Assembly: GCA_003514055.1 (NCBI GenBank)
Contig: DOSG01000008.1
Location: 121,229 to 185,228 of the forward strand
Reading direction: 5' to 3'
DNA length: 64,000 nucleotides
Source of the DNA: Candidatus Yanofskybacteria bacterium
Lineage (GTDB): Bacteria; Patescibacteriota; Minisyncoccia; 2-02-FULL-40-12; GWA2-44-9
The translations under genes and the position numbers were made by a program. The notes below the pieces were generated by a model, which worked only from the letters and a program-made list of their open reading frames with translations, was not told the origin of the DNA and did not search any database. Positions 1 through 64,000 of this stretch are shown piece by piece (positions within the stretch are counted from its first letter, which is position 1; every line of letters starts with the position of its first letter).

Positions 1-416
1 TGGCAAACGCTTTCGATAGCCCAAACAATATTAAATGATGCATCTGGGAAATTAGTGTGCGTATAATCTTGCAGATAGAATTCCGTCTTGTCTTCAACCC
101 TCAGTCGTTTTTGTAGCTTCTTTGCTTTGGCTAATTGTTTCTCGCTGATCGTAATTCCTACACCCTGGATTCCCTTGTTCTTAACAAGCCAGAAGAGGCT
201 CCCACCGACTCCACATCCGGCGTCTAAAACCCTGTCTCCAGATTTAATATTGGCTTGGTCGGCTAAAAATCTGTTCGTATTTAATAACGCTTCTCGGAGA
301 TTTCTCGTATGGCTATCCCAAATGCCATAATGAACCGCACGCGTATCTCCATGCCAAAAAAATCTATATAAATTCAGTGTATAATCGTAATATGCTTTGA
401 CTTCGTCTTGATACAT
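1..416 (-). CDS. SAM-dependent methyltransferase (class I, cyclopropane-fatty-acid-synthase-like), 3' end truncated by window edge
   Basis: Reverse-strand translation from the ATG at about 416 gives MYQDEVKAYYDYTLNLYRFFWHGDTRAVHYGIWDSH...VLDAGCGVGGSLFWL..., a glycine-rich SAM-binding motif I. A stop codon lies in frame upstream of this ATG. Not in the ORF track because it runs off the window. Confidence 0.55.
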   Translation of the reverse strand, partial: MYQDEVKAYYDYTLNLYRFFWHGDTRAVHYGIWDSHTRNLREALLNTNRFLADQANIKSGDRVLDAGCGVGGSLFWLVKNKGIQGVGITISEKQLAKAKKLQKRLRVEDKTEFYLQDYTHTNFPDASFNIVWAIESVC

Positions 417-481
417 ATTTATTTTACATGGCTACGAGCTATTGAGCCTGCTACAGCCTGGATCTGCGGAAATTATGACAC

Positions 482-1144
482 TTATTGCGCTCCGATCTTT
501 CTGATTATTACCTGCCATTCAGACTTATCTTCATTCTCGCTATTTGTGTGTTTATCTTCTCTTACCTCAAGGATTTCAAAGCCGTGACGATCAGCTAAGC
601 CTCGGATTTCCGATTCGGTAAAATAGTGCTGAACTTCTTGGCTATCAGCGACCACGAAGGACTTGCCGCCGTTTTCATTCTCAACAATTAATTCTTCTCC
701 TTTCTTGGGCGCTTGGGAGATTGAGCGAACAGTTATGAGAGCTAAGGCGCCATTTTTAAGGACTCTCTCGATTTCTGAAAAAGAAGTTTCCAGACCCTCA
801 TCATCGTTATAGTCTAAGACGCGATTACAAACTAATGAATCAAAAGACTCGCGATCAAATGGAAGCTTGTGAATGTCGCCAACCAAGACGTGAGCATTAG
901 AAAAATCTTTAAGTACCTCATTTGCTCTATTTATCCCAGCTTCTGACAGGTCAATTGCCGTAACGTCTATGCCCTTCTCTGCAATATATCTACTATGTCT
1001 TCCGGCCCCTGCTCCCAAATCAAGACATTTTTTAGTTCCAGCTAAATATTTATCAACAAAATACGTGACCACGCTTCGTGGCTTTGTTTCCTCCTTTGAG
1101 GCATATTTCCTATCATACATGTCCGTCCCAAATCTTTCTTTCAT
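482..1144 (-). CDS. class I SAM-dependent methyltransferase
   Basis: Motif I LDLGAGAGRHSRYIAEKGIDVTAIDLS and post-I acidic residue, 220 aa. Small-molecule/RNA MTase fold rather than a DNA MTase. Confidence 0.65.
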   Translation of the reverse strand: MKERFGTDMYDRKYASKEETKPRSVVTYFVDKYLAGTKKCLDLGAGAGRHSRYIAEKGIDVTAIDLSEAGINRANEVLKDFSNAHVLVGDIHKLPFDRESFDSLVCNRVLDYNDDEGLETSFSEIERVLKNGALALITVRSISQAPKKGEELIVENENGGKSFVVADSQEVQHYFTESEIRGLADRHGFEILEVREDKHTNSENEDKSEWQVIIRKIGAQ

Positions 1145-1189
1145 AATCTTGACCTCATGTGCCTAGAACTATAGATCTAGGACGGCATT

Positions 1190-1489
1190 CTAGGATTTAA
1201 TGTAGACCAATTCTATAGGTTGGAAAATAATCTGAACAGTTACTTGCTTCATTTTTATCTTGATCTCTTCCACAATATTAATAACAGCCTCTCGCCACTT
1301 CGTAGATTCAGTAGTATGGAAGGGATTTCTAGTACCTTGAAGGATGAGGACATCTTCACCATCATCGGGACACCCTTTCTCGGTTTGATAAACAACCTTG
1401 CCCATGTTCACTCTAACAGTTACAAAGATGCCAGTTTCTTTCTCAACTTCTAGAGAAATATTTCTCCAAAGTTCAATAAAATTTTTCAA
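1190..1489 (-). CDS. hypothetical protein
   Basis: 99-aa ORF with no recognisable motif; coding call from ORF length and packing only. Confidence 0.25.
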   Translation of the reverse strand: MKNFIELWRNISLEVEKETGIFVTVRVNMGKVVYQTEKGCPDDGEDVLILQGTRNPFHTTESTKWREAVINIVEEIKIKMKQVTVQIIFQPIELVYIKS

Positions 1490-1662
1490 ATGGTGGCCGT
1501 AAATTGTTCTGTCTTATATTCAAATTTATTCATATGTATTCGTTTTTGGTCTATATCTAAATACTCCTAGGATGAAACGACTTATACCATGACTTAACTA
1601 ATATCTCCTGCCTGGAGCTACCCATTTTAAATTAAAAATAATTAGAAGATGCTCTGATATTA

Positions 1663-2400
1663 TCATATAAATTTTAATTGGATTAGGGTCAAGAGCAATA
1701 TTACCAAAGTTAGAGCATAAGTAATCGCATAGTTCCTAAGAACTATCCAGTTTTCAGCTGGCGACACTCGAAGCTTTTGTTTTAACATGCTCTCTGAGAT
1801 AGAGCCACCGTATTGTTTGAGATCATTGATTTTATAAAAAAGCGTTATTGGTTCATATTCACCAGGAGAATTAAAAATAATTGATGCCCTGGCTTTTAAC
1901 TTTTGCGGACTCAAGCTAATTCCGCCAGCCTGAGGTTGGCCTTCCAAAAACTTACCATCTTCTACGGGTACCCCAATAGAACTAAAGAAAGCGAAATTGA
2001 ATTCTCTGTATATACCTTTGAATTCTTCGAATGAATTTTCGTTGGCACCCAAATTCATGACTTTGGCTCTTAGGCTAATGATCCTACCAGCAATAAAACC
2101 ACCCCTCGATTCCAAATCCAAATGAAGTGGTATACCAGGATGATTAGGTCCCTTGCTACCTGGTATGCCTATCGTCCAGCCTTCCCTTACAATGGGTATA
2201 AAAAAACCTTGCATGGCAAGGAAAGCCCAGAACAAAAAGAGTGAAAGAATATAATTTCTAATCTCAAAATTAAAATAATTTATGTGTTTTAAAAAAAGTA
2301 ATATTGCTATTACAAAGGCAAATATAAGCTCGAAAACCGTAGTTCTTGATATATCATACCTAAAAAAAGTTTTTATATTAGACAAAATGACTTTAAACAT
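1663..2400 (-). CDS. hypothetical membrane protein
   Basis: 245 aa; N-terminal hydrophobic helices and a C-terminal TM (ITYALTLVILLLTLIQL). Confidence 0.3.
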   Translation of the reverse strand: MFKVILSNIKTFFRYDISRTTVFELIFAFVIAILLFLKHINYFNFEIRNYILSLFLFWAFLAMQGFFIPIVREGWTIGIPGSKGPNHPGIPLHLDLESRGGFIAGRIISLRAKVMNLGANENSFEEFKGIYREFNFAFFSSIGVPVEDGKFLEGQPQAGGISLSPQKLKARASIIFNSPGEYEPITLFYKINDLKQYGGSISESMLKQKLRVSPAENWIVLRNYAITYALTLVILLLTLIQLKFI

Positions 2401-2558
2401 TTAGACCTAAATAACTCTTAGTTACTGTCTAATCTTCCTGGTTGTTATAAATTTAATCAATTTGGCTGGCATCCCCGGTCTAGAACCAGTGGTATTCAAG
2501 TATTGTAAGGATTTTTGAGGGGTCTTTCCAGAGGCGATTTAACACGTCTCGGTCATCA

Positions 2559-3263
2559 TCAGATTCTCCTATTAATAAGATTTTCTTGATGAGCTTTTAT
2601 AACCTGCTCTGAAATATCAAAACAATTAAAGTACTCAAAAGCCTCTTTAATAAATGACCTGCTCACAGATAAGTGGTCAAACAAAATTTCTCTATCAATT
2701 TTATTAGAAACAACAATGCTATCTATTTTACAAACATACTCTTGCCAGAAAGGAATTATGTTGGAACTAAAAATAGTTTGGAGTTTTCTATCTTTTGTTC
2801 CATTAACTTTAATAGTTAGCTTGCCTTTATCTATATTAGTATTTTCAAGCAAATTTTTAATAAACAAAACAATCTCCGTGAATTTATATATTGTACTAAT
2901 GAAATCCAGGTATTCGCCTGGTTTAAGTTCTTTATTGTTTAGCTTACCAATCGTATCCTCGTATAGTGCAAATCTTGCCAAAAACTGGCCACTTTGATAT
3001 AAGCGAAACATCTCGATAAATTTATCCCAATCGGTAAAAAATTCTAATCCAGATTCAAAAATGTAGGGTCTTTTTGTGTGTTCTAGGTCTTGATTCGGTA
3101 TATGAGGAAAACTCCAGCCCCGAAGGCTAACTACCGATTTTTCTAAAATATCTTTGAGCTTTGCTTTCGAAATTAAGTTCTTCTCAAAAGCTTGTGATGG
3201 CTCAAAAATAACTTCCATATTCCCCACGGTCTTAAGTTTGTTTCTAACATCTGCGATATTCAT
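2559..3263 (-). CDS. hypothetical protein, co-oriented partner of the AlbA_2-like gene
   Basis: 234-aa ORF ending 18 nt before the start of the upstream gene on the same strand (operon-like). Confidence 0.3.
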   Translation of the reverse strand: MNIADVRNKLKTVGNMEVIFEPSQAFEKNLISKAKLKDILEKSVVSLRGWSFPHIPNQDLEHTKRPYIFESGLEFFTDWDKFIEMFRLYQSGQFLARFALYEDTIGKLNNKELKPGEYLDFISTIYKFTEIVLFIKNLLENTNIDKGKLTIKVNGTKDRKLQTIFSSNIIPFWQEYVCKIDSIVVSNKIDREILFDHLSVSRSFIKEAFEYFNCFDISEQVIKAHQENLINRRI

Positions 3264-3280
3264 AATATATCTAATTTTTA

Positions 3281-3895
3281 TTAAAAACCCTTTCTTTCTT
3301 TCTCAAAAAGAGAACTAGTATCTTCACTTTTCTCCGAAACATGTCTCCACCCCCTCTTGTGGTAATTTGTTATTTGTTTATCCATACCCCTAGTCATAAA
3401 ATCTTGTACATCAACCGGATTAATTAATTTTATAGAAGATGGTTTGTCTTTAAGAGTTCTTATATAGATGGCTCCTTCCTCTAAAATTTTATCTTTATGC
3501 TCCCCATTTTTTCGACAAATTATTGGATTTAAATAAAATTCTCTTATATCAAAGATTAGATACCGTTTTTTTCGATAGGTACCAATACCTATTTCGTAGT
3601 CAGCTTGAAAATTAGCAAACGATTCAACTTTTGCTTTAAGCTCTTCTATTTTTGTCACGAATTTGTTTAAGTGCTCCGCAGTAACGCCAACAAAATCAAA
3701 AGGTTTGTTATCTTTTATACCAACTATAACAAAACCTCCACTTTTTGTATTAGACATCGCTAAAATTGCCCGAATGAGTTTTTCTCTTGCCCAAACACTT
3801 TCTTCAAAATCAAAACTTTCCTTAAATTCTAGATTCAAGTTTTCAGTGTTTCCTTCTAAAATTTTCTCCATACTATCCTCGCTTATCTCCTTCAT
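3281..3895 (-). CDS. AlbA_2/Schlafen-like putative DNA-binding domain protein
   Basis: N-terminal stretch EGNTENLNLEFKESF...REKLIRAILAMSNTKSGGFVIVGIKDNKPFDFVGV matches the shape of the AlbA_2 (divergent RecG-like) domain. Confidence 0.45.
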   Translation of the reverse strand: MKEISEDSMEKILEGNTENLNLEFKESFDFEESVWAREKLIRAILAMSNTKSGGFVIVGIKDNKPFDFVGVTAEHLNKFVTKIEELKAKVESFANFQADYEIGIGTYRKKRYLIFDIREFYLNPIICRKNGEHKDKILEEGAIYIRTLKDKPSSIKLINPVDVQDFMTRGMDKQITNYHKRGWRHVSEKSEDTSSLFEKERKGF

Positions 3896-3955
3896 ACCTT
3901 AAAAATTATAAACTAAACCGATGCTCTCCGATCTCTCGATACTACAAGCTAGATG

Positions 3956-4026
3956 CTGCGAGGCTTGGATTCGGACCAAGATACCCGGCTTCAAAGGCCA
4001 GTGTCCTACCATTAGACGACCTCGCA
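3956..4026 (-). tRNA. tRNA-Gln (anticodon TTG)
   Basis: Reverse strand reads TGCGAGG-TC-GTCT-AATGGTA-GGAC-A-CTGGC-CTTTGAA-GCCGG-GTAT-CTTGG-TCCGAAT-CCAAG-CCTCGCA-G. Acceptor 7 bp, D stem 4 bp, anticodon stem 5 bp, T stem 5 bp; no encoded CCA. Confidence 0.75.
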
Positions 4027-4029
4027 ATA

Positions 4030-4281
4030 TTATTTTATCTTCTCAAGTATTCTCAACTTCTCCCTCGATCCTTCATAACTTTTGAAATATTTCTCCCTCT
4101 CTCTGGCAAATATCCTTGTGCTAAATTCTTCAGAATGCACTAGCTTAAATGGTCTCCTGGATTTAGTAGATCTGACTCGACCAGCATTGTGGCAAGTCAA
4201 CCTATCCTTAAGGTTATTTGTCATACCGACATAATAACCTCCATCTTTATCGCTTCTCAGTATATATACAAACTGTGCCAT
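4030..4281 (-). CDS. GIY-YIG nuclease family protein (small, URI-domain type)
   Basis: MAQFVYILRSDKDGGYYVGMTNNLKDRLTCHN carries the GIY...YVG motifs. Chosen start is the internal ATG preceded by AGGA. The longer track ORF (to 4317) would translate through a tRNA-like fragment. Confidence 0.65.
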   Translation of the reverse strand: MAQFVYILRSDKDGGYYVGMTNNLKDRLTCHNAGRVRSTKSRRPFKLVHSEEFSTRIFAREREKYFKSYEGSREKLRILEKIK

Positions 4282-4284
4282 ATG

Positions 4285-4329
4285 TGTCCTACCATTAGCC
4301 TGCCCGGCCAGGGACAACCTCGCAATATT
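4285..4329 (-). repeat. partial duplicate of the tRNA-Gln 5' portion (acceptor 5' strand plus D arm, with a 16-nt insertion)
   Basis: Segments TGTCCTACCATTAG and ACCTCGCAATATT occur at about 4002-4015/4019-4031 and again at about 4285-4298/4317-4329, bracketing the GIY-YIG ORF. Confidence 0.5.
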
Positions 4330-4376
4330 TAAGATTATGCCCTATTTTGGCATTTTTCTCAAGAGTTGACTTACTT

Positions 4377-4416
4377 AACAATGGCGGTCTTTGCCGCCTA
4401 AAAGGCCGCCATTGTT
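4377..4416 (-). terminator. stem-loop immediately downstream of dnaX (alternative nested hairpins)
   Basis: AACAATGGCGG...CCGCCATTGTT outer stem with an inner GGCGG-TCTTTG-CCGCC hairpin; weak U tract. Confidence 0.35.
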
Positions 4417-4422
4417 GAAGAG

Positions 4423-5505
4423 TTAACTAAATCCGAGGACGTCCATCACGGCCAATTCAAGAGATAGTGTCGGGATCGGAGACGTCTTCATCTCATTCCT
4501 GGCATTCGAGAAAGATGCGATCATCCTTACTACTAGCTTAGGGTCAATCTGATGAGTGAAATTAGCATCGCTCGAAATTTCTACATCGGAAAAATAGGCC
4601 GCCAAAGTCGCTGGACTAATTTTCGATATCAATACTTTGCGTAAATATTCTATTAATCCTTTCGAGAAGTTATCCAAATCAACTCCAGAACCATGGATAT
4701 CGCTTATAAATTCAATCGCCTTCTCTTTCTCGCTATTAAATATGAGAGACACGAACTTCGGGAAATAATCGGCGGGAATAAGACCCAAAGTTTCAATTAC
4801 GTCTTTAGCCGTGACTTCTTGGCCAAGAGGATATGCAGCCCTTATTTTAGATAAATAAACCTCGGCATCTCTTAGCGCACCATCAGCCGAGATAGCCATA
4901 GAGCGTAAGCTGTCATCTCCGATCTTTATCTTTTCTATGCGCGCGACATCTTTTATCTTATTAAAAATTTGATCGGTAGTAAGTCTCTTAAAATCAAATC
5001 TCTGAACGCGGGATAATACCGTTGGTAAGATCTTGTGCGATTCGGTGGTGGCTAGAATAAAGATTACGTGAGCCGGCGGCTCTTCTAAAATCTTAAGTAG
5101 TGCATTGAATGCGTCTTTGCTTAGCATATGAACTTCATCAATGATAAAAACCTTGTATTTACCGCTTGGAGCCGCGACTAGGGCCGATTCTTTAAGGTTG
5201 CGTATATCCTCGATGCCTCGATTTGAGGCGGCATCAATTTCAATTAAATCCATCGAACGGCCTTCATTCATTATCGAACAACTATCGCATTTATTGTCGG
5301 GATTTCCATCTTTGGATAGATTGTGGCAGTTCAAAGATTTAGCGAATACTCGCGCGACAGAGGTTTTACCGGTACCCCTGGGTCCGGTAAATAAATAAGC
5401 GTGGCCTATTCGGCCGCTTATTAATCCCCCGGTCAAAGTTTTTATTATATGATCCTGCCCCACAACTTCAGCAAACGTCTGGGGTCTATATTTTCTATAT
5501 AGCAT
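4423..5505 (-). CDS. dnaX: DNA polymerase III subunit gamma/tau
   Basis: MLYRKYRPQTFAEVVGQDHI...FTGPRGTGKTS Walker A and clamp-loader N-terminus. Confidence 0.85.
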   Translation of the reverse strand: MLYRKYRPQTFAEVVGQDHIIKTLTGGLISGRIGHAYLFTGPRGTGKTSVARVFAKSLNCHNLSKDGNPDNKCDSCSIMNEGRSMDLIEIDAASNRGIEDIRNLKESALVAAPSGKYKVFIIDEVHMLSKDAFNALLKILEEPPAHVIFILATTESHKILPTVLSRVQRFDFKRLTTDQIFNKIKDVARIEKIKIGDDSLRSMAISADGALRDAEVYLSKIRAAYPLGQEVTAKDVIETLGLIPADYFPKFVSLIFNSEKEKAIEFISDIHGSGVDLDNFSKGLIEYLRKVLISKISPATLAAYFSDVEISSDANFTHQIDPKLVVRMIASFSNARNEMKTSPIPTLSLELAVMDVLGFS

Positions 5506-5537
5506 AGTAGTACCCGAAAAAACTAAACTATCTTACA

Positions 5538-6158
5538 TTAACTTGTAGCACTTTTCTTAAAGACTGCCAACTTGTAACCTACAAAACTAAACACCAGCGA
5601 GACAGCTGATCCGACAATAGAAGCAATAGTTCCCCAAGCCTTAGCGTCAAGTCCGAATTGAGGACCTATGAATCTGGCCACAAATGAAGCTGTCGCCGTA
5701 TTCACGATTAGAGCCAATGCCGTAACGGCTATAAATTTAGCGAACTCCTTTCCACCTTCGCCGCTCTGCGAAGCATTAAAAGCCCAATACTTATTCCACA
5801 TATAGCTCGTCAAAAGAGCCACTATAACCGAGACCGTCTTGAAAGAGGTAAACCAATTGCCAGTAGAATGTCCGGATAATGCAAAAAGCAAGTTCAATAC
5901 TCCAATGTCTACGGCGAAATTGGTAAATCCGACCGCAACGTATTTGCCAAACTGATTGAAGAAAGCTACCCATCTTCCCAAGAAATATCCTAGATTAACC
6001 CCAAATATCCATAGAATCGGAATGATCAAGACTAGCCATGAGACATTCATTCCGAGGAATATTGGTGTGCCAAGAAACTCCAACACTCTCCAGCCAATAA
6101 AGCCGGCTATTAATCCGGTTATCACAGAGAAAACAAAATCTTTTTTTGTAAACTTCAT
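5538..6158 (-). CDS. GtrA-family polytopic membrane protein
   Basis: Four or more TM helices, C-terminal YKLAVFKK typical of the GtrA family. Confidence 0.45.
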   Translation of the reverse strand: MKFTKKDFVFSVITGLIAGFIGWRVLEFLGTPIFLGMNVSWLVLIIPILWIFGVNLGYFLGRWVAFFNQFGKYVAVGFTNFAVDIGVLNLLFALSGHSTGNWFTSFKTVSVIVALLTSYMWNKYWAFNASQSGEGGKEFAKFIAVTALALIVNTATASFVARFIGPQFGLDAKAWGTIASIVGSAVSLVFSFVGYKLAVFKKSATS

Positions 6159-6192
6159 TTATTTTTTAGCAGTTAATTTCGGAACGAAATCG

Positions 6193-8676
6193 TTACTTAA
6201 CCGGATCAAATTTAGCTTTAATCTCAGCCTCAACTTCATCTCTTGGTCGACCGTACTTTAGCTTGGACATATTATTGATCGCATCAAACATCTCCCTAGA
6301 ACCAGCACCGAAAACCTTCTCAGTCTCTAATCTGAGGCTAAATGGTTTCTCTACCTTATTATTTAATATCAGGCTAACATAGGCATTCAAGTTGGCTATA
6401 TTGGTCATATCCTGCGGAGTAAAGCTGGCTGCAAATTTATTTTTCATCGATGGATCCTCCGCGTCATCTGGACCAAGTCTTAGTGCAAAAATAGAGCCAA
6501 CATTACCGAATATTGCGTTTCTTATATTCTCTTTCAATTGCTTTACGAATTGGTGAGCGATAATCAGGCTGAGCCTATATTTTCTAGCCTCTGACAATAT
6601 CTTAGATATGCTGTCCGTAGAAAAATTCTGAAATTCGTCTATGTACAGGTAAAAATCTTTTCTTTGTTTCTCATCCACTATGTCCACTCTGGACAATGCG
6701 GCCATCAATAATTTACCTATTACGATCATGCCGAGAAGCGCAGCGTTAATTTCGCCAAGCTTACCCTGGGACAGATTAACAACCAAAATTTTGCCATTAT
6801 CCATAACCTCTCTGAAGTTGAAAGCGCTTTTCGGTTGATTAATGACTGGCCTAAGAAACTCATTGAATACAAAAGACGTGATCTTGGATGTTATATATGG
6901 GGCCATGTTGGCGAGACTCTGATCACCGCCGGCTTTCTCGGCCTCTAGCTTCCAAAATTGGCTCACCAGGGGGTTCATTTCCATGGTTAGTAGTTTAGCC
7001 CTATAAGCATCGTCGACTAGAACTCGGCTAACGTCAGCCAATACCGGAATATAGCTATCCTTATCTGGTAAGTTGCTTCTAAACGCATGTTCATAGGCGT
7101 CCATCAGTAATAAAGCCGAATTCTTAAAGTACTTTTCAAACATTGGTCCGCCGGTAGTTTTCAGATCGTATAACTTATCGAATATTCCGAACAATTCGTC
7201 TATAACCATAGATTTTTGTTCAGAATGATTTGGATCGAACTCCATCATGTTTAAGCCCATTGGCCTTGATATATCTCCAGGGTCAAAGTATATTACATCA
7301 TCAATCCTTTCTTTTGGAATAATGCCCAGGACAAACTCAGAGAATTCACCATGAGGATCAATTAGACATAATCCTTTTCCATTTTCGATATCCTGTCGTA
7401 AAAGCGATTTAAGAATAGTTGTTTTTCCAGTACCAGTTTGTCCGATCACGTACAAATGCCTTCTTCTGTCTTCGTCAGGCATATGCACAGGAGTCTCTTG
7501 CCCCCTATAAACATTAACTCCCAAGACAATCCCTTCTCTTGGTAGATCAGATGGTGGTTCAGATGGCTTGGCATTTAGATATTTGACCTTCGGCGCCGAA
7601 GTAGTCGCTAATGGGAAATGCATCAAACTCGCCAGCTCTTCACTAGAAAGTAAAATGGATTGCCTATTGTCGAATACCCTAAAGGCAAACTTGAAAAGAA
7701 GCTTATTTAGATAGCTCCCCTTAAGCTTATTCATCTTGACCGAATTGGCGTCTGAGCTAGACAACTGTACGAATGAATTGCTAATCTCGTTAAATATTTG
7801 CTCCGCTCGTGATTGATCCGTCGAAGAAACGATTACTCTAACATCTGTATCAAACAATGGCTTTGAAGCTTTGGTCTGGATACTTTTTATGACTTCCTGA
7901 TCAAATTGAGTTATCTGCTTAGGCCCTTCAGCTGGCTTATTTTCATCTTTCTTAGCCGGAAAGAATATATTAAAAATTGAGTTTGCTTTTTGAGCTTTTG
8001 AAAGTGCGCTCGAGAACTTAGCACCATTTTGCATATCACGAGCAACTTTCCCTGCGATTTTTCTGGCCGAGTCCTCGTGTGATGGTCTAATTAATATTTG
8101 CATGGAAGCACCCTCGCCTTGCCCGTCAAGTTTAGAAAATGCTGTCAGAATCAATCCCAAAGGATCAGACTCGAGACTTTGATAAGTCTTGAATGGTAAT
8201 ATAGCATCACCCTTTAGTGCCATGTATCCTCCAACATGAGCACCATTAGGATTAAAAATATTATAATCCTTAACTTTCGCCACTTCCGCCGTTGGGTAGA
8301 GCCCGTGGACCAGTTTCTCAAAGATATCTTCGAATGATCTTGGCACAGAAGCGTAGAAATGTATCTCTTCGCCAATATGATGCACGGCCATCTCAAAGGA
8401 TAGATATGGCTCACCATACTCAAATTTATTCCACCCTTTTGAATGAATATTGGTGAACGAAGAGTACAACTGCTCCATGACCATAATTAACTCTTTGTCT
8501 TGCTTCTGTGGGCCATTCGAAGATTGAGTTTCTCTAGGCAAGACTATGGAGAATAACGACATATTCAGAGCTCTCGCAATACTACCTTTGGTTCTGAAGG
8601 AATTAATTACAATAAGAGTAGCTATTAAAATCATAGCTGCGACGACTAGGTATATGGCTAGTAGTATTGGAGACAA
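6193..8676 (-). CDS. type IV secretion-like P-loop ATPase (VirB4/TraG-superfamily, AAA_10/DUF87-like), fused two-domain form
   Basis: 827 aa; N-terminal TM; Walker A GQTGTGKTT near residue 410; DPHGE; Walker B-like YLYIDEFQNF; ARKYRLSLIIAHQ. The N-terminal half is homologous to ORF 61992..63260 and the C-terminal half to ORF 60284..61990. Confidence 0.5.
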   Translation of the reverse strand: MSPILLAIYLVVAAMILIATLIVINSFRTKGSIARALNMSLFSIVLPRETQSSNGPQKQDKELIMVMEQLYSSFTNIHSKGWNKFEYGEPYLSFEMAVHHIGEEIHFYASVPRSFEDIFEKLVHGLYPTAEVAKVKDYNIFNPNGAHVGGYMALKGDAILPFKTYQSLESDPLGLILTAFSKLDGQGEGASMQILIRPSHEDSARKIAGKVARDMQNGAKFSSALSKAQKANSIFNIFFPAKKDENKPAEGPKQITQFDQEVIKSIQTKASKPLFDTDVRVIVSSTDQSRAEQIFNEISNSFVQLSSSDANSVKMNKLKGSYLNKLLFKFAFRVFDNRQSILLSSEELASLMHFPLATTSAPKVKYLNAKPSEPPSDLPREGIVLGVNVYRGQETPVHMPDEDRRRHLYVIGQTGTGKTTILKSLLRQDIENGKGLCLIDPHGEFSEFVLGIIPKERIDDVIYFDPGDISRPMGLNMMEFDPNHSEQKSMVIDELFGIFDKLYDLKTTGGPMFEKYFKNSALLLMDAYEHAFRSNLPDKDSYIPVLADVSRVLVDDAYRAKLLTMEMNPLVSQFWKLEAEKAGGDQSLANMAPYITSKITSFVFNEFLRPVINQPKSAFNFREVMDNGKILVVNLSQGKLGEINAALLGMIVIGKLLMAALSRVDIVDEKQRKDFYLYIDEFQNFSTDSISKILSEARKYRLSLIIAHQFVKQLKENIRNAIFGNVGSIFALRLGPDDAEDPSMKNKFAASFTPQDMTNIANLNAYVSLILNNKVEKPFSLRLETEKVFGAGSREMFDAINNMSKLKYGRPRDEVEAEIKAKFDPVK

Positions 8677-8686
8677 ACTTTAGGTA

Positions 8687-9118
8687 TTATTTAATCTTTT
8701 CTAACTTATTTCTCTCAATTAGAGTGTCGTATAACTGGTCAACTATGATGTCGTGAAAAGCGTCCATCAAGGCTGGGTTATTCTGGCCTTTAGCTGCTTT
8801 CACGGCATCTGCCAAGCTCTTACTAAAAACGATATTCACCAATGCCTGGACGGCGTCTTTAAGCTCGGGCAGTAGATAGGTTTGGTCATCATCCTTGGGC
8901 GTGGAATTAGCGCCCGAAGTAGCTGTTTGAGTATACGCCTTGGGCTGATACTCAGGAGCGTGCTCCTGTATTTTTTCTCCAACAGCTTCGTGAAGTATTT
9001 CTTTATCGGCTGCATTGTCTCCCTCAGACTGGCCCAAAGCCGCTCTCTTTTCTCGCAACCGCATCTCTAGATCAGCAATTTCTTGTTGTAGTGCCGGCGA
9101 AGTCTCTTGCATTTTCAT
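8687..9118 (-). CDS. hypothetical protein (predicted helical)
   Basis: 143-aa ORF between the ATPase and the small upstream ORF; no motif. Confidence 0.3.
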   Translation of the reverse strand: MKMQETSPALQQEIADLEMRLREKRAALGQSEGDNAADKEILHEAVGEKIQEHAPEYQPKAYTQTATSGANSTPKDDDQTYLLPELKDAVQALVNIVFSKSLADAVKAAKGQNNPALMDAFHDIIVDQLYDTLIERNKLEKIK

Positions 9119-9180
9119 ATTGTTACTTTACCTAATTATAGTCTTTTGTATTAATAATAAAACGTCCGTATCAACAGTTG

Positions 9181-17782: not shown

Positions 17783-19057
17783 CTATTTCGATTTAATTTC
17801 TTTTACTCCATTCATATATTTATGGAGGACTTCGGGGATCCTTACGCTACCATCTTCCTGCTGAAACTGCTCCAGGATGGCTGGTAATAAACGACTCGTG
17901 GCAAGACCAGAAGCATTGAGCGTATGCACGAATTCATTTTTTCCAGTCTTAGAACTCTTATATTTTATATCCGCCCTTCTGGCCTGGTAATCGATTGCGT
18001 TCGAAGCACTACTTACCTCTTTATATGTATTCATGCTTGGTATCCAAACTTCAATATCACAAGTCTTAGACATTGAGGCCGAGGCATCTTGAGCGGCCAG
18101 CTGAACAGTCTGATAATGAAGCCCGAGGCCCTCGACTAGTTTTTCAGCGTTCCCAACAAGTTCTTCAAAACCACTCCACGAATCTTCGGGTCTAGTAAAC
18201 TGAAACATCTCTATTTTATTAAACTGATGGCCACGAGTCGTACCCTTCTCTCCAGCACCATAGCCCCCCGGCTCTTTTCTAAAACACGGCGAATAGGCAA
18301 AGTATTTTAAAGGTAGATCAATTTCATCTAACACCTCATTACGATGCAAGTTGTTGATCATCATCTCACTGGTGGCATTAAGGCAAAGACTGTCGCCCTG
18401 CTTATTTTCCGATGATCGCGATGTCCAAAAAAGATCGTCTCTGAATTTGGGTAAATGGCCAGAGGCGTAGGCCGAATCTTCGTTAAGTAAGAATGGCGGC
18501 AAAATAAAAGTGTAGCCATTAGCGACATGAAAATCTTTGAAATAATTTAATAATGCCCACTCCAACAGAGCGCCGTTACCCCTATAGCACCAAAAGCCAG
18601 ACCCAGCTATTTTAACACCGCGGTCGTAATCGATAAGATCCATTCTCTTGGCCAGCTCGACATGATCAATTGGCTCGAAACTAAATTCCGGTTTCTCACC
18701 GAATGTTTTTACCACCTTGTTATTCTCTTTCCCGCCCGGAAGAACGTCTTCGGCCGGTATATTTGGTAACTCCGACAGCTTCTCCTTTAATTGATCTTCA
18801 ACATTCCTGAGATTGGCCTCTAACTCTTTTACTTCTTCGCCAATCTTTTTCATCTGTTCAATTATCTCTGGCGTCGGCTTAACCTTGGAGTTCTTATTCC
18901 TCTCGGCCTTCAATGCTTCTAGGCCAATAAGTATCTCCTTTCTGTTATCATCTAGCGCGATAATCCCGCCCAAATTTAGGACATCCTTGGCCACTCTTTT
19001 CAATAAAGCCTTCTCTACCTCATCTCTTTTATCTCTTATTAATTTTATATCTAACAT
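17783..19057 (-). CDS. serS: seryl-tRNA synthetase
   Basis: Coiled-coil N-arm followed by class II core (SPCFRKEPG, GHQFNKIEMF). Confidence 0.9.
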   Translation of the reverse strand: MLDIKLIRDKRDEVEKALLKRVAKDVLNLGGIIALDDNRKEILIGLEALKAERNKNSKVKPTPEIIEQMKKIGEEVKELEANLRNVEDQLKEKLSELPNIPAEDVLPGGKENNKVVKTFGEKPEFSFEPIDHVELAKRMDLIDYDRGVKIAGSGFWCYRGNGALLEWALLNYFKDFHVANGYTFILPPFLLNEDSAYASGHLPKFRDDLFWTSRSSENKQGDSLCLNATSEMMINNLHRNEVLDEIDLPLKYFAYSPCFRKEPGGYGAGEKGTTRGHQFNKIEMFQFTRPEDSWSGFEELVGNAEKLVEGLGLHYQTVQLAAQDASASMSKTCDIEVWIPSMNTYKEVSSASNAIDYQARRADIKYKSSKTGKNEFVHTLNASGLATSRLLPAILEQFQQEDGSVRIPEVLHKYMNGVKEIKSK

Positions 19058-19109
19058 ATACGTAATGATTAATTAAAGTTGTAGGTTTCTACTCTAGCCA
19101 TGCGAAATT

Positions 19110-20585
19110 CTATCCCTTTCGGGAGTTAGACTTCATCAACGGAAAGATCTGACATTCGCGGATAGATTTATTCATGAGGAAAGAGAATAGCCTCTCACTA
19201 ACACCAAAACCACAAGTTGGAGGCATACCGTATTCCAATGCTTCCACGAAATCATAATCATACATCTGGGCCTCTTCGTCGCCAGATTCTCTGAGCTTAA
19301 CTTGGTCTTCGAAACGGTTAGCCTGATCAATCGGGTCGTTCAATTCGCTGTAGCCGTTACCAACTTCAGAACCAGCGATAATTACCTGGAACCTCTGGCT
19401 CAATTCCGAATTATTCTGATCTCTCTTGGCCAATGGTGACAGCGCCACCGGAACGCCTACCAAAAACCCAGGCCCAGTGATTTGCTTTCGACAATACTTC
19501 CAAAGATTATCTAGCGCTCGCGTTATATTAAAACCCTTTCTGTCATATTTTATTTTCAGTTCAATAAGTTTAGCCTCAACCTCTTCAAGCTTGGCGCTTA
19601 AAATATCCACCCCAGTAAATTTCTTTATAGTTTCTCGGTAGTCATATCTCTCCCACTCGCGGCCTAGGTCGATTTCGAAATCTTTAATTTTAAATTGTAG
19701 AGTGCCAAAAGTTTCTTTAGCAACGTATTTATACATTTCTTCTACTAGCTCCATGCCATCATTGTAGTCGGCATAGGCCCAGTAAAATTCCATCTGGGTA
19801 TAATCCTGAGCATGTTCACTATCCATGCCTTCATTTCGAAACTGCCTTCCGATTTCGAAGGTTTTGGCGTAACCAGCAACCATTAATTTCTTTTGCCACA
19901 ATTCGCCCATGGAGATTCTAAGATAGACATCAAGATCGAGCGCATTGTGATGGGTAATGAAGGGCTTGGCATCAGCTCCGCCGGTCGTACTCTCGAGAAC
20001 TGGTGTTTCAACTTCCAAGAACCCCCGATTCAATAGGAATTCGCGAGTTGATTGCCAGAACTTAGACCTTTTTACGAACATCTCTCTGGTTTCTGGATCA
20101 AATAAAATATCTAAATATCTTTTTCTTAACTTGTCCTCTTCATCCTGGAGTCCATGCCACTTCTCTGGCAACGTTAAAATGGCTTTGCTTAGAAGCCTGC
20201 ACTCTTCGACTTCCAAAGTTTGTTCTTCCTTTTTGGTTCTAAAAAGTGTTCCTTTGATTTCTATAAAATCACCGATATCTATGAATCTTTGGAATTTATT
20301 AAAGGCATCTTCACCGACCACGTCTTTCTTGATGTGCCCCTGGATCTTACTACCGTTATCATAGACATCCAGAAAAGCCGCGCCACCATGCCCCCTGACC
20401 GCCATCAACCTCCCAGCTATGACTATAGTCTTTTTCTCGTCAGACAATGACCCAAAATTGGATATCGCTTCAGCGACGGTATGTGTGCGATTAGACTTAG
20501 CCGGATATGGGTCTATACCCAACTTTCTCAGCTCTTCAACCTTTTGAATTTTAGTATCTCTTATTTCATCTATTGGCATATTCAA
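19110..20585 (-). CDS. lysS: lysyl-tRNA synthetase (class II)
   Basis: OB-fold N-domain and class II motifs (FLEVETPVLESTTGGADAKPFITHHNALD, GREWERYDYRE...). Confidence 0.9.
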   Translation of the reverse strand: MNMPIDEIRDTKIQKVEELRKLGIDPYPAKSNRTHTVAEAISNFGSLSDEKKTIVIAGRLMAVRGHGGAAFLDVYDNGSKIQGHIKKDVVGEDAFNKFQRFIDIGDFIEIKGTLFRTKKEEQTLEVEECRLLSKAILTLPEKWHGLQDEEDKLRKRYLDILFDPETREMFVKRSKFWQSTREFLLNRGFLEVETPVLESTTGGADAKPFITHHNALDLDVYLRISMGELWQKKLMVAGYAKTFEIGRQFRNEGMDSEHAQDYTQMEFYWAYADYNDGMELVEEMYKYVAKETFGTLQFKIKDFEIDLGREWERYDYRETIKKFTGVDILSAKLEEVEAKLIELKIKYDRKGFNITRALDNLWKYCRKQITGPGFLVGVPVALSPLAKRDQNNSELSQRFQVIIAGSEVGNGYSELNDPIDQANRFEDQVKLRESGDEEAQMYDYDFVEALEYGMPPTCGFGVSERLFSFLMNKSIRECQIFPLMKSNSRKG

Positions 20586-20735
20586 ATGATAGCAAATTGG
20601 CCAAAAAAGTGAACCCGGCCAATCGGCCGCTCCCTATACGCTAAAAATTAGTACCCCTCTCCTCGCCATTAAACTAGCTGGACAACAAAAAAGCCCTGTC
20701 TACGCCATTCAGCGTAGACAGGGCTTTTTAAAAGA

Positions 20736-21194
20736 TTAACCGATATCTACGATTTTATATTCAACTTCACCCTTTGGAGTAACAACTCTTACGGCTTCGC
20801 CTTTTTTACGGCCGATAAAAGCTTTTCCAAGGGGAGATTCATTAGAGATAAATCCGGCGACCGGATCTGATTCTGCGGCGCCAACAATCGAATAAGTGTG
20901 CGAACCAACTTCAGATTGAACTTTGAGGGTTGACCCGACCTGGACGAAGTCTTTATCGCCGTTATGATTAATAACCACGGCCTTCTCCAATATGTTTTTT
21001 ATCTCCTCTATCCTGCCTTCATTGAAAGCTTGAGCTTCTTTAGCTGCATCGAATTCGGCGTTCTCAGACAGATCTCCTTGCTCCTTAGCTTCCTTGATTC
21101 TAAGAGCAATCTCGGGTCTCAAAACACTGAGTCTCTCTTCGAGCTCATTCTTTAGTTTCTCTAGGCCTTCCTTACTGAAATATTGGTTATCCAT
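20736..21194 (-). CDS. greA: transcription elongation factor GreA
   Basis: LSKEGLEKLKNELEERL coiled coil plus C-terminal FKBP-like domain; 152 aa. Confidence 0.85.
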   Translation of the reverse strand: MDNQYFSKEGLEKLKNELEERLSVLRPEIALRIKEAKEQGDLSENAEFDAAKEAQAFNEGRIEEIKNILEKAVVINHNGDKDFVQVGSTLKVQSEVGSHTYSIVGAAESDPVAGFISNESPLGKAFIGRKKGEAVRVVTPKGEVEYKIVDIG

Positions 21195-21300
21195 AATTTT
21201 TGCCTTATTTCTAGATAATGACCAGAAACGGGCGTTACTTAATTATATAAAGTAGAAGTCTACAACAATACTTTGTTTTTGGCAATTCTCTTGTTGATAA

Positions 21301-23244
21301 TCAAAGTGCAGGCGAGATAGATGGCTCGGGACTCTCCGCAGGAGATATCGAGGGCACGACATCTAGCACTTTATCCTTAGAAAAATACCATTTCATGAAT
21401 TCGTTAACTGTACGGGTGGCATATCCTTCATTTGAAGACGAGCCTTCGGTCAGAACAGTGACAACAATCTCCGCATTATTTAAAGGGGCAAAAGCCGTAA
21501 ATAAGGAGTTGATCCTCTTGCCCTTTACAATCTCTGACGTTCCGGTCTTTGCACCAACTCTGACCGGTATGTCTTGTAGCAACTTGGCCGTACCAGATAT
21601 AACCGTCTCCTCCATATCTCTTCTCATCTCGTCTATTATGTCCTCCCTGAATGGCAACTTCTTAAGAACTTCTGTCTTAAAAATTTTCAATGTATTATTC
21701 TTTCCGTCCACAATTCTATTAGCTATCCTAGGACGATATATAGTCCCGCCATTAGCGATAGCCGCTATATAACTATTAAGCCACAACGGCGTAACGGATA
21801 GGTCTCCCTGGCCTATGGATATATTGTAAGTATCTCCTGGATACCAAGACTCACCCCGTTCAGTTTCCTTCCATGCAGGAGTGGGAACAAAACCCTTACC
21901 CTCATTCGGCAGATCAATTCCCAAGACGACATCAGCTAGAGCGTTCTTTAAATAATTAGCTATCCTATCAACTCCCAGTCCAGAGATTTTTCCATATCCG
22001 CCGCCGCCAATAAAAAAGTATATGTTGCAAGAATCTGCTATGGCACGCCTTAAATTAAATTGCCCCAAATCTACACGCCAATTTTTGAAAGTACGGCCAG
22101 TATCGCCGCCACTTGAATCAGGAACAGTTAAGCTGACGCAATCTTTTATGGTGTCGCTAATTTTAAATATGCCCTCCTGTAGAATAGCCATGCCCATGAA
22201 TGGCTTTATCGTAGAACCCGGATTATAGACGCCACTTACTACTCTATTAAAAAGTGGCTTTGAGCTATTATCAAACAATTTTTTGTATTCAGTCTCAGAT
22301 AGGCCATCTCGAAAAAGATTATTATCAAAACTGGGAAAGCTTACCAAAGCCAGCACCTCGCCATTCTGCGGGTTCTGCACAATAGCAGCGGCTTTATCTA
22401 ATGATGTCGGCTTCAATATATTAAAAAGAGAATTATATAATACTTTCTGCATGTCATAATCTATATTCAACACAATATTATTGCCGGGTAGTGCTTCTTT
22501 TTGATCGCCGCTAGCTCCGCCACTGAAAAATACGCGCCCATGCTCCCCCCTCAAATATTCTTCATATTCGTCTTCTAGGCCGGCACGACCGATCGTATCT
22601 GTAGATAGATAATACGAATCCCGAGCTAGGTCATCTTTAGAGACCTTGCCGGTATATCCAATTATTTGAGAAAATTGAGAGCCATCAACATAGTACCTCT
22701 TAGTGTCTGCTATTACATAAAATCCTTGAGGATTTAGAAAATTTATCTCTAATAGCTGCTCTTTGGATAGATCTTTAGCTATAAAAAAGATTGAGCTTGA
22801 TTTCATTTGATCGGCGACTTGGCTGGCTAGGATATCTCTATCTAGGCCAAGTGCCTTCGCAATCTTACCTAGATTAACATCGTAATCTTCCTTGTGCTCC
22901 CTAATCTCTTTGGAAATAACCAATAGATCAAAACTTGGCAGATTCTTCGTAAGCGGCTTGCCAGAACGATCTAATATTATTCCTCTCGGGGGCGGAATTT
23001 GAAAATTAGCCGAACGGTTTTGATTGGCAACTATTGATAAGCTTTTATGATCTACGATTGATATCTTGAAAGAAAAAGAAAGTATAACCCCTATCAACAG
23101 AATGAAAGATATCCAAATAATCCTAAAAGCTAGATCCGATATCGGCCTTTCTAGATCTGAAAGATCACTGCCGGAATCTAATAATGTTTCTTCCGGCGTT
23201 ATTAAATCATCCCTATCGATTGATATTCTATAGTCTCTCTTCAT
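21301..23244 (-). CDS. mrdA: penicillin-binding protein 2 (class B transpeptidase)
   Basis: STIKPF (SxxK), SGN-like and KTGT motifs; N-terminal TM; sits in the mreBCD cluster. Confidence 0.8.
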   Translation of the reverse strand: MKRDYRISIDRDDLITPEETLLDSGSDLSDLERPISDLAFRIIWISFILLIGVILSFSFKISIVDHKSLSIVANQNRSANFQIPPPRGIILDRSGKPLTKNLPSFDLLVISKEIREHKEDYDVNLGKIAKALGLDRDILASQVADQMKSSSIFFIAKDLSKEQLLEINFLNPQGFYVIADTKRYYVDGSQFSQIIGYTGKVSKDDLARDSYYLSTDTIGRAGLEDEYEEYLRGEHGRVFFSGGASGDQKEALPGNNIVLNIDYDMQKVLYNSLFNILKPTSLDKAAAIVQNPQNGEVLALVSFPSFDNNLFRDGLSETEYKKLFDNSSKPLFNRVVSGVYNPGSTIKPFMGMAILQEGIFKISDTIKDCVSLTVPDSSGGDTGRTFKNWRVDLGQFNLRRAIADSCNIYFFIGGGGYGKISGLGVDRIANYLKNALADVVLGIDLPNEGKGFVPTPAWKETERGESWYPGDTYNISIGQGDLSVTPLWLNSYIAAIANGGTIYRPRIANRIVDGKNNTLKIFKTEVLKKLPFREDIIDEMRRDMEETVISGTAKLLQDIPVRVGAKTGTSEIVKGKRINSLFTAFAPLNNAEIVVTVLTEGSSSNEGYATRTVNEFMKWYFSKDKVLDVVPSISPAESPEPSISPAL

Positions 23245-23752
23245 TGTAGATATTAAATATGCGAGTCAGCAGAAAATATTCTATAGCGATTATTATATAT
23301 GAATGAATATAGAACCTATAATCTTTCAGATGATTCCCAAATTTGAACGCATTTAAGCTCTCGCCGGAGATAAACTGTTGAGAGTAGTGACTAATAATCA
23401 ATATCGCGACAGTAAGGGCCAGTCCCAGTATAGGCATCGCAATAAAGCTCATATATCCGCTACGTTCAGAGAATATATTAAAACTGATAATTCTATCCAT
23501 CCCAAACAATACCAAGATAATTAAGCTCATAGGAAGAATAATTGAGCCGAGCGGATAACCAAGAATCAGCTCATACAGAATCGAAAAGAATGGAAGAAAA
23601 ATGAATACTCTTTTTCTAGGACCGAAAACCAGTAGACAACTTGCCAGATATGTAATTACTAAAAAATTAAAATACGCACCGTAAAGAGCTGGCCCGATTA
23701 GTCCATCAACAGCGATACACAATAAAAATATCAATAGGAACCACAAGAACAT
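23228..23752 (-). CDS. mreD: rod shape-determining protein MreD-like membrane protein
   Basis: 174 aa, 5 TM; position between mreC and PBP2. Confidence 0.45.
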   Translation of the reverse strand: MFLWFLLIFLLCIAVDGLIGPALYGAYFNFLVITYLASCLLVFGPRKRVFIFLPFFSILYELILGYPLGSIILPMSLIILVLFGMDRIISFNIFSERSGYMSFIAMPILGLALTVAILIISHYSQQFISGESLNAFKFGNHLKDYRFYIHSYIIIAIEYFLLTRIFNIYNEERL

Positions 23753-24540
23753 TATTTTTTTATAATTAAGACTCTTGAGAATCTTATCTGATCAAATGCT
23801 GGCTTAATTCTCACCTTCTTAAACAATTCTCCGGCTTTAGTCTCAACCAAATCAACTGTACCTATAATCAAAGCTGCTGGGAAAAGGTCATCACCAGAAG
23901 ACACAATAAGATCCCCCTCCCTTACGTCATCGTCCTCAACGATCAAATCTAAATTTAAACCATTACGCACAGCTCCGACAGCGATACCTCCAGCTCCAGA
24001 TGCCGCATCCCTAGCCGTAACCTTGAAAGAACTGTCGATTACCGAAACGACTCTAGAAAAAGTCTCAAAGACATCTCCGATTCTACCTATTAGTACACCC
24101 TCGTCAGTCACAACAACGAGGCCACTTTCTAACCCGTCGCTAGAACCCTTATTAATTAAAAAATTTAAACCGTCTAAAGATGCCGAACTGCTGAATATGC
24201 TGGCATCCACGAATGAAAATTTATGTTTTTCTGCTAAATTTAAAGATTTTCTCAAATAATTATTCTCTTCTTCTAAATTCTTAAATTTAGACAATTGACT
24301 AGTAAGATCGTCAACTTTCTCGCGCAGGGCCACGTTATCATTAGAGACTTTTCCCAATCTTCTAAATTCATCCCAGAACATTCTGAAGCCGTTCATCTTC
24401 TCAAATAGATAAACTGCCGGCCTTTGAATTATCCCTACGTTTGGAACAATCTGCCCAATCCAAAAACGACTGGCTAGAGCCATCGCCAATAAGATAAAAA
24501 TTAAAAATATTAGATACGCCAGGAACTTATTCCTCATCAT
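23752..24540 (-). CDS. mreC: rod shape-determining protein MreC
   Basis: N-terminal TM, coiled coil, C-terminal beta domain (GDLIVSSG...FPAALIIGTV). Confidence 0.7.
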   Translation of the reverse strand: MMRNKFLAYLIFLIFILLAMALASRFWIGQIVPNVGIIQRPAVYLFEKMNGFRMFWDEFRRLGKVSNDNVALREKVDDLTSQLSKFKNLEEENNYLRKSLNLAEKHKFSFVDASIFSSSASLDGLNFLINKGSSDGLESGLVVVTDEGVLIGRIGDVFETFSRVVSVIDSSFKVTARDAASGAGGIAVGAVRNGLNLDLIVEDDDVREGDLIVSSGDDLFPAALIIGTVDLVETKAGELFKKVRIKPAFDQIRFSRVLIIKK

Positions 24541-24543
24541 GGT

Positions 24544-25593
24544 TTATATATAAGCCTCTCTCTCGGTTGAGACTAATACGTTCTTGAGCTGATCCACGTT
24601 TTCCAAGACAAAACCGCAACCACGAGCAACGGCCGTTAACGGATCGTCGACAATTTTAACAAACAGCTTAGTCTCTTGAGCTATGAGCCTATCCAACCCA
24701 CGCATCATCGCTCCACCGCCGGCAAGATATATGTGCCTATTTATAAGATCAGCCGTAAGCTCTGGCGGCGTCTCTTCGATTGTGCTTTTAACCGACGCAA
24801 CAATTAGGGCTATAGACCTCTGCATTGCTTCGCGAAGATCATATGACGTGATCGGCAGCTCCTTAGGCAGCCCAGAAACCAGGTCTCGACCCCTAACTGT
24901 ACCTTCTAGCTCATCTTCAAGCGGAGAAGCCGAACCAAACATAATTTTCAGATTCTCAGCCGTTGCATCACCTATTAGAAGATTCTTCTGCTCTCTCATA
25001 TATCTCACAATATCTTCACTCAATTTATCTCCGGCTATTCTAAGAGATCTAGACGCTATAACGCCTCCCATAGAAATTACAGCCACCTCCGTAGTCCCAC
25101 CACCCATATCGACGATAACATTGGCTACAGCGTCCTGGACTGGTAATCTTGCCCCTATAGCCGCGGCCATAGGCTCTTCTATCAAATAGACCTCTCTCGC
25201 ACCAGCATTATATGTTGCATCTTCGACTGCACGCCTCTCAACTTCGGTCACGCCAGAAGGTATGCCCACAACTACACGTGGCCTCGGAAATAATGCAAAT
25301 CCTTCCTGATGGACTCTGTCTATGAAGTACTTGAGCATCTGCTCGGTAACCTCGAAATCGGACACCACACCGGAAACCAATGGCCTAGAGACCATGATAT
25401 ATCCAGGCGTACGCCCTACCATTTTCTTAGCTTCTTCGCCTATGGCTAAAATCTTGCCAGTTTTTTGATTAACTGCGACTATCGATGGCTCATTGATGAT
25501 AATACCTTTGCCCCTAACATAAACTAAGGTATTTGCAGTACCCAGATCAATACCAATATCTTTTGACCAAAAACCAAAAAGTTTGTTTAACAT
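24544..25593 (-). CDS. mreB: rod shape-determining protein MreB (actin-like ATPase)
   Basis: IGIDLGTANTLVYV...DMGGGTTEVAVIS. Confidence 0.9.
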   Translation of the reverse strand: MLNKLFGFWSKDIGIDLGTANTLVYVRGKGIIINEPSIVAVNQKTGKILAIGEEAKKMVGRTPGYIMVSRPLVSGVVSDFEVTEQMLKYFIDRVHQEGFALFPRPRVVVGIPSGVTEVERRAVEDATYNAGAREVYLIEEPMAAAIGARLPVQDAVANVIVDMGGGTTEVAVISMGGVIASRSLRIAGDKLSEDIVRYMREQKNLLIGDATAENLKIMFGSASPLEDELEGTVRGRDLVSGLPKELPITSYDLREAMQRSIALIVASVKSTIEETPPELTADLINRHIYLAGGGAMMRGLDRLIAQETKLFVKIVDDPLTAVARGCGFVLENVDQLKNVLVSTEREAYI

Positions 25594-25680
25594 CCTCGTT
25601 TAATCCTTATCTTTCAATAACATAACATATCAAAAATGATATGAACAATCAAAAGACGTTCCACCCCTTCCATCTCCTCA

Positions 25681-25848
25681 TCGTGTCCTCGCCTGCATCA
25701 TTGACTATCGAGTTGCCTAGGCAAGAATAAGCCAAAAAGATAGGTAACCCTCGCACTATCAATTTCTTATAGGTGTTGCCCTCGACCTATCTTTTTGGAT
25801 TCTTGATTCTAGTCACTCTACAGTCAATGATTTAACTGCGGATGATTC
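25681..25848 (-). ncRNA. conserved-block element R2 (inverted homolog of R1), positioned as a sense-strand 5' leader about 90 nt upstream of mreB
   Basis: TAGGTAACCCTCGCACTATCA, TTGCCCTCGACCT and CTGCGGATGATTC are reverse complements of the R1 blocks. Same block order when read on the minus strand. Confidence 0.35.
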
Positions 25849-25883
25849 GGAGATGGAAGGAGCTTCGCTTGAGATAGAACTTT

Positions 25884-25927
25884 ACATACGAAAAAGCGAG
25901 CCTAAAACTCTCAAAAAATTTTTAGGC
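25884..25927 (-). terminator. rho-independent terminator of proS (bidirectional hairpin)
   Basis: AAAAGCGAGCCTAAAA-(12 nt loop)-TTTTAGGCTCGCTTTT with T tract on the minus strand. Confidence 0.55.
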
Positions 25928-25939
25928 TCGCTTTTCTAA

Positions 25940-27205
25940 TTATATTAGAAATTTCTTGAGATCTTTTATCTCAATCAGTTCTAGCTCGCTAGACTTTCTG
26001 TGCTTAAGCTCTACCGAATCTTTGGCTAGAGTTTTTTCACTAACTACTAGTCTGATTGGACAACCTATCAAATCAGCATCAGCAAATTTTTCACCTGCAC
26101 TCTTGTCCTCTCTATCGTCACATAAGACTTCTAAGCCAGATTCAGTTAATGTATCATATATAGCCCCAGCTTCGTCATTCTTGCCTAACGATACTAAATG
26201 TATCTTGAATGGTGCTATGCTATCAGGCCAAATAATACCCCTATCATCGTGCATTACCTCAACAATTGTGCCCATCAATCTACTGAGTCCAATGCCATAA
26301 GAACCCATAAAAATGTGTTTCTTATTTCCAGTATCATCGATAAAATCCAAACCAAAAGGTTCTGAAAATCTAGTTCCCAAGGTAAAAATATTACCAACTT
26401 CAATAGCCTTCTCTTCTACAAAGTCATTTCCTAGACCCAAATCCTTCTTAATATTATCGGTAAAAATCTCTTTATTTATGGCAGCTCGGCCTCTTTCTAT
26501 TTCTAGTCCCTTACCGTAATCTTTTTTAGATATATAGATAAGGTCTTCTCCGGCTTCGCAAATAGTTTGGAATTCGTGGGAAAATTTGGAGAAAGTTCCA
26601 CCAGATGCAAGGACTAAGTATGTCCTATTTCCAATGCCAACTCGATTAAAAACATTCTTATACGCCTCAGTAGCTTTTTCATAAAATGCCATATGCTCCT
26701 TTTCATCTTTGGAAAATGAATACAGAGCCTTCCAATAGAACTCTCTCCCTCTTAAGATACCGGATTTGCTCCTGGCTTCATTTCTAAAGATTTCCTTAAA
26801 ATCATATGCATATATCGGCAAATCTTTATATGAGCTTACGTGCTGAGTCAAGATATTGGAATAATCTTCTTCGTTGGTAAACGATAAGCCGGCTTCACCG
26901 CCATTTTTTAGCTTCGTCTTAAACCAGCTATCTACCACCTCATCGCTCCATCTACCTGATTTCTCCCAAGTTTCCTTATTCTGAAGTATAGACGTCTTCA
27001 TTTCTACGCCATCAATTCTGTTCATTTCTTCCCTGATTATCCCTTCAATCTTTTTTATAACCCTCAAGCCAAGAGGAAGAAATGAATATACTCCAGCCAT
27101 TTCCTTATACACGAAGCCGCCACGAATAAGAAGTTGAGCATTTACAGCTGTCTCATCGGCTGGAGCCTCCTTGATTGTTTTAGTGAATAATTTAGATATT
27201 CGCAT
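25940..27205 (-). CDS. proS: prolyl-tRNA synthetase, short form without INS editing domain
   Basis: Class II core and C-terminal anticodon-binding domain in 421 aa. Confidence 0.8.
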   Translation of the reverse strand: MRISKLFTKTIKEAPADETAVNAQLLIRGGFVYKEMAGVYSFLPLGLRVIKKIEGIIREEMNRIDGVEMKTSILQNKETWEKSGRWSDEVVDSWFKTKLKNGGEAGLSFTNEEDYSNILTQHVSSYKDLPIYAYDFKEIFRNEARSKSGILRGREFYWKALYSFSKDEKEHMAFYEKATEAYKNVFNRVGIGNRTYLVLASGGTFSKFSHEFQTICEAGEDLIYISKKDYGKGLEIERGRAAINKEIFTDNIKKDLGLGNDFVEEKAIEVGNIFTLGTRFSEPFGLDFIDDTGNKKHIFMGSYGIGLSRLMGTIVEVMHDDRGIIWPDSIAPFKIHLVSLGKNDEAGAIYDTLTESGLEVLCDDREDKSAGEKFADADLIGCPIRLVVSEKTLAKDSVELKHRKSSELELIEIKDLKKFLI

Positions 27206-27223
27206 ATGTTTAATATACCCAAT

Positions 27224-27742
27224 TTACGTAATTGAGGCAATCTGAGGAGTGACGATCGCTTTATAATCTTCAGACTTCATGGCAATCGAAAAGCATCTGT
27301 CGCCGGCATTAAAAACTATTTTTTCATTGTCGAAAAGTTTTGGATCAGCTACCACCTTAATACAAAATAAATTACCAAAAGGCGGTACGCCGCCAACCCT
27401 AACACCATTTGTTATTTGCGATACCTCGTCTTCTGTGACAAATCTTATCTTTTTAGCGCCCAGCACCTCGCAAGCCTTTTTAGAATCTAGCTTTAGATCG
27501 GCCGGCATTATTAGCATAAGAAATTTCTCTTCGCTATCAGCTAGATAGGCCTTAACAATTAAGGCCTTAGCTCCCTGCTCTAACTTATATTCTGGTCGCA
27601 TTTTGGCCGCCTCTTCACTTGTTCTAACTTCGTCGTGTTCGAAGGTCTCAAACCAAAAACCCCCGCTCTTTAATATTCTGAGTATTTTATCAACCGCTAA
27701 GTGATAATTAGAAGAATTTAACGAGGTCTCTGAATGTGACAT
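27224..27742 (-). CDS. ybaK: YbaK/ProX-type aminoacyl-tRNA trans-editing deacylase
   Basis: GAKALIVKAY...GGVPPFG..FNAGDRCFSIAM pattern of the YbaK family; 172 aa; immediately upstream of proS. Confidence 0.65.
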   Translation of the reverse strand: MSHSETSLNSSNYHLAVDKILRILKSGGFWFETFEHDEVRTSEEAAKMRPEYKLEQGAKALIVKAYLADSEEKFLMLIMPADLKLDSKKACEVLGAKKIRFVTEDEVSQITNGVRVGGVPPFGNLFCIKVVADPKLFDNEKIVFNAGDRCFSIAMKSEDYKAIVTPQIASIT

Positions 27743-28790
27743 AGAACATGAGAAGTATTAGAAGTCCAAAACCAATAGCATTCATGCGGCCTTCTAGCTT
27801 TTTATTTATGGGAGAACGTTTTATCTTCTCGACTAGCAGAAGTAAGGCCCGGCCACCATCGAGAGCTGGGAATGGTATAAAATTGAGAACTGCAAGATTG
27901 ATAGATATCATAGCTACGAATTGCATGAGATAGTTAAAACCGATTCTAGCCGCTGAACCAGTAAGTGTAGCAATGCCTATCGGTCCAGAAACATCTGACA
28001 TCAATTTACCGCTCACTACTAGCGTCTTAATGAGAGTATAGTATCCCATTACGGTATTGATCAATAAATAATAAGCATCGTAAACGCCACGCCAAACCGC
28101 CTCATACCAAGGATATTTAACAATTCCCGTAAGGGCTAATGATATTCCAAGAGCACCTTCGCCTGCAGGCGGATTTTTTCTAGGCTCAACGATTTTCTCA
28201 ATCACTAAGTCGCCTCTTTTGATGAGCATGGTCACCCGATTACCGGCATTATCGACTATATATGACTGCACCTCTCCAACGGAACTTGCATAGATCAGCT
28301 TATCGCCACTCTTGAATCCCACGATAGTATCCAACAGCTTGAGGCCAGACATATCTGCCGGACTCTTAGCATTAACTTGGATTATTTGGACTTGGAGATC
28401 TTTCACTTTAGACGTATCACTGCCGTCGGTCACGCCAATTCTAAGACCAAAAAAATTAACCACCATTAGAAGGAAAATGGCTAAAAATAAATTCATGACG
28501 ACTCCAGCAGAGATAACTACAAATCTTTGCCATATAGACTTCGAGGAGAAACTTCCTTCTTTATTCTTTTCTTCGCCGTCTTCTCCCAGAATCTTAACGT
28601 AGCCGCCAAATGGAATAAGATTAATGGAATATACTGTTCCACCTTTCTTTATGCTCCATAGCCGAGGCGGAAACCCAAATCCAAATTCCTCAACAGTCAT
28701 ACCTGCCCTCTTCGCAAATATAAAATGGCCAAGTTCGTGGACTAGGATTAGTATCCCGAGGACAATAATGAAAATTATAGCAGTCAGCAT
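27708..28790 (-). CDS. rseP: site-2 zinc metalloprotease RseP-like (M50)
   Basis: HELGHF motif in TM1, PDZ region, C-terminal FIPFPALDGG. Confidence 0.75.
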   Translation of the reverse strand: MLTAIIFIIVLGILILVHELGHFIFAKRAGMTVEEFGFGFPPRLWSIKKGGTVYSINLIPFGGYVKILGEDGEEKNKEGSFSSKSIWQRFVVISAGVVMNLFLAIFLLMVVNFFGLRIGVTDGSDTSKVKDLQVQIIQVNAKSPADMSGLKLLDTIVGFKSGDKLIYASSVGEVQSYIVDNAGNRVTMLIKRGDLVIEKIVEPRKNPPAGEGALGISLALTGIVKYPWYEAVWRGVYDAYYLLINTVMGYYTLIKTLVVSGKLMSDVSGPIGIATLTGSAARIGFNYLMQFVAMISINLAVLNFIPFPALDGGRALLLLVEKIKRSPINKKLEGRMNAIGFGLLILLMFYVTFRDLVKFF

Positions 28791-28934
28791 AGGTTAAGCT
28801 TAGAAATGCCAATTAGCATGTGCGGGTATGGGTTTCGAGAGGCTCTCGGAGCGCGACTGGCGCGAGAGAGAGGGTGATTTTCAGTAGAAAATACAGCCCG
28901 TACTCGAGAAATCCATACCCGCATCTGATATTTT

Positions 28935-29492
28935 TTATGACGTCATTAGCTCTTGCTCCTTCTTCTTGGCCAGCTCGTCAAACTTTTTGTTTAGATCGTC
29001 TATAATCTTTTGCAATTCATCTTTGGCTTTATAATTATCGTCTTCTCGGGCTTTCTTTTCTTTAACTTCTTGCTGAACTTTTTTTAGAATATCTTCTCTT
29101 ATCTGCCTAACCTTGATTTTACCTTCTTCTACTTTCTGGCCAAGCAATTTTATAAACTCTTTTCTTCGATCTTCTGTGAGGGCAGGCAATACGACCTTAA
29201 CACCATCCCGATCAGATGATGGGCTAAGAGACGCGGCACCATCTTTAATACCTTTCTCTATATACGGAATCGCTTGTTTGTCCCAAGGCACTATGAGAAT
29301 AACTCTAGGCTCTGGTATTGAAATCGTTGCCAACTCCTTTATCCTCATCCTTGAACCCATATATTCAACCTGAATCTCTTCCACCATGGAAGTATTCGCA
29401 CGACCAGTTCTTATCGAGGCAACTTCGTTCTTCGCATGCATAAATGCACCCTCGAAATCGCCCTTTCTTTGATTGATTAAGTCCTTATACAT
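28935..29492 (-). CDS. frr: ribosome recycling factor
   Basis: 185 aa, characteristic charged helical C-terminus (KELATISIPEPR...). Confidence 0.85.
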   Translation of the reverse strand: MYKDLINQRKGDFEGAFMHAKNEVASIRTGRANTSMVEEIQVEYMGSRMRIKELATISIPEPRVILIVPWDKQAIPYIEKGIKDGAASLSPSSDRDGVKVVLPALTEDRRKEFIKLLGQKVEEGKIKVRQIREDILKKVQQEVKEKKAREDDNYKAKDELQKIIDDLNKKFDELAKKKEQELMTS

Positions 29493-29514
29493 ATAAAGAT
29501 ATTATATCATTAAG

Positions 29515-30414
29515 CTAATCATTTTCAACATTAATGAAAAAAGTCTCGAGAGCTAGCCGATGATTAAATTGTGGTTCAGATATGATCGGGTAGAGACGGC
29601 TCAAGCCACTCAAAATCCGGACGCATAAAGCTGTCTTAGCGCCATGACTCAAATAGTTCATCCATTCATCAATACGTTGAAGGTAGTCTCCAGCTTCATA
29701 GAATTTTTTAACAAAATTGATCTTATCTGCCACGCTCATGTTGATGGCTTCGTTAAGGCTATCGATAGATCTCTTAACTCCTTTAATTTTTTCGTCGTCC
29801 ACACAATTTATTGCCCAGCCGAGACGACCATTCGCAACTCTCATTATAAAATCAGCATCTTGGCCATTAATGCCTCTCTCGTTTAAATAATCTCCTATCA
29901 TTTTATCAGCGATGGACACAAATTTAACAGATTCACATCTCGATCTTATAGTTGACAACATAGCCTGAGGTCTTGAAGATATTAACAGTAATATTGAGAA
30001 CTTGTTTGGCTCTTCTAAGATTTTAAGGATAGCGTTGGCGGCATCAGTAGTTAATCTGTCAGCATCATTTATAATTATAAATTTATATGGCCCATGATAT
30101 GGCTTTAGCGTCATGAACTTTCGCATATCCCTAGAATCATCAATATAAATCTTAGTTTCGCCGTCAATTATTTTAGGTGACAATATCTTTAGGTCAGGAT
30201 CTGCGTCAGAGATATCAGCTCGATTATTAGCCAATTTGTACACTTCCAAGGCAAAAGTTCTTTTACCGATCATCTCTTGTCCCCAAAACAAATAAGCATG
30301 GTTCATGCTGCCATCTTTAATCATGCTTTCAAAGTATTTCTTATTTTTACTGAAACCTATTGTCGCCCACTTCATAATTTCATTAAACAAGAAAAGAGCC
30401 GCCTTTGCAATCAA
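29515..30414 (-). CDS. holB: DNA polymerase III delta-prime-like clamp loader subunit
   Basis: HAYLFWGQEMIGKRTFA ... FIIINDADRLT ... STIRSRC. Confidence 0.55.
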   Translation of the reverse strand: MIAKAALFLFNEIMKWATIGFSKNKKYFESMIKDGSMNHAYLFWGQEMIGKRTFALEVYKLANNRADISDADPDLKILSPKIIDGETKIYIDDSRDMRKFMTLKPYHGPYKFIIINDADRLTTDAANAILKILEEPNKFSILLLISSRPQAMLSTIRSRCESVKFVSIADKMIGDYLNERGINGQDADFIMRVANGRLGWAINCVDDEKIKGVKRSIDSLNEAINMSVADKINFVKKFYEAGDYLQRIDEWMNYLSHGAKTALCVRILSGLSRLYPIISEPQFNHRLALETFFINVEND

Positions 30415-30441
30415 AAGCGGCTCTTTTAGATACTTATGATT

Positions 30442-30654
30442 TTACTGAGCTGGATTGAGAGGTAGATTATTATTCTCCTCTTCTGGCGTCTCTGCTCCTG
30501 ACGTAACCTTATCGGAGTTGCCCTGTTCTATGTTAGCTGGCAAATTAACATCCTCCGATACCATGGGCAAGTTCTTCGACTTATTGTCGTTGAGTGCGAC
30601 ATATATAATGACTAGCACTATTATCGCTCCTATTATTAAAGCTGTAATTAACAT
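30442..30654 (-). CDS. small single-TM protein
   Basis: MLITALIIGAIIVLVIIYVAL hydrophobic start then acidic tail. Confidence 0.3.
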   Translation of the reverse strand: MLITALIIGAIIVLVIIYVALNDNKSKNLPMVSEDVNLPANIEQGNSDKVTSGAETPEEENNNLPLNPAQ

Positions 30655-30663
30655 ATTTTCGTA

Positions 30664-31806
30664 TTAACGATCGTTATTGTTTAATAACAAAATTTGTTCG
30701 GCGACCTTATCAGCGGCATCGACCAATGCAAATGATTTTATTTTCTCGCTGACATTGAGATAATTTTCTGGATTTAATAAATTCTCAATTTGATTGAGTA
30801 TTATATGCGGCGTTAAATTCTGCTCTTCGATCATAACCGCACCAGACTGGCTGAACTCCTTCGCATTTAAAAACTGGTGGTTTGAGGCTGAATTTCCGAG
30901 GGGAATAATGATGGCAGGTTTTCCAAGTGCGGCAATCTCAAATATATTAGCTGCACCCGCACGAGAGATTATTATATCGGCGACCGCATAAGCCAATCTC
31001 ATCTCTGAAACTCCAAAGAATGGATAGAGACGATAATTATTCTTAATCAAATCGGCATAATGAGTTTCACCTTCTTTCGTTATCTTCTCAACCTCGGACT
31101 TCACAACGTCCAATTGACCGTCCCCGCATTGATGGATAATTTGATAATCCTTGGCAATTATGACCAAGGACTGAGTGATCGTATCGTTTATGATTTTAGC
31201 TCCCTGGCTTCCGCCCAAGACTAAGATAACCTTCTTGTCCGATTTTAGATTAAACGCTTTAAGAGCTTCTTCTTTGCTACCATTTAATAAATCAGTCCTT
31301 ACAGGATTACCGGTTAGAATGGCTTTATCTTTCACAAAATAGTCTCCAGCAGATTTGAAAGATATAAATATCCCATTTGCCATTTTGCCAATCCATCTAT
31401 TCGTTAGTCCTGGAACCGCATCCGAATCATGGGTCAAAAGTGGTATTGCGTATATTTTTGCCACAATCGCAGGAATAAAAGACGCATATCCCCCCTTGGT
31501 AAAAACCACATCTGGCATAAACCAGAATATATACCAAAGAGATTGGATAAAACCGATAGGCATCTTCAAGATATCAAGGAGATTGAGGAAGCTAAGATAT
31601 CTGCGAAATTTGCCAGCCACCACGCTTTTAAATTTAAGCGAGTTATCGATGCAAGCATCCCTCAGCATCTTTCCGTCTCCCAACACTAATAAATCTAAAT
31701 CAGCTCCTGACTGTTGAGCTTTGTTCTGTAACGAATTGGCCACTGCTATCAATGGAAAAACATGGCCACCCGTACCGCCACCGACTAATAAAATTCTAAA
31801 AGCCAT
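30664..31806 (-). CDS. murG: undecaprenyl-PP-MurNAc-pentapeptide UDP-GlcNAc transferase
   Basis: LLVGGGTGGHVFPLIAVANSL N-terminal G-loop and GT28 C-domain. Confidence 0.8.
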   Translation of the reverse strand: MAFRILLVGGGTGGHVFPLIAVANSLQNKAQQSGADLDLLVLGDGKMLRDACIDNSLKFKSVVAGKFRRYLSFLNLLDILKMPIGFIQSLWYIFWFMPDVVFTKGGYASFIPAIVAKIYAIPLLTHDSDAVPGLTNRWIGKMANGIFISFKSAGDYFVKDKAILTGNPVRTDLLNGSKEEALKAFNLKSDKKVILVLGGSQGAKIINDTITQSLVIIAKDYQIIHQCGDGQLDVVKSEVEKITKEGETHYADLIKNNYRLYPFFGVSEMRLAYAVADIIISRAGAANIFEIAALGKPAIIIPLGNSASNHQFLNAKEFSQSGAVMIEEQNLTPHIILNQIENLLNPENYLNVSEKIKSFALVDAADKVAEQILLLNNNDR

Positions 31807-31843
31807 ATGTTATTTATATATTATCAGAATAATCAACGACCAA

Positions 31844-32947
31844 CTATGGCTGGAGCACGTCATCCTTACTGCCATCGATTAGAATATCTACCTTTTTCAC
31901 TGAGCTAAATTGTTTTATCGTGTTCTCTATCTGCGATCTTATCGCAGCAACCTTGCAAGATCCACCACCATACGCAGATAGGGCCGAGTTGAAATCGATT
32001 GTGGCCAATCCATTCTCTATGACTAGCTTATTTATCTCTACCCTAGGAACCTGAGGTATGGAGCTAAAATAGCCAGCTCTACCTTCATCAGTTAGCACGC
32101 CCCTAATTAGCTCCTCGAGAGCTGTCCTACCCGGAGCCTCAGACTTGGGGACTCTTCTCTCGACTGGATATGTTCTAGCGCAATAATCAGCCCTGGGATC
32201 TTTCTTAGAATTAGAGAAATAGACCTTTAAAATCTGCGCTTCTACGTTCTCGAATTTAATCGGAGAAGAAACTAAGTTTTCAATTGATCCGTCTTTGGCG
32301 CTGTAATTGAAAGCCTCAACATATCCCGTACTAGCTGTCGGCTCGCTGTAATTTAAATCAATAGCAAAGACTCCGTATTTGCCCATATCGGGGCTATTAG
32401 CCATGGTAAATGCCTCTGCAAGTACCTTGCCGTTACTATCTTTAACTCGAACGTTCAGATTATTTTCAAAAACCCTTGCAACGCCCCTTATCTCAACCGG
32501 AAGACCAGCCTCGTCTCCACTTCTGGGACTCATTAAGATTATATTTGGAGATTTAGTCACCCTAAGCTCAGTGACGATTAACTTATCTTCCGCAACCACG
32601 CTACCCTTCCCAGAGACCTCAAAAGATTCGTACAAATCACTTATTGGGATATCCATCCCTGATCCGTCGAATAGTTTTGCTTCCGCATGAAGCACGAGCT
32701 CGATCTTAGAATCAGATAACTCAATAAATATTACGCCACCATCAATATCGACTTTCGATATGGTCCCGTTGAATTCTCTAATTTCCCCGCAAACTCCAGC
32801 CGGCTTGGCCTTAGAAGGATTACCATGCTTAACCCATTCCCCAGATTGACATACCCAAGAATCTTCGCCACTCCATAAGCGCATACCAAATAGGATAGCC
32901 ATTCCAGCCACGATCAAGAATACGACCAGGGCAATAAATTTTTTCAT
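31844..32947 (-). CDS. secreted/membrane-anchored hypothetical protein (GerMN-like C-terminus)
   Basis: N-terminal TM then beta-rich domains; C-terminal AAIRSQIENTIKQFSSVKKVDILIDGS resembles GerMN/Gmad2. Confidence 0.3.
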   Translation of the reverse strand: MKKFIALVVFLIVAGMAILFGMRLWSGEDSWVCQSGEWVKHGNPSKAKPAGVCGEIREFNGTISKVDIDGGVIFIELSDSKIELVLHAEAKLFDGSGMDIPISDLYESFEVSGKGSVVAEDKLIVTELRVTKSPNIILMSPRSGDEAGLPVEIRGVARVFENNLNVRVKDSNGKVLAEAFTMANSPDMGKYGVFAIDLNYSEPTASTGYVEAFNYSAKDGSIENLVSSPIKFENVEAQILKVYFSNSKKDPRADYCARTYPVERRVPKSEAPGRTALEELIRGVLTDEGRAGYFSSIPQVPRVEINKLVIENGLATIDFNSALSAYGGGSCKVAAIRSQIENTIKQFSSVKKVDILIDGSKDDVLQP

Positions 32948-32968
32948 GATTTTTAAATTATTTTTATA

Positions 32969-33592
32969 TTAAGATTCTGAGCCACGATCTGGCTGAGGTT
33001 TAACATCATCACGCTTGACTCGTTTTTTAATATCATCAAATATTCTGATTTGTTGAACAGCGCCGAAAAGGGCAATAATACCACCAATTATAAACACGGC
33101 CTGGAATCCAAATTTTTGAGCAAGGAATCCGCCCAGAGCGGCGGCAATAGCACCGGAAATACCTATGGCCACAGAGTCCATAGACCATTCAACATTTTCT
33201 TTCAACTTGTCCAAATGCCTAGAGAAAATAGCATACCAAGGAGGTATAGAGAAAGCTGCCCCGATTCCATATAGAGCCTGGATAATATATATATGAATCG
33301 GAGTCTTTGCAAAGAGATACAGAAAAGGAATGATGCCGACAATAGCGCTTCCAAATATCATTGAATAGAAATCATCTCTCTCGCCATGATTTCTATCTAG
33401 TATCCTAGAAACCGGGATTTGAAAACCGACTTTAAAAACTTGAAAGATTGCGGCGGCGAAACCGATGACCTCCAAAGAGCCCTGGATTTGATTAGTAACA
33501 AATATCGCGAACACTGGAGCGAATATACTAAAGCCAGAGTTTATAAAAAAATCTGATACAACTAGTGTTCTTATAACATGATTAACCTTCAC
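32969..33592 (-). CDS. 6-TM membrane protein (MFS-like half)
   Basis: Hydrophobicity pattern; 207 aa. Confidence 0.3.
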   Translation of the reverse strand: MKVNHVIRTLVVSDFFINSGFSIFAPVFAIFVTNQIQGSLEVIGFAAAIFQVFKVGFQIPVSRILDRNHGERDDFYSMIFGSAIVGIIPFLYLFAKTPIHIYIIQALYGIGAAFSIPPWYAIFSRHLDKLKENVEWSMDSVAIGISGAIAAALGGFLAQKFGFQAVFIIGGIIALFGAVQQIRIFDDIKKRVKRDDVKPQPDRGSES

Positions 33593-33663
33593 ATATCCAT
33601 TCTAGCAATAAACGAAAAAATGGCCAACGGCCATTTCTAGAACACAACATTAGTTGGATGGTA

Positions 33664-34860
33664 TTAGAGCCTAGGCAATCCCCAACCCGTCGATCCATCG
33701 TCAGCTGAAGATATTTTCTGTGAAAACTCCTTAAGTAATTCAAAAGTAGAAACTGCTGGATTCTTGTCATCTTTCTGCCAAAGCTTAGTTGCCAAGCCAG
33801 CAACATGCGCGGCGGCCATAGATGTGCCAGACGACACGACATAGCCACCATCTCTAGACAAAGATTCTATGCCGACTCCAGGAGCCACGAAATTGACATA
33901 ACCGTCCTCATTGACATTCGTCTCTTTATCTTCGTCTTCGCCTCTAGCGCTCCAATCCGGCACTTTGTCGCTAAAATCAATAGCACCCACAGAGACAACG
34001 CTTTTGTCTGTCGCAGGATAATCAATACTTCCAGCATACGGACCATCGTTGCCCGCAGCGGCTACGAATAAAACATTTTTGCCAATGCCATAAGCTATTG
34101 CGTCTCGGATCAAATTACTTTCGATATCTGAACCCAATCCCAATACTATAACGTTAACCTTTTGATCAACCGCTGTTATAATCCCGGCTGCGACATCGTC
34201 AGCCCAGCAAGAACCATTGTCTAAGCAGACCTTATAAGCGTAGAGTTCCGCCTCTGGAGCCATGCCCCAAATACCATTGCCCTCGCTACCACCATTGGCA
34301 AGAATAATACCGGCCATGTGAGTACCATGTCCATTGTTATCGTCGCATTTATCCTCAATCATGGGCTTCGATCCTGTAAAGTCTCTGCATTCTTTAATTT
34401 TAATATCAGGATGTTTTGCAACGCCAGTATCTAAGACAGCAACCTTCACGCCATCTCCACCAGAAGATTTAGTTATAGTTGGATCGCTATATAAAGTTTT
34501 TACTCCCCAAGGGATACTATCTACCGGAGCTTGATAAGCGGCCTTTAATTTAGGGGCAACCTTAGTTTCTAGAATATTTAGCCTATTAACTGACGTAATC
34601 TCAACGCCAAATATTTTAGTTAGTCTAAGCTGCCAATCGGTTAAATCAGCGGTGAAACCCACATCAAAAATCTGCCTTACATTGAAGGATTTCTTCCAAA
34701 AAGAAGCGTTCGATTTTACTAAATAGCGAGTATTGTTAGCCGCTGCATTAGCGCCAAATGCTACCCCAAATACTGCAATAATGGCTAAAACAGGCACTAT
34801 TCTCTTTATATTCATGTATGGATCTATTTTACCACATCGCCACCCCCTAGGGCAATCCAC
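33664..34860 (-). CDS. subtilisin-like serine protease (peptidase S8)
   Basis: Catalytic triad contexts VAVLDTGV (Asp), HGTHMAGII (His), SGTSMAAAHVAG (Ser). Likely true start at the internal MNIKR (about 34815) preceding a signal peptide. Confidence 0.8.
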   Translation of the reverse strand: MDCPRGWRCGKIDPYMNIKRIVPVLAIIAVFGVAFGANAAANNTRYLVKSNASFWKKSFNVRQIFDVGFTADLTDWQLRLTKIFGVEITSVNRLNILETKVAPKLKAAYQAPVDSIPWGVKTLYSDPTITKSSGGDGVKVAVLDTGVAKHPDIKIKECRDFTGSKPMIEDKCDDNNGHGTHMAGIILANGGSEGNGIWGMAPEAELYAYKVCLDNGSCWADDVAAGIITAVDQKVNVIVLGLGSDIESNLIRDAIAYGIGKNVLFVAAAGNDGPYAGSIDYPATDKSVVSVGAIDFSDKVPDWSARGEDEDKETNVNEDGYVNFVAPGVGIESLSRDGGYVVSSGTSMAAAHVAGLATKLWQKDDKNPAVSTFELLKEFSQKISSADDGSTGWGLPRL

Positions 34861-34863
34861 AGC

Positions 34864-35571
34864 CTACTTGCTTTTTGCGTCATTATTTTTTGTCATTTCT
34901 TCAGTAGAAAGTAGTTTGTCTATGCCATCCACAACTAGATCGCCTATTTCTTTAATCTTCTCGTTCGCTCTGAAAATCTTCTCAAAAATTTTATTCGTGA
35001 ATTTAAATATCAGATAACAAACGGTAACAATTAGAATTAAACCCAGCAAGACCATAGTCGCATTAGCGACGTATTGAAAGATATATCTGAAACCCTCTCC
35101 AAAGAAATATCCGAAACCAATCGTTATGGCGGCCCAACCGATGCCACCTATTAAATTATAGAGGCTAAACTTCTTTAAATTGTATTTTAGCATCCCCGCC
35201 GTAATCAATGTGGCCACAGTGAAAGAGACGGTCATTCTCGTAAAAATTATGGCCTTACCGCTATGCTCTGTAAAATAAGTCCTAACCCATCCCACGATTC
35301 TCTTGCCGCTCTTAGTCTTGCGTGCCCAATAATCCAAAGTTTTAGCACCGGCAAAATAACCAATTCCATACCACATAAAACCATTTACGAATTGCCCGGC
35401 GATAGTAACCAAAAACGTGGGGATAAAACTTAAGCCACCGACACCTACCAAGAATCCGGCCAATATCTGCGTATTAAAACCCTCGATGGCAGCGCCAGCA
35501 AAAACAAAAAAATATTTGTGAGAAAATAGAACTGGAAAATTATCTTTTAGAAAATAGAAAATTGTTTCCAT
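34864..35571 (-). CDS. DedA/SNARE-associated (VTT domain) membrane protein
   Basis: FMWYGIGYFAGAKTLDYWARK core typical of the DedA family. Confidence 0.55.
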   Translation of the reverse strand: METIFYFLKDNFPVLFSHKYFFVFAGAAIEGFNTQILAGFLVGVGGLSFIPTFLVTIAGQFVNGFMWYGIGYFAGAKTLDYWARKTKSGKRIVGWVRTYFTEHSGKAIIFTRMTVSFTVATLITAGMLKYNLKKFSLYNLIGGIGWAAITIGFGYFFGEGFRYIFQYVANATMVLLGLILIVTVCYLIFKFTNKIFEKIFRANEKIKEIGDLVVDGIDKLLSTEEMTKNNDAKSK

Positions 35572-36167
35572 TAAGACTTCTTTAGTATCCGAAAATCAGA
35601 TTTTAGAACAGATTTGGTGTTAGAATTATAGATTGCTACGGCTGGATGATAGAGTGGGACGATCCTAACCTTACCATATGAGGCATCGGTTTCAAACACC
35701 TTGCCGTGCATCTGACTAATGGGCTTTAGATGCGACTCTAAGCCGAATCTTTTCATAATATATTCCATAGAAAATCTACCCAAAGTAGCAATCGTTTTGG
35801 GTCTAATTATTTCCAACTGCCTATCTAGAAATGGACCATATATTTCTATTTCTCCCGGTAGTGGATCTCTATTTAGCGGCGGCCGATCCTTAACAATATT
35901 CGTCACGTATACATCCGCTCGATCAATACTAGCTGAGGCCAATAGCTCATTCAATATCCTGCCCGAAGCGCCACAAAACGGCTTACCAGTCGCAGCTTCA
36001 TTTTTTCCAGGAGCTTCGCCAATAAATACAATCTCTGCATAATGACTACCTTCGCCAATTACTGGAAAAACATTATTTTTAATCCTTTCGGCATAAAGAG
36101 GAGACTCCTTCAGGGCCATGATCTCGTCTTTTATTATACGTAATAGCTCATCTCTATCCTCTGACAT
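35571..36167 (-). CDS. uracil-DNA glycosylase, family 4
   Basis: FIGEAPGKNEAATGKPFCGASGRILNELL motif. Confidence 0.7.
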   Translation of the reverse strand: MSEDRDELLRIIKDEIMALKESPLYAERIKNNVFPVIGEGSHYAEIVFIGEAPGKNEAATGKPFCGASGRILNELLASASIDRADVYVTNIVKDRPPLNRDPLPGEIEIYGPFLDRQLEIIRPKTIATLGRFSMEYIMKRFGLESHLKPISQMHGKVFETDASYGKVRIVPLYHPAVAIYNSNTKSVLKSDFRILKKS

Positions 36168-36217
36168 ATGTACTTAATACTATTTTATTAGAGCGCAGAT
36201 CGCAAGTATTTTTGTCA

Positions 36218-37540
36218 CTAGCCCATAATTAGTTTCTTCGAACTAATTAGACCAGCTACCAGCCAGAAGACTAATCTCCCCTGCTGTAGAGTCCAAAAGA
36301 AATGATCGAATAGTCCGATTAAGAGCAATGATCCAAAAAGTATTATAAAAGAATAGTGGTACATTTTTTTAAACCTAGTATCCAGGACATACTCGCCGAT
36401 TATTAAAACCAAAAAGGCTATGAACAATATGCAGCCGATCAAGCCGACTTCGTTATACGCCAGTAGATAAATGTTATGCACGGGCTGGTAGTAATAACTT
36501 GGGAGATGCGGGCTCTCGTACATAAGCCATGGTACAAAATTGCCCAGACCATATCCAACTATATTGATATCCGAGCTCAGAGATTCTTCAGCGTAAAATA
36601 ATCGCATCTGCACGGCCTCCTCCTCGTAAGACATAGTGATTCTACTAAGTACGCTCGGCCAATATAAAACGCTCACCATGAGAATTACCAAGAGCGTTGA
36701 AGCCAGGATGAGCTTCAGCTTAATTTTGTTCTCGGATTTAGCCCAAAACAGCTCTCGAAAATTAGTCTTAAAAGCTAAGAGCCCTCCTCGCAAAACAAAT
36801 CCTAATGCCCAAAAGAAAATAATTGTTCTCGAGAACGTCAGCAGTAATCCAAGTAAAAGAATGCTATGAATCGTAAACAATATATAATTCATTCCGTTCT
36901 TCGCAGTATCACGATAGGACCAATAATTATACAAACAATAGATGGCCAAAAATAGAAAAATTGCCAAAACATTTGGATGAGGCGTAGTTCCATAAGCCCT
37001 GATAATTCTTTCTCCGACAGTATTTGTGAATATCGCCACGCCATTCATATATAGGCCCAGAGGACTTTCACCTAGATATCTAAGTCCCAGATCTCCTTGT
37101 TTTAAGAATTGAGCAATGGCTATGATCGATTGCAACAATCCACCTGCTACAATTGCGACCAATCCCCTGGAAAAGTTGAATCTGGATGTGGCATAATTTT
37201 TTATATAGAAATACAGACCGATAAACTCTATTAGCTTAATAAGTTGGAATATCGCCACGCCTCGATCTAGAGATTTAAAAATCGATAATGCGCCTATAAC
37301 GACAAGCCCAAACAACACGTACGATGGCTTATCGATCTTTGGATAAAATCTATAATTATTCTTGGCCCATAAATATATCGCCACTATTAACAATAAGCAC
37401 AAGATTATATCACTTAGGTACACGGACATAGATAACCATTCATTGTAGCGCCATCCCGGGTAGTAAAAAATCTTCCTCGTCTGAAGTGGAATAGAAAATA
37501 AGAATATGTAGAATAGATACCTCTCTAATTTATCCAACAT
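36218..37540 (-). CDS. polytopic membrane protein, possible O-antigen ligase/polymerase (Wzy_C-like)
   Basis: 440 aa, 10-12 TM with a large periplasmic loop; assignment by architecture only. Confidence 0.3.
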   Translation of the reverse strand: MLDKLERYLFYIFLFSIPLQTRKIFYYPGWRYNEWLSMSVYLSDIILCLLLIVAIYLWAKNNYRFYPKIDKPSYVLFGLVVIGALSIFKSLDRGVAIFQLIKLIEFIGLYFYIKNYATSRFNFSRGLVAIVAGGLLQSIIAIAQFLKQGDLGLRYLGESPLGLYMNGVAIFTNTVGERIIRAYGTTPHPNVLAIFLFLAIYCLYNYWSYRDTAKNGMNYILFTIHSILLLGLLLTFSRTIIFFWALGFVLRGGLLAFKTNFRELFWAKSENKIKLKLILASTLLVILMVSVLYWPSVLSRITMSYEEEAVQMRLFYAEESLSSDINIVGYGLGNFVPWLMYESPHLPSYYYQPVHNIYLLAYNEVGLIGCILFIAFLVLIIGEYVLDTRFKKMYHYSFIILFGSLLLIGLFDHFFWTLQQGRLVFWLVAGLISSKKLIMG

Positions 37541-38702
37541 CTAAAAATAATTTCAGAATAGCTCCTAAAGCAAAAAGGAGCATCATGCCATATAAAATCC
37601 AGTGCGGCATGGACAATCTGGACTCTGGTACTCGATTACCCTTTTTCTTCGCTTTTAAATATATATAAATTATTACTATCGCTTCAAAACCCAAGGCAAC
37701 AGCCCCACCTAAACCGATGACGCTTACAAAATCACGCAAACCAAGGAAATAAAGAACAATTGGCGGCGCCACGACCAACAGCCAAGACCAGAATCTGTTA
37801 AAGCCAAAATCGAGAGTAAATATCTCCTGGAAAGCTGATCCCAGCATCAGGAAACAACTGCCTATAGCCAAAATACCAAATAAAGAGCACAGAACCATCA
37901 TCTTATCGCCAAGGATGATGAACAAATCAGCTATAGAATCATCGCCGGCAGATCCACCAGTTACCCCAACAACGCCAATAACGAAAAGAAGAAAAAGCAC
38001 CGCCACGAAAATCATGGCAATCAATATAGCCTTAAATAGCTTCTTCTCTTGTCCCTTTAATATCTGCCGCTGGATTGGAATTGCGCTTAAACCACCAAAA
38101 GCAAATAATAAAACGCCATACGGCAAAAACCAGTACCGAGAGGTCGAGGAAAAATCTATTAAATGGCCCAAATCTATCTTGGGAATACTAAAACCCAAGA
38201 TGATGATTACAATTCCTAAGAAAAGTATAGAAAACGCTATCTCTAAAAAAGAGATTCTCTTGATGCCCATAAGCAAAATTGCCGAGAATACGACAACGAA
38301 TAAAATACTATAGAAATCAATCGACTGATAGAAGAAAAAAGAGAAAATATTACTTAAAAATTGTCCGGATATCAACATGTAGGCCAATAGGCCGGCGTAA
38401 CCATTCAAAGCAGCCGAGAAGAAAAGGGCTCGTCTTAGGCCCTTCCCTGCATACATCTCAGCATAGCCGACCAGCTGATGATCTTCTTTGGTCCTAAGTA
38501 TTATCTCGGCATACATTAGATCAACAAGAAGCACTAGTCCACCAACGAAGAAGAGGAATGCGACTCCGACCACAAAACCAGCTCTGCTGAAAGCTAAGGG
38601 CAAGCCAAATAATCCAACGCCAACCATAGCGCCAATCAGAACTGACGTGGCCGAAATAAGCTGCCTATTTCCTTTTATCCAATTTAGATACTGCACAATC
38701 AT
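37530..38702 (-). CDS. amino-acid permease-like transporter
   Basis: 11 TM; GAMVGVGLFGLPLAF resembles the aromatic/hydroxy amino acid permease family. Confidence 0.4.
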   Translation of the reverse strand: MIVQYLNWIKGNRQLISATSVLIGAMVGVGLFGLPLAFSRAGFVVGVAFLFFVGGLVLLVDLMYAEIILRTKEDHQLVGYAEMYAGKGLRRALFFSAALNGYAGLLAYMLISGQFLSNIFSFFFYQSIDFYSILFVVVFSAILLMGIKRISFLEIAFSILFLGIVIIILGFSIPKIDLGHLIDFSSTSRYWFLPYGVLLFAFGGLSAIPIQRQILKGQEKKLFKAILIAMIFVAVLFLLFVIGVVGVTGGSAGDDSIADLFIILGDKMMVLCSLFGILAIGSCFLMLGSAFQEIFTLDFGFNRFWSWLLVVAPPIVLYFLGLRDFVSVIGLGGAVALGFEAIVIIYIYLKAKKKGNRVPESRLSMPHWILYGMMLLFALGAILKLFLDVG

Positions 38703-38766
38703 TAAATTATATCAGGGAATAAGATAAACAAAAAACGGCCGCCTGGCCGTTTTTTGTTTATCTCGT

Positions 38767-41097
38767 CTATCTAAACGCCACTTTCAACACTTCATCTACA
38801 TGGCTCACGAAAACAAATTTAGCATTTCTTTTAACTTCTTTCGGTATATCAATCATGTCTTTCTTGTTCGCAGCTGGCAATATAATTATTTTAAGACCAG
38901 CTCGATGAGCTGCTAAGACCTTCTCCTTAACTCCGCCAATTTCTAGAACCTTTCCACGCAAAGTTACTTCACCGGTCATGCCAACTTCTTTCCTAACTTC
39001 CTTTTTCAGGAATATAGATATCAGAGCCGTGGTGATAGCTGAGCCAGCCGAAGGACCATCTTTCTTTATAGCGCCAGATGGAACATGAATATGAATATCG
39101 TCCTTGTTGAAATCCTCCTTAATCCCCAATTTTGAAGCATATGCTCTAGCGTAGCTCAATGCCGCCTGGGCAGATTCTTTCATTACTTCACCAAGTTGAC
39201 CAGTCAGAATCAACCTACCACGTCCGGGCATCTTGCTTACCTCGATAGTCAAAACTTCTCCACCAACGGGAGTCCAAGCCAGACCCGTTACGACTCCAAT
39301 CTCATCTTTAACCTCCGCCATTTGATGAGTATATTTGGCTGGGCCTAGATATTTGTGAATTATTTCTTTGGTTATTGTAGCCTGTTTTTTCCCATTATTG
39401 TCAGAATTCCTTCTTAAATATTTTCTAATTATTGAGGCCAACTGTCTTTCTAGCTCTCTGACCCCAGCCTCTCGGGTATGCTGTCCAATAATATCGACTA
39501 AGGCTGGATCATTAAACGTCAACGTATTCTTTTTAATACCATGATCTTTGAAGAGTTTAGGTATCAAAAATTTCTTCGCGATATGAAGCTTTTCCTCTTC
39601 AGTGTAACCAGCAAAATCAATAATCTCTAATCTATCTCTTAATGCCGGCGGGATAGTATCTAGAACATTAGCCGTAGCTATAAATAAGACATCCGATAAA
39701 TCAAAAGGCGCCTCCAAATAATGATCAGAAAAAGCGTTATTCTGTTGAGGATCCAACGCCTCAAGTAGCGCCGATGACGGGTCACCCCTAAAATCCATGC
39801 CAATCTTATCGATCTCATCAAGCATGAAAACGGGATTTTTTGTTTTGGCGTTGTGAATGCCTTGTATAACTCTACCCGGTAAAGCGCCAATGTATGTTCT
39901 CCTGTGACCCCTAATCTCGGCCTCATCTTTTATGCCACCCAGGGAAACTCTGATAAATTTTCTACTCAGAGCTCTGGCAATCGATTGACCAATAGAAGTT
40001 TTACCAGTTCCCGGTGGGCCAACTAGACATAATATCGGCCCCTTCACTTTACCAACTTGTTTTTGAACAGCTAAATATTCTAAAATCCTCTCTTTTACAT
40101 TAGATAGTCCGTAATGATCTTGATTCAATATCTTCTCGGCTGATTTAAGATCTATTTTTGCATCATCTTTTGTATTCCACGGCATCTCAGTCATCCAATC
40201 CAAATATGTTCTAATATAAGAAACCTCTGGACTAAATGGTGGCATCTTCGATAATCTATTTAGTTCTTTTAGCGCCTTGTCTTTTACTTCTTTCGGCATG
40301 CCAGCTTTATCTATCTTGTCTTTGACGATATCTAATTCACCACGCTCATCGTCGACGCCCAATTCTTTTTCGATACTCTTCAATTGCTCGCGCAGAAAAA
40401 GCTCTTTCTGCATTTTGCCTATCTGTTTCTTGGTTTCCTTGGCCACGCTTTTTTCGGCTTCCAATATCTCCGCCTCTCTGGCAATTAAAATATTTAACTC
40501 CCTCAATGCGTCCATGGCACTCTCAAATTCCAATATTCTTTGCTGATCATCTAAAGATAAATTCAAATTAACCGTAACTAAACTTAATATTTGCTCAGTA
40601 TCTTTGAGCTGCATCATCATGTATATGACCTCTGGCAATACATTTGGAAAAGACTTGGACTCAGATATATTCTTAAATTGGTCGATAGCTGATCGAACTA
40701 AAGCCTTCTCGTCTAGATTATTCCTGAGTATCAAATTAAATGGCTCGGCCTGAACTTTAAAATATGGTTCAGTTTTTGTGAATTTAGTAATTCGGGCTCT
40801 TACTAATCCTTCAACGTCAACTTTCGACGATCCATCTGGCAATTTAAAAACCGATATAATCCTACCAATGGTACCAATTTCAAAAATGTCTTTAGTATCC
40901 ACGTCATCATCTATGTTCTTTTGAGAAGCAAAAAAGACTAATTTGTCTTTAGTCATAGCCTCTCCGAGGGCAGTCATGGATTTAGACCTCTGGACTAATA
41001 ACGGGATTATGAGCTTAGGAAATAAGACCGTATTCTTGAGGGCAATTAGAGGTAACTCGTTAGGAATAATTGTGTTGTTTTCTTTAAATTCAGCCAT
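38767..41097 (-). CDS. lon: ATP-dependent Lon protease
   Basis: LON N-domain, AAA+ (GPPGTGKTS), proteolytic Ser/Lys (PSAGS...K). Confidence 0.9.
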   Translation of the reverse strand: MAEFKENNTIIPNELPLIALKNTVLFPKLIIPLLVQRSKSMTALGEAMTKDKLVFFASQKNIDDDVDTKDIFEIGTIGRIISVFKLPDGSSKVDVEGLVRARITKFTKTEPYFKVQAEPFNLILRNNLDEKALVRSAIDQFKNISESKSFPNVLPEVIYMMMQLKDTEQILSLVTVNLNLSLDDQQRILEFESAMDALRELNILIAREAEILEAEKSVAKETKKQIGKMQKELFLREQLKSIEKELGVDDERGELDIVKDKIDKAGMPKEVKDKALKELNRLSKMPPFSPEVSYIRTYLDWMTEMPWNTKDDAKIDLKSAEKILNQDHYGLSNVKERILEYLAVQKQVGKVKGPILCLVGPPGTGKTSIGQSIARALSRKFIRVSLGGIKDEAEIRGHRRTYIGALPGRVIQGIHNAKTKNPVFMLDEIDKIGMDFRGDPSSALLEALDPQQNNAFSDHYLEAPFDLSDVLFIATANVLDTIPPALRDRLEIIDFAGYTEEEKLHIAKKFLIPKLFKDHGIKKNTLTFNDPALVDIIGQHTREAGVRELERQLASIIRKYLRRNSDNNGKKQATITKEIIHKYLGPAKYTHQMAEVKDEIGVVTGLAWTPVGGEVLTIEVSKMPGRGRLILTGQLGEVMKESAQAALSYARAYASKLGIKEDFNKDDIHIHVPSGAIKKDGPSAGSAITTALISIFLKKEVRKEVGMTGEVTLRGKVLEIGGVKEKVLAAHRAGLKIIILPAANKKDMIDIPKEVKRNAKFVFVSHVDEVLKVAFR

Positions 41098-41179
41098 ATA
41101 TGCGTATTAATTAGCCCCAGTATTATAATACAAAAAAAGCCACAGATCAACTCTTCGTTGATTGGGCTTAAATTAGAAG

Positions 41180-41211
41180 AGGCCTGACACACGCGCTTGT
41201 GTGTCAGGCCT
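41180..41211. terminator. perfect 12-bp GC-rich hairpin (GGCCTGACACAC-GCGCTT-GTGTGTCAGGCC)
   Basis: Read directly; lies between the GC-rich ORF stop (41234) and the lon start; partial T run on the minus side. Confidence 0.4.
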
Positions 41212-41233
41212 CGATGGCCTGCCGGCCGATCGG

Positions 41234-41650
41234 CTACTCGCCGAACAGAGCGGCGACCGCCGTGGCCTGGACCTTCTCGAGCTCGGCTGCAGCAGCGGTC
41301 CGATTGGCATTCGCAATCATGGCCTGTTGCTGCAGGATCTCGTTCTGCGCAGCCTTGGACCGTTCACCAGCCGCCACGATCTGGTTGTCCCGCTCCGTAA
41401 GGAGCGCCTTCAGGTCGGCGCCGACCCGACTCTGAATCTCCATCATCGCGAGGACGCCCATCGCGATCTTCGCGCCCAGGCCAGCCTGATCACCGAGCTG
41501 CTGGAACATGGGTGCGGCTTTGGCGGCCTGCGCCAGGCCGAATGTCTTGACCGGCACCGGCTTGGGTGCCGGAGGCGGAGGCGTCAGCTTCCGCATGACG
41601 ATGAACGTGATGACCGCAACGACCACTGCGACGAGAAAGTAGTTGACCAT
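41234..41650 (-). CDS. GC-rich membrane-anchored protein with Pro-rich linker and helical domain
   Basis: From the internal ATG: MVNYFLVAVVVAVITFIVM (TM), PPPPAPKPVPVK linker, helical C-domain. GGGAGA SD 6 nt upstream. GC about 62 %. Confidence 0.4.
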   Translation of the reverse strand: MVNYFLVAVVVAVITFIVMRKLTPPPPAPKPVPVKTFGLAQAAKAAPMFQQLGDQAGLGAKIAMGVLAMMEIQSRVGADLKALLTERDNQIVAAGERSKAAQNEILQQQAMIANANRTAAAAELEKVQATAVAALFGE

Positions 41651-41736
41651 CTTGATTCTCCCTGAGCCATTTCTTCTTTCCCCACCGACTGGCTCTACGT
41701 CGGGTGGGGCTGGACACAACAACGAACTGTACTTAC

Positions 41737-41765
41737 ATTATACCGCATACGCGCTGAAAAGTCAA
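41737..41765 (-). promoter_or_regulatory. near-consensus sigma70 promoter TTGACT-17-TATAAT driving the GC-rich ORF
   Basis: Minus strand reads ATGCTTGACTTTTCAGCGCGTATGCGGTATAATGTAAG; 5'-UTR hairpin follows. Confidence 0.45.
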
Positions 41766-41834
41766 GCATAATTTTCTCACCAAAAAACGGCCATTTAGGC
41801 CGTCTTCGGGATGAAATACCTTATACAATAAATT

Positions 41835-43187
41835 TTACAGCTCGAAACTCTCGTCTTGCGCCGGAACAATCGCCTCTACGCCAGTGCTGGTTTTGATTCT
41901 CTGAGCTAAGGCCGTTGCCGCATCTTCTTCTCCTTGAACAACAAAAACTCTTCGTAGATTCCCACCCTCGGCAATTGATCCTATCCATTCGGCTAACATG
42001 TTCTGATCAGCATGAGCAGAATACCCACCGATAGCTACTACCTCACAATTAACCGCTACGTTCTCACCCATAATTTTTACCGATTTCTCGCCCTCTAGAA
42101 TCTTTCTACCCAAGCAGCCTTCAACTTGGTAGCCGATAAAAATTATCATCGAGTCCTTGTCAGATAAGTATCTTCTTTCGTGATGCAAAATTCTTCCGCC
42201 ATTAGACATTCCTGCTCCAGCGATAATTATCTTCGGCCCGACGATATCATTTATAGATCTTGACTCCTGAGAAGTTACGGTAAAGCGCAGACCAGGAAAA
42301 TCAAATATATCATCGCCCGAATTAATTATATAATTCGTCTTAATATTCATGTAGTCAGAATATCGCCTGTAAACTTCCGTAAGCTTAATGGCTAGCGGCG
42401 AATCGACAAATATAGGGATGTGCGGAATCTTTTTTTCATTTATAAGATTGTTAAGCTCGTATAATAGTTCCTGAGTACGCTCAATGGCAAACGAAGGTAT
42501 CATAATCGTACCGCCACGCGTTATGGCCTTCGAAATCGAACTTAAGAGAATATCCCTTCTCGTCTCCCTATCTTCGTGAATCCTCCCACCGTAAGCTGAC
42601 TCGATGACGGCATATTCGCCATCGTGAGGCATAAACGGATAATTTAATAGTGGCGTCGGAGGATTACCCAAGTCTCCGGAGAAATAGATCTTCTTACCTT
42701 CAAATTGAATCTCAATGATAGCCGACCCTAGAATATGTCCAGCGTCGTGGAATTTGATTTTTATACCACCGAGAGCCTTCTCTTCTTCGTAGTTAACTGG
42801 CTCAGCTAAAGATAATATGCCATCAAGATCTTCCGCATTAAAGAGCGGCTCATGATTATGCTTGACAGCTTCATCAGAAATCAATCCCAGATTGTCTGGT
42901 AAAGCTCTTGTTATTAAACCAAGAGTAGCTTCGGTAGTAATTAACTTACCCCTAAAACCATCTTTATATAATTTGGGCAACCTGCCCACGTGATCAGCGT
43001 GGCTATGAGTTATCAAAACGTAATCTATCTCTCCAGGAATATAAGGGAAAGGAGCATAATTTAAGTCTTCGGAGTACTTTGATCCCTGAAACAATCCGCA
43101 ATCAATCACCAGCTTTAAACCACCCACTTCTAGCAGGTAATTCGAGCCAGTTACCGACTTTGCTCCACCATAAAAAGTTATTCTCAT
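41835..43187 (-). CDS. beta-CASP metallo-beta-lactamase ribonuclease (RNase J-like)
   Basis: HSHADHVG motif, beta-CASP region, 450 aa. Confidence 0.65.
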   Translation of the reverse strand: MRITFYGGAKSVTGSNYLLEVGGLKLVIDCGLFQGSKYSEDLNYAPFPYIPGEIDYVLITHSHADHVGRLPKLYKDGFRGKLITTEATLGLITRALPDNLGLISDEAVKHNHEPLFNAEDLDGILSLAEPVNYEEEKALGGIKIKFHDAGHILGSAIIEIQFEGKKIYFSGDLGNPPTPLLNYPFMPHDGEYAVIESAYGGRIHEDRETRRDILLSSISKAITRGGTIMIPSFAIERTQELLYELNNLINEKKIPHIPIFVDSPLAIKLTEVYRRYSDYMNIKTNYIINSGDDIFDFPGLRFTVTSQESRSINDIVGPKIIIAGAGMSNGGRILHHERRYLSDKDSMIIFIGYQVEGCLGRKILEGEKSVKIMGENVAVNCEVVAIGGYSAHADQNMLAEWIGSIAEGGNLRRVFVVQGEEDAATALAQRIKTSTGVEAIVPAQDESFEL

Positions 43188-43193
43188 GCAGAA

Positions 43194-43487
43194 CTATTTT
43201 TTATTCGAACCAAGCCATGGCTTCTGAGGATATTTATCAAATACGTAGTCGTACCTCTTATCTCCTGGAATTTTAATGCCATAATCAATAATCCAGTCAT
43301 CTATCAAAGACATCTCTAACGGAGAAACGTTCTTGGCCACTCCAGTATTGGACTCTATGATCAGGGTGTCGGATTCAAGGTTCTTCATTTGAATAAACAA
43401 AAAACCAATTAAAAAGCCCGACAGCAATGCTAGAAAAATAGCTCCAATGATCGACTCAGTTCGAAACGTTGCGAAACTTTTTAACAT
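43194..43487 (-). CDS. small membrane protein
   Basis: N-terminal TM (AIFLALLSGFLIGFLFI). Confidence 0.3.
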   Translation of the reverse strand: MLKSFATFRTESIIGAIFLALLSGFLIGFLFIQMKNLESDTLIIESNTGVAKNVSPLEMSLIDDWIIDYGIKIPGDKRYDYVFDKYPQKPWLGSNKK

Positions 43488-43575
43488 TTGTTTTTAATTC
43501 CTGGCAGGCCTCCAAACGAAAGTTCATTTTCGTACGGGACAAGCAATGGAATTCCAAGCGCCATGTAGGCGCCTA

Positions 43576-44049
43576 TTACCTAACAATAATTGTACCAGTT
43601 TCATTTAAATTTTTCTCGTTGTGATATCCGAATATCCCCTTAGCGGCAAAAGTGAACGAGAAAAAGCTATTTTGTGGAACATCGCCAACGCTGTCGAAGC
43701 CAACTAAATTATTATGCTCTGGGTGGGGATCAGACACTACTCTTATGCCAGAATAGCCATCATTTTTGAATTTAACCGTATCGCCAGAATGAATTCTTAA
43801 ATTTGTGGGACTAAAAACTCCATTTTTATAAGACACTGTGTATATCCTAAGAATTCTAGTGTCAGTGGGCTCAGGCGTCGGAGTAGGAGACTCCACCACA
43901 ACCCCATTGCCACCAGCCTTACTAAAAAATCCAACCGAGAGAGCAAGAAATAAAAGCATTAAAATAATCAGCATCCAGACCAAACCGGGCCCGTTGATCG
44001 GCTCTATTTTTTTCCTCTTGACTGTCAATTGGATTTCTGGCCCGTCCAT
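43576..44049 (-). CDS. membrane-anchored cupredoxin-like beta-sandwich protein
   Basis: TM, Thr/Pro linker, then IHSGDTVKFKNDG...GFDSVG pattern suggestive of a cupredoxin-like fold. Confidence 0.25.
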   Translation of the reverse strand: MDGPEIQLTVKRKKIEPINGPGLVWMLIILMLLFLALSVGFFSKAGGNGVVVESPTPTPEPTDTRILRIYTVSYKNGVFSPTNLRIHSGDTVKFKNDGYSGIRVVSDPHPEHNNLVGFDSVGDVPQNSFFSFTFAAKGIFGYHNEKNLNETGTIIVR

Positions 44050-44099
44050 ATTAAGATTTTAACACCATTTGGAATATATGCAAAAAAATAAAGTCTCCA

Positions 44100-44708
44100 C
44101 TATTGGAGACTGGAAGAATGATTCAGTAATTTAGCAATTTTCTTCTTAACGTAGCTGGTGCCACGATTTTTGCCGAATAGAATATCAAATGCCCTCACCC
44201 GCCACTCATGAACTCCGCGAGAATGGCCATTGATCGCCGCCTCGACATAATTAGTATCGAGATAGAATGTTGGCCTCCTAACTCTAGCGCCGAAGATCAT
44301 GACTAGCATCATCTTACCCATCAAGGTCTTGGCGGCGACGATATCGTCACTGTCAAAGCACTCCGTCCACCGCTCTCTCAATTTCTTAACAGAAATATTT
44401 CGATTCTTTCTATTATATATATTCCTTTGGGTTGCGCCGGCCAACCAAAGCTGGGCAACATTATCGTGAGGCTTCTCGCAGAATATGACCCCATGGACGT
44501 AATCGATGATATCCCAAACCTCAAACAGAGTTAAGTTTTGGAACAGAGCGTGCCAAGCACGATGAGATCTGACAGTCCACCGAAATTCGTTGAACTCAGA
44601 CATAATGAATTCAATATCGTCATTTTTGCGTCCACCATCTTCACGTACACGACTGCGAGGTATAATATGATGTGAGCTAAGATTCTTCCTAGTCTTAGCC
44701 ACAATCAC
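44100..44708 (-). CDS. HNH endonuclease family protein
   Basis: SSHHIIPRSRVREDGG...HRAWHALF resembles the HNH His-Me finger (HH...N...H). Confidence 0.45.
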   Translation of the reverse strand: MIVAKTRKNLSSHHIIPRSRVREDGGRKNDDIEFIMSEFNEFRWTVRSHRAWHALFQNLTLFEVWDIIDYVHGVIFCEKPHDNVAQLWLAGATQRNIYNRKNRNISVKKLRERWTECFDSDDIVAAKTLMGKMMLVMIFGARVRRPTFYLDTNYVEAAINGHSRGVHEWRVRAFDILFGKNRGTSYVKKKIAKLLNHSSSLQ

Positions 44709-44769
44709 CCCTTTTTCAATGTCCTACCTTGATAATATTACTTTAAAAAAAGAGGTCAAATATAAATAC

Positions 44770-46035
44770 TTATCTATCTTGCAGATTCATAAATTCTTCG
44801 ACGACTTCCTTGTCGGACCATCCAATCTTCTTACCGCCAGCAATCGCCATGGTTGTTTCCGAGCCCTTACCAGTGATAATCACCACGTCACCATTCTCAG
44901 CCATAGACATACCAACACCAATGGCTTCTCTCCTATCCATGATTCTCTCTACCTTATTAATAGACTTAATACCTTCCATGATTCCATCCAGTATGCGCCC
45001 AGGATCTTCTTCATAAGGATCTTCGTTTGTTAAAATCACATGGTCACAATACTCATCAGCTATTTTGCCAAATTCAGATCTTTTCCATTTATCTCTCCCT
45101 CCGCCAGCGGCACCAAGTACGGAAATTAATTTACCGCTTTTCGGTTTTAACGCGGCATAGACTTGTCTTAATGAATCTGGAGTATGAGCATAATCGACAA
45201 CTACAGAGAATGGCATCCTTTGAATAAACTCCATTCGCCCTGGGATATATTTAATCTCTTTAAAAATCGACGCTGAGCTTGGTAGATCAATATTATACAT
45301 GGCTGCGATTGTCGCCGCCGCCAGAACATTAGACACGTTGAATTTGCCGCTTAGATTAATATCAAATTCAGTACCATAACATTCAAACGAAGCCCCATCC
45401 GATCGCAATTCTAATTTTTCTGCCCGGATATCACCTCGCTCCACGCCATAGGTTATTTTCTTATTGGCTGGATAGTCCCAGAATAGACCCACGTGAGGAT
45501 CATCAGCATTAAAAACGTGAATATTCTTCGAAACCTGAAATAGTTTTTGCTTAGCTCGATAATAGTTCTCAAATGAACCATGACTTTCAATATGTTCTTT
45601 GTGCAAACCCGTGAACACGACACAATCAAAATCGATACCGAGATGTCTATTCTGTTTTATACCCTCAGAGGTTACTTCCATAATAAAGAATTCGCTACCG
45701 ACTTTTTGGGCCTGAGCCATATATTTATGAATCATAAATCTACCCGGCATAGTCATCTTCACTGTATTTGGCCATTCCTTTTCTCCAATTCTGAAACCCA
45801 TCGAGCCAAGCACCGCTACTTTTTTATGACCAGATCTCTCCAGGATCTTGCCCGTCAGATATACTACCGACGACTTGCCCTTGGTTCCAGTCACTCCGAT
45901 AACCTTCATCTTCTTGGAAGGGAAACCATAGGCTAGCGCTCCAGTATAAGCCCAACAAGCATGATAAGCCGGCGCGATCAAACCGAAAACTTCTCGCGGC
46001 ACAATTTTCCTAATTATATTCAAAACACTATTCAT
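44770..46035 (-). CDS. Mur ligase family protein (MurE/MurF-like)
   Basis: VIGVTGTKGKSS P-loop, central and C-terminal Mur ligase domains; 421 aa. Confidence 0.65.
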   Translation of the reverse strand: MNSVLNIIRKIVPREVFGLIAPAYHACWAYTGALAYGFPSKKMKVIGVTGTKGKSSVVYLTGKILERSGHKKVAVLGSMGFRIGEKEWPNTVKMTMPGRFMIHKYMAQAQKVGSEFFIMEVTSEGIKQNRHLGIDFDCVVFTGLHKEHIESHGSFENYYRAKQKLFQVSKNIHVFNADDPHVGLFWDYPANKKITYGVERGDIRAEKLELRSDGASFECYGTEFDINLSGKFNVSNVLAAATIAAMYNIDLPSSASIFKEIKYIPGRMEFIQRMPFSVVVDYAHTPDSLRQVYAALKPKSGKLISVLGAAGGGRDKWKRSEFGKIADEYCDHVILTNEDPYEEDPGRILDGIMEGIKSINKVERIMDRREAIGVGMSMAENGDVVIITGKGSETTMAIAGGKKIGWSDKEVVEEFMNLQDR

Positions 46036-46039
46036 TTAT

Positions 46040-46231
46040 TATTTAATATATTGAGCTAGCCATTAAGCCCAACCGTTTCTGGGCAAATTTCGGAGGCATT
46101 TCGGCTTGAACAGAATTGATATAGCCTCGAAGAGGCGATAAAGTCGGATCTTCGAAATGCCGAGAATTTAGATAGCAATCGGCCGCAGGAGCCGATTGAC
46201 TATCGGTGCCAAAGAAACGGGTAGGCTTAAG
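46040..46231 (-). promoter_or_regulatory. structured 5'-leader candidate upstream of the Mur ligase gene
   Basis: Closing helix TTAAGCCCAACCGTTTC / GAAACGGGTAGGCTTAA; inner helices GGCATTTCG/CGAAATGCC and CAATCGG/CCGATTG. Confidence 0.3.
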
Positions 46232-47155
46232 TTAAAAAACTTTTCTCGCTATTTTATATATCCAATACCAGAAGCTGGATATAGGCAAATCAAATGACCC
46301 GGGATATTCGATCTGATTACCACCCCAACCTAATTTAAATCTAGTCACGCCAGGCCATTTCTTTGAATCAATTCCCCAGAAATCATAGAACATATATCCC
46401 CCGTTCTTAAATAGCTTCATAGCCTCCCAATGCATTAGATATGGTGCCATCATTGGCTTATATTCTCTATCCATCGCTCCGTGCAAATAATAAACAGTAT
46501 CACCATAGGTCATGGCCATCATTCCAGCAACGGGCTTATCTTCAAGTTTGATAAAATACAATTTGGCCCTAATTTCTCCGTCTCTGAAAAAGTTTAATAG
46601 CTTTTCATAATAACCCTTCTCGTGAGTATTAAATTGATCTTTCTCTGAGGTCTGTTTAAGTAATTTCCAGAAATCTTCAAAACTACCATCTTCAGAGAAT
46701 CTTAGTCCATGTTTCTCGGCAACTTTTATGTTGTACCTGGTCTTATGGTGCATCAAAGACAAAAGTTCTTCCTCCGACGCCTTTAAATTCACAACTATGG
46801 TCTTCGCTGGTTGAATTTCTTTCTTGGATTTCTTAATCCGACGACTGCCGGACATGCCATATAGCAATTCCACCGTTGAACCATTCAACGGCTCCATCTT
46901 AACAAAAAAAGATTTATTTTCCTTGCCAAGTTTCTTTATGCCATTTACGAATGCAGCTAATTCATTTTTTAAACCAGCTTCAATATCTTCAAATGAAATT
47001 TCCGGACCATGAGGTATGTATAAATAGTTTTTGCCAAACGGCAAATCGTGCTTAACTATATTGGCCTTTATTTTGCCATTATCGTAATTAAAAACTTGTC
47101 GCCCCAGCGACTTCTGAAACTCCATCCACTCTTTTGTCTGTAAAAACGATTTCAT
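46232..47155 (-). CDS. FemAB-family aminoacyl-tRNA-dependent peptidyltransferase
   Basis: 307 aa; FemAB-like N-terminus (MKSFLQTKEWMEFQ...); GNAT-like duplication. Confidence 0.6.
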   Translation of the reverse strand: MKSFLQTKEWMEFQKSLGRQVFNYDNGKIKANIVKHDLPFGKNYLYIPHGPEISFEDIEAGLKNELAAFVNGIKKLGKENKSFFVKMEPLNGSTVELLYGMSGSRRIKKSKKEIQPAKTIVVNLKASEEELLSLMHHKTRYNIKVAEKHGLRFSEDGSFEDFWKLLKQTSEKDQFNTHEKGYYEKLLNFFRDGEIRAKLYFIKLEDKPVAGMMAMTYGDTVYYLHGAMDREYKPMMAPYLMHWEAMKLFKNGGYMFYDFWGIDSKKWPGVTRFKLGWGGNQIEYPGSFDLPISSFWYWIYKIARKVF

Positions 47156-47254
47156 AATTCTATATAGAAATGGTGAGAGATTGTGACTTCATGCAATTCT
47201 CGCAGGAGAAAAACGCAACCCGTACCCGAGAAAGTCTTAAGTCTGGCCTCGACC

Positions 47255-47866
47255 TCATTTTTTACCTAATATTTTCAAAGCCTCACGGACCCTTTCTTCT
47301 AACGACTTACCTCCGCCCACTTCTTTCAATGCATTCGTGGCTTGGCTGGTACTGTAGCCGAGTGCCACTAAGGCCTCCACCACACTACTATCTTCACCAA
47401 GATTCATTCCGGTCACGTCCGCCGCATCTATGTAATCAACCTTAGTCTTGAGTTCCAAAACAAGCCTCTGGGCAAGCTTCCCACCGAAACCCGACACCTT
47501 CTTCAAGTAATCGGCATCCCCGTTCATAACAGCCGCTTTTAGATGCTGGGGCTCAACTACGGTTAGAATGGCCATAGCATTCTTGGAACCGACACCGTTT
47601 ACTGTTTTTAACAGATGAAACAACTCTAAATCCTGCCGCCTATCGAAACCGTATAGGTCAAAAGTGCCCTCGCGCATATTGAGCTGAGAATGGACGTATA
47701 GCTTAATTTTCCTATTGACATCGACCTTTTCTTTTGATACAATATTAAGCAATTTGGGGGATACTATGACCCTATACCCTATACCGCCCTGGCCGGGCAG
47801 GCCGGCATTCAAAATCAGGTACTTATCGCCCAAATATTCTATTGTTCCCTCTAGAAACGAGATCAT
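47255..47866 (-). CDS. ruvA: Holliday junction branch migration protein RuvA
   Basis: MISFLEGTIEY N-terminal OB, HhH pair, C-terminal RuvB-interaction domain. Confidence 0.85.
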   Translation of the reverse strand: MISFLEGTIEYLGDKYLILNAGLPGQGGIGYRVIVSPKLLNIVSKEKVDVNRKIKLYVHSQLNMREGTFDLYGFDRRQDLELFHLLKTVNGVGSKNAMAILTVVEPQHLKAAVMNGDADYLKKVSGFGGKLAQRLVLELKTKVDYIDAADVTGMNLGEDSSVVEALVALGYSTSQATNALKEVGGGKSLEERVREALKILGKK

Positions 47867-47904
47867 ACCTTAAAGATACCATTGAAATTTGAATAAAAAA
47901 AGAG

Positions 47905-47935
47905 GGCCCGCGCACGCGCGGGACCCTTCGACGGA
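47905..47935 (-). terminator. intrinsic terminator of the GC-rich small ORF
   Basis: GGGCCCGCGC-ACGC-GCGGGACCC imperfect hairpin followed on the minus strand by CTTTTTTTATTC. Confidence 0.45.
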
Positions 47936-48121
47936 CTACTTGCCGTCCTTGATAGCAGCACCGACAATCGTAGCCGCAGCAATCAAGGAAGTCATGATCG
48001 ATAGCAGCGCCATCGTCGCAGCCATCCAGGGTACATTAGCCCAGAGAAAGGCACCGGTCGCCAGAGCGAAACCAGCTGACGCCCTCGCCGCACGATAAAC
48101 CTGATCTACGCTCACGTTCAT
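47936..48121 (-). CDS. GC-rich small two-TM membrane protein
   Basis: From the internal ATG: MNVSVDQVYRAARASAGFALATGAFLWANVPWMAATMALLSIMTSLIAAATIVGAAIKDGK; GGAGGGGGG SD upstream. Confidence 0.35.
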   Translation of the reverse strand: MNVSVDQVYRAARASAGFALATGAFLWANVPWMAATMALLSIMTSLIAAATIVGAAIKDGK

Positions 48122-48148
48122 GTCTCTACCCCCCCCTCCAGTATTCAT

Positions 48149-48177
48149 ACCATAACATATTTCACATATAAGGTCAA
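48149..48177 (-). promoter_or_regulatory. sigma70-like promoter TTGACC-17-TATGGT for the GC-rich small ORF, abutting the uvrB start codon
   Basis: Minus strand reads TTGACCTTATATGTGAAATATGTTATGGTATGAATACTGGAGGGGGG. Confidence 0.4.
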
Positions 48178-50202
48178 ATGTTTAAGCTTTCGTCAAAATA
48201 TAAGCCCACCGGCGACCAACCGACAGCCATAGAAAAATTGGTCAAAGGATTAAAATCCAAGAAGAAACATCAGGTACTTTTGGGCGTAACAGGCTCGGGT
48301 AAAACATTTACTATAGCCAAGGTGATTGAACGTCACCAGAAACCAACTCTTATTATATCTCATAATAAAACCCTGGCCGCTCAGCTATATCGAGAATTCA
48401 AAGAATATTTTCCAAACAATGCCGTCCACTATTTCGTCAGTTATTATGATTACTATCAACCAGAAGCATATCTCCCCCATTCCAATACATACATCGAGAA
48501 AGACTCTAAGATAAACGAGGACATTGATCGTCTTAGACACGCTGCCACTCAGGCCCTGATCGGTCGCGACGATGTAATCATCGTCGCGTCAGTATCTTGC
48601 ATCTACAACCTTGGTTCGCCAGAAGAATACAAGGATCTCGGTCTTGAGATATTTGAAGGTCAAAAAATAAATCCTTCGGACCTAGGCCGAGGACTGCTTA
48701 GACTTCAATATGCCCAAGATATCGAGTTAAAAAGAAGTTGCTTCAGAAAGACTAAAAATGAATTTGAAATAGTTACGCCAAGTGGCCAGGAGATCATTAA
48801 AATAATCTTCTCTACTAAAAGCGAGAAAGAAGACCTAATCGAAAAAATATATAGGGGCTCCGTGGATGATCCAGAAGATATGGAAATGCGAGATATAAAA
48901 TACGAAAGGATTGCAGCCACTGTCATATTTCCGGCTAAGTATTGGATCACCTCCGGTGACAAATTAGCTTTAGCAATTGAGAATATTAAAAGCGAACTCC
49001 AGCGCCATGTGAAGCATCTAAAAAAAGAGGGTAAGAACGAAGAAGCATTCCGTCTTCAAGCTAAAACACTTCAGGATGTCGAGATGATGCGCCAAACTGG
49101 CTACTGTCATGGCATAGAGAATTATTCTCGCCACCTAGACTTCAGAAAACCAGACGACCCGCCATACTCCCTACTAGACTTCTTCAAATCAAAGGGGAAA
49201 TTTTTAACTATAATCGACGAGTCTCATATAACTATTCCCCAACTCAGAAGTATGTATAATGGTGATCATTCCAGAAAAAGTACTTTAGTCGAGTACGGTT
49301 TTAGATTGCCCTCGGCCATAGACAATAGACCCCTAAGATTCCCGGAGTTCGAGAAGAGAGTTCAGGAAACAATATATGCTTCGGCCACTCCGGGCAAACA
49401 CGAATTAGCAAAAGCCGGCAAAGATAATGTCGCCGAACAGCTGGTACGGCCAACTGGGCTATTGGATCCGACAATCGAGATACAACCAACCGATAATCAG
49501 ATACCCCACCTACTCGAACAAATCAGACAAAGAGTATCCAAAAACGAACGAGTTTTGATTACGACTTTAACTAAGAGAATGGCAGAAGACCTATCAGAGC
49601 ACTTGGCCGATCAAGGCATTAAGGTAAATTACCTTCACTCAGAGATAAAAACATTAGACAGAATTAAGATTCTTAAAGACCTGCGCCTTGGCACTCATGA
49701 CGTCATCGTAGGTGTTAATCTATTAAGAGAAGGCCTCGACTTACCCGAAGTTTCGCTTATCGCCATCCTAGACGCCGACAAAGAAGGCTTCCTTCGCAAC
49801 TACACAACTTTAATTCAAACCATGGGCCGTGCCGCCAGAAACGTAAACGGCCACGTGATCATGTACGCCGATAAGCAAACTAAATCTATAAAAGAAGCGG
49901 TTCAAGAAGCCACGCGAAGAAGAAAGAAGCAAGAGCTATACAACATCGATAACAACATTACTCCCGCAACCATAATCAAAGAAATAGGTAAATTTGATTT
50001 GCCAATTTCAAAGGCAGCTTCATATAAGATGGATAACCCCGACTCCAATAATAATGAGGATATTATCTTCTACGGCAGTGCCAGCAAGCAAAGAGTGCTA
50101 AAACAACTAGAGAAGATGATGGAGCGAGCCATGCGAAAATTTGAATACGAAACGGCCATGGAGCTAAAAGAACAGATTCGCAAGCTCAAGGGCCAAGAAT
50201 AA
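48178..50202 (+). CDS. uvrB: excinuclease ABC subunit B
   Basis: GVTGSGKTF Walker A, helicase motifs, C-terminal UVR domain (YETAMELKEQIRKLK). Confidence 0.9.
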   Translation: MFKLSSKYKPTGDQPTAIEKLVKGLKSKKKHQVLLGVTGSGKTFTIAKVIERHQKPTLIISHNKTLAAQLYREFKEYFPNNAVHYFVSYYDYYQPEAYLPHSNTYIEKDSKINEDIDRLRHAATQALIGRDDVIIVASVSCIYNLGSPEEYKDLGLEIFEGQKINPSDLGRGLLRLQYAQDIELKRSCFRKTKNEFEIVTPSGQEIIKIIFSTKSEKEDLIEKIYRGSVDDPEDMEMRDIKYERIAATVIFPAKYWITSGDKLALAIENIKSELQRHVKHLKKEGKNEEAFRLQAKTLQDVEMMRQTGYCHGIENYSRHLDFRKPDDPPYSLLDFFKSKGKFLTIIDESHITIPQLRSMYNGDHSRKSTLVEYGFRLPSAIDNRPLRFPEFEKRVQETIYASATPGKHELAKAGKDNVAEQLVRPTGLLDPTIEIQPTDNQIPHLLEQIRQRVSKNERVLITTLTKRMAEDLSEHLADQGIKVNYLHSEIKTLDRIKILKDLRLGTHDVIVGVNLLREGLDLPEVSLIAILDADKEGFLRNYTTLIQTMGRAARNVNGHVIMYADKQTKSIKEAVQEATRRRKKQELYNIDNNITPATIIKEIGKFDLPISKAASYKMDNPDSNNNEDIIFYGSASKQRVLKQLEKMMERAMRKFEYETAMELKEQIRKLKGQE

Positions 50203-50220
50203 TTGTGCCCAAGTGGCTAT

Positions 50221-50249
50221 TGACATCGTAGGGCCAATGTGCTATACTT
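50221..50249 (+). promoter_or_regulatory. consensus sigma70 promoter TTGACA-17-TATACT
   Basis: TTGACATCGTAGGGCCAATGTGCTATACT; AAGGAGG SD at about 50317-50323, 6 nt before the ATG at 50330. Confidence 0.5.
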
Positions 50250-50329
50250 GACACAAGCTAGGAGTGGCTAGTGGACAGCGCCCGATATTGGGAATGCCAC
50301 AAGGTCGCTCTTTCACAAGGAGGCAGGAC

Positions 50330-50722
50330 ATGGGATGGACCAAGTCGAAGAAGTCATCGTTCAAGGCCGGCGACCGCGTCACCGTCCCCGGTGGGTACGG
50401 AGACGGCACAATCACCGAGTTCGAGGATGGCTGTGGCGGCGGAGAGCTGGCGAGCGTGAAGCTCGACAGCGGCCGACAGGAGTGGGTCGGCGTCAGCCGC
50501 CTCAAGGCGGCCGGACCGAAGAAGTCCACGGACAAGAAGGCCGACGACTACGAGCTCTACGTCCGTGACGTCATCAGAACGTCCGACGGCCGGCTCGGCC
50601 TGATCAAGGACTTCACGTACGGCGGGTGCAGCGACCAGTACGCCGTCGTGATGTTCCACGACGGTCAGACCCGCGAGTACAACGTCTCGCGGGTGACGCT
50701 GGTGGCGGCCGCAACGCGGTAA
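50330..50722 (+). CDS. GC-rich cytoplasmic protein with two KOW/Tudor-like beta repeats
   Basis: MGWTKSKKSSFKAGDRVTVPGGYGDGTITEF... and ...YELYVRDVIRTSDGRLGLIKDF...YAVVMFHDGQTREY. Start chosen at the SD-preceded internal ATG; the track ORF begins at an upstream GTG. Confidence 0.45.
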   Translation: MGWTKSKKSSFKAGDRVTVPGGYGDGTITEFEDGCGGGELASVKLDSGRQEWVGVSRLKAAGPKKSTDKKADDYELYVRDVIRTSDGRLGLIKDFTYGGCSDQYAVVMFHDGQTREYNVSRVTLVAAATR

Positions 50723-50779
50723 CGCCCCCCACCTCGCCCACCCAGGGCCGCCTCATCGACGAGATGAGGCGGCCCCCAA

Positions 50780-50824
50780 CCTCGCACAGAGTCAGCGATG
50801 ACTTATCCACGTGCGAGGTTTTTA
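50780..50824 (+). terminator. intrinsic terminator (CCTCGCAC...GTGCGAGG + TTTTT), preceded by a second 12-bp hairpin at about 50745-50775
   Basis: Read directly. Confidence 0.55.
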
Positions 50825-50917
50825 AATACAATAAATCGGTTAGTAACTCTTAATACTACGCTTACAATGGTAAATAACATCATAAAAACCCGACATTTTT
50901 GATTAATACCCAACGAC

Positions 50918-50946
50918 TTGATTTATCCTAGATTATATGTTATAAT
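50918..50946 (+). promoter_or_regulatory. consensus sigma70 promoter TTGATT-17-TATAAT
   Basis: TTGATTTATCCTAGATTATATGTTATAAT; AGAGAGGAG SD ending 4 nt before the ATG at 51005. Confidence 0.5.
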
Positions 50947-51004
50947 ACACGTACGGAGTGACCTTTTACAACCATTGCCGATACAACGTTAAGAGAGGAG
51001 ACAG

Positions 51005-51571
51005 ATGAGACAAGTACTCGTCGATAACTGTGGCTGGTTTTCGTTGTTGGCCTTCTTCGTAATGGGGTGGGCCTACTACATGACGGCCACGATCCTCATG
51101 CGAGGATCGCTGTTCATCGGCCTCCGCGGCCGAATCGACCAGATAGCCGAGAGCGGCTCGTGGCTCTGCACGAAGATTCGCGAGATGCTGGGATGCCTGA
51201 TGTGCACGGCCACCGAGGCGGCCATCTGGACACTCGGCATCGCGACTCTCGGACTCGGCCTGTGGTACAACGTTCCCGACGCGATCATCGGCGCGGCGCT
51301 CGAGAAAATCGGGGCGATTGGCTCCGATAAAATGATCGCGCTGCCGTGGTACGCAAGCGTGGCCATTATGGCCGGCGTATCGTTCGCCCTATCCCTGGCC
51401 GTCGCTGGTCAGGCCTGGGGCATCAAGTGCATCGTTGAGCATCAAGAGGTCAAGTTCTTGGAGCTTCGGAAAGGATCCCGAGCTCGAGAGATTGAACTCC
51501 TCGAGAGGATCAGCGAGCTCGAGAGAACTCCTGGAAAGAGTTGCGAGAAGTACGAATACGATCTGTCCTAA
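51005..51571 (+). CDS. GC-rich polytopic membrane protein with C-terminal charged coiled tail
   Basis: 4-5 TM (FSLLAFFVMGWAYYMTATIL...), then EIELLERISELERTPGK; 188 aa. Confidence 0.45.
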   Translation: MRQVLVDNCGWFSLLAFFVMGWAYYMTATILMRGSLFIGLRGRIDQIAESGSWLCTKIREMLGCLMCTATEAAIWTLGIATLGLGLWYNVPDAIIGAALEKIGAIGSDKMIALPWYASVAIMAGVSFALSLAVAGQAWGIKCIVEHQEVKFLELRKGSRAREIELLERISELERTPGKSCEKYEYDLS

Positions 51572-51584
51572 CGAAGGAGCTGAA

Positions 51585-51926
51585 ATGAAAGTTAAAGCCA
51601 TTATTCCGTTCGCTGAGTTCGCGACAATCTATGCCGCCCTACCTCGTTCCGAGAATTGCGCAACCGTAAGGTGCGCATTCAGCAAGACAACCTGCCACGT
51701 TCGGGAGGCTCGCGAAGCCTGCCGCGAGTGGTGGAAGCGCACCAACGACGGTGCGCCAGGATTCTCGAATTACGAGGCCACGTTCCAGAATGCGATCGAT
51801 GCCGAGAACGCCATCTACTGGTGTTTCCGGACTGGCGACATGGAACCGGCCCAAAAGGCATACGATCTTTTGACCGACGAGCTTCGTGCTCGATTCAGCG
51901 GTCAGCTCCGGATGTCCGGTAGCTAG
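51585..51926 (+). CDS. GC-rich small Cys-containing protein
   Basis: MKVKAIIPFAEF...ENCATVRCAFSKTTCHVREAREACREWW (4 Cys, possible metal site); AAGGAG SD 6 nt upstream; 13 nt after the previous stop (operon). Confidence 0.4.
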   Translation: MKVKAIIPFAEFATIYAALPRSENCATVRCAFSKTTCHVREAREACREWWKRTNDGAPGFSNYEATFQNAIDAENAIYWCFRTGDMEPAQKAYDLLTDELRARFSGQLRMSGS

Positions 51927-51954
51927 ATCTGGCATTCACCACCGGCATAGCCGG

Positions 51955-51986
51955 GGCCGCCCCTCAAAAGGCGGCTTTTATTTTTA
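51955..51986 (+). terminator. intrinsic terminator (GCCGCC-CCTCAAAA-GGCGGC + TTTTATTTTT)
   Basis: Read directly. Confidence 0.55.
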
Positions 51987-52039
51987 TACTTGCAAATATC
52001 AATAAAATGTATTAAAGTATGTAAATCAATTTACATATA

Positions 52040-52197
52040 AACAGCGATTCCAATCATTGTTTCAGCTATTAATCGGCAGCCCCTTCGGGGGCCGATAGCT
52101 GATCACTGAATCCTTTTAAAGAAGCAAATCTCTCGGAAGCTTGAACGGGACTTCTTTAAAATGATTCAGCTAACAATAATTTGAACCTTAGCCGAGC
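52040..52197 (+). promoter_or_regulatory. structured leader upstream of rpsT (possible autoregulatory element)
   Basis: UUCG hairpin ATCGGCAGCCCC-TTCG-GGGGCCGAT; long helix TGAATCCTTTTAAAGAAG / CTTCTTTAAAATGATTCA. Confidence 0.3.
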
Positions 52198-52458
52198 ATG
52201 CCAATAACAGAATCAGCAAAAAAAGCCCTAAGACAGTCGAAAAAGAAGAGAATCCAAAATCTTCAGAGAAGCAATGATCTCAAGGTCTCCATGAAGAAAA
52301 TAGAGAGACTCGTCAAAGATGGCAAAAAGGATGAAGCAGCCAAGCTGGTGGCCAAAGCCTACAAGGCCGTGGATAAAGCCGCAAAGACCGGAGTCATAAA
52401 GAAAAATAAGGCCGCTAGATTAAAATCAAAAGCTGCCCGAATGACTTCCTCGAAATAA
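52198..52458 (+). CDS. rpsT: 30S ribosomal protein S20
   Basis: SAKKALRQSKKKRIQNLQ...KAARLKSKAARM; 86 aa. Confidence 0.85.
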   Translation: MPITESAKKALRQSKKKRIQNLQRSNDLKVSMKKIERLVKDGKKDEAAKLVAKAYKAVDKAAKTGVIKKNKAARLKSKAARMTSSK

Positions 52459-52470
52459 GCTTCTAAATAC

Positions 52471-52502
52471 AAAACCCTCGCGCAGTGCGCGAGGGTTTTG
52501 TA
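52471..52502. terminator. bidirectional intrinsic terminator shared by rpsT and ftsW
   Basis: AAAACCCTCGCGCAGTGCGCGAGGGTTTTG. Confidence 0.6.
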
Positions 52503-52503
52503 T

Positions 52504-53580
52504 TTATCTTTTAGCCACGCTAGCCGATATGCCTATACCCGACAAAATGGCCATCATCGCTGAACCGCCATAGCTGATGAATGGCAGAGGCACACCCGTC
52601 AAAGGCGCAATGCCGCAATTGGCGGCGATGTTTAATAATGCCTGAGAACATATCCAAATGTTTACGCCCATCACAAGCAACAATCCAAATTTATCACGAG
52701 TATTTTTAGCTATTCTAGTTAGGGTGAAACATAGCGCAATGAACATCAATAAAGTCGCCACCGCACCGATAAAACCGAGCTCCTCCGCTATCACCGCAAA
52801 GATAGAATCCCCGACAACCTCTGGCAAGAAGCCTTGCTTCTGGCTGCTCTTGCCAAATCCGACGCCAAGTAGCCCTCCAGATCCGATAGCTATAAAAGAT
52901 TGATTGACCTGATAGGATATTCCCCGTGGATCGATATCGGGGTTCATGAAGGTTTTCAACCTATTAAATCTGTACGGTTCAAAAATCACTAACGCAATTC
53001 CGATTAACAAGAATACGCCAATAACCGTAAAAAAGTGTTTCATCTCGACGCCAGCTGCAAAGTAAACGCCTATGGATATAGACGAAACGATGAGCAACGT
53101 TCCAATATCGGGCTGCAGCGCTAATAGGGCGGCCACAAAAGCCAATACAACGAAGAATGGGGCCATCCCATAGGTCCAATTTTTAAGACGCTCATCCCTA
53201 CCACTAAACCAAGCGGCTAGATATATAATCATGGCCATCTTCAGAAACTCCGAAGGTTGGAAACGGAAGCCGAATAATTCTAGCCACCTGGTTGCCCCTT
53301 TCGCACCATGTCCAAATTGTGGCAAGAACACGAACGTCATTAAAAGTAATGCGAAAAATAGTATTGGTATTGCTAATTTCTTCCATACTTTATAATTAAT
53401 CTTAAAGAAAATAAAAAGCAGAGCCAGCCCTGGAAGTACGCTTTGAAGTAATTGATGGTAGAAGTAATAATATGAATTGCCAAATTTCTTCTGTGCGTCA
53501 ATAATCCCGGCAGATGAGAGCATTACCAAGCCAAATACTACCGATACTAGAGTGATCCAGATTAAACTCTTTGCCATCAT
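52504..53580 (-). CDS. ftsW: SEDS-family peptidoglycan glycosyltransferase FtsW/RodA
   Basis: 10 TM; SEDS family assigned from hydrophobicity profile and dcw-cluster position next to mraY. Confidence 0.75.
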   Translation of the reverse strand: MMAKSLIWITLVSVVFGLVMLSSAGIIDAQKKFGNSYYYFYHQLLQSVLPGLALLFIFFKINYKVWKKLAIPILFFALLLMTFVFLPQFGHGAKGATRWLELFGFRFQPSEFLKMAMIIYLAAWFSGRDERLKNWTYGMAPFFVVLAFVAALLALQPDIGTLLIVSSISIGVYFAAGVEMKHFFTVIGVFLLIGIALVIFEPYRFNRLKTFMNPDIDPRGISYQVNQSFIAIGSGGLLGVGFGKSSQKQGFLPEVVGDSIFAVIAEELGFIGAVATLLMFIALCFTLTRIAKNTRDKFGLLLVMGVNIWICSQALLNIAANCGIAPLTGVPLPFISYGGSAMMAILSGIGISASVAKR

Positions 53581-53617
53581 TCAATTCTACCATAATCACC
53601 CGACAAAAAAACCGGCT

Positions 53618-54022
53618 TTAGCCGGCTAGTTTTCTTAACTCATAGTTAAACTCGAAAGACATGCATTGCATTTCCTCACTTACCTGACCAACTTTTTCTG
53701 CCCACATCTTAGCTAGCTCTTCGTCCGAGATATCATGAAAATAATAATTCATCGTAGTCCCATTTCTGCCAATCCAGAGATTAAGCACCGCATTCGTTAG
53801 AAAGAGTCTTAGTCCATTTAATCTTCCATACAAAGTATCGAAGGACATCTCGGCCCTCAACCATGACGGGAAAGCTCCGCTTTCGCATAGATTCCAAATG
53901 GTCCGATCCAGAATATTCTTATCTAGTAATTCGGTGAATCTATCTTTTAGATACGGCTCCATTTTATAAAACAAAATGAGCAAGAAATACTTGGTCCGAT
54001 CGCTGTAAAAGGTCATAGTCAC
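53618..54022 (-). CDS. hypothetical protein at the position normally occupied by murD in dcw clusters
   Basis: 134-aa ORF, no motif. Confidence 0.3.
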   Translation of the reverse strand: MTMTFYSDRTKYFLLILFYKMEPYLKDRFTELLDKNILDRTIWNLCESGAFPSWLRAEMSFDTLYGRLNGLRLFLTNAVLNLWIGRNGTTMNYYFHDISDEELAKMWAEKVGQVSEEMQCMSFEFNYELRKLAG

Positions 54023-54113
54023 TGCCCTTCACGAATCTAGCCCATCTCAAAATATACGAGCTAGGATCTCCTGTCAACCTGCGCAGTTCAATCCCCTTAA
54101 ACAGATAGGGTGG

Positions 54114-55211
54114 CTATTTGAATAACATCGCAGGGATTTTGGAATCAACGAGAAATATAATTAAGCCGATGATCGCGCCGATTGCGGAGATCATCCAAAA
54201 GCGCATTGTGACCTGAGTCTCGTGCCAACCCAAGGCCTCAAAATGATGATGGATAGGAGTAGACAGGAATATCTTTTTTCCTCGTAATTTTTTCGAAGTC
54301 AGTTGAATGATAACGGACCCAGACTCGACTATAAAAATCATGGCAATTGGGATCAATAATAATGGCGTATTAGTGAACATTGCCACAACACCAAGAGTAA
54401 CGCCAAGAGACATCGAGCCCGTATCGCCCATAAAAAACTTAGCTGGATAAATATTAAACCACAGAAAAGCAATCAACGCTCCAATGATAGAAGCCATAAA
54501 CACAACCAGATCTACCCTGCCCTGATCGAAAGCTATCGCTCCATAAGCAACGAACATTGTTAGAAATATGCCGGCGGCCAATCCATCTAAACCGTCAGTT
54601 TCATTAGCGGAGAAAGCGCTAGCAACAATTATAAAAACGAAAAACGGCACATACCACCAACCAATGACCATATCTCCCAGGAATGGGATATTCACAAAAT
54701 TCCAACCAAGTTTTACATAGAACCACCAAGCTAATCCGGCACCAACAAGAACATACATTAAGATTCTGTCGCGCATCTTTAAACCGCCCCCACCGGGGCC
54801 TATCCTTCTTACTCCGAAGTAATCATCCACCAATCCAAAAATGGCGCTGATAATCAAAGCCGCGAGAGGCACCCAAGTCTGAGCTCTAGATAAGAAATTT
54901 AGTTCAGAAAAAACGCTACCTGGGAACAATTTGGCTAGCGCCCAGAACATAACAGTTATAACGACTACGGTCATCCAGATAACCACCCCGCCCATAGTCG
55001 GAGTCCCGACTTTTTTCTTATGCATCTCAGAGAAGATAGGAGCGGTTTCTTTTCGAATGACCTGCTTGCCCAGCTGATACTTGTATAAAACCTTGGTCCA
55101 TATCGGAGTCAATAAAATAGCAACGAAAAAAGAGATCGTTGCCGTACCGGCTATCTTGACCACATTTAGAACACTAAATATTTCCCTTACCTCCATAGAA
55201 TCAATTGGCAA
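54114..55211 (-). CDS. mraY: phospho-N-acetylmuramoyl-pentapeptide transferase
   Basis: 10 TM; DD/DDxxD-type motifs (VDDYFGV, ANETDGLDGLA). Confidence 0.85.
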   Translation of the reverse strand: MPIDSMEVREIFSVLNVVKIAGTATISFFVAILLTPIWTKVLYKYQLGKQVIRKETAPIFSEMHKKKVGTPTMGGVVIWMTVVVITVMFWALAKLFPGSVFSELNFLSRAQTWVPLAALIISAIFGLVDDYFGVRRIGPGGGGLKMRDRILMYVLVGAGLAWWFYVKLGWNFVNIPFLGDMVIGWWYVPFFVFIIVASAFSANETDGLDGLAAGIFLTMFVAYGAIAFDQGRVDLVVFMASIIGALIAFLWFNIYPAKFFMGDTGSMSLGVTLGVVAMFTNTPLLLIPIAMIFIVESGSVIIQLTSKKLRGKKIFLSTPIHHHFEALGWHETQVTMRFWMISAIGAIIGLIIFLVDSKIPAMLFK

Positions 55212-55273
55212 TTATCATTTATCATTTTCCAATTAAATAAATGAGAATTGAAAAATGGTAAATGATAAATGTC

Positions 55274-56236
55274 TTAGTTCCAACGATAAGCTTTTTTGAT
55301 CCAATTTACAAGCTTTTCCGTCTCGCCAAATCTATCTTTCGATCCTAGGACCACGCTTATAATATTATCATCTCTGTCTGGCACGCTTACTACAAGTACT
55401 AAGCATCCTAGAGCAGTATCAGTATAACCAGTTTTGCCTCCCAATATATTGGGGAGAGCTCCTAAGAGCATGTTAGTCGTAGTTGTAATGTGCTCGATCT
55501 TCTCATCGGTTGATCTGACTATCACGTTTTTTTCTCCCAATATCTTCCACATTAAATCGTATTTAAGAGAATACTCAGTTATTCGAACTAAGTCTTCAGC
55601 CGTCGAATACGCCTCGTCATTCAATCCAGCCGGATCTAAGAATTTTGTATTATTCATTCCTAAGGCTAAGCTCTTTCTGTTCATTTCGGCCACGAAATCA
55701 ATTGCCCTAGATCGGCCATATTCTGCAAGCGCATAGGCGGCGTCATTAGAAGATTCTATCAGCATCATCTTCAGTAGATTTTCTACGCTCATACTCTCTC
55801 CGGCGTATAGTGTCTGCTTCTGCCCGTCAACTTTGATAGAAGACTCTCCGACAACGACGACATCTTTTAAGTCAAAGTTCTCCATAACCACAACGGCGCT
55901 CATTATTTTAGTCAATGATGCGACAGGAAGCCTCGCCCTGATGTCTCTATCGAATAGATATCTCTCAGATCTTATGTCGAAAATAGCGATCGACTTAGCC
56001 TCGATGATCGGCTGCTCTACTGCGGTATCGAGCATAGGAATATAACTCGGCTCTGACAACGGTAAAATGTATGCCGCTCGAGTATCGTAAGTAGTCGATT
56101 CGTCATCTTGATCAAATCTGGCCACGCTAGTTTTTGGATACTCGAAAACAAAAAAAGCATTGATGCCGATTAGGGCAATGAGTAATACACCAAGCAACAC
56201 AAGACTGGGACCAATTTTTGGCTCTGAGGCATCCAT
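55274..56236 (-). CDS. D-alanyl-D-alanine carboxypeptidase (peptidase S11)
   Basis: ASLTKIM (SxxK), SSN (SxN), KTGYT (KTG) motifs; N-terminal TM. Confidence 0.7.
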   Translation of the reverse strand: MDASEPKIGPSLVLLGVLLIALIGINAFFVFEYPKTSVARFDQDDESTTYDTRAAYILPLSEPSYIPMLDTAVEQPIIEAKSIAIFDIRSERYLFDRDIRARLPVASLTKIMSAVVVMENFDLKDVVVVGESSIKVDGQKQTLYAGESMSVENLLKMMLIESSNDAAYALAEYGRSRAIDFVAEMNRKSLALGMNNTKFLDPAGLNDEAYSTAEDLVRITEYSLKYDLMWKILGEKNVIVRSTDEKIEHITTTTNMLLGALPNILGGKTGYTDTALGCLVLVVSVPDRDDNIISVVLGSKDRFGETEKLVNWIKKAYRWN

Positions 56237-56240
56237 TGGA

Positions 56241-57650
56241 TTATTTTTCTGGCTTAAGTCGTAACTCCCTTAACTGCTTGAGGCTAATTTCTGATGGTGA
56301 ATCCATTAATAAATCCCTAGCATCTCCTGTTTTGGGGAAAGCCATTACTTCTCGAATATTTGGCTCTTGATGTAGTAAGGTTAATAATCTATCGATGCCC
56401 CAAGCTATGCCACCATGAGGCGGAGTGCCAAACCTGAAAGCTTCTAACATATGGCCGAAATTACTTTCAATTCTTTCCTTCTCAAAACCCATAATCTCGA
56501 ATACGGCCTCGAGAGCTTCGGCTTTATGATTTCTTATACTGCCGCCGCCTATCTCCCAACCATTTAAAACTATATCGTACTGAGTGGTAATTATATCGCC
56601 GACATCTTTCTTATTCATAAGATCATCCATGAATTCCGGCTGAGGCGCTGAGAAAGGATTATGAGTGAATGTCCATCCACCATTGTCTGTTTTCTCGAAG
56701 AATGGAAAATCTATAACCCAACAAAAAGATAGAAGGTTCGGATTACCTTTGTCTTTTCTCATATCCGGCCGATCAATATCATATTTCTCCATGGCATCTT
56801 TGTAGGAAATCCTAGGGAATGGAATCTCTTGTATCTCTTTTTCTGGATAAAGTTGATGAACTAAATCTATTAATAATTTCTCGTTTACCTCCATGACATC
56901 TTCTCTCTTCACGAAACTCATCTCTAAATCCATTTGAGTAAATTCTGGTTGCCTATCACCGCGAGTATCTTCATCTCTAAAACACCTAGCTATCTGGAAA
57001 TATTTTTCTATTCCCGAAGCCATCAATAGTTGCTTATACTGTTGCGGCGACTGCGGTAAGGCGAAAAATTTACCAGGATATAGCCTAGATGGCACAACGT
57101 AATCACGAGCTCCTTCAGGCGTAGACTTAGTTAATATTGGCGTCTCAACTTCTAAAAAGCCCACCTTATCTAGCCAATTACGAATAAATAAAATAAGCTC
57201 ATGCCTCTTGGTCATATTCTTAGCCATTCTCTGGCGACGCAAATCAAGATACCGATATTTCATTCTTGAATCTTCCCCTATCTCTAGACCATTAGTATCT
57301 ATAGCGAACGGAGGGGTCAAGGATTCATTTAACACTTCTAGCTCTGTGGGCTCAAACTCAACATTTCCGGTCTCGATGTCTGGATTAATCATTTTTTCTG
57401 GTCGAGCATTGACCTTCCCTTTTACCCTTATCACCCACTCTGACCTTAATTTCTGAGCCAATTCATAAACTTCTTTATTGGAAGGAACGAAAACAACCTG
57501 GATAACGCCAGATCGATCTCTGAGATCAACAAAGATAATCTTGCCGTGGTCTCTCCGAACATTGACCCAGCCCAATAGTTCAATCTCCTTTCCGACCATA
57601 TCTTTTGTCTCTTTTACGAAAATGCTCTTCATATGACGCAATTTTGCCAT
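56241..57650 (-). CDS. aspS: aspartyl-tRNA synthetase, short archaeal/eukaryote-like type
   Basis: OB anticodon-binding domain plus class II core (FRDEDTRGDRQPEFTQMD, GGGSIRNH); 469 aa. Confidence 0.85.
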   Translation of the reverse strand: MAKLRHMKSIFVKETKDMVGKEIELLGWVNVRRDHGKIIFVDLRDRSGVIQVVFVPSNKEVYELAQKLRSEWVIRVKGKVNARPEKMINPDIETGNVEFEPTELEVLNESLTPPFAIDTNGLEIGEDSRMKYRYLDLRRQRMAKNMTKRHELILFIRNWLDKVGFLEVETPILTKSTPEGARDYVVPSRLYPGKFFALPQSPQQYKQLLMASGIEKYFQIARCFRDEDTRGDRQPEFTQMDLEMSFVKREDVMEVNEKLLIDLVHQLYPEKEIQEIPFPRISYKDAMEKYDIDRPDMRKDKGNPNLLSFCWVIDFPFFEKTDNGGWTFTHNPFSAPQPEFMDDLMNKKDVGDIITTQYDIVLNGWEIGGGSIRNHKAEALEAVFEIMGFEKERIESNFGHMLEAFRFGTPPHGGIAWGIDRLLTLLHQEPNIREVMAFPKTGDARDLLMDSPSEISLKQLRELRLKPEK

Positions 57651-57752
57651 AAAAACTACCTCATCACAAGAGGAAAAGTAGGCAAAGACCGACTCGGAAT
57701 ATAGCTTGAATCAAAGAATTGATTAATCATGTAATTAATTTATAATATATAC

Positions 57753-57965
57753 ATGGCAACACATGGGATAAAATATTTTACTAAGAATATAGTCATCGCC
57801 GTTGGATTGGTCTTAGTCTGGCGGGGAGTTTGGGTTATGTTGGACTTAGTGGATCAGCGACTATTCGGGAATAATCATCTTGCCACTGCTATTATTGGCA
57901 TAATAATTGGCCTCATGTGCATCTACCTCCCCGAAAGAAATCTCAAAACTCTGGAAAGGCTCTAG
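57753..57965 (+). CDS. small two-TM protein
   Basis: 70 aa; hydrophobic helices. Confidence 0.25.
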   Translation: MATHGIKYFTKNIVIAVGLVLVWRGVWVMLDLVDQRLFGNNHLATAIIGIIIGLMCIYLPERNLKTLERL

Positions 57966-57972
57966 TCAGAAC

Positions 57973-58022
57973 AAAATGACATCATAAATATAAAACGCCC
58001 TAAACGGGCGTTTTATATTTAT
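57973..58022. terminator. perfect roughly 23-bp inverted repeat (GACATCATAAATATAAAACGCCC-TAAA-GGGCGTTTTATATTTATGATGTC)
   Basis: Read directly; between the small plus ORF and tRNA-Lys. Confidence 0.45.
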
Positions 58023-58027
58023 GATGT

Positions 58028-58100
58028 CCGCTCACCAGGATTCGAACCTGGGACCTTCTCCTTAAAAGGGAGCAGCTCTACCAACTGAGCTATGAGCGGA
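58028..58100 (-). tRNA. tRNA-Lys (anticodon TTT)
   Basis: Reverse strand reads CCGCTCA-TA-GCTC-AGTTGGTA-GAGC-T-GCTCC-CTTTTAA-GGAGA-AGGTC-CCAGG-TTCGAAT-CCTGG-TGAGCGG-A. Confidence 0.8.
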
Positions 58101-58145
58101 AATAACCACAAAATATTAGCACACAAATCAACTTTCATCAAGCAA

Positions 58146-58166
58146 AAACCCCGATATGGGGTTTTA
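58146..58166 (-). terminator. intrinsic terminator (AAAACCCC-GATA-TGGGGTTTT) downstream of ORF 58167..58547
   Basis: Hairpin with T tract on the minus strand. Confidence 0.5.
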
Positions 58167-58547
58167 TTATTCTGTCTCTAGCCCCTCCGGATGGATCATT
58201 ATTCTTTCCTCGTAGACGATTTCTCTACTCACCATGGGTATATGGAGTCTTAGCTTAAGATCGTGCTCTCGTTTATTTCGCAATATCTTATATCCTGAAC
58301 CCCAGCCATCTTCAGAGATTCCACAATCCCTGCAGACTCTCTTGGGCGGAAGAGCCGAATCGGGATTCATGGGCTGATAATCGCACTCAATTACATTTTC
58401 ATGAGGACAAACACGTTGTAGCTGAGTCACCTCTTCATTAAATCTCGCCTTCAAGATATCAATTTTCGCCTTAAGATTATTGATAGCTCTTCGTTTCTTA
58501 TGGGCATCTCTAGCTGAGATCTTGGCCATAAGTTCTTCCCCTCTCAA
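58167..58547 (-). CDS. zinc-ribbon-like hypothetical protein
   Basis: CPHENVIEC ... CRDCGISE Cys pairs; basic N-terminal coiled coil. Confidence 0.3.
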   Translation of the reverse strand: MRGEELMAKISARDAHKKRRAINNLKAKIDILKARFNEEVTQLQRVCPHENVIECDYQPMNPDSALPPKRVCRDCGISEDGWGSGYKILRNKREHDLKLRLHIPMVSREIVYEERIMIHPEGLETE

Positions 58548-58638
58548 TGAACTAAGTTATTTATACCAGAACTAATCGCAGAGACAATGGCTGTCTTCTT
58601 GTCCGACAATTGCCGGATCAAAGACAGCCATTGTTTTC

Positions 58639-59907
58639 CTAGCTAACCAACTCCTTAATCAAGCTATGTATCTGGTCAGATTTTCGATATACCAACTCTC
58701 GATCGCCGACTATGCATACGCGAACTGCGATGTAGTCGTCTAGCTCAAGTTTGAGAGTCTCAAAATATTCTTTATGAGTCTTCTTCAATGAGAACACTTC
58801 CCCGCCATCGTGATACAGTATGTCTTCGGGTGCAAAACGCCACGGACTCAATATGGGCACCACCACTACGCGCCGAGGATCAACTTTTAATGATTCCGCT
58901 ATTTTTGATTCGATAATCTCTAAGTCCTTAGGCTTTGAATAAGCCGCGAATTTCTCAAAGAATTTTCTGTCTTCACCAATAACTGTTATTTTCTTGCCGG
59001 CAATCCTTTCCTTAAATTTCATATTTCTCAGCCTTATCACCAAGCCAGACATTGGCAACTTGCGACCAATAAAAGATTGATACATGTCTCTGATCTTCTC
59101 ATTGCCGCTCAGATATAAGTGCGCCATAAGCTCGCCATCGTTCATCTTCCACAAATCATCTGGATCAATTTTTGAATCATTTAGCCAGTAGGCAATTATT
59201 TTTTGGAGGTATCTTTGGCTGATGAGTGAAGACTTGTGAAGGTATACCTGTTTAAACATGTAGGTATACAAACTCTGCACTTGTCGCGCCGCCTCTAGCG
59301 ATTTCTTGTCGATTACTAAATTGCCCTTTATAAAAGTTAGATAATTGAGCATAGTCTCGATATCTGGCTTCTGGCCAAATCCCGTGTGATAAATGTCGCG
59401 ATCGAGATAATCCAGCTTATCCATACCCATGTTTTTATCCATAACAATCTTATACAGAGGATTTTTCCTTTCAAAAAGACGCTTTACGTATTCATAATCA
59501 CCGCCGGCTTTTTCTATCTCGTCGCGGAGAAGCTTTATAACCTTGAGGCCAGTCTTGTCGTGATCAATGGTCGTAAGCTCTTCAATTAAATGTGAGAATG
59601 GTCCATGTCCAATATCATGAAGCAAACCGAACATGGCCACATTATATGCCTCATGCTGAGTTAGTACGCCATCATGCATCAATCTGTCGCACAACCTCTT
59701 GGTTTTATTATGGACGCCCATAACATGTTCAAAACGATTGTGCACTGCGCCAGGAAAAATCATTAGCGTCGTACCAAGCTGTGAGATATGCAAGAGCCGC
59801 TGAAATAGCGGATGGTTAACAAGAGAGATTATTCTTCTTACGTCTACGCTTTCGTTGGGAGGAATTCTAATATATTTTCTATAGTATTTATCTTGAGCTT
59901 TAGCCAT
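58639..59907 (-). CDS. HD-domain phosphohydrolase (dNTP triphosphohydrolase-like)
   Basis: FEHVMGVH ... LLHDIGHGPFSH HD motif pair; 422 aa. Confidence 0.65.
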   Translation of the reverse strand: MAKAQDKYYRKYIRIPPNESVDVRRIISLVNHPLFQRLLHISQLGTTLMIFPGAVHNRFEHVMGVHNKTKRLCDRLMHDGVLTQHEAYNVAMFGLLHDIGHGPFSHLIEELTTIDHDKTGLKVIKLLRDEIEKAGGDYEYVKRLFERKNPLYKIVMDKNMGMDKLDYLDRDIYHTGFGQKPDIETMLNYLTFIKGNLVIDKKSLEAARQVQSLYTYMFKQVYLHKSSLISQRYLQKIIAYWLNDSKIDPDDLWKMNDGELMAHLYLSGNEKIRDMYQSFIGRKLPMSGLVIRLRNMKFKERIAGKKITVIGEDRKFFEKFAAYSKPKDLEIIESKIAESLKVDPRRVVVVPILSPWRFAPEDILYHDGGEVFSLKKTHKEYFETLKLELDDYIAVRVCIVGDRELVYRKSDQIHSLIKELVS

Positions 59908-59986
59908 AGTGGCTTCAAATTACCACAATTAATAATAAAATAAAGCCCACGCGAATATGTGTGGGCTTTCTGTTTAATTTTGGCTA

Positions 59987-60223
59987 TCAACCTTTCAGTT
60001 CCAAGTTCTTGGCTTTTTCGAGTGCTAATAGAATTTTTGATATCAGGTCTTGCCTTGAATCGATATAACGTGGATCGAGAAGACCATTTACAATACTTCT
60101 AGCTAAAGCTCTGACTACGATAACCTCTCTCTCCGAGCTATCGCTTCTATGAACCGACTCTAGATCGGCAAGATCATAATCACCACGACAAAGAGCACAT
60201 GACATGTTTAGAGCCTCCTCCAA
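59987..60223 (-). CDS. hypothetical small protein
   Basis: 78-aa ORF upstream of the ATPase. Confidence 0.2.
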   Translation of the reverse strand: MEEALNMSCALCRGDYDLADLESVHRSDSSEREVIVVRALARSIVNGLLDPRYIDSRQDLISKILLALEKAKNLELKG

Positions 60224-60283
60224 AGAAGATCTAAGCGAATTAAACCATGACTTAGCCTTTTTGTATAGTTATCGGAAACATGG

Positions 60284-61990
60284 CTATTCTTTTTTACCTA
60301 GCCCCTTCAATAAATCTCTCAATTCTTCGACGTTAACTTCTTTCTTCTCTTGATTATGATCGCCTTTTCTAGGATCAATCTTTCTACCCTTAAAATCAAC
60401 GGGGCTAGATTGCAGAGCCGAAAGAGATGCTTCGGGTGGCCGACTAGACTGTTGGATGGGTGGTTGGCTACGATTAGGTTGATTAAGTTGACTCGACTGG
60501 ACGGACTGTTTAACTGGCTTTATCTGACTCGGAGAGCGGAAATCTCCACCTCTGCCCCCGCCGCCACGACTATCTCTTCGGTCATCTCGTTTATCATAAC
60601 CACCCGTTTGACCGCTATGTCCACGATCATCCCTCCTTGGCTCTTCTCTCTGAATCGATTGAGATTGCCGAACATCATCCTGACCTACTGGTTTACCACT
60701 TTCGGCAATCATCCATTCCGAGGTTTCTTTCTCGACTTGATCTCGTGGCCTCGTATAGACGCCTCTTGAAGCTTCTACGATCTCATTAACAAAAACTCTA
60801 TCGGGCTTTGAAAATGGTGGCAATGTAGCCGCTGAGAAAGCCTTAGAAGAGATGCCGTTGATCATTAATTTTATATAAACTGTATATTTAGCTAGATTGC
60901 CAATATCTATAGCCGTAAATTCAGGTTCAAACCATCTCTCCAAGAATTCTGCATCTTCGGCACCAACCCTAAAAGTAGCTATGGTACCAACGTTGCCGAA
61001 AACAGCATCTCTAACCGGTTCTTCCATCTGAGTTATATATTGATGGCCCATGATTAGACTTAAGTGATATTTCCTAGCCTCTGACAAAATATTAGCAAAT
61101 GATTCGGTAGCAAAGTGTTGGAATTCGTCTACGTATAGATAAAAATCTCTACGCTCACTCTCGGGTATATCAACGCGAGACATGGCCGCCAGCTGGATCT
61201 TGGTAATAAGCAGAGCACCCAAAAGTCTTGACGCGTCTTCTCCGATCTCACCCCTTGAAGCATTAACCAGCAATATCTTGCCTTCGTCCATTATCTTTCT
61301 GATGTCTAGCTTCGTTTTCGGTTGTCCGATAATGTTTCTGATTAAATTATTGGATGCAAATTGTCCAACTTTATTTTGAATAGCAGCCGTAGCTTCGGTG
61401 GCAAATTTATCAGCATACTTAGCGAATTCATCAGTCCAGAAAGATTTAACTATCGGATCTTTGATATTGGCCACAATCTCTTTACGATATTCTTTACTCG
61501 AGAGCATTCTATTGATGCCGAGCAGAGTCGAATCAGGGTATTCAAGCAATGCCAGAATAGTGTTATTTAAGATGTATTCCATTCTACCAGACCAAGCATC
61601 TACCCAAATCTTTTTAAATACACCGAGAAGACCACTAGCTATTTTGCCGCGATCATCGTAATTTACTTTCTCCATGACATTAAAAGAAATTGGATATTCT
61701 TTATCGCCAGGATTAAAAAATACTACATCTTTTATTCTCTCCTGCGGCACAAAATTCAATAGATCTAAAACTGCATCGCCGTGAGGATCAATATAGCAAA
61801 CACCGCGGCCAGCCTCTATGTCTTGGATACACATGTTCTTCATCATCTCGGACTTGCCCATACCGGTCGCTCCGATAACATACATATGCCTTCTTCTGTC
61901 GAGTGGCTTTATGCCAAATTTGACCTTCTCATTACGAAAGTTTGTTTCTCCTAGGAACACTAACTCTTTATCGTCAGAATGCTCTGCCAT
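60284..61990 (-). CDS. type IV secretion-like P-loop ATPase, ATPase half of a split gene, with low-complexity Arg/Gly/Gln-rich C-terminal tail
   Basis: Walker A GATGMGKSE, DPHGD, YLYVDEFQHF, ARKYHLSLIMGHQ. Homologous across the whole ATPase domain to residues about 400-827 of ORF 6193..8676. Confidence 0.5.
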   Translation of the reverse strand: MAEHSDDKELVFLGETNFRNEKVKFGIKPLDRRRHMYVIGATGMGKSEMMKNMCIQDIEAGRGVCYIDPHGDAVLDLLNFVPQERIKDVVFFNPGDKEYPISFNVMEKVNYDDRGKIASGLLGVFKKIWVDAWSGRMEYILNNTILALLEYPDSTLLGINRMLSSKEYRKEIVANIKDPIVKSFWTDEFAKYADKFATEATAAIQNKVGQFASNNLIRNIIGQPKTKLDIRKIMDEGKILLVNASRGEIGEDASRLLGALLITKIQLAAMSRVDIPESERRDFYLYVDEFQHFATESFANILSEARKYHLSLIMGHQYITQMEEPVRDAVFGNVGTIATFRVGAEDAEFLERWFEPEFTAIDIGNLAKYTVYIKLMINGISSKAFSAATLPPFSKPDRVFVNEIVEASRGVYTRPRDQVEKETSEWMIAESGKPVGQDDVRQSQSIQREEPRRDDRGHSGQTGGYDKRDDRRDSRGGGGRGGDFRSPSQIKPVKQSVQSSQLNQPNRSQPPIQQSSRPPEASLSALQSSPVDFKGRKIDPRKGDHNQEKKEVNVEELRDLLKGLGKKE

Positions 61991-61991
61991 T

Positions 61992-63260
61992 TTAAGCTAT
62001 TGGTAAGTTAATTGGTGGTTCGCCTTTTTTAGCCTCGATTCTCGGTAACGGAGACTCGACTCCTATGTCCGGGAAGTGATATATAGTTGCCAGCTCCTCT
62101 ACATTCAAAACGTAACTCTTGGCAGCGAACATTCTATTCTTAAACTTTTTGTAGAGCTTCACTTTCTTCTTATGTTCCATCATCGATTTAACGGGCCACT
62201 TGCCATCAGGCTTGGTATCGCCATCTATCTTGAATCCATTTAAATTTTGAGATGAGAATTGTTTGAAAGCGCCAGTTATACCAGCCGGCCTGCCCTTATT
62301 AAATTTGGGCCTTTCTGCAAAATATATAAATCTTATATTAGCAGAGAAGCCTATCTTAGCAGTGCTCTTGTCTATGGCTTTTATTTGTTCTTGTTTGCCA
62401 AACTGAAGCTGAGACATAGTCGTCTCTTTGTCATCTTTTTTCTCGGCAGGCGCACCACCAAATATGAGGCCGTCCAACCACCAAATAAATTTCGTGGACC
62501 AATGGCTATCCGCCTTTGGTTTTTTACCCATAAGCTTATCTACTTCTCCTTGGGCAGCCTTAGCCCACTTATCATCAGCAGATTTAATCAAAAGCTGAAT
62601 CGCCATGACCTCACCCGGTTGAATGATAGACAGAGATTGGGATAAAGACGAAAGAGGATCAATTCTCTTTAGATCGTCTTTGCCGGCATTATCTTCTTCA
62701 AACTCTGGATATGTCCTTATTGGGTAAGCATCTGGCTTGGTTAAGATTAACTCGCCAGCGGTTGAATCGAATTCGTCGTTAGGCATAGTGTCTGGATAAT
62801 CTGCCATATAATCAGGAACTTCGAATATTTCAGCATCTGGATATTGTGCATATATCTGAGACTCCAATAAATTACGATTCGCCTCAAGAGTTCTTATTAT
62901 AAAACGGATGTCCCCGCCAATACTCACAATCTCGAAAGAGAACCAATCGCCAACCTTCCCCTTCCAAAATCTATCTTTTGGCTTAACCGATGATCCAACC
63001 GTGTGTAGCGCCGAAAACATTTGTTCGGTAGCTTTGGGACTTTTTCTTGTCTCCTTGGGGACGCTCAATTGAAGAGTTACCCACTTCATCTTCGCAAGGA
63101 AGATCATACGATTATAGCTTTCAAATGAACCAAGAAGAATTGAGAATAAGACCACGGGCATGTATACCCACCAGAAAGAGATGAGGAAACCTAAAACGCC
63201 TATCAATAAACTAAGAATTTCTGAAGCTTGATCCATTAATTTCTCATAACTTAGGTACAC
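61992..63260 (-). CDS. N-terminal-domain half of the split T4SS-like ATPase (membrane-anchored)
   Basis: LSVPKETRKS...WFSFEIVSIGGDIRFII...YPDAEIFEV and C-terminal ...VEELATIYHFPD align with residues about 40-400 of ORF 6193..8676. Its stop abuts the start of ORF 60284..61990. Confidence 0.45.
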   Translation of the reverse strand: MYLSYEKLMDQASEILSLLIGVLGFLISFWWVYMPVVLFSILLGSFESYNRMIFLAKMKWVTLQLSVPKETRKSPKATEQMFSALHTVGSSVKPKDRFWKGKVGDWFSFEIVSIGGDIRFIIRTLEANRNLLESQIYAQYPDAEIFEVPDYMADYPDTMPNDEFDSTAGELILTKPDAYPIRTYPEFEEDNAGKDDLKRIDPLSSLSQSLSIIQPGEVMAIQLLIKSADDKWAKAAQGEVDKLMGKKPKADSHWSTKFIWWLDGLIFGGAPAEKKDDKETTMSQLQFGKQEQIKAIDKSTAKIGFSANIRFIYFAERPKFNKGRPAGITGAFKQFSSQNLNGFKIDGDTKPDGKWPVKSMMEHKKKVKLYKKFKNRMFAAKSYVLNVEELATIYHFPDIGVESPLPRIEAKKGEPPINLPIA

Positions 63261-63368
63261 TAATCGTAAAACATCTTTCTACTATAAGCAAGGAATAGAT
63301 TGACGATAATTAAACCGCCCCATCCGACAGCTGCCGGATGGGGCGGTTTAGATCAAAATAGTTTAGTT

Positions 63369-63962
63369 TTAAGCCTCCTTAAGGACATAGTGTCCATCCT
63401 CATTTTTCTTGAAAATCTTGGAATCTTGGAGATTAAGTAAAATCGTATTCTCCTTGACCATTCTAGAATCCATCACTTTGGCTACTAGAGCGGCTTTAGG
63501 CATAGGCTTACCATGATCCTTTAGTATATCCATCAGAACATCCTTTACGGTACCTGGCTTGTATCCCCACTCATTTAAAGCATACATGCCGCGTCCAACC
63601 AAGACAAACCTATTATCTTTTATTAATTCGTTATGTACAGTCTGTACATTGGCCTTCTTGGAATCAAAGCCGTAGCTATTGATAAGTTTGGCAATATCAC
63701 CAAAATGTTTCGGTAAGCTCTCCTTCTTTAAGACTAAATAGGCTTTGTCGCGAACACCTTTTGGATTTATCTCAGACCAACTTGTCAATCCAACCTGATT
63801 AAAAATATTCTGGCTGATATCTTTGTTAACGGATAGAACCAACTCAATGTGTCTGTCGTCGAGTTGCCCCGATTCAAATGCAGTCACGCCGCTTTTCTTC
63901 GCTAACTGATAGAAATCATCTCTAGAAACAACCTTGCCTGCCTTTGACAGAGTAGCTATCAA
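63369..63962 (-). CDS. HARE-HTH domain protein
   Basis: DNRFVLVGRGMYALNEWGYKPGTVKD matches the HARE-HTH signature (RF..vGRG.Y.L.EWG) seen in RNAP delta subunit N-domains and R-M associated proteins. Confidence 0.4.
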   Translation of the reverse strand: MIATLSKAGKVVSRDDFYQLAKKSGVTAFESGQLDDRHIELVLSVNKDISQNIFNQVGLTSWSEINPKGVRDKAYLVLKKESLPKHFGDIAKLINSYGFDSKKANVQTVHNELIKDNRFVLVGRGMYALNEWGYKPGTVKDVLMDILKDHGKPMPKAALVAKVMDSRMVKENTILLNLQDSKIFKKNEDGHYVLKEA

Positions 63963-64000
63963 TGAAGAGGCGGTATCTTTAAAAGCACCTAGATAATTCT

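Follow-up and report, generated by a model that had tools for sequence, protein, structure and literature searches.

In the window, by which we mean the whole 64,000-nucleotide stretch of a Candidatus Yanofskybacteria contig that was analysed, an intact tRNA-Gln gene is preceded by a very small gene of the GIY-YIG nuclease family, and on the far side of this gene there is a second, broken copy of the beginning of the same tRNA. The locus raises the question of how the 5' part of a tRNA gene came to be present twice with a nuclease gene between the copies, and whether this arrangement serves the cell or the gene itself. The reading that we consider probable is that positions 3955-4362 (minus strand) hold a tRNA-Gln gene invaded by a selfish, homing-type cassette of about 300 bp that regenerates the tRNA.

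Read on the minus strand, the order of the elements is a promoter-like site, a split copy of tRNA-Gln nt -5 to 26, an ORF of 83 aa, 3 nt and then tRNA-Gln(UUG) (Table 1). The tRNA call of the first-pass annotation is sound, as the gene is called by ARAGORN and scores 59.7 bits (E 8.6e-12) with the Rfam tRNA model; its acceptor stem, read from the sequence, pairs perfectly including U1-A72. The ORF extends from 4317 to 4030 (95 aa) from a TTG or from 4281 to 4030 (83 aa) from an internal ATG (4281..4279), with the stop TAA at 4032..4030 and tRNA nt 1 (4026) lying 3 nt beyond. The internal ATG had already been proposed as the real start, and we accept it because the homologues begin M-x-[YF]-[FV]-V-Y-I-L. 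Pfam and ARAGORN agree with the earlier description of a GIY-YIG ORF separated from tRNA-Gln by a 3-nt gap, the length of 84 aa given at that time being corrected to 83.

Table 1. Features of the invaded tRNA-Gln locus and the second copy of the hairpin sequence in the window
Feature	Position	Strand	Evidence
Promoter-like TTGAGA-17 nt-CATAAT	4334..4362	-	consensus scan, 10/12 matches
Displaced tRNA remnant, block 1: leader nt -5..-1 (AATAT) and tRNA-Gln nt 1-12	4313..4329	-	direct repeat D2, BLASTN
15-nt GC-rich imperfect palindrome CCTGGCCGGGCAGGC (minus-strand reading)	4298..4312	-	sequence, repeat analysis
Displaced tRNA remnant, block 2: tRNA-Gln nt 12/13-26, CTAATGGTAGGACAC	4284..4298	-	direct repeat D3
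GIY-YIG nuclease ORF, 83 aa, minimal Slx1/UPF0213-type catalytic domain (predicted)	4030..4281	-	Pfam, PDB, AlphaFold, Foldseek
Intact tRNA-Gln(UUG)	3955..4026	-	ARAGORN; Rfam tRNA
Second exact 16-mer copy CCCTGGCCGGGCAGGC, in frame within ruvA	47787..47802	+	pattern search of window

The second copy of the tRNA start is made of two blocks which are direct repeats of the intact gene. D3 (4284-4298 against 4001-4015) is 15 nt long and 100% identical with a spacing of 283, and D2 (4313-4329 against 4015-4031) is 17 nt long and 94% identical with a spacing of 298. Together they form a colinear copy of leader nt -5 to -1 and tRNA nt 1-26 with a single mismatch at nt 9, and CCTGGCCGGGCAGGC interrupts it behind tRNA nt 12, where D-stem and D-loop meet, with a boundary that is ambiguous by 1 nt. 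The split copy and both spacings had been recognized before, with repeats of 14 and 13 nt and an insertion of 16 nt, which have now become 15 and 17 nt for the repeats and 15 nt for the insertion. That two exact blocks, of 15 and 13 nt, should lie colinear within 700 nt is far beyond chance, and the same two blocks are the top non-self matches of tRNA-Gln in a BLASTN comparison with the whole window. The arrangement was also found in L081 and L082, independent assemblies from other samples (the L081 stretch compared has the sequence of the window), and it is therefore not an assembly artefact.

The truncated copy occupies the position expected for the tRNA start relative to the promoter-like TTGAGA-17-CATAAT. 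There are 9 nt between the end of the -10 hexamer and nt 1 of the fragment, and in the related locus L083 an identical TTGAGA-17-CATAAT is placed at an equal distance ahead of the tRNA start. This element is presumed to be the native tRNA-Gln promoter, which would now drive fragment, ORF and tRNA. If the gene was invaded as proposed, the cassette would lie inside the 5' part of the original tRNA-Gln gene with the nuclease as its sole gene, and the original start (leader and nt 1-26) would have stayed beside its promoter as a dead remnant split by the GC hairpin. The second copy of the leader and nt 1-26, placed after the ORF, would be joined to nt 27-72, so that a complete and functional tRNA-Gln is kept. 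The ORF appears to lack its own promoter. The remnant, the ORF and the tRNA are probably one transcript from the tRNA promoter, and the AGGA of the remnant, 5 nt upstream of the ATG, could serve as its ribosome-binding site.

Both states of the site exist among related Yanofskybacteria. It is occupied in the window, L081 and L082, empty in L084 and L087, where tRNA-Gln comes after a promoter-like AT-rich sequence and both ORF and fragment are absent, and it carries a remnant in L083. This closest relative shares the promoter and shows 8 nt of tRNA start and 45 nt of remnant, but lacks the ORF, and is read as a likely deletion derivative. A fragment standing in a relative without the GIY-YIG gene had been named earlier as the mark of an ancestral pseudo-tRNA; L083 resembles that case only superficially, and L011 shows that ORF-deleted units derive from full units. 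The intact tRNA of the occupied loci has a D-arm sequence identical to that of the empty-site tRNAs, so that self-immunity cannot be put down entirely to a target disrupted by the insertion. Within the window, the search for further small GIY-YIG ORFs beside tRNAs suggested by the first-pass annotation gave nothing: ARAGORN and BLASTN found no other GIY-YIG copy or tRNA fragment there, and the tRNA-Lys gene (58026-58099) is uninvaded.

A scan for relatives recovered at least 505 stretches of bacterial DNA with this layout adjoining tRNA genes, the nuclease family comprising 3,698 clusters (50% identity) at E <= 1e-10. This extends the earlier description, which had neither the many phyla and isotypes of the family, nor the recurrence of the GC insertion as a hairpin that is also present in ruvA, nor the Slx1/UPF0213 type of the enzyme. 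Eighty homologous loci were compared, from many phyla and with many tRNA isotypes. A co-oriented tRNA lies within 150 nt in 67 of them and an antisense tRNA in none, the tRNA background being 6 per 295 kb of flanks. Moreover, in 57 of the 67 evaluable loci the side of the ORF away from the tRNA carries a partial copy of that same local tRNA, as against 2 of 61 control regions, and the copies are interrupted by GC-rich palindromes at D-, anticodon- or T-loop positions. The position of the remnant relative to the promoter, the empty sites of L084 and L087 and these 57 loci uphold the earlier proposal of a selfish insertion of about 300 bp into the 5' part of the tRNA gene, with regeneration of the tRNA. 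In other clades the target is the tRNA 3' end rather than the 5' end.

A chance neighbourhood with a decayed tandem duplication of the tRNA 5' end, or the att-site duplication of an integrase island, could be thought of since integration into tRNA genes is common and islands are often flanked by partial duplications of a tRNA. Integrase-borne islands and prophages do share with the window the insertion in a tRNA gene, the regenerated gene and the partial direct repeat, whereas they use a tyrosine or serine recombinase, measure kilobases and mostly duplicate the 3' end; the cassette has none of these traits. The unit has about 300 bp and no integrase, its single ORF is bounded almost exactly by the repeats, and no recombinase gene fits between them because the ORF (4030-4281) fills nearly all of the 252 nt available (4032-4283). 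As the duplicated end is the 5' and not the 3' one, and the order of ORF, tRNA and pseudo-copy recurs in the 57 loci always in the same orientation, both explanations are effectively refuted. A group I intron or other known RNA was also discarded, an Rfam E-value scan of 3000-5500 having returned the intact tRNA only.

In most tRNA-Gln loci the remnant copies agree with the acceptor stem of the local tRNA, and in several also with its anticodon stem. To either side of the hairpin the remnant has the sequence of the local tRNA, which fits homing within a population or local duplication and does not fit import from a distant donor. Yet at a wider scale, a neighbour-joining tree of the nucleases, based on about 70 residues and of low resolution, has clades that track tRNA isotype and hairpin type and not host taxonomy, and in the same low-resolution tree Saccharibacteria stand among Parcubacteria-group classes within the tRNA-Gln clade, which suggests transfer across lineages. 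Tandem arrays (about 11 of the 80 loci), ORF-deleted units (88 nt in L011), an enrichment of loci at contig ends (11 observed, 4.2 expected) and clades mixing CPR classes are signs of mobility. The cassette of the window is thus described, as part of the reading that we consider probable, as a member of a large family in which each clade is tied to one tRNA isotype.

The 83-aa protein matches PF01541 (GIY-YIG) with 59 bits (cut-off 22.6, E = 6e-16). Y6 and E63 are invariant, and of 45 homologues at least 90% retain Y17, R27 and H31. The AlphaFold model (pLDDT 93.8) has strands at 3-10, 16-21 and 45-53 and helices at 24-32, 56-67 and 69-82, a predicted three-stranded sheet flanked by helices (beta-beta-alpha-beta-alpha-alpha) as in the GIY-YIG superfamily. 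Sequence matches in the PDB were 1zg2 (3.8e-10), 1ywl (2.1e-8) and I-TevI (0.23), and Foldseek gave UPF0213 (1zg2), Slx1 and HIGLE as top matches (E 1e-4 to 1e-2; TM about 0.7 for Slx1 and HIGLE) and E > 1 for I-TevI and UvrC. From sequence and model the protein would be a minimal nuclease of the Slx1/UPF0213 type and not a homing endonuclease of the I-TevI type. The likeness to UPF0213/YhbQ (1zg2, 1ywl), Slx1 and HIGLE lies in the minimal GIY-YIG core and the catalytic residues, although Slx1 itself has a RING domain and the partner Slx4, and we know of no tRNA-gene linkage for UPF0213 proteins. In a survey of the superfamily from 2006 the prokaryotic Slx1-like proteins were regarded as vertically inherited repair enzymes (PMC1564403). 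The NCBIfam profiles gave sub-threshold matches only, the phage collection held only weak relatives (up to 44% identity), and PADLOC gave no match, by which an anti-phage defence gene was rejected.

I-TevI, I-BmoI and SegB have a sequence-specific DNA-binding domain attached to the nuclease domain, SegB being much larger than 83 aa with a C-terminal DNA-binding region, and to our knowledge every characterised GIY-YIG homing endonuclease has such a domain. According to Pfam and AlphaFold the nuclease of the window is a single domain over residues 3-82 with no DNA-binding domain, so that sequence-specific homing is not expected from the protein alone. As to the homing-type origin suggested by the first-pass annotation, empty (L084, L087) and occupied (window, L081, L082) alleles exist, but for an enzyme of the Slx1/UPF0213 type classical sequence-specific homing is not established.

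A close known parallel is SegB, a free-standing homing endonuclease of the GIY-YIG type from phages T4 and T6, whose gene is likewise embedded among tRNA genes, in a phage tRNA gene cluster (PMC2330249, PMC13096335). SegB cuts within tRNA genes, nuclease-dependent recombination leads to tandem arrays of tRNA and nuclease gene, and the link of SegB-type genes to many tRNA isotypes is statistically strong (PMC2330249, PMC13096335). A C-terminally truncated SegB variant has also been mentioned (PMC13096335). However, SegB is phage-borne and lies between intact tRNA genes, whereas the nuclease of the window is chromosomal and lies inside a tRNA gene, with a remnant and GC hairpins.

The gene could instead be a domesticated, host-beneficial factor linked to tRNA genes, the pseudo-copies being by-products of its breaks. 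Its task might be to remove R-loops or branched DNA where tRNA genes are heavily transcribed, or to amplify tRNA genes adaptively as SegB does. Its fold is shared with the structure-specific repair nucleases Slx1, HIGLE and UPF0213, and L008 carries a UPF0213 paralogue that is not tRNA-linked, and the family therefore includes cellular members. In addition, the tandem tRNA and segB arrays that SegB produces benefit the phage (PMC13096335). Nevertheless, the amplified tRNA copies are truncated or disrupted by hairpins and therefore useless, the gene is absent at the same site in related genomes, no PADLOC defence match was obtained, and the ORF-deleted units, the contig-end enrichment and the clades incongruent with their hosts indicate a parasite. 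We regard a benefit to the host as improbable.

The GC-rich insertion is found again outside this locus. The tRNA-Gln-linked homologous loci carry the same insert, or a long form of 29-34 nt, at the same tRNA position, and a pattern search of the window with the 16-mer gave 4 matches at up to 2 mismatches where 0.23 were expected. In ruvA (47255..47866, minus strand) the 16-mer encodes in frame an extra LPGQG, at which the alignment with solved RuvA structures is offset by 5 residues; this copy is tied to the tRNA-Gln cassette solely through the shared hairpin sequence. The RuvA 90% identity cluster, in which an allele without LPGQG was looked for, has one member only. Exact in-frame copies of the 16-mer were found in genes for Mfd (L133) and AlaRS (L175) on low-GC metagenome contigs, and no GIY-YIG gene was detected near them on those short loci. 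Among the first 120 matches listed in the metagenome scan for the 16-mer, most are due to chance in high-GC DNA and none adjoined a GIY-YIG gene or tRNA-Gln; the scan therefore gave no estimate of frequency, but it brought the in-frame insertions in protein genes to light. Hairpin-encoded peptides in N-terminal extensions (4 matches among 148 family representatives) were uninformative.

Since many remnants have 2-3 hairpins each, and in L032 the hairpin is placed in the anticodon loop and not in the D-loop, a fixed cassette end was ruled out; the multiple hairpins, together with the solo hairpins of protein genes, mean that the hairpin is not simply the end of the cassette. A structured 5' UTR was rejected as well, remnant and hairpin folding no better than shuffled sequence (z = 0.32). 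Among 52 inserts the sense strand was the more stable in 24 and the antisense strand in 18, with no clear excess, and a role in RNA is favoured no more than one in DNA.

The hairpin may, as a tentative alternative for this part of the locus, be an independent GC nano-element of 15-50 nt that is spread by other means and gathers in dead tRNA copies, which are highly transcribed and neutral to selection; its link with the nuclease clades would then be shared descent only, and this would be compatible with the selfish cassette. The short GC-rich palindrome is present at unrelated sites, as palindromic mini-elements are, including in-frame sites in protein genes such as the exact copies in ruvA, Mfd and AlaRS, and it takes several positions and several copies per remnant. 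Against this, all hairpin motifs of the 80 loci, whose flanks were covered for up to 3 kb per side, are within about 350 nt of the nuclease gene, and their density thus exceeds by orders of magnitude that of the window, with 2 copies in 64 kb. Moreover, hairpin type follows nuclease clade across phyla and tRNA isotypes, an identical 20-nt palindrome being found in loci labelled Planctomycetia, Berkelbacteria, Cytophagales and Maribacter, and enzymes of the Slx1 type act on hairpin and cruciform DNA. In being multicopy, GC-rich hairpins in AT-richer genomes the inserts resemble other short GC-rich palindromic mobile elements, namely the GC clusters of yeast mitochondria (PMC4478555), the double-hairpin elements of Allomyces, the palindromic elements of Rickettsia and bacterial REPs (PMC3733652), and as with these they are sometimes in frame in protein genes or placed in RNA genes. 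Some known GC-rich palindromic elements also lie near endonuclease ORFs. The hairpin of the window differs in that its short form has only 15 nt and is concentrated in dead tRNA copies by the GIY-YIG gene; whereas REPs are associated with a transposase of the RAYT/TnpA(REP) type, the only recurrent neighbour sought and found here is the GIY-YIG gene.

It is very unlikely that the hairpins are removable mini-introns, with functional hairpin-bearing tRNA copies and an arrangement at the RNA level in the window. Every insert is located in a loop, and the sole full-length copy seen of tRNA-Ser(UGA) in L067 is perfect apart from a double hairpin of 30 nt that lies within the anticodon. Yet bacteria lack the archaeal splicing endonuclease, the inserts are far below ribozyme length with no Rfam match there, and those of the protein genes (ruvA, Mfd, AlaRS) measure exactly 15 nt and keep the reading frame, as fits translation and not splicing. 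The fragment of the window, with only nt 1-26, cannot form a tRNA, and most other copies are truncated or have no pairing acceptor strand, as the downstream copy of L046. Position 35/36 is a proven site of group I introns in tRNAs of Patescibacteria (PMC13011429), the host phylum of the window, whose tRNA genes are interrupted at that position among others; in contrast to them the window has no ribozyme and its tRNA is duplicated, not interrupted. That paper reports no GIY-YIG genes, hairpins or duplications (PMC13011429). In L051 a tRNA-Asn adjoining a cassette is interrupted at 35/36 by a long insert, which from its sequence is read as a putative group I intron.

For the selfish cassette that we prefer, a course of events can be proposed. 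The nuclease would break or nick an unoccupied tRNA gene, or the hairpin or cruciform in its own repeat, and repair by recombination against an occupied copy would bring a copy of hairpin, tRNA nt 13-26, ORF, leader and tRNA nt 1-12 to the D-loop position. Further rounds would produce the tandem arrays and ORF-deleted units, and the hairpin may stabilise the insertion by disrupting the homology of the direct repeats and any cleavage site in the remnant. A precedent exists in fungal mitochondria, where Paquin et al. in 1994 are said to have described atp6-ORF360 of Allomyces, an endonuclease ORF in the mtDNA that carries a duplicated end of the invaded gene. Such mobile ORFs bring a replacement gene end, so that the host keeps an intact gene and its resident end persists as a pseudo-fragment. 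They differ in concerning the 3' ends of protein genes in organelles and in having larger endonucleases, whereas here a minimal nuclease is found at the 5' end of a tRNA gene in bacteria. A full-text search of the literature, of incomplete coverage, turned up no paper that describes mini GIY-YIG genes together with tRNA pseudo-copies and hairpins.

A wider proposal, possible but in our opinion rather doubtful, is that mini GIY-YIG genes and GC palindromes form a previously unrecognised mobile system of bacteria, with a structure-specific Slx1-like nuclease that lacks a DNA-binding domain, extruded hairpin or cloverleaf DNA as its cis sites and solo hairpins (15-50 nt) as non-autonomous members. 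The nuclease would spread into positions coding for tRNA loops and rebuild the gene, and solo hairpins would reach the loops of further tRNAs and, in frame, essential protein genes such as ruvA, mfd and alaS.

If this is true, the common gene generically annotated as "GIY-YIG nuclease family protein" would mark widespread selfish elements of bacterial chromosomes, which live in tRNA genes of CPR bacteria, Bacteroidota, Planctomycetota, Ignavibacteriota and others, and a minimal nuclease of the Slx1 type, hitherto considered a repair enzyme, would be able to sustain a homing-like lifestyle. The elements could be a source of partial or disrupted tRNA copies and of over-extended gene calls that translate tRNA-like sequence, and may be a reason for contig breaks beside tRNA genes in metagenome-assembled genomes. 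In addition, a 15-nt GC hairpin that inserts in frame into conserved proteins would give reduced genomes a further, new origin of small indels. An 83-aa enzyme with a 20-nt palindrome would moreover be a testable system, with a possible use as a structure-directed nuclease.

The tRNA-Gln(UUG) gene of the window, which the first-pass annotation had called and which ARAGORN and Rfam (59.7 bits) both confirm, is preceded by a small GIY-YIG ORF and, on the far side of this ORF, by a partial copy of the tRNA (the remnant) that begins 9 nt downstream of a promoter-like site. The duplicated 5' fragment, its GC-rich insertion and the nuclease gene of that annotation were all found in place, with the protein corrected from 84 to 83 aa and the insertion, a short palindromic hairpin, from 16 to 15 nt. 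The direct repeats are 15 nt (100% identity) and 17 nt (94% identity) long. The longer 95-aa ORF given by the gene callers (P0001) is a translation running through the tRNA-like fragment, and homologues begin at the internal Met that had been suggested as the real start. Two independent assemblies (L081 and L082) carry the same arrangement, the stretch read in L081 matching the window. Protein identity of DnaX and RuvA assigns the window to a genome of Candidatus Yanofskybacteria.

Features of the window tRNA-Gln cassette, and further loci carrying the hairpin 16-mer
Feature	Position	Strand	Remark
Promoter-like site TTGAGA-17-CATAAT	4362..4334	minus	
Remnant block 1: leader AATAT and tRNA-Gln nt 1-12	4329..4313	minus	one mismatch
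15-nt GC-rich insert CCTGGCCGGGCAGGC	directly after tRNA-Gln nt 12 of remnant	minus	
Remnant block 2: tRNA-Gln nt 13-26	ends 4284	minus	ORF ATG two nt on
GIY-YIG ORF, 83 aa	4281..4030	minus	starts ATG, ends TAA
Complete tRNA-Gln(UUG)	4026..3955	minus	begins 3 nt past the TAA of the ORF
Other 16-mer loci	L090 909-924; L126 1896-1926 and 2343-2358; L157, L182, L103		

The T-loop of the intact tRNA-Gln (3955-4026, minus), GGTCCGAATCC, has C in place of the near-universal U55, as have those of loci L008 and L087, and its CCA end is not encoded. Between the dnaX stop (4423) and the promoter-like site lies a 16-nt inverted repeat with an 8-nt loop (4377-4416), probably the dnaX terminator. A second promoter-like match, TTGAGA-16-AATAAT (4027-4056, minus), covers the last nuclease codons directly before the intact tRNA; its first hexamer is that of the native promoter, and its -10 hexamer is too near tRNA nt 1 for a full-length transcript. 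The product of the next gene downstream of the tRNA (3281-3895, minus) has a Schlafen AlbA_2 domain (Pfam E = 1.3e-10), and the gene has no evident connection to the cassette.

The window protein matches the Pfam GIY-YIG family (E = 6e-16). Among proteins of solved structure, two of the UPF0213 family (BH0048 and EF2693) are nearest to it in sequence, and Slx1 comes next. Its AlphaFold model is confident (pLDDT 93.8) and structurally closest to UPF0213, Slx1 and plant HIGLE (TM about 0.7, rmsd 2.1-3.8 Å); I-TevI and UvrC gave E > 1 in the same comparison. Residues Y6, Y17, R27, H31 and E63 are conserved among 45 homologues. By the Pfam match, the Slx1-like fold and this conservation, the protein is a minimal Slx1-type nuclease and probably active. 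Characterised nucleases of this type are structure-specific, and the window protein has no DNA-binding domain. Searches with it gave no match in PADLOC and only sub-threshold matches in NCBIfam. The genome region of homologous locus L008 also contains a second, more canonical UPF0213/YhbQ-like GIY-YIG gene (777-1010, minus), which adjoins no tRNA, is followed by a terminator-like hairpin, and may be the cellular source of the tRNA-linked clade.

Relatives were sought in one genome per species, which gave at least 505, and the best 80 of these were examined. A tRNA on the same strand lies within 150 nt in 67 of the 80 loci (downstream in 50, upstream in 18) and an antisense tRNA within that distance in none; the background density in the locus flanks is 6 tRNAs per 295 kb. 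Most of the 13 remaining loci are cut by contig ends, and three are from Hadesarchaea. Among these best 80 of at least 505, the closest homologues all lie directly upstream of tRNA-Gln, and more distant clades adjoin tRNA-Ser, Ala, Arg, Met, Leu, Asn, Tyr, Glu, Gly or His, in hosts that include Patescibacteria, Bacteroidota, Planctomycetota, Calditrichota, Ignavibacteriota, Omnitrophota and Verrucomicrobiota. Across 1.84 billion cluster representatives, 3,698 clusters matched a profile of the family at E <= 1e-10. A full-text literature search found no description of such a tRNA-linked mini GIY-YIG family. On an IMG/VR contig classed as viral (L239, 470-600), a tRNA pseudo-copy with the 20-nt palindrome CCTGCCTGCCGGCAGGCAGG is followed by a mini GIY-YIG ORF. 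At L051 (3227-3420), one of those 13 loci, a long insert, read as a putative group I intron, splits the downstream tRNA-Asn(GUU) at 35/36; ARAGORN missed this tRNA, and an Rfam scan of the locus at gathering thresholds gave nothing at that place. Group I introns in Patescibacteria tRNAs have recently been described at position 35/36 (PMC13011429); they are a phenomenon distinct from the cassette.

Of 67 evaluable loci, 57 repeat a stretch of 11 nt or more of the adjacent tRNA without mismatch on the far side of the ORF or ORFs; among 61 control regions lying 1 kb beyond, 2 do so. At most tRNA-Gln loci the copy has the acceptor stem of its own genome, and also the local anticodon stem where it reaches that far (L012, L025, L005); it therefore derives from local DNA and not from an imported consensus. 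In a few cases (L003, L046, L054) it differs from the neighbouring tRNA. The duplication mostly starts 0-5 nt from tRNA nt 1 and meets the ORF at nt 25 to 33, depending on the locus. Other clades have the mirror layout of intact tRNA, ORF and a copy of the tRNA 3' part, and the side holding the intact tRNA can differ even between close relatives.

Related tRNA-Gln loci free of the nuclease gene, the comparison proposed at the outset, do exist. In two related Yanofskybacteria (L084, L087) an AT-rich promoter-like sequence runs straight into tRNA-Gln with nothing between. The closest relative (L083, DnaX 72% identical) has the same TTGAGA-17-CATAAT and no nuclease ORF at the site; tRNA nt 1-8 come first, and a 45-nt remnant with a small hairpin in it separates them from the intact tRNA. 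These layouts place the truncated copy at the ancestral start of the gene and indicate that the ORF can be lost. How it is lost is shown by locus L011 (2860-3341): upstream of tRNA-Gln, a full cassette has an 88-nt unit on either side, the two being identical. Each unit is made up of remnant, hairpin and the opening 3 and closing 10 codons, and both are miniature, non-autonomous cassette derivatives. In about 11 of the 80 loci, two or three nuclease genes lie in tandem, every one with a pseudo-tRNA of its own. More nuclease genes lie near contig ends than expected (11 against 4.2), which fits with repeats breaking assemblies. In a tree of low resolution, Saccharibacteria fall among several Parcubacteria-group classes in the tRNA-Gln clade.

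Most tRNA-Gln-linked remnants carry after nt 12 either the window 15-mer or a 29-34-nt long form, of which the short form lacks the inner 16 nt. Other GC-rich inserts occur in L025, L039 and L054, and in L032 the long form sits in the anticodon loop. Other clades have GC palindromes of their own, such as CCCGCCCG...CGGGCGGG and the perfect 20-mer CCTGCCTGCCGGCAGGCAGG, the latter identical in loci labelled Planctomycetia, Berkelbacteria, Paceibacterota, Cytophagales and Maribacter, and Bacteroidota tRNA-Ser copies have mini-hairpins in pairs. Inserts occupy D-loop, anticodon-loop or T-loop positions, frequently two or three per copy; hairpin type tracks nuclease clade, and within the 80 loci the motifs are confined to about 350 nt around the nuclease gene. 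At L067 (3233-3345) a full-length tRNA-Ser(UGA) copy beside the nuclease gene is perfect but for a 30-nt double hairpin in the anticodon; no uninterrupted copy was seen at this locus, which raises the question of hairpin removal from RNA. At L071 (3306-3437) a double cassette in tRNA-Arg is directly followed by a copy of about the first 22 nt of tRNA-Pro, interrupted by a hairpin, and then by tRNA-Pro itself, intact; no nuclease ORF separates the two, so that ORF-less scars occur in neighbouring tRNA genes.

The 16-mer CCCTGGCCGGGCAGGC has a second exact copy in the window at 47787-47802 (+), in frame in ruvA (47255..47866, minus), where it adds LPGQG immediately ahead of the conserved GIGYRV; the added residues are absent from solved RuvA structures, and the alignment to these is offset by five residues there. 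On low-GC metagenome contigs, exact in-frame copies fall in an Mfd gene (L133, 532-547), within the linker that precedes the RID domain, and in an AlaRS gene, where the 16-mer splits the conserved FEMLGNFSFGDYF motif between FSF and GGY (L175, 1333-1348). Elsewhere in metagenomes it occurs in a membrane-protein ORF and in a non-coding repeat family, in one case as two tandem copies. These short metagenome loci contain no GIY-YIG gene. The copies in ruvA, Mfd, AlaRS and non-coding repeats therefore suggest that the hairpin acts as its own tiny insertion element.

The cassette would have arisen through repair of a nuclease-induced break against an occupied copy, by which a unit (hairpin, tRNA 13-26, ORF, leader, tRNA 1-12) was copied into an unoccupied tRNA-Gln gene at its D-loop position. 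The native start would be left as the remnant and the gene rebuilt, with head-to-tail arrays produced by repeated rounds. The ORF could be expressed from the tRNA promoter, with AGGA of the remnant as its ribosome-binding site. By cutting the direct repeat into short blocks (17 and about 15 nt in the window, up to about 55 nt elsewhere) the hairpin would make it harder for recombination to delete the ORF, and this is likely its benefit to the cassette. Copying has its difficulties, as the enzyme has no recognition domain and the intact tRNA D-arm is the same in occupied loci and at empty sites; staggered, structure-directed nicks at cloverleaf junctions could alternatively give long, variable target duplications. 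Furthermore, the several hairpins per remnant indicate that the hairpin is more than a cassette end. Alternatively, the Slx1-like enzyme could cut extruded palindromes, freeing units homologous at their ends to adjacent tRNA positions, which would integrate ends-in.

In fungal mitochondria, too, endonuclease ORFs carry a replacement gene end. The closest functional analogue is SegB, which is larger than the window protein and phage-borne. This GIY-YIG homing endonuclease of the T4/T6 tRNA cluster (PMC2330249, PMC13096335) cuts within tRNA genes and drives tandem amplification (PMC13096335). Short GC-rich palindromic elements of other kinds occur in Allomyces mitochondria and Rickettsia, in yeast mitochondria (PMC4478555) and as REPs (PMC3733652). 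Prokaryotic Slx1-like proteins were regarded in a 2006 superfamily survey as repair enzymes inherited vertically (PMC1564403). The comparative data support and much extend the original proposal of a selfish insertion that entered the 5' part of the tRNA and regenerated it. The cassette would accordingly be a selfish element of the homing-endonuclease kind, a lifestyle to which neither this nuclease type nor its association with hairpins is known to have been linked before.

What the first reader, a model, noticed from the sequence alone, without database searches (positions are those of the whole stretch)
6193..8676. Fused versus split paralogs of a type-IV-secretion-like ATPase (827-aa single gene here; 422-aa plus 568-aa adjacent genes at 60284-63260)
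Residues about 40-400 of the 827-aa protein align with ORF 61992-63260, including the LPRET/VPKETR and YLSFEMAV.../WFSFEIVS... stretches. Residues about 400-827 align with ORF 60284-61990, sharing HxYVIGxTGxGK Walker A, DPHGE/D, YLY(I/V)DEFQ(N/H)F and ARKY(R/H)LSLI..HQ. The split pair is exactly contiguous: the stop of one ORF abuts the start of the other. This is a clean fission/fusion pair within one genome. The Walker A position near the middle of about 800 residues resembles VirB4/TrbE-type ATPases, while the C-terminal motif region resembles TraG/VirD4 (TraG-D_C). Both loci keep the N-terminal TM anchor. The second copy adds an Arg/Gly/Gln-rich disordered tail.
Basis: partly seen in the sequence, partly recalled or inferred. 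Interest (0 to 1): 0.55.

Follow-up and report, generated by a model that had tools for sequence, protein, structure and literature searches.

The report
Fused and split coupling-ATPase paralogs
This Candidatus Yanofskybacteria (CPR/Patescibacteria) genome carries two old copies of a membrane-anchored, conjugation-type "coupling" ATPase, one as a single gene and one as two adjacent genes, and the uncharacterised front half (Pfam DUF8128) has the fold of the VirB4 secretion-ATPase N-terminal domain.

Summary
ORF 6193-8676(-), 827 aa, aligns over residues 5-379 with ORF 61992-63260(-) (25% identity, E 5e-19). Residues 380-818 align with ORF 60284-61990(-) (39% identity, E 2e-99).

The split is not a sequencing error. 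The junction reads GCT TAA a ATG, with a TAG three codons upstream in the downstream frame. Orthologous pairs in other Yanofskybacteria keep two genes separated by 16-126 nt in the same synteny.

The two loci belong to two old Patescibacteria clades. Clade A is fused and highly conserved; it was fused in all 80 genomes sampled. Clade B is almost always split, has at least 644 clusters at 50% identity, and has one fused member at its base.

The motor half matches T4SS coupling-protein models (TrwB_AAD_bind, TraG-D_C, T4SS-DNA_transf). Full-length homologs on Bacillus and Actinobacteria plasmids sit in the coupling-protein position, next to a relaxase-like gene and apart from a separate VirB4.

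Neither locus has T4SS genes nearby, so the substrate and cellular role remain inferred. This is a new variant of a known kind, of moderate interest.

The parts
6193..8676 (-). Clade A gene: single-chain DUF8128 + coupling-protein-like ATPase (827 aa from the TTG start; the deposited form is 813 aa)
   Evidence: ORF. It is 100% identical to P0001 and 60-71% identical to about 120 listed Patescibacteria orthologs carrying PF26449+PF10412+PF01935. AF2 full-length model has pLDDT 77.7.
8590..8676 (-). N-terminal transmembrane helix of the fused protein (residues 1-29), followed by basic residues, suggesting an N-out/C-in topology
   Evidence: Kyte-Doolittle maximum 3.02. AF2 helix spans residues 3-37.
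7534..8565 (-). DUF8128 domain of the fused protein (residues ~38-381). It ends with EELASLMHFP (7612-7641) and the EPPSDLP linker motif (7540-7560).
   Evidence: Aligns with the 422-aa ORF. Precomputed PF26449 is assigned to identical and orthologous proteins.
6196..7533 (-). RecA-like motor with a helical insertion (residues 382-827). Walker A is at 7420-7443, Walker B at 6628-6651, and ARKYRLSLIIAHQ at 6550-6588.
61992..63260 (-). Clade B gene 1: stand-alone DUF8128 protein (422 aa from GTG; more likely 414 aa from the ATG at 63236). It has a TM hairpin at residues 11-46 and ends with EELATIYHFP (62070-62099) and EPPINLP (62001-62021).
61988..61994 (-). Gene junction TAA-a-ATG (stop 61992-61994, one spacer base, ATG 61988-61990), an arrangement typical of translational coupling
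   Evidence: Sequence. Orthologous junctions have 16-nt and 126-nt spacers.
60284..61990 (-). Clade B gene 2: stand-alone motor ATPase (568 aa, no TM segment). Walker A is at 61850-61873 and Walker B at 61118-61141.
   Evidence: It is 100% identical to P0399 of Ca. Yanofskybacteria GW2011_GWF1_44.
60287..60703 (-). Low-complexity S/G/R/Q-rich C-terminal tail (residues ~430-568). It ends in motifs conserved among orthologs: SLSAL..PVDFKGRKI and EV(N/D)xxEL(R/K)xLL.
   Evidence: Composition and comparison with the L001 and L003 orthologs.
8687..9118 (-). Conserved 143-aa protein with no family match, 10 nt upstream of the fused gene; a candidate partner or adaptor
   Evidence: tblastn finds it directly upstream of the fused gene in 27 of 86 loci. 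It has no Pfam, NCBIfam or PADLOC match.

Best explanation
The window holds two ancient paralogs of a Patescibacteria-wide membrane ATPase family. The family derives from the coupling proteins (T4CP; VirD4/TrwB superfamily) of monoderm conjugation systems.

Each functional unit has two modules. The first is a TM-anchored cytoplasmic DUF8128 domain with the fold of the VirB4 N-terminal domain. By analogy with VirB4, I infer that it tethers the motor to the membrane and to partner membrane proteins, and helps it oligomerise. The second is a RecA-like motor with a helical insertion and intact Walker A/B and sensor motifs. I infer that it forms a ring and uses ATP to feed a substrate, either DNA or an unfolded protein, toward a membrane channel. 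The most likely channel is the chromosomal Patescibacteria T4SS encoded elsewhere in the genome.

At locus 1 (clade A) the two modules form one chain. At locus 2 (clade B) a fission at the flexible linker just after the invariant EPPxxLP motif produced two genes with an arrangement typical of translational coupling. The soluble motor must then dock non-covalently on its DUF8128 partner to reach the membrane. The motor has also gained a disordered basic tail ending in a conserved peptide motif, which I infer is a recruitment site like the C-terminal tails of other T4CPs.

Shown here: the paralogy, the reality and age of the split, the domain identities, and the plasmid homologs in the T4CP position. 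Inferred: hexamer formation, docking through EPPxxLP, the substrate, and cooperation with the T4SS.
For: - **Paralogy:** E 5e-19 and 2e-99.
- **The split is conserved and syntenic:** SecD-SecF-sigma/HARE-HTH-DUF8128-ATPase-HD-Ddl in L001-L004, with 16-126 nt spacers. The top 120 hits of each half are all stand-alone proteins. There are 644 cluster representatives at E<=1e-30, nearly all 400-600 aa.
- **Clade A is fused throughout:** all 80 GTDB-species loci sampled across Paceibacteria-type, ABY1-type and Microgenomatia-type CPR are fused. Mean column identity is 69%.
- **Fission happened early in clade B:** the fused clade-B protein P0340 has a motor 56% identical to the 568-aa protein, against 38.6% to the fused paralog. 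It branches at the base of clade B in an NJ tree.
- **Plasmid homologs sit in the T4CP position:** full-length homologs with the same architecture (hhalign Prob 98.7% and 96.2% for the N domain) lie next to a replication-relaxation gene and apart from a bona fide VirB4 (AAA_10, 280 bits) in Bacillus and Embleya plasmid T4SS operons.
- **Literature:** 5,713 VirD4-type T4CP homologs occur in 2,918 of 3,035 Patescibacteria genomes, about two per genome, and only 148 lie near virB4 (PMC12102498).
Against: - No T4SS, relaxase or pilin gene lies within the 64-kb window. Both loci sit among housekeeping genes.
- According to PMC12102498, T4CP homologs are found in more Patescibacteria genomes (96%) than VirB4 (80%). 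The homolog in Ca. Southlakia epibionticum is not essential, although the T4SS is. This fits a T4SS-independent role at least as well.
- All NCBIfam T4CP models score far below their cut-offs, for example 46 bits against 366.
- Structure comparison cannot separate VirB4-CTD from T4CP.
- The DUF8128-VirB4 link has no sequence support: hhalign Prob <1% against the N-terminal halves of plasmid VirB4 proteins.
- Oligomeric state, docking and substrate were not tested.
Confidence: 0.6

Rival explanations
1. The proteins are T4SS-independent housekeeping DNA translocases. They would act on their own at the membrane, for example in chromosome segregation or dimer resolution like FtsK/SftA, or in import of foreign DNA, having been exapted from a conjugative T4CP.
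For: Both loci lie in conserved housekeeping synteny. The fused gene forms a tight co-directional cluster with GtrA and DnaX (gaps of 34 and 32 nt), and DnaX lies downstream in 17 loci, including distant CPR lineages. Clade A is very strongly conserved. T4CP homologs are more prevalent than VirB4, rarely lie near it, and exaptation is 'not ruled out' (PMC12102498). The Southlakia T4SS cluster lacks a recognisable coupling protein (PMC10633639).
Confidence: 0.25
2. The proteins are VirB4-type assembly ATPases of a second, unrecognised T4SS-like or pilus machine, rather than substrate-coupling proteins.
Against: VirB4 sequence models fail: CagE_TrbE_VirB hits 0 of 57, TIGR00929 scores 14.7 bits against 643, and AAA_10 is weak. 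On plasmids the homolog co-exists with a genuine VirB4 and sits beside the relaxase-like gene. No VirB3, VirB6, VirB8 or pilin genes flank either locus.
Confidence: 0.1
3. The split is an artefact, either a sequencing frameshift or a pseudogene, and the real gene is a single ORF.
For: The two ORFs are separated by only one base, next to an AAAA run.
Against: Stops in both frames bracket the junction. Orthologs have 16-126-nt spacers. Hundreds of independent assemblies encode stand-alone halves. Both halves are under clear conservation, 46-78% and 56-91% identity.
Confidence: 0.01
4. The proteins are anti-phage defence ATPases of the HerA, DndH/DptH or MADS type.
Against: No other defence-system genes are adjacent. 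The family is near-universal with fixed synteny across a whole phylum, unlike defence islands. DUF8128 has no PADLOC hit.
Confidence: 0.03

Closest known systems
Type IV coupling proteins (VirD4/TrwB/TraG/TraD), especially the long ~810-910-aa 'DUF87' or 'T4SS conjugative DNA transfer' proteins of Bacillus and Actinobacteria conjugative plasmids
   Same: They share the motor domain with Walker A/B, the HQ sensor and the TraG-D_C region. Pfam TrwB_AAD_bind and TraG-D_C score above threshold. The plasmid proteins share the whole architecture, including a DUF8128-like N domain (tblastn 24% identity over 84-91% of the query; hhalign Prob 96-99%).
   Different: The window genes are chromosomal, have no relaxase or T4SS neighbours, and are present as two paralogs, one of them split into two genes. 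Canonical VirD4/TrwB has only a two-TM N-terminus and no ~350-aa N-terminal domain. All curated NCBIfam T4CP models score below cut-off.
VirB4 (R388 TrwK; T. pseudethanolicus VirB4)
   Different: There is no sequence-level match to VirB4 N-terminal models. The motor scores higher on T4CP HMMs. These proteins have their own TM anchor rather than a VirB3 partner, and no VirB3/6/8 genes lie nearby.
TrsD + TrsE of pGO1-type and Patescibacteria T4SSs (a stand-alone VirB4-N-terminal-like protein next to VirB4)
   Same: Both have an N-terminal-domain-like module encoded as a separate gene next to its ATPase, as in the 422-aa + 568-aa pair (concept from PMC12102498).
   Different: TrsD accompanies a complete VirB4 and lies in the T4SS cluster. 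Here the ATPase partner is a T4CP-like motor with no N domain of its own. A direct comparison with TrsD was not possible with the tools available.
EccE-EccC of type VII secretion
   Different: The structural similarity is much weaker, there is no sequence relationship, and the machinery is different.

Membership tests
Pfam DUF8128 (PF26449) | Match to the family HMM | tested here: met
   Precomputed PF26449 is assigned to P0001 and P0121, which are 100% identical to the window proteins, and to all listed homologs. It is named DUF8128. The model is absent from the local Pfam copy, so I did not re-score it myself.
Type IV coupling protein (VirD4/TrwB/TraG) | Nucleotide-binding domain recognised by T4CP HMMs, with intact Walker A/B | tested here: met
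   TrwB_AAD_bind scores 38.8 and 43.9 bits (cut-off 20.5); TraG-D_C scores 24.8 and 22.1 (cut-off 22). Over 57 orthologs the counts are 57/57, 56/57, and 38/57 for T4SS-DNA_transf.
Type IV coupling protein (VirD4/TrwB/TraG) | Membership of a curated T4CP equivalog or subfamily (NCBIfam TraD, VirD4-like CD1115, and others) | tested here: not met
   Best scores are 46.2 bits against a cut-off of 366 (SXT_TraD) and 45.4 against 250 (CD1115).
Type IV coupling protein (VirD4/TrwB/TraG) | Genetic linkage to a relaxase and/or a T4SS mating-pair-formation cluster | tested here: not met
   There are no such genes in the 64-kb window. Homologs on Bacillus and Embleya plasmids do show this linkage. The rest of the genome could not be examined.
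Type IV coupling protein (VirD4/TrwB/TraG) | Short N-terminal transmembrane anchor directly followed by the NBD | tested here: not met
   A TM anchor is present, but a ~350-aa DUF8128 domain lies between it and the NBD in the fused form. In the split form the NBD protein has no TM segment at all.
Type IV coupling protein (VirD4/TrwB/TraG) | Hexameric ring, and substrate (DNA or relaxase) binding | not testable with these tools
   This needs biochemistry or multimer modelling.
VirB4 | N-terminal domain of the VirB4 type | tested here: inconclusive
   [not shown]
VirB4 | C-terminal ATPase recognised by VirB4 models (AAA_10, TIGR00929) | tested here: not met
   [not shown]
VirB4 | Neighbouring VirB3/VirB6/VirB8-type genes | tested here: not met
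   There are none in the window.
FtsK/SpoIIIE | FtsK_SpoIIIE motor HMM above threshold | tested here: not met
   [not shown]
HerA | HerA motor together with its N-terminal HAS-barrel, and HerA equivalog models | tested here: not met
   [not shown]

The most novel reading that the evidence does not exclude
The DUF8128-motor proteins may preserve the ancestral two-domain architecture from which both VirB4 and the shorter VirD4-type coupling proteins descend. In Patescibacteria the two paralogs may have become core, T4SS-independent translocases, for example co-expressed with dnaX for chromosome handling or for uptake of host DNA. The split clade would then be a natural dissection of the membrane adaptor from the motor.
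Probability: 0.2. Interest if true: 0.7.

Novelty: new variant of a known kind. Interest (0 to 1): 0.42.

Why it matters
Patescibacteria are obligate epibionts with tiny genomes, yet nearly all of them keep about two coupling-protein-like ATPases away from their essential T4SS. Nobody knows what these proteins do (PMC12102498).

This analysis gives them an anatomy. Each has a VirB4-N-terminal-domain-like membrane module (DUF8128) and a T4CP-type motor. They fall into two ancient clades, one of which is naturally split at the linker.

That supplies concrete handles for experiments:
- separate knockouts of the adaptor and the motor;
- testing the EPPxxLP docking motif;
- testing the conserved C-terminal tail motif.

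The Bacillus and actinomycete plasmid homologs offer a tractable system for the same architecture.

The result also bears on how VirB4 and VirD4 diverged. It shows that the database labels ("DUF87", "hypothetical protein", "FtsK-like") hide a single coherent family.

Tried and rejected
- **Frameshift artefact:** rejected on the junction sequence and the conserved two-gene orthologs.
- **Local Pfam and NCBIfam scans of the 422-aa protein:** no hit. DUF8128 is newer than the local Pfam copy.
- **Profile search of the PDB sequences with A1:** only the ATPase part hit (TrwB, E 9e-5). There was no sequence link from DUF8128 to TrwK.
- **hhalign of the DUF8128 profile against the N-terminal halves of plasmid VirB4-like proteins:** Prob <1%. 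The VirB4 link therefore rests on predicted structure only.
- **The listing of cluster members for the taxonomy of distant clade-B representatives:** almost no names returned.
- **Literature searches for DUF8128 and for Patescibacteria+DUF87:** nothing found. A CPR+FtsK search led only to unrelated papers.
- **The MADS preprint:** it did not describe the domain content of mad8.
- **Integrated conjugative element remnant:** considered and rejected. There is no relaxase or integrase, and the synteny with housekeeping genes is fixed across CPR lineages.
- **Whether this genome lacks FtsK or carries a T4SS cluster:** could not be tested, because only the 64-kb window is available.
Full report
**1. 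Observation**

- The 827-aa product of 6193-8676(-) aligns over residues 5-379 with the 422-aa product of 61992-63260(-), at 25% identity and E 5e-19.
- Residues 380-818 align with residues 8-422 of the 568-aa product of 60284-61990(-), at 39% identity and E 2e-99.
- The breakpoint is exact. The 422-aa protein ends ...EPPINLPIA. The fused protein reads ...EPPSDLP-RE-GIVLG. The 568-aa protein starts MAEHSDDKELVFLG.

The junction is GCT TAA a ATG.
- One base separates the stop from the start.
- The downstream frame has a TAG three codons before its ATG.
- A length error in the AAAA run therefore cannot fuse the genes.

Hydropathy and the AF2 models give the following topology.
- The fused protein has one N-terminal TM helix.
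- The 422-aa protein has a hydrophobic helical hairpin.
- The 568-aa protein has no TM segment.

The S/G/R/Q-rich tail of the 568-aa protein is real. Although it is low-complexity and variable, it ends in motifs shared with orthologs: SLSAL..PVDFKGRKI and EVxxxELxxLL.

**2. The split is ancient and conserved**

The 422-aa protein has more than 2,000 database relatives. The best 120 are all stand-alone ~415-aa DUF8128 proteins at 46-100% identity. The best 120 relatives of the 568-aa protein are all stand-alone 400-640-aa ATPases.

In other Yanofskybacteria the pair sits in the same neighbourhood, SecD-SecF-sigma/HARE-HTH-DUF8128-ATPase-HD-Ddl-AsxRS. The intergenic spacers there are 16 and 126 nt.

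An exhaustive HMMER search of 50%-identity cluster representatives found 2,033 relatives of the 422-aa protein, 644 of them at E<=1e-30. The top 150 are 34-47% identical and, with one exception, stand-alone.

The exception is P0340 (956 aa), seen in three independent sources.
- It is a fused protein of the split-type clade. Its motor is 56% identical to the 568-aa protein but only 38.6% to the fused paralog.
- In an NJ tree rooted on the fused clade it is sister to all the other clade-B proteins.

The fused gene is 60-71% identical to its best 120 relatives, with a mean column identity of 69%. A scan of one genome per GTDB species confirmed 541 loci. The best 80 come from Yanofsky-, Portnoy-, Specht-, Moran-, Nealson-, Staskawicz-, Magasanik-, Falkow- and Woesebacteria among others, and all 80 have both halves contiguous in one frame.

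The window therefore holds one member of each of two old paralogous clades.
- Clade A is fused and slow-evolving.
- Clade B split early in its history.
- The same MAGs carry both clades, for example COV30_02490 and COV30_01510.

The window itself comes from Ca. Yanofskybacteria bacterium GW2011_GWF1_44.

**3. What the halves are**

*Motor.* Pfam TrwB_AAD_bind, DUF87 and TraG-D_C all pass their gathering thresholds.

| Pfam model | Orthologs hit, of 57 |
|---|---|
| TrwB_AAD_bind | 57 |
| TraG-D_C | 56 |
| T4SS-DNA_transf | 38 (best E 4.5e-10) |
| AAA_10 | 41 (weak) |
| CagE_TrbE_VirB | 0 |

- The best match among solved-structure sequences is TrwB.
- All curated NCBIfam T4CP, VirB4, HerA and Ced models score far below their cut-offs.
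- The fold therefore places the motor in the VirB4/VirD4/HerA group. Only the sequence models tilt it toward T4CP.

*N-terminal half.* This is Pfam DUF8128 (PF26449), known from precomputed hits and named. The model is not in the local Pfam copy.
- The AF2 model of the 422-aa protein is confident, with pLDDT 86 and pTM 0.80.
- No P-loop protein appears in that list. The VirB4 CTD-only chain 4ag5 is in the library but absent from the list. The match must therefore be to TrwK's N-terminal domain.
- Foldseek independently ranks 13 TrwK chains first, with probability >=0.99.
- There is no sequence-level support for this link.

**4. Relatives outside Patescibacteria**

tblastn against plasmids found 327 records. 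In 36 of them the match covers at least 80% of the query, including the N domain.

*Bacillus plasmids.* The ~910-aa homolog is annotated "DUF87 domain-containing protein".
- It opens a conjugation operon.
- It is followed immediately by a "replication-relaxation family" gene.
- Then come TcpE-family and other transfer proteins, a genuine VirB4 (AAA_10, 280 bits) and a CwlT-like hydrolase.

*Embleya linear plasmid.* The order is PrgI, then a VirB4-like protein, then the 812-aa homolog (T4SS-DNA_transf + TrwB_AAD_bind + TraG-D_C), then replication-relaxation.

The DUF8128 profile matches the N-terminal regions of these proteins at Prob 98.7% (E 2.9e-16) and 96.2% (E 2.2e-9).

The architecture is therefore that of a monoderm-plasmid coupling protein. 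This agrees with the published conclusion that the Patescibacteria T4SS derives from monoderm conjugation machinery (PMC12102498).

**5. Context and literature**

Every neighbour I scanned in the window is either a housekeeping gene or has no family match. They include DnaX, GtrA, PMT glycosyltransferases, aminoacyl-tRNA synthetases, Lon, MreBC, PBP2, MurG, MraY, FtsW, RuvA and UvrB. There is no T4SS, relaxase or pilin gene.

The fused gene sits in a tight cluster: the 143-aa protein, then the fused gene, then GtrA, then DnaX.
- The 143-aa gene is detectable directly upstream in 27 loci.
- DnaX lies downstream in 17 loci, including distant lineages.

Quinonero-Coronel et al. 2025 counted 5,713 VirD4-type T4CP homologs in 2,918 of 3,035 Patescibacteria genomes, only 148 of them near virB4. 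They noted that the Southlakia homolog is non-essential and that exaptation cannot be ruled out. That is about two per genome, which matches the two clades; linking their counts to clades A and B is my inference.

I found no paper that mentions DUF8128, the VirB4-like N domain or the split.

**6. Mechanism**

*Shown:*
- two modules;
- intact catalytic motifs in both paralogs;
- a fission exactly at a low-confidence linker, after an invariant EELAxxxHFP...EPPxxLP segment;
- longer stand-alone DUF8128 proteins that repeat the (E)PPxxLP peptide in Pro-rich tails.

*Inferred:*
- DUF8128 tethers and organises a ring-shaped motor at the cytoplasmic face of the membrane, as the VirB4 N-terminal domain does.
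- In clade B the motor docks non-covalently on its DUF8128 partner.
- The basic tail with its conserved terminal motif recruits a partner or substrate.
- ATP hydrolysis drives DNA or protein toward a channel, most likely the chromosomal T4SS.

The main rival is a T4SS-independent DNA translocase, at about 0.25. It is favoured by the housekeeping synteny and by the prevalence figures.

The other rivals rank lower.
- A second VirB4-type assembly ATPase: about 0.1.
- A defence ATPase (PADLOC mad8, 69.7 bits): about 0.03.
- A sequencing artefact: about 0.01.

**7. Verdict**

The thing itself is a widespread family that is already catalogued but undescribed.

What appears to be new:
- the structural identification of DUF8128 as a VirB4-N-terminal-like module attached to a T4CP-type motor;
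- the recognition of two ancient clades, one of them split;
- the link to long T4CPs of Bacillus and actinomycete plasmids.

I rate it a new variant of a known kind, with interest 0.42.

Noticed in passing
window 8687-9118 (-): A 143-aa protein with no Pfam, NCBIfam or PADLOC match lies 10 nt upstream of the fused ATPase gene. tblastn finds it directly upstream of the fused gene in 27 of 86 loci, so it may be a dedicated partner or adaptor.
   Followed up: partly
window 4423-6158 (-): GtrA-like (5538-6158) and DnaX (4423-5505) follow the fused gene with gaps of 34 and 32 nt. DnaX lies downstream of the fused gene in 17 loci, including Magasanik- and Falkowbacteria, which suggests an old operon-like link to the clamp loader.
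   Followed up: partly
window 9230-11649 (-): A 99-aa coiled-coil protein and a 700-aa coiled-coil/Pro-rich protein (no family match; the region aligned to relatives is hydrophobic and C-terminal) are inserted between the 143-aa gene and the divergent PMT glycosyltransferase pair, relative to L005 and L006. Only weak relatives were found, in L008 and L033.
   Followed up: no
window 3281-3895 (-): A Schlafen/AlbA_2-domain protein matches the PADLOC candidate defence family PDC-S50 (31 bits).
   Followed up: no
window 58639-59907 (-) and 63369-63962 (-): An HD + HD_assoc_2 protein (weakly dGTPase-like) and a HARE-HTH protein flank the split pair, and both are conserved in L001-L004. The L001 ortholog of the HARE-HTH protein is 356 aa with a Sigma70_r4 domain, so the window ORF is probably cut short by the window end or by the ORF caller.
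   Followed up: partly
window 8635-8676 and 63237-63260: Start sites look wrong in opposite directions. The deposited 813-aa protein starts at an internal ATG that truncates the TM helix, whereas the TTG at 8676 fits the orthologs. The 422-aa GTG ORF is probably over-extended by 8 codons; orthologs start at the ATG at 63236.
   Followed up: partly
[not shown]
   Followed up: no
L089 12058-14460 (Clostridium sporogenes plasmid NZ_CP022406.1): An 800-aa 'ATP-binding protein' immediately after a TrbC/VirB2 pilin gene aligns to residues 43-710 of the fused protein (E ~1e-18 to 2e-20 across C. sporogenes/C. botulinum plasmids). It has no Pfam hit at E<=1e-3, and its match to the DUF8128 profile is only weak (Prob 47.5%).
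   Followed up: partly
L087 8862-10202; L088 3091-3978; L090 12008-13003: On Bacillus and Embleya plasmids the DUF8128-type coupling protein is always followed by a 'replication-relaxation family' gene, a recurrent pair that may define a conjugation module. The L087 copy had no hit in the local Pfam or NCBIfam libraries.
   Followed up: no
L007, L024, L030, L054, L078 and others: Several TPA or binned MAGs labelled Planctomycetales, Micavibrio, Bdellovibrionales, Gammaproteobacteria, Pacearchaeota or 'uncultured Saccharibacteria' carry typical clade-A genes that are 31-57% identical in the N-terminal domain to the Yanofskybacteria one. Those taxonomic labels look doubtful.
   Followed up: no
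window 6196-7533 (-) and 60287-61990 (-): Both motors match the PADLOC model mad8 of the MADS defence system across its whole length (69.7 and 56 bits), which is higher than any Pfam T4CP score. The domain content of mad8 could not be established from the preprint that was read.
   Followed up: partly

Follow-up and report, generated by a model that had tools for sequence, protein, structure and literature searches.

A GC-rich cassette, probably acquired horizontally as a single-gene transcription unit, between a β-CASP ribonuclease gene and lon in a Candidatus Yanofskybacteria genome

Single-gene genomic islets, i.e. compositionally atypical ORFans acquired by horizontal gene transfer, are a general concept. 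A GC-rich cassette in the genome of a Candidatus Yanofskybacteria bacterium (CPR; 42% GC) shared with them an atypical GC content and codon usage, a patchy distribution, a flexible slot within conserved synteny and essentially no database homologues, but differed in that its predicted expression signals were unusually clean and complete, in that it was one of several cassettes within 64 kb, and in that its sole homologue was likewise a high-GC island, within another lower-GC genome. “Moron” elements have been described in phages (e.g. gene 15 of HK97; Cumby, Davidson & Maxwell 2012, PMC3594210). Like a moron, the cassette was built, at the sequence level, as an independent transcription unit with a promoter and a terminator to itself, it deviated in GC content from the surrounding genes (64% against 37–43%), it was an evident addition compared with related genomes, and its small product was unrelated to those of its neighbours. 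Unlike a moron, it lay outside any phage or prophage: its neighbours were housekeeping genes on the chromosome of a CPR bacterium, phage genes were absent within ±10 kb, and no homologues were found in phages or viruses.

Among proteins, E. coli YhcB (DUF1043) is an N-terminally anchored bitopic protein with a long cytoplasmic helix and a single-pass, N-out/C-in topology. The cassette protein resembled it in size (~130–140 aa), in a transmembrane (TM) helix at the extreme N-terminus with basic residues only after it, and in the long helical domain that follows, but the two had no sequence relationship and the cassette protein had no Pfam match at E ≤ 10. To our knowledge, YhcB lacks a Pro-rich linker and the KTFGLxQ motif described below. 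PspA/IM30, LemA and holins, which the preliminary description had put forward as candidates, were alike only in being helical and membrane-associated; PspA has no TM anchor, and holins are shorter and usually have two or three TM helices. Because the cassette protein matched no Pfam, PHROG or NCBIfam model significantly, an identity with these families was rejected.

The features of the locus are as follows. Coordinates are those of the window, the whole 64-kb stretch of DNA that was analysed; promoters, leader and terminators are predicted.

41783–41808, minus strand: intrinsic terminator of the upstream β-CASP ribonuclease gene (GAAGACGGCC-loop-GGCCGUUUUUU)
41737–41765, minus strand: sigma-70-type promoter, −35 TTGACT (41765–41760), 17-nt spacer, −10 TATAAT (41742–41737), 11/12 to consensus
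41179–41715: GC-rich core, 537 bp, 63.9% GC
41651–41730, minus strand: 5′ leader of ~80 nt, putative extent
41709–41680, minus strand: 10-bp GC hairpin in the leader, CCCCACC(C)GAC / GUCGGUGGGG, present in the minimum free energy (MFE) structure
41662–41657, minus strand: Shine-Dalgarno (SD) sequence GGGAGA, 6 nt ahead of the ATG
41234–41650, minus strand: gene of a 138-aa protein, deposited as hypothetical protein UW46_C0001G0046 (start ATG 41650–41648, stop TAG 41236–41234)
41585–41647, minus strand: N-terminal TM helix, residues 2–22 (VNYFLVAVVVAVITFIVMRKL), AlphaFold2 model
41537–41584, minus strand: Pro-rich linker, residues 23–38 (TPPPPAPKPVPVKTFG), ending in a KTFGL(A/S)Q motif
41243–41536, minus strand: single long Ala/Gln-rich α-helix, residues 39–136 (~98 residues), AlphaFold2 model
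41313–41332, minus strand: 20-bp deletion in sister assembly GWE1_40 (L003), frameshifting the last 28 codons
41169–41212, minus strand: intrinsic terminator of the cassette, a perfect 14-bp GC-rich stem (GAGGCCUGACACAC / GUGUGUCAGGCCUC), 6-nt loop and tail UUCUAAUUUA
41212–41179, minus strand: the 14-bp stem hairpin of that terminator
41122–41150, minus strand: native lon promoter, TTGATC-17-TATAAT, 10/12 match

The genes around the cassette were a Mur-ligase-family gene (murE), a cupredoxin-like gene, the β-CASP ribonuclease gene, lon, a permease gene, wzy, uvrB and ruvA; all those within ±10 kb were housekeeping genes, and no integrase or phage families were found there. The upstream neighbour, previously taken for RNase J, carried the Pfam domains Lactamase_B, Beta-Casp and RMMBL; its best NCBIfam matches were a Cas14-type MBL-CASP model (405 bits, cut-off 800) and aCPSF1 (280 bits, cut-off 580), and no RNase J model was among the NCBIfam matches at E ≤ 1e-5. 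It is thus a CPSF-type β-CASP MBL ribonuclease, and the description of a foreign, autonomous module next to lon holds with that change of neighbour.

L004 had the complete block murE–cupredoxin-like–β-CASP–...–lon–permease–wzy, and the other relatives shared overlapping parts of it. Synteny of the ribonuclease gene and lon was kept in nine relatives, and the cassette gene occurred in none of them, so that the identical conserved gene of similar GC that would have refuted the preliminary description was not found. The spacer, whose length in relatives the preliminary description had proposed to compare, was 63 bp without a gene in L006; in the other eight it held unrelated genes of ordinary GC (TIGR00730/LOG with or without a 185-aa orphan gene, or SPFH). 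Since the interval was empty or occupied by ordinary-GC genes, the cassette appears to be a lineage-specific gain in a variable slot. Neither terminal inverted repeats nor a target-site duplication was found; the only repeats were of 9–10 nt, at chance level, and none lay at the borders. A transposable element or MITE was rejected on this ground.

The core of the cassette had 63.9% GC and the ORF 64.0%, while the flanks had 37–43%, and the island stood 4.5 sd above the window mean. The earlier estimate was ~62%; over the whole span from 41100 to 41830 for which it was given, the value was just 56.6%. GC at the three codon positions of the ORF was 0.70/0.42/0.81; the GC3 of 0.81 compared with 0.37–0.43 in lon, the ribonuclease gene and uvrB. 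Relative synonymous codon usage (RSCU) of the ORF correlated negatively with that of host genes (−0.41) and positively with that of other islands (+0.58).

Of mononucleotide shuffles of the GC-rich segment, 23% contained 138 or more codons in a row without a stop, and the length of the ORF alone is therefore not evidence of coding. Its codon periodicity (GC3−GC2) was matched by 0 of 5000 shuffles. The antisense frame was also open in the cassette but interrupted in a homologue, P0004. Periodicity and homologue together show that the ORF is coding, and the island is a protein gene, not an RNA. The deposited protein P0001 was 100% identical to the 138-aa product, which 51 blocks of the sequence collection listed.

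P0004 was the sole distant homologue found by exhaustive phmmer search of 1.84 billion representatives of ~15 billion proteins; a further family search of a 5.8-billion-protein set, with both the cassette protein and P0004 as queries, added no other member. The two proteins were 38% identical (score z = 17.6) and shared the order TM helix, Pro-linker, KTFGLxQ, helix and FG; similarity over the helix only still gave z = 5.2. Identity at the three codon positions was 0.54/0.58/0.43, different codons were used at 23 of 48 conserved residues, and third, synonymous positions were near saturation. On this comparison of two sequences, the ORF is shown to bear the mark of protein-level purifying selection relative to P0004. 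The P0004 gene was also a GC-rich island (GC3 0.78) inside a lower-GC genome, with its own promoter-like TTGACA, an AGGAGG SD and a terminator, in a different context adjoining tRNA genes. A third protein, P0003 (E = 4e-22), a repetitive Ala-rich protein of 1367 aa with 12 matched stretches, was judged a compositional match and rejected as a homologue.

Scans of IMG/VR and JGI metagenomes with the two-sequence alignment found no further family member, and tblastn against INPHARED phages and PLSDB plasmids gave no match for the family. For the cassette protein and P0004, no Pfam family was found at E ≤ 10, and NCBIfam, PHROGs and PADLOC returned nothing significant. The best E-values to known families in the Pfam, NCBIfam and PHROG searches were 0.02–0.1, to unrelated families; the best PHROG match (E = 0.02, not significant) was to a tail-chaperone family over the TM/Pro region. 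In PADLOC the cassette protein had no match, on which an anti-phage defence system was rejected, and P0004 matched PbeC insignificantly (E = 0.037). The best phmmer match among PDB sequences had E = 1.3, and Foldseek gave 0 matches in PDB and a best E of 4 in BFVD, a single long helix being a poor fold query.

The minus-strand promoter reported at about 41737–41765 was borne out with 11 of 12 consensus bases. Over 1.3 kb, 4 promoter-like sites were detected where 1.1 would be expected, and the lone one on the plus strand (9/12) was directed out of the ORF. The promoter had a host-like composition of about 41% GC; it may be a native one that was captured and not have come with the transferred DNA. 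Transcription would start near 41730. The GGGAGA sequence was found where the SD had been placed. A longer, TTG-started track ORF of 162 aa (41722) opens only ~8 nt from the putative transcription start; the 138-aa start was backed by the SD, by the length of 138 aa in the deposited annotation (P0001) and by P0004, which starts directly at its TM helix, in agreement with the view that the first 24 codons of the track ORF are probably not translated.

The leader had been called structured. It does contain the 10-bp GC stem, but this wording was too strong: the fold of the whole 83-nt leader was no better than that of shuffles (z = −1.5; 16/200), and the leader of the P0004 homologue lacked the hairpin. 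In the MFE fold the SD was partly paired with the 5′ end of the leader. Because the fold was neither significant nor conserved in the homologue, a regulatory RNA in the leader was rejected. No Rfam match was found for the leader. A search of the locus against Rfam at E ≤ 10 gave nothing beyond noise (best 19 bits against a gathering score of 100), on which a known structured RNA family was rejected; ARAGORN found no tmRNA or tRNA in the locus, and the whole window at the Rfam gathering threshold yielded nothing except two tRNAs.

The hairpin after the stop codon was perfect, as noticed before, but its stem was of 14 bp and not 12. Its predicted fold had −39.4 kcal/mol (z = −5.5), 0 of 200 shuffles were as good, and the tail contained U. 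The terminator of the β-CASP ribonuclease gene (z = −4.3; 0/200 shuffles as good) is the upstream edge of the cassette. The lon promoter lies outside the cassette and is its downstream boundary. Among the relatives whose sequence was printed, most carried a TTGAT...-17-TATAAT-like element directly upstream of lon (L004, L006, L086, L088, L089 and L091); it was not evident in L005 or L085.

The AlphaFold2 model (mean pLDDT 83; above 90 at residues 71–130) agreed with the N-terminal TM helix, poly-Pro linker and helical domain proposed before, for a protein of 138 rather than 139 aa. The TM helix had a Kyte-Doolittle 19-residue mean of 2.62. No charge preceded it; R20 and K21 lay at its C-terminal end, and K30 and K35 in the linker. 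Since the nearby Lys and Arg all follow the TM helix in both family members, the positive-inside rule favours an N-out/C-in topology. The linker had no regular secondary structure (pLDDT 58–65), and the KTFGL(A/S)Q motif at its end was invariant across both members; the pattern ...A.FG(E/F) at the C-terminus was conserved. Ala made up 21% of the residues, and Val, Pro and Gly were also abundant. In the long helix one heptad register was enriched in L/I/A, but heptad periodicity was not significant (z = −0.4), so that coiled-coil formation is a conjecture. The product may be a membrane-anchored, self-associating helical protein.

These observations are probably best explained by a horizontally acquired, autonomous single-gene transcription unit, a “moron-like” cassette, in a variable slot between the β-CASP ribonuclease gene and lon. 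The 138-aa ORF is bracketed by predicted signals, namely a sigma-70 promoter close to consensus, a strong SD and a terminator hairpin that is very strong; in codon periodicity and usage it resembles a high-GC genome and not its host. Transcription would begin near 41730 independently of the neighbours and end at the 14-bp hairpin, which would insulate the cassette on both sides; downstream of this terminator lon retains its own conserved promoter sequence. The product would be inserted in the membrane by its N-terminal helix, with the Pro-rich segment as an extended spacer, and the ~98-residue Ala/Gln-rich helix may self-associate or bind a partner at the membrane surface. As a tentative guess, it might be an accessory envelope-associated factor (exclusion, envelope modification or host interaction), as small moron-type genes often encode. 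The donor may have been an unsampled high-GC gene pool; because no donor was found and the one distant homologue also lies in a lower-GC genome, it is composition that points to transfer from a high-GC donor.

The window contained at least four further orphan cassettes of high GC that were likewise composed of promoter, SD, ORF and hairpin, and these and the cassette studied here had a common, non-host codon usage. Two other island proteins had no match in IMG/VR, and nothing relevant was found in the literature on GC-rich orphan islands in CPR genomes. Both family members kept a GC3 of ~0.8 in lower-GC genomes despite near-saturated synonymous divergence. It is conceivable, if unlikely, that the cassette belongs to a dispersed set (at least five in 64 kb) of high-GC orphan cassettes, mostly for small membrane or secreted proteins, which reach the intergenic spacers of CPR episymbionts time and again from an unsampled high-GC pool or by a vector, or whose GC richness is actively kept up there.

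tRNA genes are a classic integration zone, and the second family member adjoins them. Together with the deviant GC, the putative promoter and terminator of its own, the “extra” DNA relative to relatives and the at least four cassettes of the same build and codon usage in the window, this would fit a remnant of a mobile element, i.e. a phage moron or plasmid gene left by decay of a prophage or integrative element, or a module dropped by an unknown vector that places promoter-ORF-terminator units in intergenic spacers; with only housekeeping neighbours within ±10 kb, no integrase or phage family there, no match of the family in INPHARED, PLSDB or IMG/VR (nor of the two other island proteins in IMG/VR), insignificant PHROG matches and borders without repeats, such an origin seems rather improbable. 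A small membrane protein with toxic or lytic action (holin-like, spanin-like or a toxin of a toxin-antitoxin pair) under tight control of the leader would likewise have an N-terminal TM helix and a helical domain, the partial pairing of the SD could serve such control, and a frameshifted allele in a sister population might be expected for a costly gene. Yet no holin, spanin or toxin family matched in Pfam, PHROGs or PADLOC, there was no partner gene or endolysin, and the leader fold was not significant, which leaves this reading very improbable. Its type I toxin-antitoxin form (a hydrophobic toxin of <60 aa with an overlapping antisense RNA gene) was rejected, as 138 aa is large for such a toxin and the sole plus-strand site, pointing away from the ORF, is no convincing antisense promoter.

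That the gene is native and vertically inherited, its GC richness merely following from an Ala/Pro/Gly/Val-rich product, would account for the raised GC1 and GC2 and for the host-like promoter. But the GC3, twice that of the host, is not set by amino-acid composition, the synonymous codon choice is anti-correlated with the host's, and the gene is missing from nine relatives that keep the flanking synteny; this reading is already largely refuted and highly improbable. A structured non-coding RNA, with the ORF as a by-product of a low stop-codon frequency, would be conspicuous in an AT-rich genome as GC-rich RNAs are, and chance ORFs are long at 64% GC, the antisense frame is open and strong hairpins stand at both ends. 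It is refuted at the level of the tests run, and extremely improbable, by the Rfam and ARAGORN results, the strong 3-base periodicity and the protein-like substitutions relative to P0004 with conserved architecture and motifs. The abrupt compositional jump might finally suggest an assembly chimera or contaminating high-GC DNA joined into the contig. The junctions, which contradicting reads could have called into question, recurred without a single base change in assemblies that had been deposited separately (from JGI, NCBI, with two assemblies, and Logan), namely ggKbase/NCBI GWF1_44 and GWE1_40, GCA_003483035.1, JGI 3300025095 and many Logan runs; the GC-rich ORF was framed, in correct order, by a host-composition promoter and functional-looking signals, and several similar islands lay in the same contig, so that the chance of an artefact is practically nil.

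The 20.4-kb locus was identical in the JGI and NCBI assemblies, and all assemblies of the locus represent one clone (100% identity over 20 kb). The 20-bp deletion was the sole difference between sister assembly GWE1_40 and the locus in 15.6 kb; it may be a real variant or an assembly error. Because that assembly carries this frameshift, the cassette gene may be dispensable or decaying.

The cassette is thus real, but of an ordinary kind, an accessory “hypothetical protein” gene; taken alone, it amounts to a hypothetical protein encoded in a small genomic islet, as is commonly seen in bacteria. The genomes of CPR bacteria (Patescibacteria) are tiny, and these bacteria are dependent on hosts. 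Methanothrix is parasitised by some of the lineages that are classified as Ca. Yanofskybacteria/UBA5738 (PMC9600506). The few accessory genes of CPR bacteria, above all those for membrane or secreted proteins, are obvious candidates for host interaction and phage resistance, and the cassette and its nearby siblings are concrete targets for metatranscriptomic, proteomic and heterologous-expression work. The cassette also raises the question of the source of high-GC orphan genes in a CPR genome of 42% GC. If it does belong to a dispersed set of such cassettes, this would point to an unknown reservoir, such as a host organism of CPR bacteria or one of their phages or plasmids, and to a way in which reduced genomes may gain surface or host-interaction genes.

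In the minus strand between lon and a beta-CASP ribonuclease gene, a high-GC cassette encoding a 138-aa protein was delimited by the following features, in order of transcription.

Features of the cassette and its neighbours
41835–43187, minus: beta-CASP metallo-beta-lactamase gene, upstream neighbour, 450 aa
41808–41783, minus: terminator of the beta-CASP gene, fold z = -4.3
41765–41737, minus: cassette promoter TTGACT-17-TATAAT, 11 of 12 positions to consensus
41709–41680, minus: 10-bp GC stem, within a leader of ~80 nt
41662–41657, minus: Shine-Dalgarno (SD) sequence GGGAGA
41650, minus: start codon ATG
41236–41234, minus: stop codon TAG of the 138-aa ORF
41212–41179, minus: perfect 14-bp hairpin with tail UUCUAAUUUA, fold z = -5.5
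41150–41122, minus: lon promoter TTGATC-17-TATAAT
41097–38767, minus: lon (Pfam LON_substr_bdg, AAA and Lon_C)

The preliminary description had this layout of promoter, leader, SD, TM/Pro-linker/helical protein and terminator right, apart from small corrections: the ORF encodes 138 rather than about 139 aa, and the stem of the hairpin after the stop is 14 rather than 12 bp. Its figure of ~62% GC was close to that of the core (41179–41715, 63.9%; flanks 37–43%), but its span of 41100–41830 reached only 56.6%. The window contained 41.8% GC, and the cassette was 4.5 sd higher than the window mean; protein matches assigned the window to Candidatus Yanofskybacteria GW2011_GWF1_44, a CPR/Parcubacteria bacterium. 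Translation starts at ATG 41650, not at an upstream TTG at 41722, a choice backed by the SD, by the annotation as deposited and by where P0004, the sole homologue of the product, begins; the preliminary description likewise took the first codons of the longer ORF as probably untranslated. A TTGAT...-17-TATAAT-like promoter was present immediately 5′ of lon in most relatives, placing the downstream edge of the cassette between 41179 and ~41155. The upstream neighbour contained Lactamase_B, Beta-Casp and RMMBL domains, and its best NCBIfam models were type VII CRISPR Cas14 MBL-CASP (405 bits, below the cut-off of 800) and archaeal aCPSF1. No NCBIfam RNase J model matched at E ≤ 1e-5, so the name RNase J used previously was not retained. 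This beta-CASP gene stays next to lon across this clade of CPR bacteria.

Across 20.4 kb, JGI and NCBI assemblies matched the window at 100% identity, and 51 blocks of the protein collection listed the 138-aa protein, so an assembly artefact does not account for the locus. In the sister assembly GWE1_40 (L003, 10001–10585), the only difference in 15.6 kb was a 20-bp deletion (41313–41332). It frameshifted the last 28 codons and ran the ORF on into the leader of lon, the resulting product being deposited with 194 aa; the deletion reflects a knock-out allele or else a mistake in assembly.

Composition set the ORF apart from its surroundings: its GC3 was 0.81 versus 0.37–0.43 for host genes, and its synonymous codon usage was anti-correlated with that of the host (r = -0.41). 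The beta-CASP-to-lon synteny was kept in nine related CPR loci (Lon 66–74% identical). A block of murE (Mur-ligase gene), cupredoxin-like, beta-CASP, lon, amino-acid permease and wzy genes was whole in L004, and overlapping parts of it were found in the remaining relatives. Spacer length in relatives, proposed earlier as a check, bore out the reading: the RNase-lon interval was 63 bp in L006, and in eight other relatives it held a TIGR00730/LOG-family gene, always adjoining lon. Before the LOG gene lay a ~185-aa orphan gene on the opposite strand (L085 and L089), split or frameshifted remnants of it (L087 and L088), an SPFH/Band-7 gene (L086) or no convincing gene (L091); in L004 this stretch was masked and hence outside the comparison. 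All these occupants were of ordinary GC. Neither the LOG gene nor the 185-aa gene had a copy in the window, and no trace of the DNA in the relatives' intervals was left in its spacer; all these occupants have been lost from the window's genome. The RNase-lon interval, variable across L004, L005 and L085–L091, is thus a flexible slot with the GC-rich cassette as its lineage-specific occupant. The cassette showed neither transposon-like terminal repeats nor a target duplication, and the surrounding ±10 kb contained no integrase and no phage gene. Elsewhere in the conserved block, murE and the cupredoxin-like gene are separated by a 202-aa ORF with ordinary GC (44100–44708, minus). It had no tblastn match in the best eight loci listed from the Lon scan and no Pfam match, and may be another lineage-specific insertion.

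GC-rich islands within AT-rich genomes are often structured RNAs. ORF length was weak evidence here, because 23% of shuffles of the cassette segment contained 138 or more consecutive codons without a stop and the same-phase antisense frame was likewise open. Rfam at E ≤ 10 returned only noise, and ARAGORN called no tRNA or tmRNA in the cassette. The ORF frame had GC1/GC2/GC3 of 0.70/0.42/0.81, and its GC3-GC2 difference of 0.39 was reached by none of 5000 shuffles. Searching 1.84 billion representatives exhaustively with phmmer detected one distant homologue, P0004 (129 aa, 38% identity, aligned end to end); phage, plasmid and IMG/VR collections contained none. The two proteins shared a TM helix, a Pro/Ala linker, a long helix, a C-terminal ...FG(E/F) and an invariant KTFGL(A/S)Q motif, and they were far more alike than shuffles that preserve composition, with z = 17.6 over the full length and z = 5.2 when only the helix was compared. 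Identities at the three codon positions were 0.54/0.58/0.43, with different codons at 23 of the 48 conserved residues, a pattern characteristic of purifying selection on the protein. The antisense frame was broken by two stops in the P0004 gene. These comparisons, with the codon-position GC and the lack of an RNA family match, establish that the cassette is a protein gene and not an RNA.

The protein was modelled by AlphaFold2 from its single sequence (mean pLDDT 83).

Predicted segments of the 138-aa protein
Residues 2–22: TM helix, Kyte-Doolittle 19-residue mean 2.6
Residues 23–38: Pro-rich, non-regular stretch
Residues 39–136: one uninterrupted helix, pLDDT > 90 for residues 71–130

Basic residues mark the cytoplasmic side of a TM helix (positive-inside rule). 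Both family members had no charged residue before the TM helix and several Lys/Arg after it, which favours a predicted N-out/C-in orientation. One heptad register of the long helix was enriched in Leu/Ile/Ala; self-association as a coiled coil is plausible but unproven, because the hydrophobic-moment test was not significant (z = -0.4). No family match was found in Pfam, NCBIfam, PHROGs or PADLOC, no PDB relative by sequence and no fold by Foldseek against PDB and BFVD, leaving the suggested PspA, LemA and holin leads unsupported. The 138-aa protein and P0004 constitute a new two-member family.

The P0004 gene lies on a 1.7-kb contig (L084), with GC3 of 0.78 versus 0.51 in the adjoining fpg-like gene, and has its own TTGACA promoter-like site, AGGAGG SD and strong terminator. 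A tRNA 3′ end (1–33) was upstream. Downstream, 660–1000 gave a match to Rfam RF00028, the group I intron (49.4 bits, gathering threshold 50, E = 4e-11), and looks like a tRNA interrupted by that intron, followed 3′ by the fpg/mutM-like gene; ARAGORN called no tRNA on this contig.

The window held at least four further high-GC cassettes built like this one.

Further high-GC cassettes in the window
48176–47895, minus: between ruvA and uvrB; 61 aa from ATG 48121, two predicted TM helices
50222–50777, plus: 20 bp after the uvrB stop; TTGACA-17-TATACT, 130-aa soluble orphan, GC3 0.89
50917–51990, plus: two genes; TTGATT-17-TATAAT promoter, terminator at the end
16091–15774, minus: Cys-rich 105-aa ORF, hydrophobic signal-peptide-like segment, GC3 0.80

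The ruvA-uvrB cassette had a TTGACC-17-TATGGT promoter-like site, the SD GGAGGGGGG and a GC-rich terminator (GGGUCCCGCGCG/CGCGCGGGCCC plus a U-run), and its product weakly matched YgaP-like_TM (E = 0.012). In the cassette after uvrB, a ~80-nt leader, SD AGGAGG and ATG 50330 were followed by a GC hairpin; the 130-aa product had no match in Pfam, PHROGs, PADLOC or IMG/VR. The two-gene cassette encoded a multi-TM protein of 188 aa, which has a helical tail rich in charge (51005–51571), and a 113-aa soluble orphan with its own SD (51585–51926), both without family matches. The 105-aa ORF was flanked by two 163-nt direct repeats, 99% identical (15589–15751 and 16102–16264), in the largest GC-rich tract of the window (14650–16400, 58–66% GC); within this tract, 15150–15600 had no clean codon periodicity and no Rfam match and may represent either foreign DNA in decay or a structured RNA not described so far. 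BLASTP detected no likeness among the products, and the pooled codon usage of these cassettes correlated at r = -0.25 with the host and +0.58 with the lon-adjacent cassette. High-GC islands were rare among the related CPR loci examined. One ordinary example, a single 205-aa gene with its own SD and terminator in the Parcubacteria locus L007 (9905–10522, 57% versus 41% GC), shows that single-gene compositional islets also exist elsewhere in CPR genomes.

From these signals, the cassette would be transcribed alone, from ~41730 to the 14-bp hairpin, with terminators on both sides insulating it and lon remaining under its native promoter. The product would be a single-pass membrane protein with its long helix lying on the surface of the membrane, probably the cytoplasmic one, and this helix may self-associate or bind a partner. 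Among known concepts, the phage moron comes closest: such an extra gene has a promoter and a terminator of its own, deviates in GC and is additional DNA when set against related genomes (PMC3594210). The cassette showed four of the five features that define a moron but does not reside in a phage genome, and it is thus moron-like rather than a moron. Analogy with small moron-type genes, together with a report that a lineage classified as Ca. Yanofskybacteria/UBA5738 lives as a host-dependent parasite (PMC9600506), prompts a low-confidence guess that the product has an accessory role in the envelope, in exclusion or in host interaction.

Delivery of the cassette by a decayed mobile element or an unrecognised vector would fit its composition and the sibling cassettes, but no such element was found and we consider it unlikely. 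A toxic or lytic membrane protein is clearly less probable, as family matches, a partner gene and an antisense gene were all lacking. Slightly lower still we rank a native gene with GC raised by amino-acid bias, against which stand GC3, codon usage and absence from relatives. A structured RNA is refuted by the codon periodicity and substitution pattern and retains very little probability, and an assembly chimera, with the same junctions in several assemblies, next to none. With its order and strength of signals, coding status, foreign composition, insertion in a variable slot and protein architecture, this is a real, well-formed gene cassette, as the preliminary description had correctly interpreted it.

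The cassette represents a known phenomenon, in which a flexible slot is occupied by an orphan gene of atypical composition. It is more intriguing collectively, as one of several high-GC orphan cassettes in a single CPR genome, and the sole homologue elsewhere likewise has the character of an island.

What the first reader, a model, noticed from the sequence alone, without database searches (positions are those of the whole stretch)
47880..48177. GC-rich mini-gene wedged into the divergent ruvA/uvrB promoter region
A 61-aa two-TM protein gene with its own TTGACC-17-TATGGT promoter, GGAGGGGGG SD and hairpin-plus-T terminator occupies the roughly 310-bp gap between the ruvA start and the uvrB start. 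Its -35 element abuts the uvrB ATG (about 48172-48177 versus 48178). The insert therefore must have displaced or now supplies the uvrB upstream region, which probably changes uvrB regulation.
Basis: seen in the sequence. Interest (0 to 1): 0.6.

Follow-up and report, generated by a model that had tools for sequence, protein, structure and literature searches.

The report
Swappable small membrane-protein gene before uvrB
The GC-rich stretch between ruvA and uvrB is a real, conserved gene for a 61-residue membrane protein, sitting in a slot where related bacteria carry other small membrane-protein genes or none, and it lies between uvrB and a conserved promoter-like site hidden inside ruvA.

Summary
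The 311-bp ruvA-uvrB gap carries a minus-strand unit: promoter TTGACC-17-TATGGT, SD GGAGGGGGGGG, a 61-aa ORF (47936-48121) and a hairpin plus T7 terminator. Its -35 abuts the uvrB ATG.

It is a real gene. A Yanofskybacteria relative (L091) has a gapless 54%-identical homologue in the same slot, with the same promoter, SD and terminator, and pN 0.29 against pS 0.72.

It is not a recent foreign insert. About 60% of the GC excess comes from 26% alanine. GC3 is only mildly raised (0.61; 0.51 in L091).

The slot is variable. Seven of the 19 lineages compared carry a cassette behind the same borders (CAT|TTGAC and CTCTTTTTTTATTC), with different small hydrophobic ORFs. The closest relative (UvrB 97%) carries an unrelated 100-aa ORF. 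Twelve lineages have only 9-88 bp there.

The new point is a near-consensus extended -10 promoter (47715-47743, + strand) inside ruvA that points at uvrB. It is kept in all 17 genomes checked, through fixed synonymous sites. The cassette therefore sits inside the predicted uvrB leader (about 428 nt, against about 115-190 nt) and antisense to it.

The protein's function is unknown. Regulatory coupling is inferred, with no transcript data. Moderately interesting.

The parts
47715..47743 (+). Predicted uvrB promoter inside the ruvA coding sequence, antisense to ruvA codons about 42-51. It reads TTGACA-17-TACAAT with TG before the -10. The predicted start is near 47750.
   Evidence: It scores 11/12 with TG and is one of only five sites at or above 11/12 in the 64-kb window. 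The same element sits at the same ruvA codons in all 17 genomes checked, including the window. The Val codon is always GTC, against 22% host usage. The V/L codon is always xTA. The next codon is always xCA, even when the residue changes among S, A, P and T.
47255..47866 (-). ruvA
   Evidence: Pfam RuvA_N, HHH_5 and RuvA_C.
47873..47881 (-). ruvA extended -10 (TGGTATCTT), 6 nt before the ATG. This predicts a leaderless ruvA mRNA.
   Evidence: A TGnTA...T motif stands 6 nt before the ruvA ATG in cassette-bearing relatives and in most cassette-free relatives (read from the spacers).
47891..47926 (-). Intrinsic terminator of the mini-gene. The stem is 47904-47926, followed by CTCTTTTTTTATTC. The T-run segment is the conserved right border of the slot.
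   Evidence: The border sequence is invariant in window, L083, L084 and L086 and in L091. It occurs once in the window. The + strand has no T-run after the hairpin, so it is predicted to work in one direction only.
47936..48121 (-). Mini-gene coding sequence, 61 aa: MNVSVDQVYRAARASAGFALATGAFLWANVPWMAATMALLSIMTSLIAAATIVGAAIKDGK
   Evidence: Homologue in L091: 54% identity, gapless over 59 aa, E 5e-22. pN is 0.29 and pS 0.72. The sense frame is the best-conserved. The aligned start codon supports the 61-aa form.
48129..48139 (-). Shine-Dalgarno GGAGGGGGGGG, including a G8 run
   Evidence: ACTGGAGG is conserved in L091. The extra G-run is specific to the window.
48149..48177 (-). Mini-gene promoter, TTGACC-17-TATGGT with TG. 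The -35 forms the conserved left border and abuts the uvrB ATG.
   Evidence: CAT|TTGAC is shared by the cassette-bearing relatives. In L092 the -35 reads TTGATA and lies next to a relic uvrB start.
48178..50202 (+). uvrB
   Evidence: Pfam UvrB, UVR, Helicase_C and ResIII.

Best explanation
Coordinates 47891-48177 are a self-contained expression cassette on the minus strand.

Shown:
- It has a sigma-70 promoter, a strong SD, a 61-aa alanine-rich hydrophobic protein and an intrinsic terminator.
- It is a genuine protein gene under purifying selection.
- It has been resident for a long time in a variable slot of one Candidatus Yanofskybacteria sub-clade.
- The slot has fixed borders: a -35 TTGAC against the uvrB start codon, and CTCTTTTTTTATTC just ahead of the ruvA -10.
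- Between those borders, different lineages carry different small (58-100 aa) multi-hydrophobic-helix proteins with no detectable similarity to one another, or nothing.
- The content does not follow the genome phylogeny.

Inferred:
- Whole cassettes are replaced or lost at the borders, or old alleles persist across lineages.
- uvrB is transcribed from the conserved extended -10 promoter inside ruvA (47715-47743).
- In cassette-bearing genomes that transcript must run about 428 nt, antisense through the whole mini-gene, before it reaches uvrB. It meets the mini-gene promoter head-on.
- The two units are therefore expected to interfere with each other through polymerase collision and sense/antisense pairing. 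Mini-gene expression would damp or condition uvrB expression, and the reverse.

Most likely, weakly supported:
- The protein is a small membrane-inserted helical protein with an accessory role. Its biochemical function is unknown.
For: - Anatomy.
- Coding status: the L091 homologue is 54% identical without gaps (E 5e-22). pN is 0.29 against pS 0.72, compared with ruvA at 0.16 and 0.73. The sense frame scores best. Promoter, SD, start codon and terminator all align.
- GC: expected GC is 0.508 from composition alone. GC3 is 0.61, against a host mean of 0.40 and maximum of 0.51 (p about 0.007). GC3 in L091 is 0.51.
- Slot variability: spacers are 9-27 bp in L003-L009, L090 and L094. They are 353-420 bp, with other small hydrophobic ORFs, in L083, L084, L086, L092 and L098.
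- The closest relative, L083 (UvrB 97%, RuvA 92% aa; 86% nt), has an unrelated 100-aa ORF.
- The flanks are 91-96% identical to L083 right up to the borders.
- Relic copies of the uvrB 5' end lie beside the slot in L092 and L097.
- uvrB promoter: present in 17/17 genomes checked, with fixed synonymous sites and fixed 17-nt spacing. It is retained in every cassette-bearing lineage. No + strand terminator is predicted between it and uvrB.
Against: - There are no transcript data. All start sites, read-through and interference are predictions from sequence.
- AT-rich -10-like hexamers close to the uvrB ATG (for example TATAAG-5 nt-ATG) could form a secondary uvrB promoter. That would make the long leader unnecessary.
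- The conserved intragenic promoter could serve another purpose, such as antisense control of ruvA.
- The type A family has only two members, so selection estimates rest on 59 codons with saturated dS.
- Membrane insertion is inferred from hydropathy. The first helix is only weakly hydrophobic, and AlphaFold gives a single helix.
- The mildly raised GC3 in the window copy is unexplained.
Confidence: 0.6

Rival explanations
1. Recent horizontal insertion. A foreign GC-rich gene, for example from a GC-rich donor or a phage, landed recently in this genome's ruvA/uvrB promoter region.
For: - GC is 56% against 42%.
- GC3 is 0.61, above every one of 40 host genes.
- The same window does hold truly foreign-looking GC-rich units nearby, with GC3 of 0.76-0.89.
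- No other homologue was found in 5.8 billion proteins or 1.84 billion representatives.
Against: - The same gene is in the same slot in L091. Its synonymous divergence is as saturated as that of ruvA, so it is as old as the split between the two genomes.
- Most of the GC excess is alanine content.
- The borders are shared with normal-GC cassettes.
- There are no phage, plasmid or viral-contig matches.
Confidence: 0.08
2. Type I toxin-antitoxin-like module. The small hydrophobic protein is a membrane-damaging toxin. The long uvrB leader, or another antisense RNA, acts as its antitoxin and ties the module to a DNA-repair gene.
For: - The protein is small and hydrophobic and has a strong promoter and SD.
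- It is fully overlapped by a predicted antisense transcript from a conserved promoter.
- Presence is patchy, and unrelated small hydrophobic ORFs occupy one intergenic site. From my own knowledge, this is typical of type I loci.
Against: - No match to any known toxin family reaches threshold in Pfam or NCBIfam.
- No dedicated small-RNA promoter or terminator was found.
- The 5' UTR is short (about 20 nt), with no fold that would sequester the SD.
- At 58-100 aa with 2-3 helices, these proteins are larger than most type I toxins.
- The antisense promoter also exists in genomes without a cassette, so it did not evolve as an antitoxin.
Confidence: 0.15
3. GC-rich structured non-coding RNA, with the ORF a by-product of GC-rich sequence.
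For: - GC-rich islands in AT-rich genomes often mark structured RNAs (own knowledge).
- ORFs are open on both strands.
Against: - The fold z-score is -1.15, and 33 of 200 shuffles fold as well.
- The only Rfam match is a sub-threshold hit on the terminator hairpin (24.5 bits against 39).
- The alignment is gapless and in frame, with conservative replacements in one frame only.
- The SD and start codon are conserved.
- All other occupants of the slot are ordinary-GC hydrophobic ORFs.
Confidence: 0.03
4. One ancestral gene diverging very fast in place. Every slot occupant descends from the same small membrane-protein gene, and the window copy is simply an alanine-rich variant.
For: - Promoter -35, terminator T-run, orientation and general protein type (small, hydrophobic) are the same everywhere.
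- MAFFT lines up a weak C-terminal W/I-G-x-x-x-D motif.
Against: - The window and L083 share 86% nt identity in the flanks but have no alignable DNA or protein between the borders.
- The window and the much more distant L091 keep 54% protein identity.
- hhalign gives 0.1% probability for type A against the others.
- BLASTP finds nothing even among the 3-helix types.
Confidence: 0.12

Closest known systems
Phage morons: autonomous promoter-gene-terminator units inserted between conserved genes (criteria as summarised in PMC2920897)
   Same: - It has its own promoter and terminator.
- Its composition differs from its neighbours.
- It is inserted between two conserved adjacent genes.
- Presence is variable, and different units occupy the same hotspot in different genomes.
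   Different: - The context is a bacterial chromosome between housekeeping repair genes, not a phage. No phage genes flank it, and no viral homologues were found.
- The composition difference is mostly due to amino-acid content.
- The borders are fixed regulatory motifs shared by all cassettes.
Excludons: overlapping antisense transcription of divergent neighbouring genes that gives mutually exclusive expression (PMC12288877)
   Same: - A long predicted 5' leader of one gene (uvrB) runs antisense across oppositely oriented genes (ruvA 5' end and the whole mini-gene).
- The promoters face each other.
   Different: - This is predicted from sequence only, with no transcript evidence.
- The basic ruvA/uvrB overlap of about 117 nt is ancestral in the clade. 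The cassette was added inside it.
Type I toxin-antitoxin loci (Hok/Sok, TisB/IstR, Fst and similar; own knowledge)
   Same: - The protein is small, hydrophobic and strongly expressed.
- It is overlapped by antisense transcription.
- It lies in an intergenic site, is patchily distributed and turns over quickly.
   Different: - It matches no known toxin family.
- There is no dedicated antitoxin sRNA.
- It is longer than typical toxins.
- Toxicity has not been tested.
Variable loci with deeply divergent alleles behind conserved flanks, such as idiomorph-like or capsule-type loci (own knowledge)
   Same: - Unrelated sequences occupy one position.
- The flanks follow the species tree right up to sharp borders.
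- One allele type is shared by distant lineages.
   Different: - The scale is a single tiny gene.
- Co-occurrence of alleles within one population has not been shown.

Membership tests
Phage moron | Inserted between adjacent genes of a phage or prophage | tested here: not met
   The neighbours are ruvA, uvrB, femAB-like, Mur ligase and rpsT. There are no PHROG, viral-contig or phage-database matches.
Phage moron | Own promoter and terminator | tested here: met
   Both are conserved in L091.
Phage moron | Nucleotide composition different from its surroundings | tested here: met
   GC is 56% against 42%. About 60% of the excess is explained by 26% alanine.
Phage moron | Variable presence, with different units at the same hotspot | tested here: met
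   There are 7 cassette-bearing and 12 cassette-free lineages, and at least 4-5 ORF types with no detectable similarity to one another (similarity tested).
Excludon | Long UTR of one gene overlapping an oppositely oriented neighbour, seen as transcripts | not testable with these tools
   Only predicted promoters are available (47715-47743 + strand; 48149-48177 - strand), together with the absence of a + strand terminator. RNA-seq is needed.
Type I toxin-antitoxin | Small hydrophobic toxin belonging to a described toxin family | tested here: not met
   All Pfam and NCBIfam hits are far below the cut-offs.
Type I toxin-antitoxin | Cis-encoded antisense RNA antitoxin | tested here: inconclusive
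   The only antisense promoter found is the conserved uvrB promoter. No separate sRNA unit is evident.
Type I toxin-antitoxin | Toxicity on overexpression | not testable with these tools
   This needs an experiment.
Holin (two-helix class) | Match to a holin family, and an adjacent endolysin | tested here: not met
   Phage_r1t_holin scores E 0.46, or 11 bits against a cut-off of 26.9. No lysin gene is nearby.
LexA/SOS-controlled promoter | LexA operator (GAAC-N4-GTTC or CTGT-N8-ACAG type) at the promoter | tested here: not met
   No match lies in 47600-48177, even allowing one mismatch. Window-wide counts are below the shuffle means. Other operator types were not tested.
Structured non-coding RNA | Rfam family match, or unusually stable or covarying fold | tested here: not met

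The most novel reading that the evidence does not exclude
In one Yanofskybacteria sub-clade, a fixed expression shell sits inside the uvrB leader and acts as a landing pad. The shell is a -35 against the uvrB start codon and a T-run ahead of the leaderless ruvA promoter. Unrelated small membrane-peptide genes are exchanged there at precise borders. Every occupant is transcribed head-on against the uvrB transcript, which starts at a promoter embedded in ruvA. This would couple a possibly toxic membrane peptide and nucleotide-excision repair in a mutually exclusive switch, a hybrid of an excludon and a type I toxin-antitoxin in ultra-small symbiotic bacteria.
Probability: 0.2. Interest if true: 0.6.

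Novelty: new variant of a known kind. Interest (0 to 1): 0.4.

Why it matters
The mini-gene on its own is an ordinary uncharacterised small membrane protein with two known members.

The context is more useful, for three reasons:
- It exposes a very compact and deeply conserved control layout. The candidate uvrB promoter lies inside ruvA, and ruvA is predicted to be leaderless.
- It shows that a streamlined CPR genome tolerates, and repeatedly remodels, a gene placed inside that layout.
- If transcript data confirm it, this would be a clear natural case of a promoter maintained by synonymous-site constraint, and of an accessory cassette wired antisense into a DNA-repair gene.

It is also a caution for annotation. 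GC-rich does not mean foreign here. The public 70-aa start is probably wrong. And "no homologue" in very large protein databases was overturned by looking at the syntenic DNA of a relative.

Tried and rejected
- **Target-site duplication.** ATACCAT occurs at 47876-47882 and again at 48147-48153. I rejected a duplication because both copies are the core of extended -10 elements (TGGTAT) and the repeat is not kept in L091 or the other cassettes.
- **Homology between type A and the other slot proteins.** BLASTP found nothing. hhalign gave 0.1% probability.
- **Database searches with the 61-aa protein.** The 5.8-billion-protein search returned only itself. The exhaustive HMMER search returned itself plus P0122, a eukaryote-like repeat protein that hits through a repeated FLWKNVPQDAAT motif and is spurious. 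The real homologue (L091) was absent from both libraries. I found it only by walking RuvA relatives.
- **Viral contigs, phage and plasmid collections.** No match.
- **Metagenome scan with the shell's right border.** This recovered only another copy of the L086 type.
- **Strain variation within the species.** L001, L002 and L096 are 100% identical to the window, so they give no polymorphism data.
- **Long recombination tract from an L091-like donor.** None is seen. The flanks are closest to L083 right up to the borders.
- **Paralogues in the window, and a link to the GC-rich 188-aa protein through LWxNVP.** The match is too short to count (E 0.024 over 9 aa).
- **LexA boxes.** None found.
- **Structure.** The single-sequence model gives one helix and does not settle the topology.
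- **Origin of the other GC-rich islands.** They are orphans too.

Full report
**Where the window comes from.** The window is identical to part of a Candidatus Yanofskybacteria (Patescibacteria/CPR) metagenome-assembled genome, GCA_001795995.1, contig MGLH01000010.1. The same RuvA protein is indexed in 63 blocks of the assembly collection. Overall GC is 41.8%.

**Checking the observation.**
- ruvA (47255-47866, minus strand) and uvrB (48178-50202, plus strand) are confirmed by Pfam. They are divergent and 311 bp apart.
The promoter is TTGACC-17-TATGGT at 48177-48149, scoring 9/12 with TG before the -10.
- The SD is GGAGGGGGGGG at 48139-48129, and the ATG is at 48121.
- The ORF encodes 61 aa and ends at the TAG (47938-47936).
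- A GC-rich hairpin (47904-47926) is followed on the minus strand by CTCTTTTTTT.
- The -35 touches the uvrB ATG.
- GC of 47890-48160 is 55.7%.

Taken alone these matches are not beyond chance. Two promoter-like sites were found where 1.4 are expected, and the opposite strand also has a 69-aa ORF.

**It is a real gene.** Walking through RuvA relatives led to L091 (GCA_041643015.1; RuvA 72%, UvrB 78% identical). It has, in the same slot and orientation, a 72-aa ORF that is 54% identical to the window protein, without gaps, over 59 residues (E 5e-22).
- The -35, the -10 (TATGAT), ACTGGAGG, the start codon, the terminator stem and the T-run all align.
- pN is 0.29 against pS 0.72. For ruvA in the same pair the values are 0.16 and 0.73.
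- Because third codon positions coincide with those of one antisense frame, that frame is also open and 50% identical. Its replacements are radical, with a BLOSUM62 sum of 108 against 170 for the sense frame.
- The aligned start supports 61 aa. The ATG at 48148 used for the 70-aa public call lies between the -10 and the predicted start site.
- The two large protein searches found only the protein itself and one spurious repeat protein. L091 is simply not in those libraries.

**Why it is GC-rich.**
- The protein is 26% alanine, against 7% in host genes.
- With host codon usage this protein would have 50.8% GC. It has 56.5%.
- GC by codon position is 0.55, 0.53 and 0.61. The unusual value is GC2. 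GC3 is mildly high (p about 0.007; host mean 0.40, maximum 0.51).
- In L091, GC3 is 0.51.
- Three other GC-rich units in the window are of a different kind, with GC3 of 0.76-0.89.
- The fold of the transcript is unremarkable (z -1.15). Rfam gives only a sub-threshold hit on the terminator.

**The slot is variable.** Nineteen lineages were compared, including the window.

| State of the ruvA-uvrB gap | Lineages |
|---|---|
| 9-27 bp between the start codons | L003-L009, L090, L094 |
| About 50-77 bp, more distant relatives | L010, L011 |
| 88 bp, with a relic copy of the uvrB 5' end | L097 |
| 311-420 bp with a small ORF co-oriented with ruvA | window, L091, L083, L084, L086 group, L092, L098 |

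- The occupants are two type A genes (window, L091), three 86-100 aa three-helix proteins (L083, L084, L086), a 59-aa protein (L092) and a 58-aa protein (L098). None of them reaches a curated Pfam or NCBIfam cut-off.
- All share the left border CAT|TTGAC and the right border CTCTTTTTTTATTC...TTTC(A)ATGsTAT. In L092 the -35 reads TTGATA, and in L092 and L098 the T-run is one base shorter.
- The right border occurs only once in the window.
- Slot content does not follow relatedness. L083 is the nearest genome (UvrB 97%, RuvA 92%, FemAB 92% aa; 86% nt). It is 91-96% identical to the window in the 90-135 nt next to both borders. Between the borders nothing aligns.
- Type A is shared with the much more distant L091, and its synonymous divergence is as deep as that of ruvA.
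- L092 carries, right beside its cassette -35, a 17-18 nt relic of a uvrB start. The relic resembles the L083, L084 and L086 uvrB starts (15/20) more than its own (12/20).

Together these points argue for replacement or loss of whole cassettes at sharp borders, or for long-lived alternative alleles. They argue against divergence in place and against a single recent insertion.

**The uvrB promoter.** The + strand scan found TTGACA-17-TACAAT with TG at 47715-47743, inside ruvA and pointing at uvrB. It is one of only five sites at or above 11/12 in the whole window.
- The same element is present at the same ruvA codons in all 17 genomes checked (9-11 of 12, TG always present, spacing always 17).
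- In the 15 codon alignments, the Val codon under the -35 is always GTC, against 22% host usage. The V/L codon under the -10 always ends in TA. The following codon is always xCA even when the residue is S, A, P or T. This is a constraint on the DNA, not on the protein.
- In cassette-free genomes the -10 ends 122-140 nt before the uvrB ATG (196 nt in L097). In the window it ends 434 nt before, and in other cassette-bearing genomes 458-528 nt before.
- No + strand terminator is predicted in between. The mini-gene terminator and its counterparts in relatives lack a T-run in the + direction (read from the sequences).
- The promoter is retained in every cassette-bearing lineage, which suggests it is still in use.
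- ruvA has a TGnTA...T extended -10 placed 6 nt before its ATG in most of these genomes, so it is probably leaderless.

**Mechanism (inferred).** The cassette lies inside the uvrB leader and is antisense to it. The mini-gene promoter and the uvrB promoter face each other across about 390 bp. Polymerase collision and sense/antisense pairing are therefore expected, as described for excludons (PMC12288877). The unit has moron-like features: its own promoter and terminator, deviant composition and a hotspot position (criteria in PMC2920897). It is chromosomal, however, and has no viral relatives. No LexA-type box is present.

**The protein.** It has a clearly hydrophobic segment at residues 33-56 and a weaker one at 14-28. 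A conserved N-x-P-W sequence separates them, and basic residues sit at both ends. A helical hairpin in the membrane is plausible. A single-sequence AlphaFold model gives one long helix (pLDDT 88, pTM 0.46). Function is unknown, and a toxin-like role is a minority possibility.

**Verdict.**
- The recent GC-rich insert reading is largely wrong.
- The finding is a new variant of known themes (moron-like cassette, antisense overlap) in a poorly studied phylum. It has one well-supported by-product, the conserved intragenic uvrB promoter.

Noticed in passing
window 50220-50780, 50920-51990, and 41180-41770 (minus strand): Three further GC-rich units (58-65% GC, GC3 0.76-0.89) lie in intergenic positions. 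Each has a near-consensus sigma-70 promoter (for example TTGACA-17-TATACT at 50220 and TTGACT-17-TATAAT at 41765) and an SD. Hairpin terminators follow at about 50746-50776, 51950-51980 and 41180-41215. Their ORFs (130 aa, 188 aa plus a downstream ORF, 138 aa) have no Pfam, PHROG, viral or phage hits. The 130-aa protein matches only itself in 5.8 billion proteins. Relative L086 has 71 bp between rpsT and uvrB where the window has about 2 kb. Unlike the mini-gene, these look truly foreign. Their source is unknown.
   Followed up: partly
window 15123-16308: A GC-rich (58%) stretch with no convincing ORF. A 163-nt direct repeat, 99% identical, lies at 15589-15751 and 16102-16264. There is no Rfam match. 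A 12/12 promoter lies nearby at about 16546 (minus strand).
   Followed up: partly
window 47715-47743 and the equivalent ruvA codons in L003-L009, L083-L098: A promoter embedded antisense in ruvA is maintained by fixed synonymous and even non-synonymous codon choices (GTC, xTA, xCA) across genomes whose RuvA proteins are only 50-92% identical. It is a clear example of overlapping coding and regulatory constraint.
   Followed up: yes
L092 2268-2307; L097 2413-2483: Short relic copies of the uvrB 5' end (VFKLSS and MFKLSSKF) lie next to the slot borders. This suggests repeated duplication or illegitimate recombination at this junction.
   Followed up: partly
window 48129-48136: A homopolymeric run of eight G (on the minus strand) lies between the SD core and the start codon. 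It is absent from L091. Such a run could vary in length, but L001, L002 and L096 are identical to the window there.
   Followed up: partly
L098 2405-2500: Between the cassette terminator and ruvA there are about 90 bp of near-palindromic tandem heptamers (TAGCGAC x3 ... CTAGTGG x2). They displace the usual ruvA -10, and ruvA starts with GTG there.
   Followed up: no
window 47785-47802 (ruvA codons 22-27): The window's RuvA has an LPGQGG insertion. It is shared with the distant L092 and L094 but is absent from the closest relative L083 and from L091. This is either a recurrent indel or a sign of mosaicism.
   Followed up: no
L083 2695-3027: The closest relative has an extra 110-aa ORF with no Pfam match between ruvA and the femAB-like gene. 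The window has only 99 bp there. This is another small variable insertion.
   Followed up: no
window 47936-48148: Public gene calls give a 70-aa product starting at the ATG at 48148. That codon lies between the -10 and the predicted transcription start and upstream of the SD. The homologue alignment supports the 61-aa start at 48121.
   Followed up: yes
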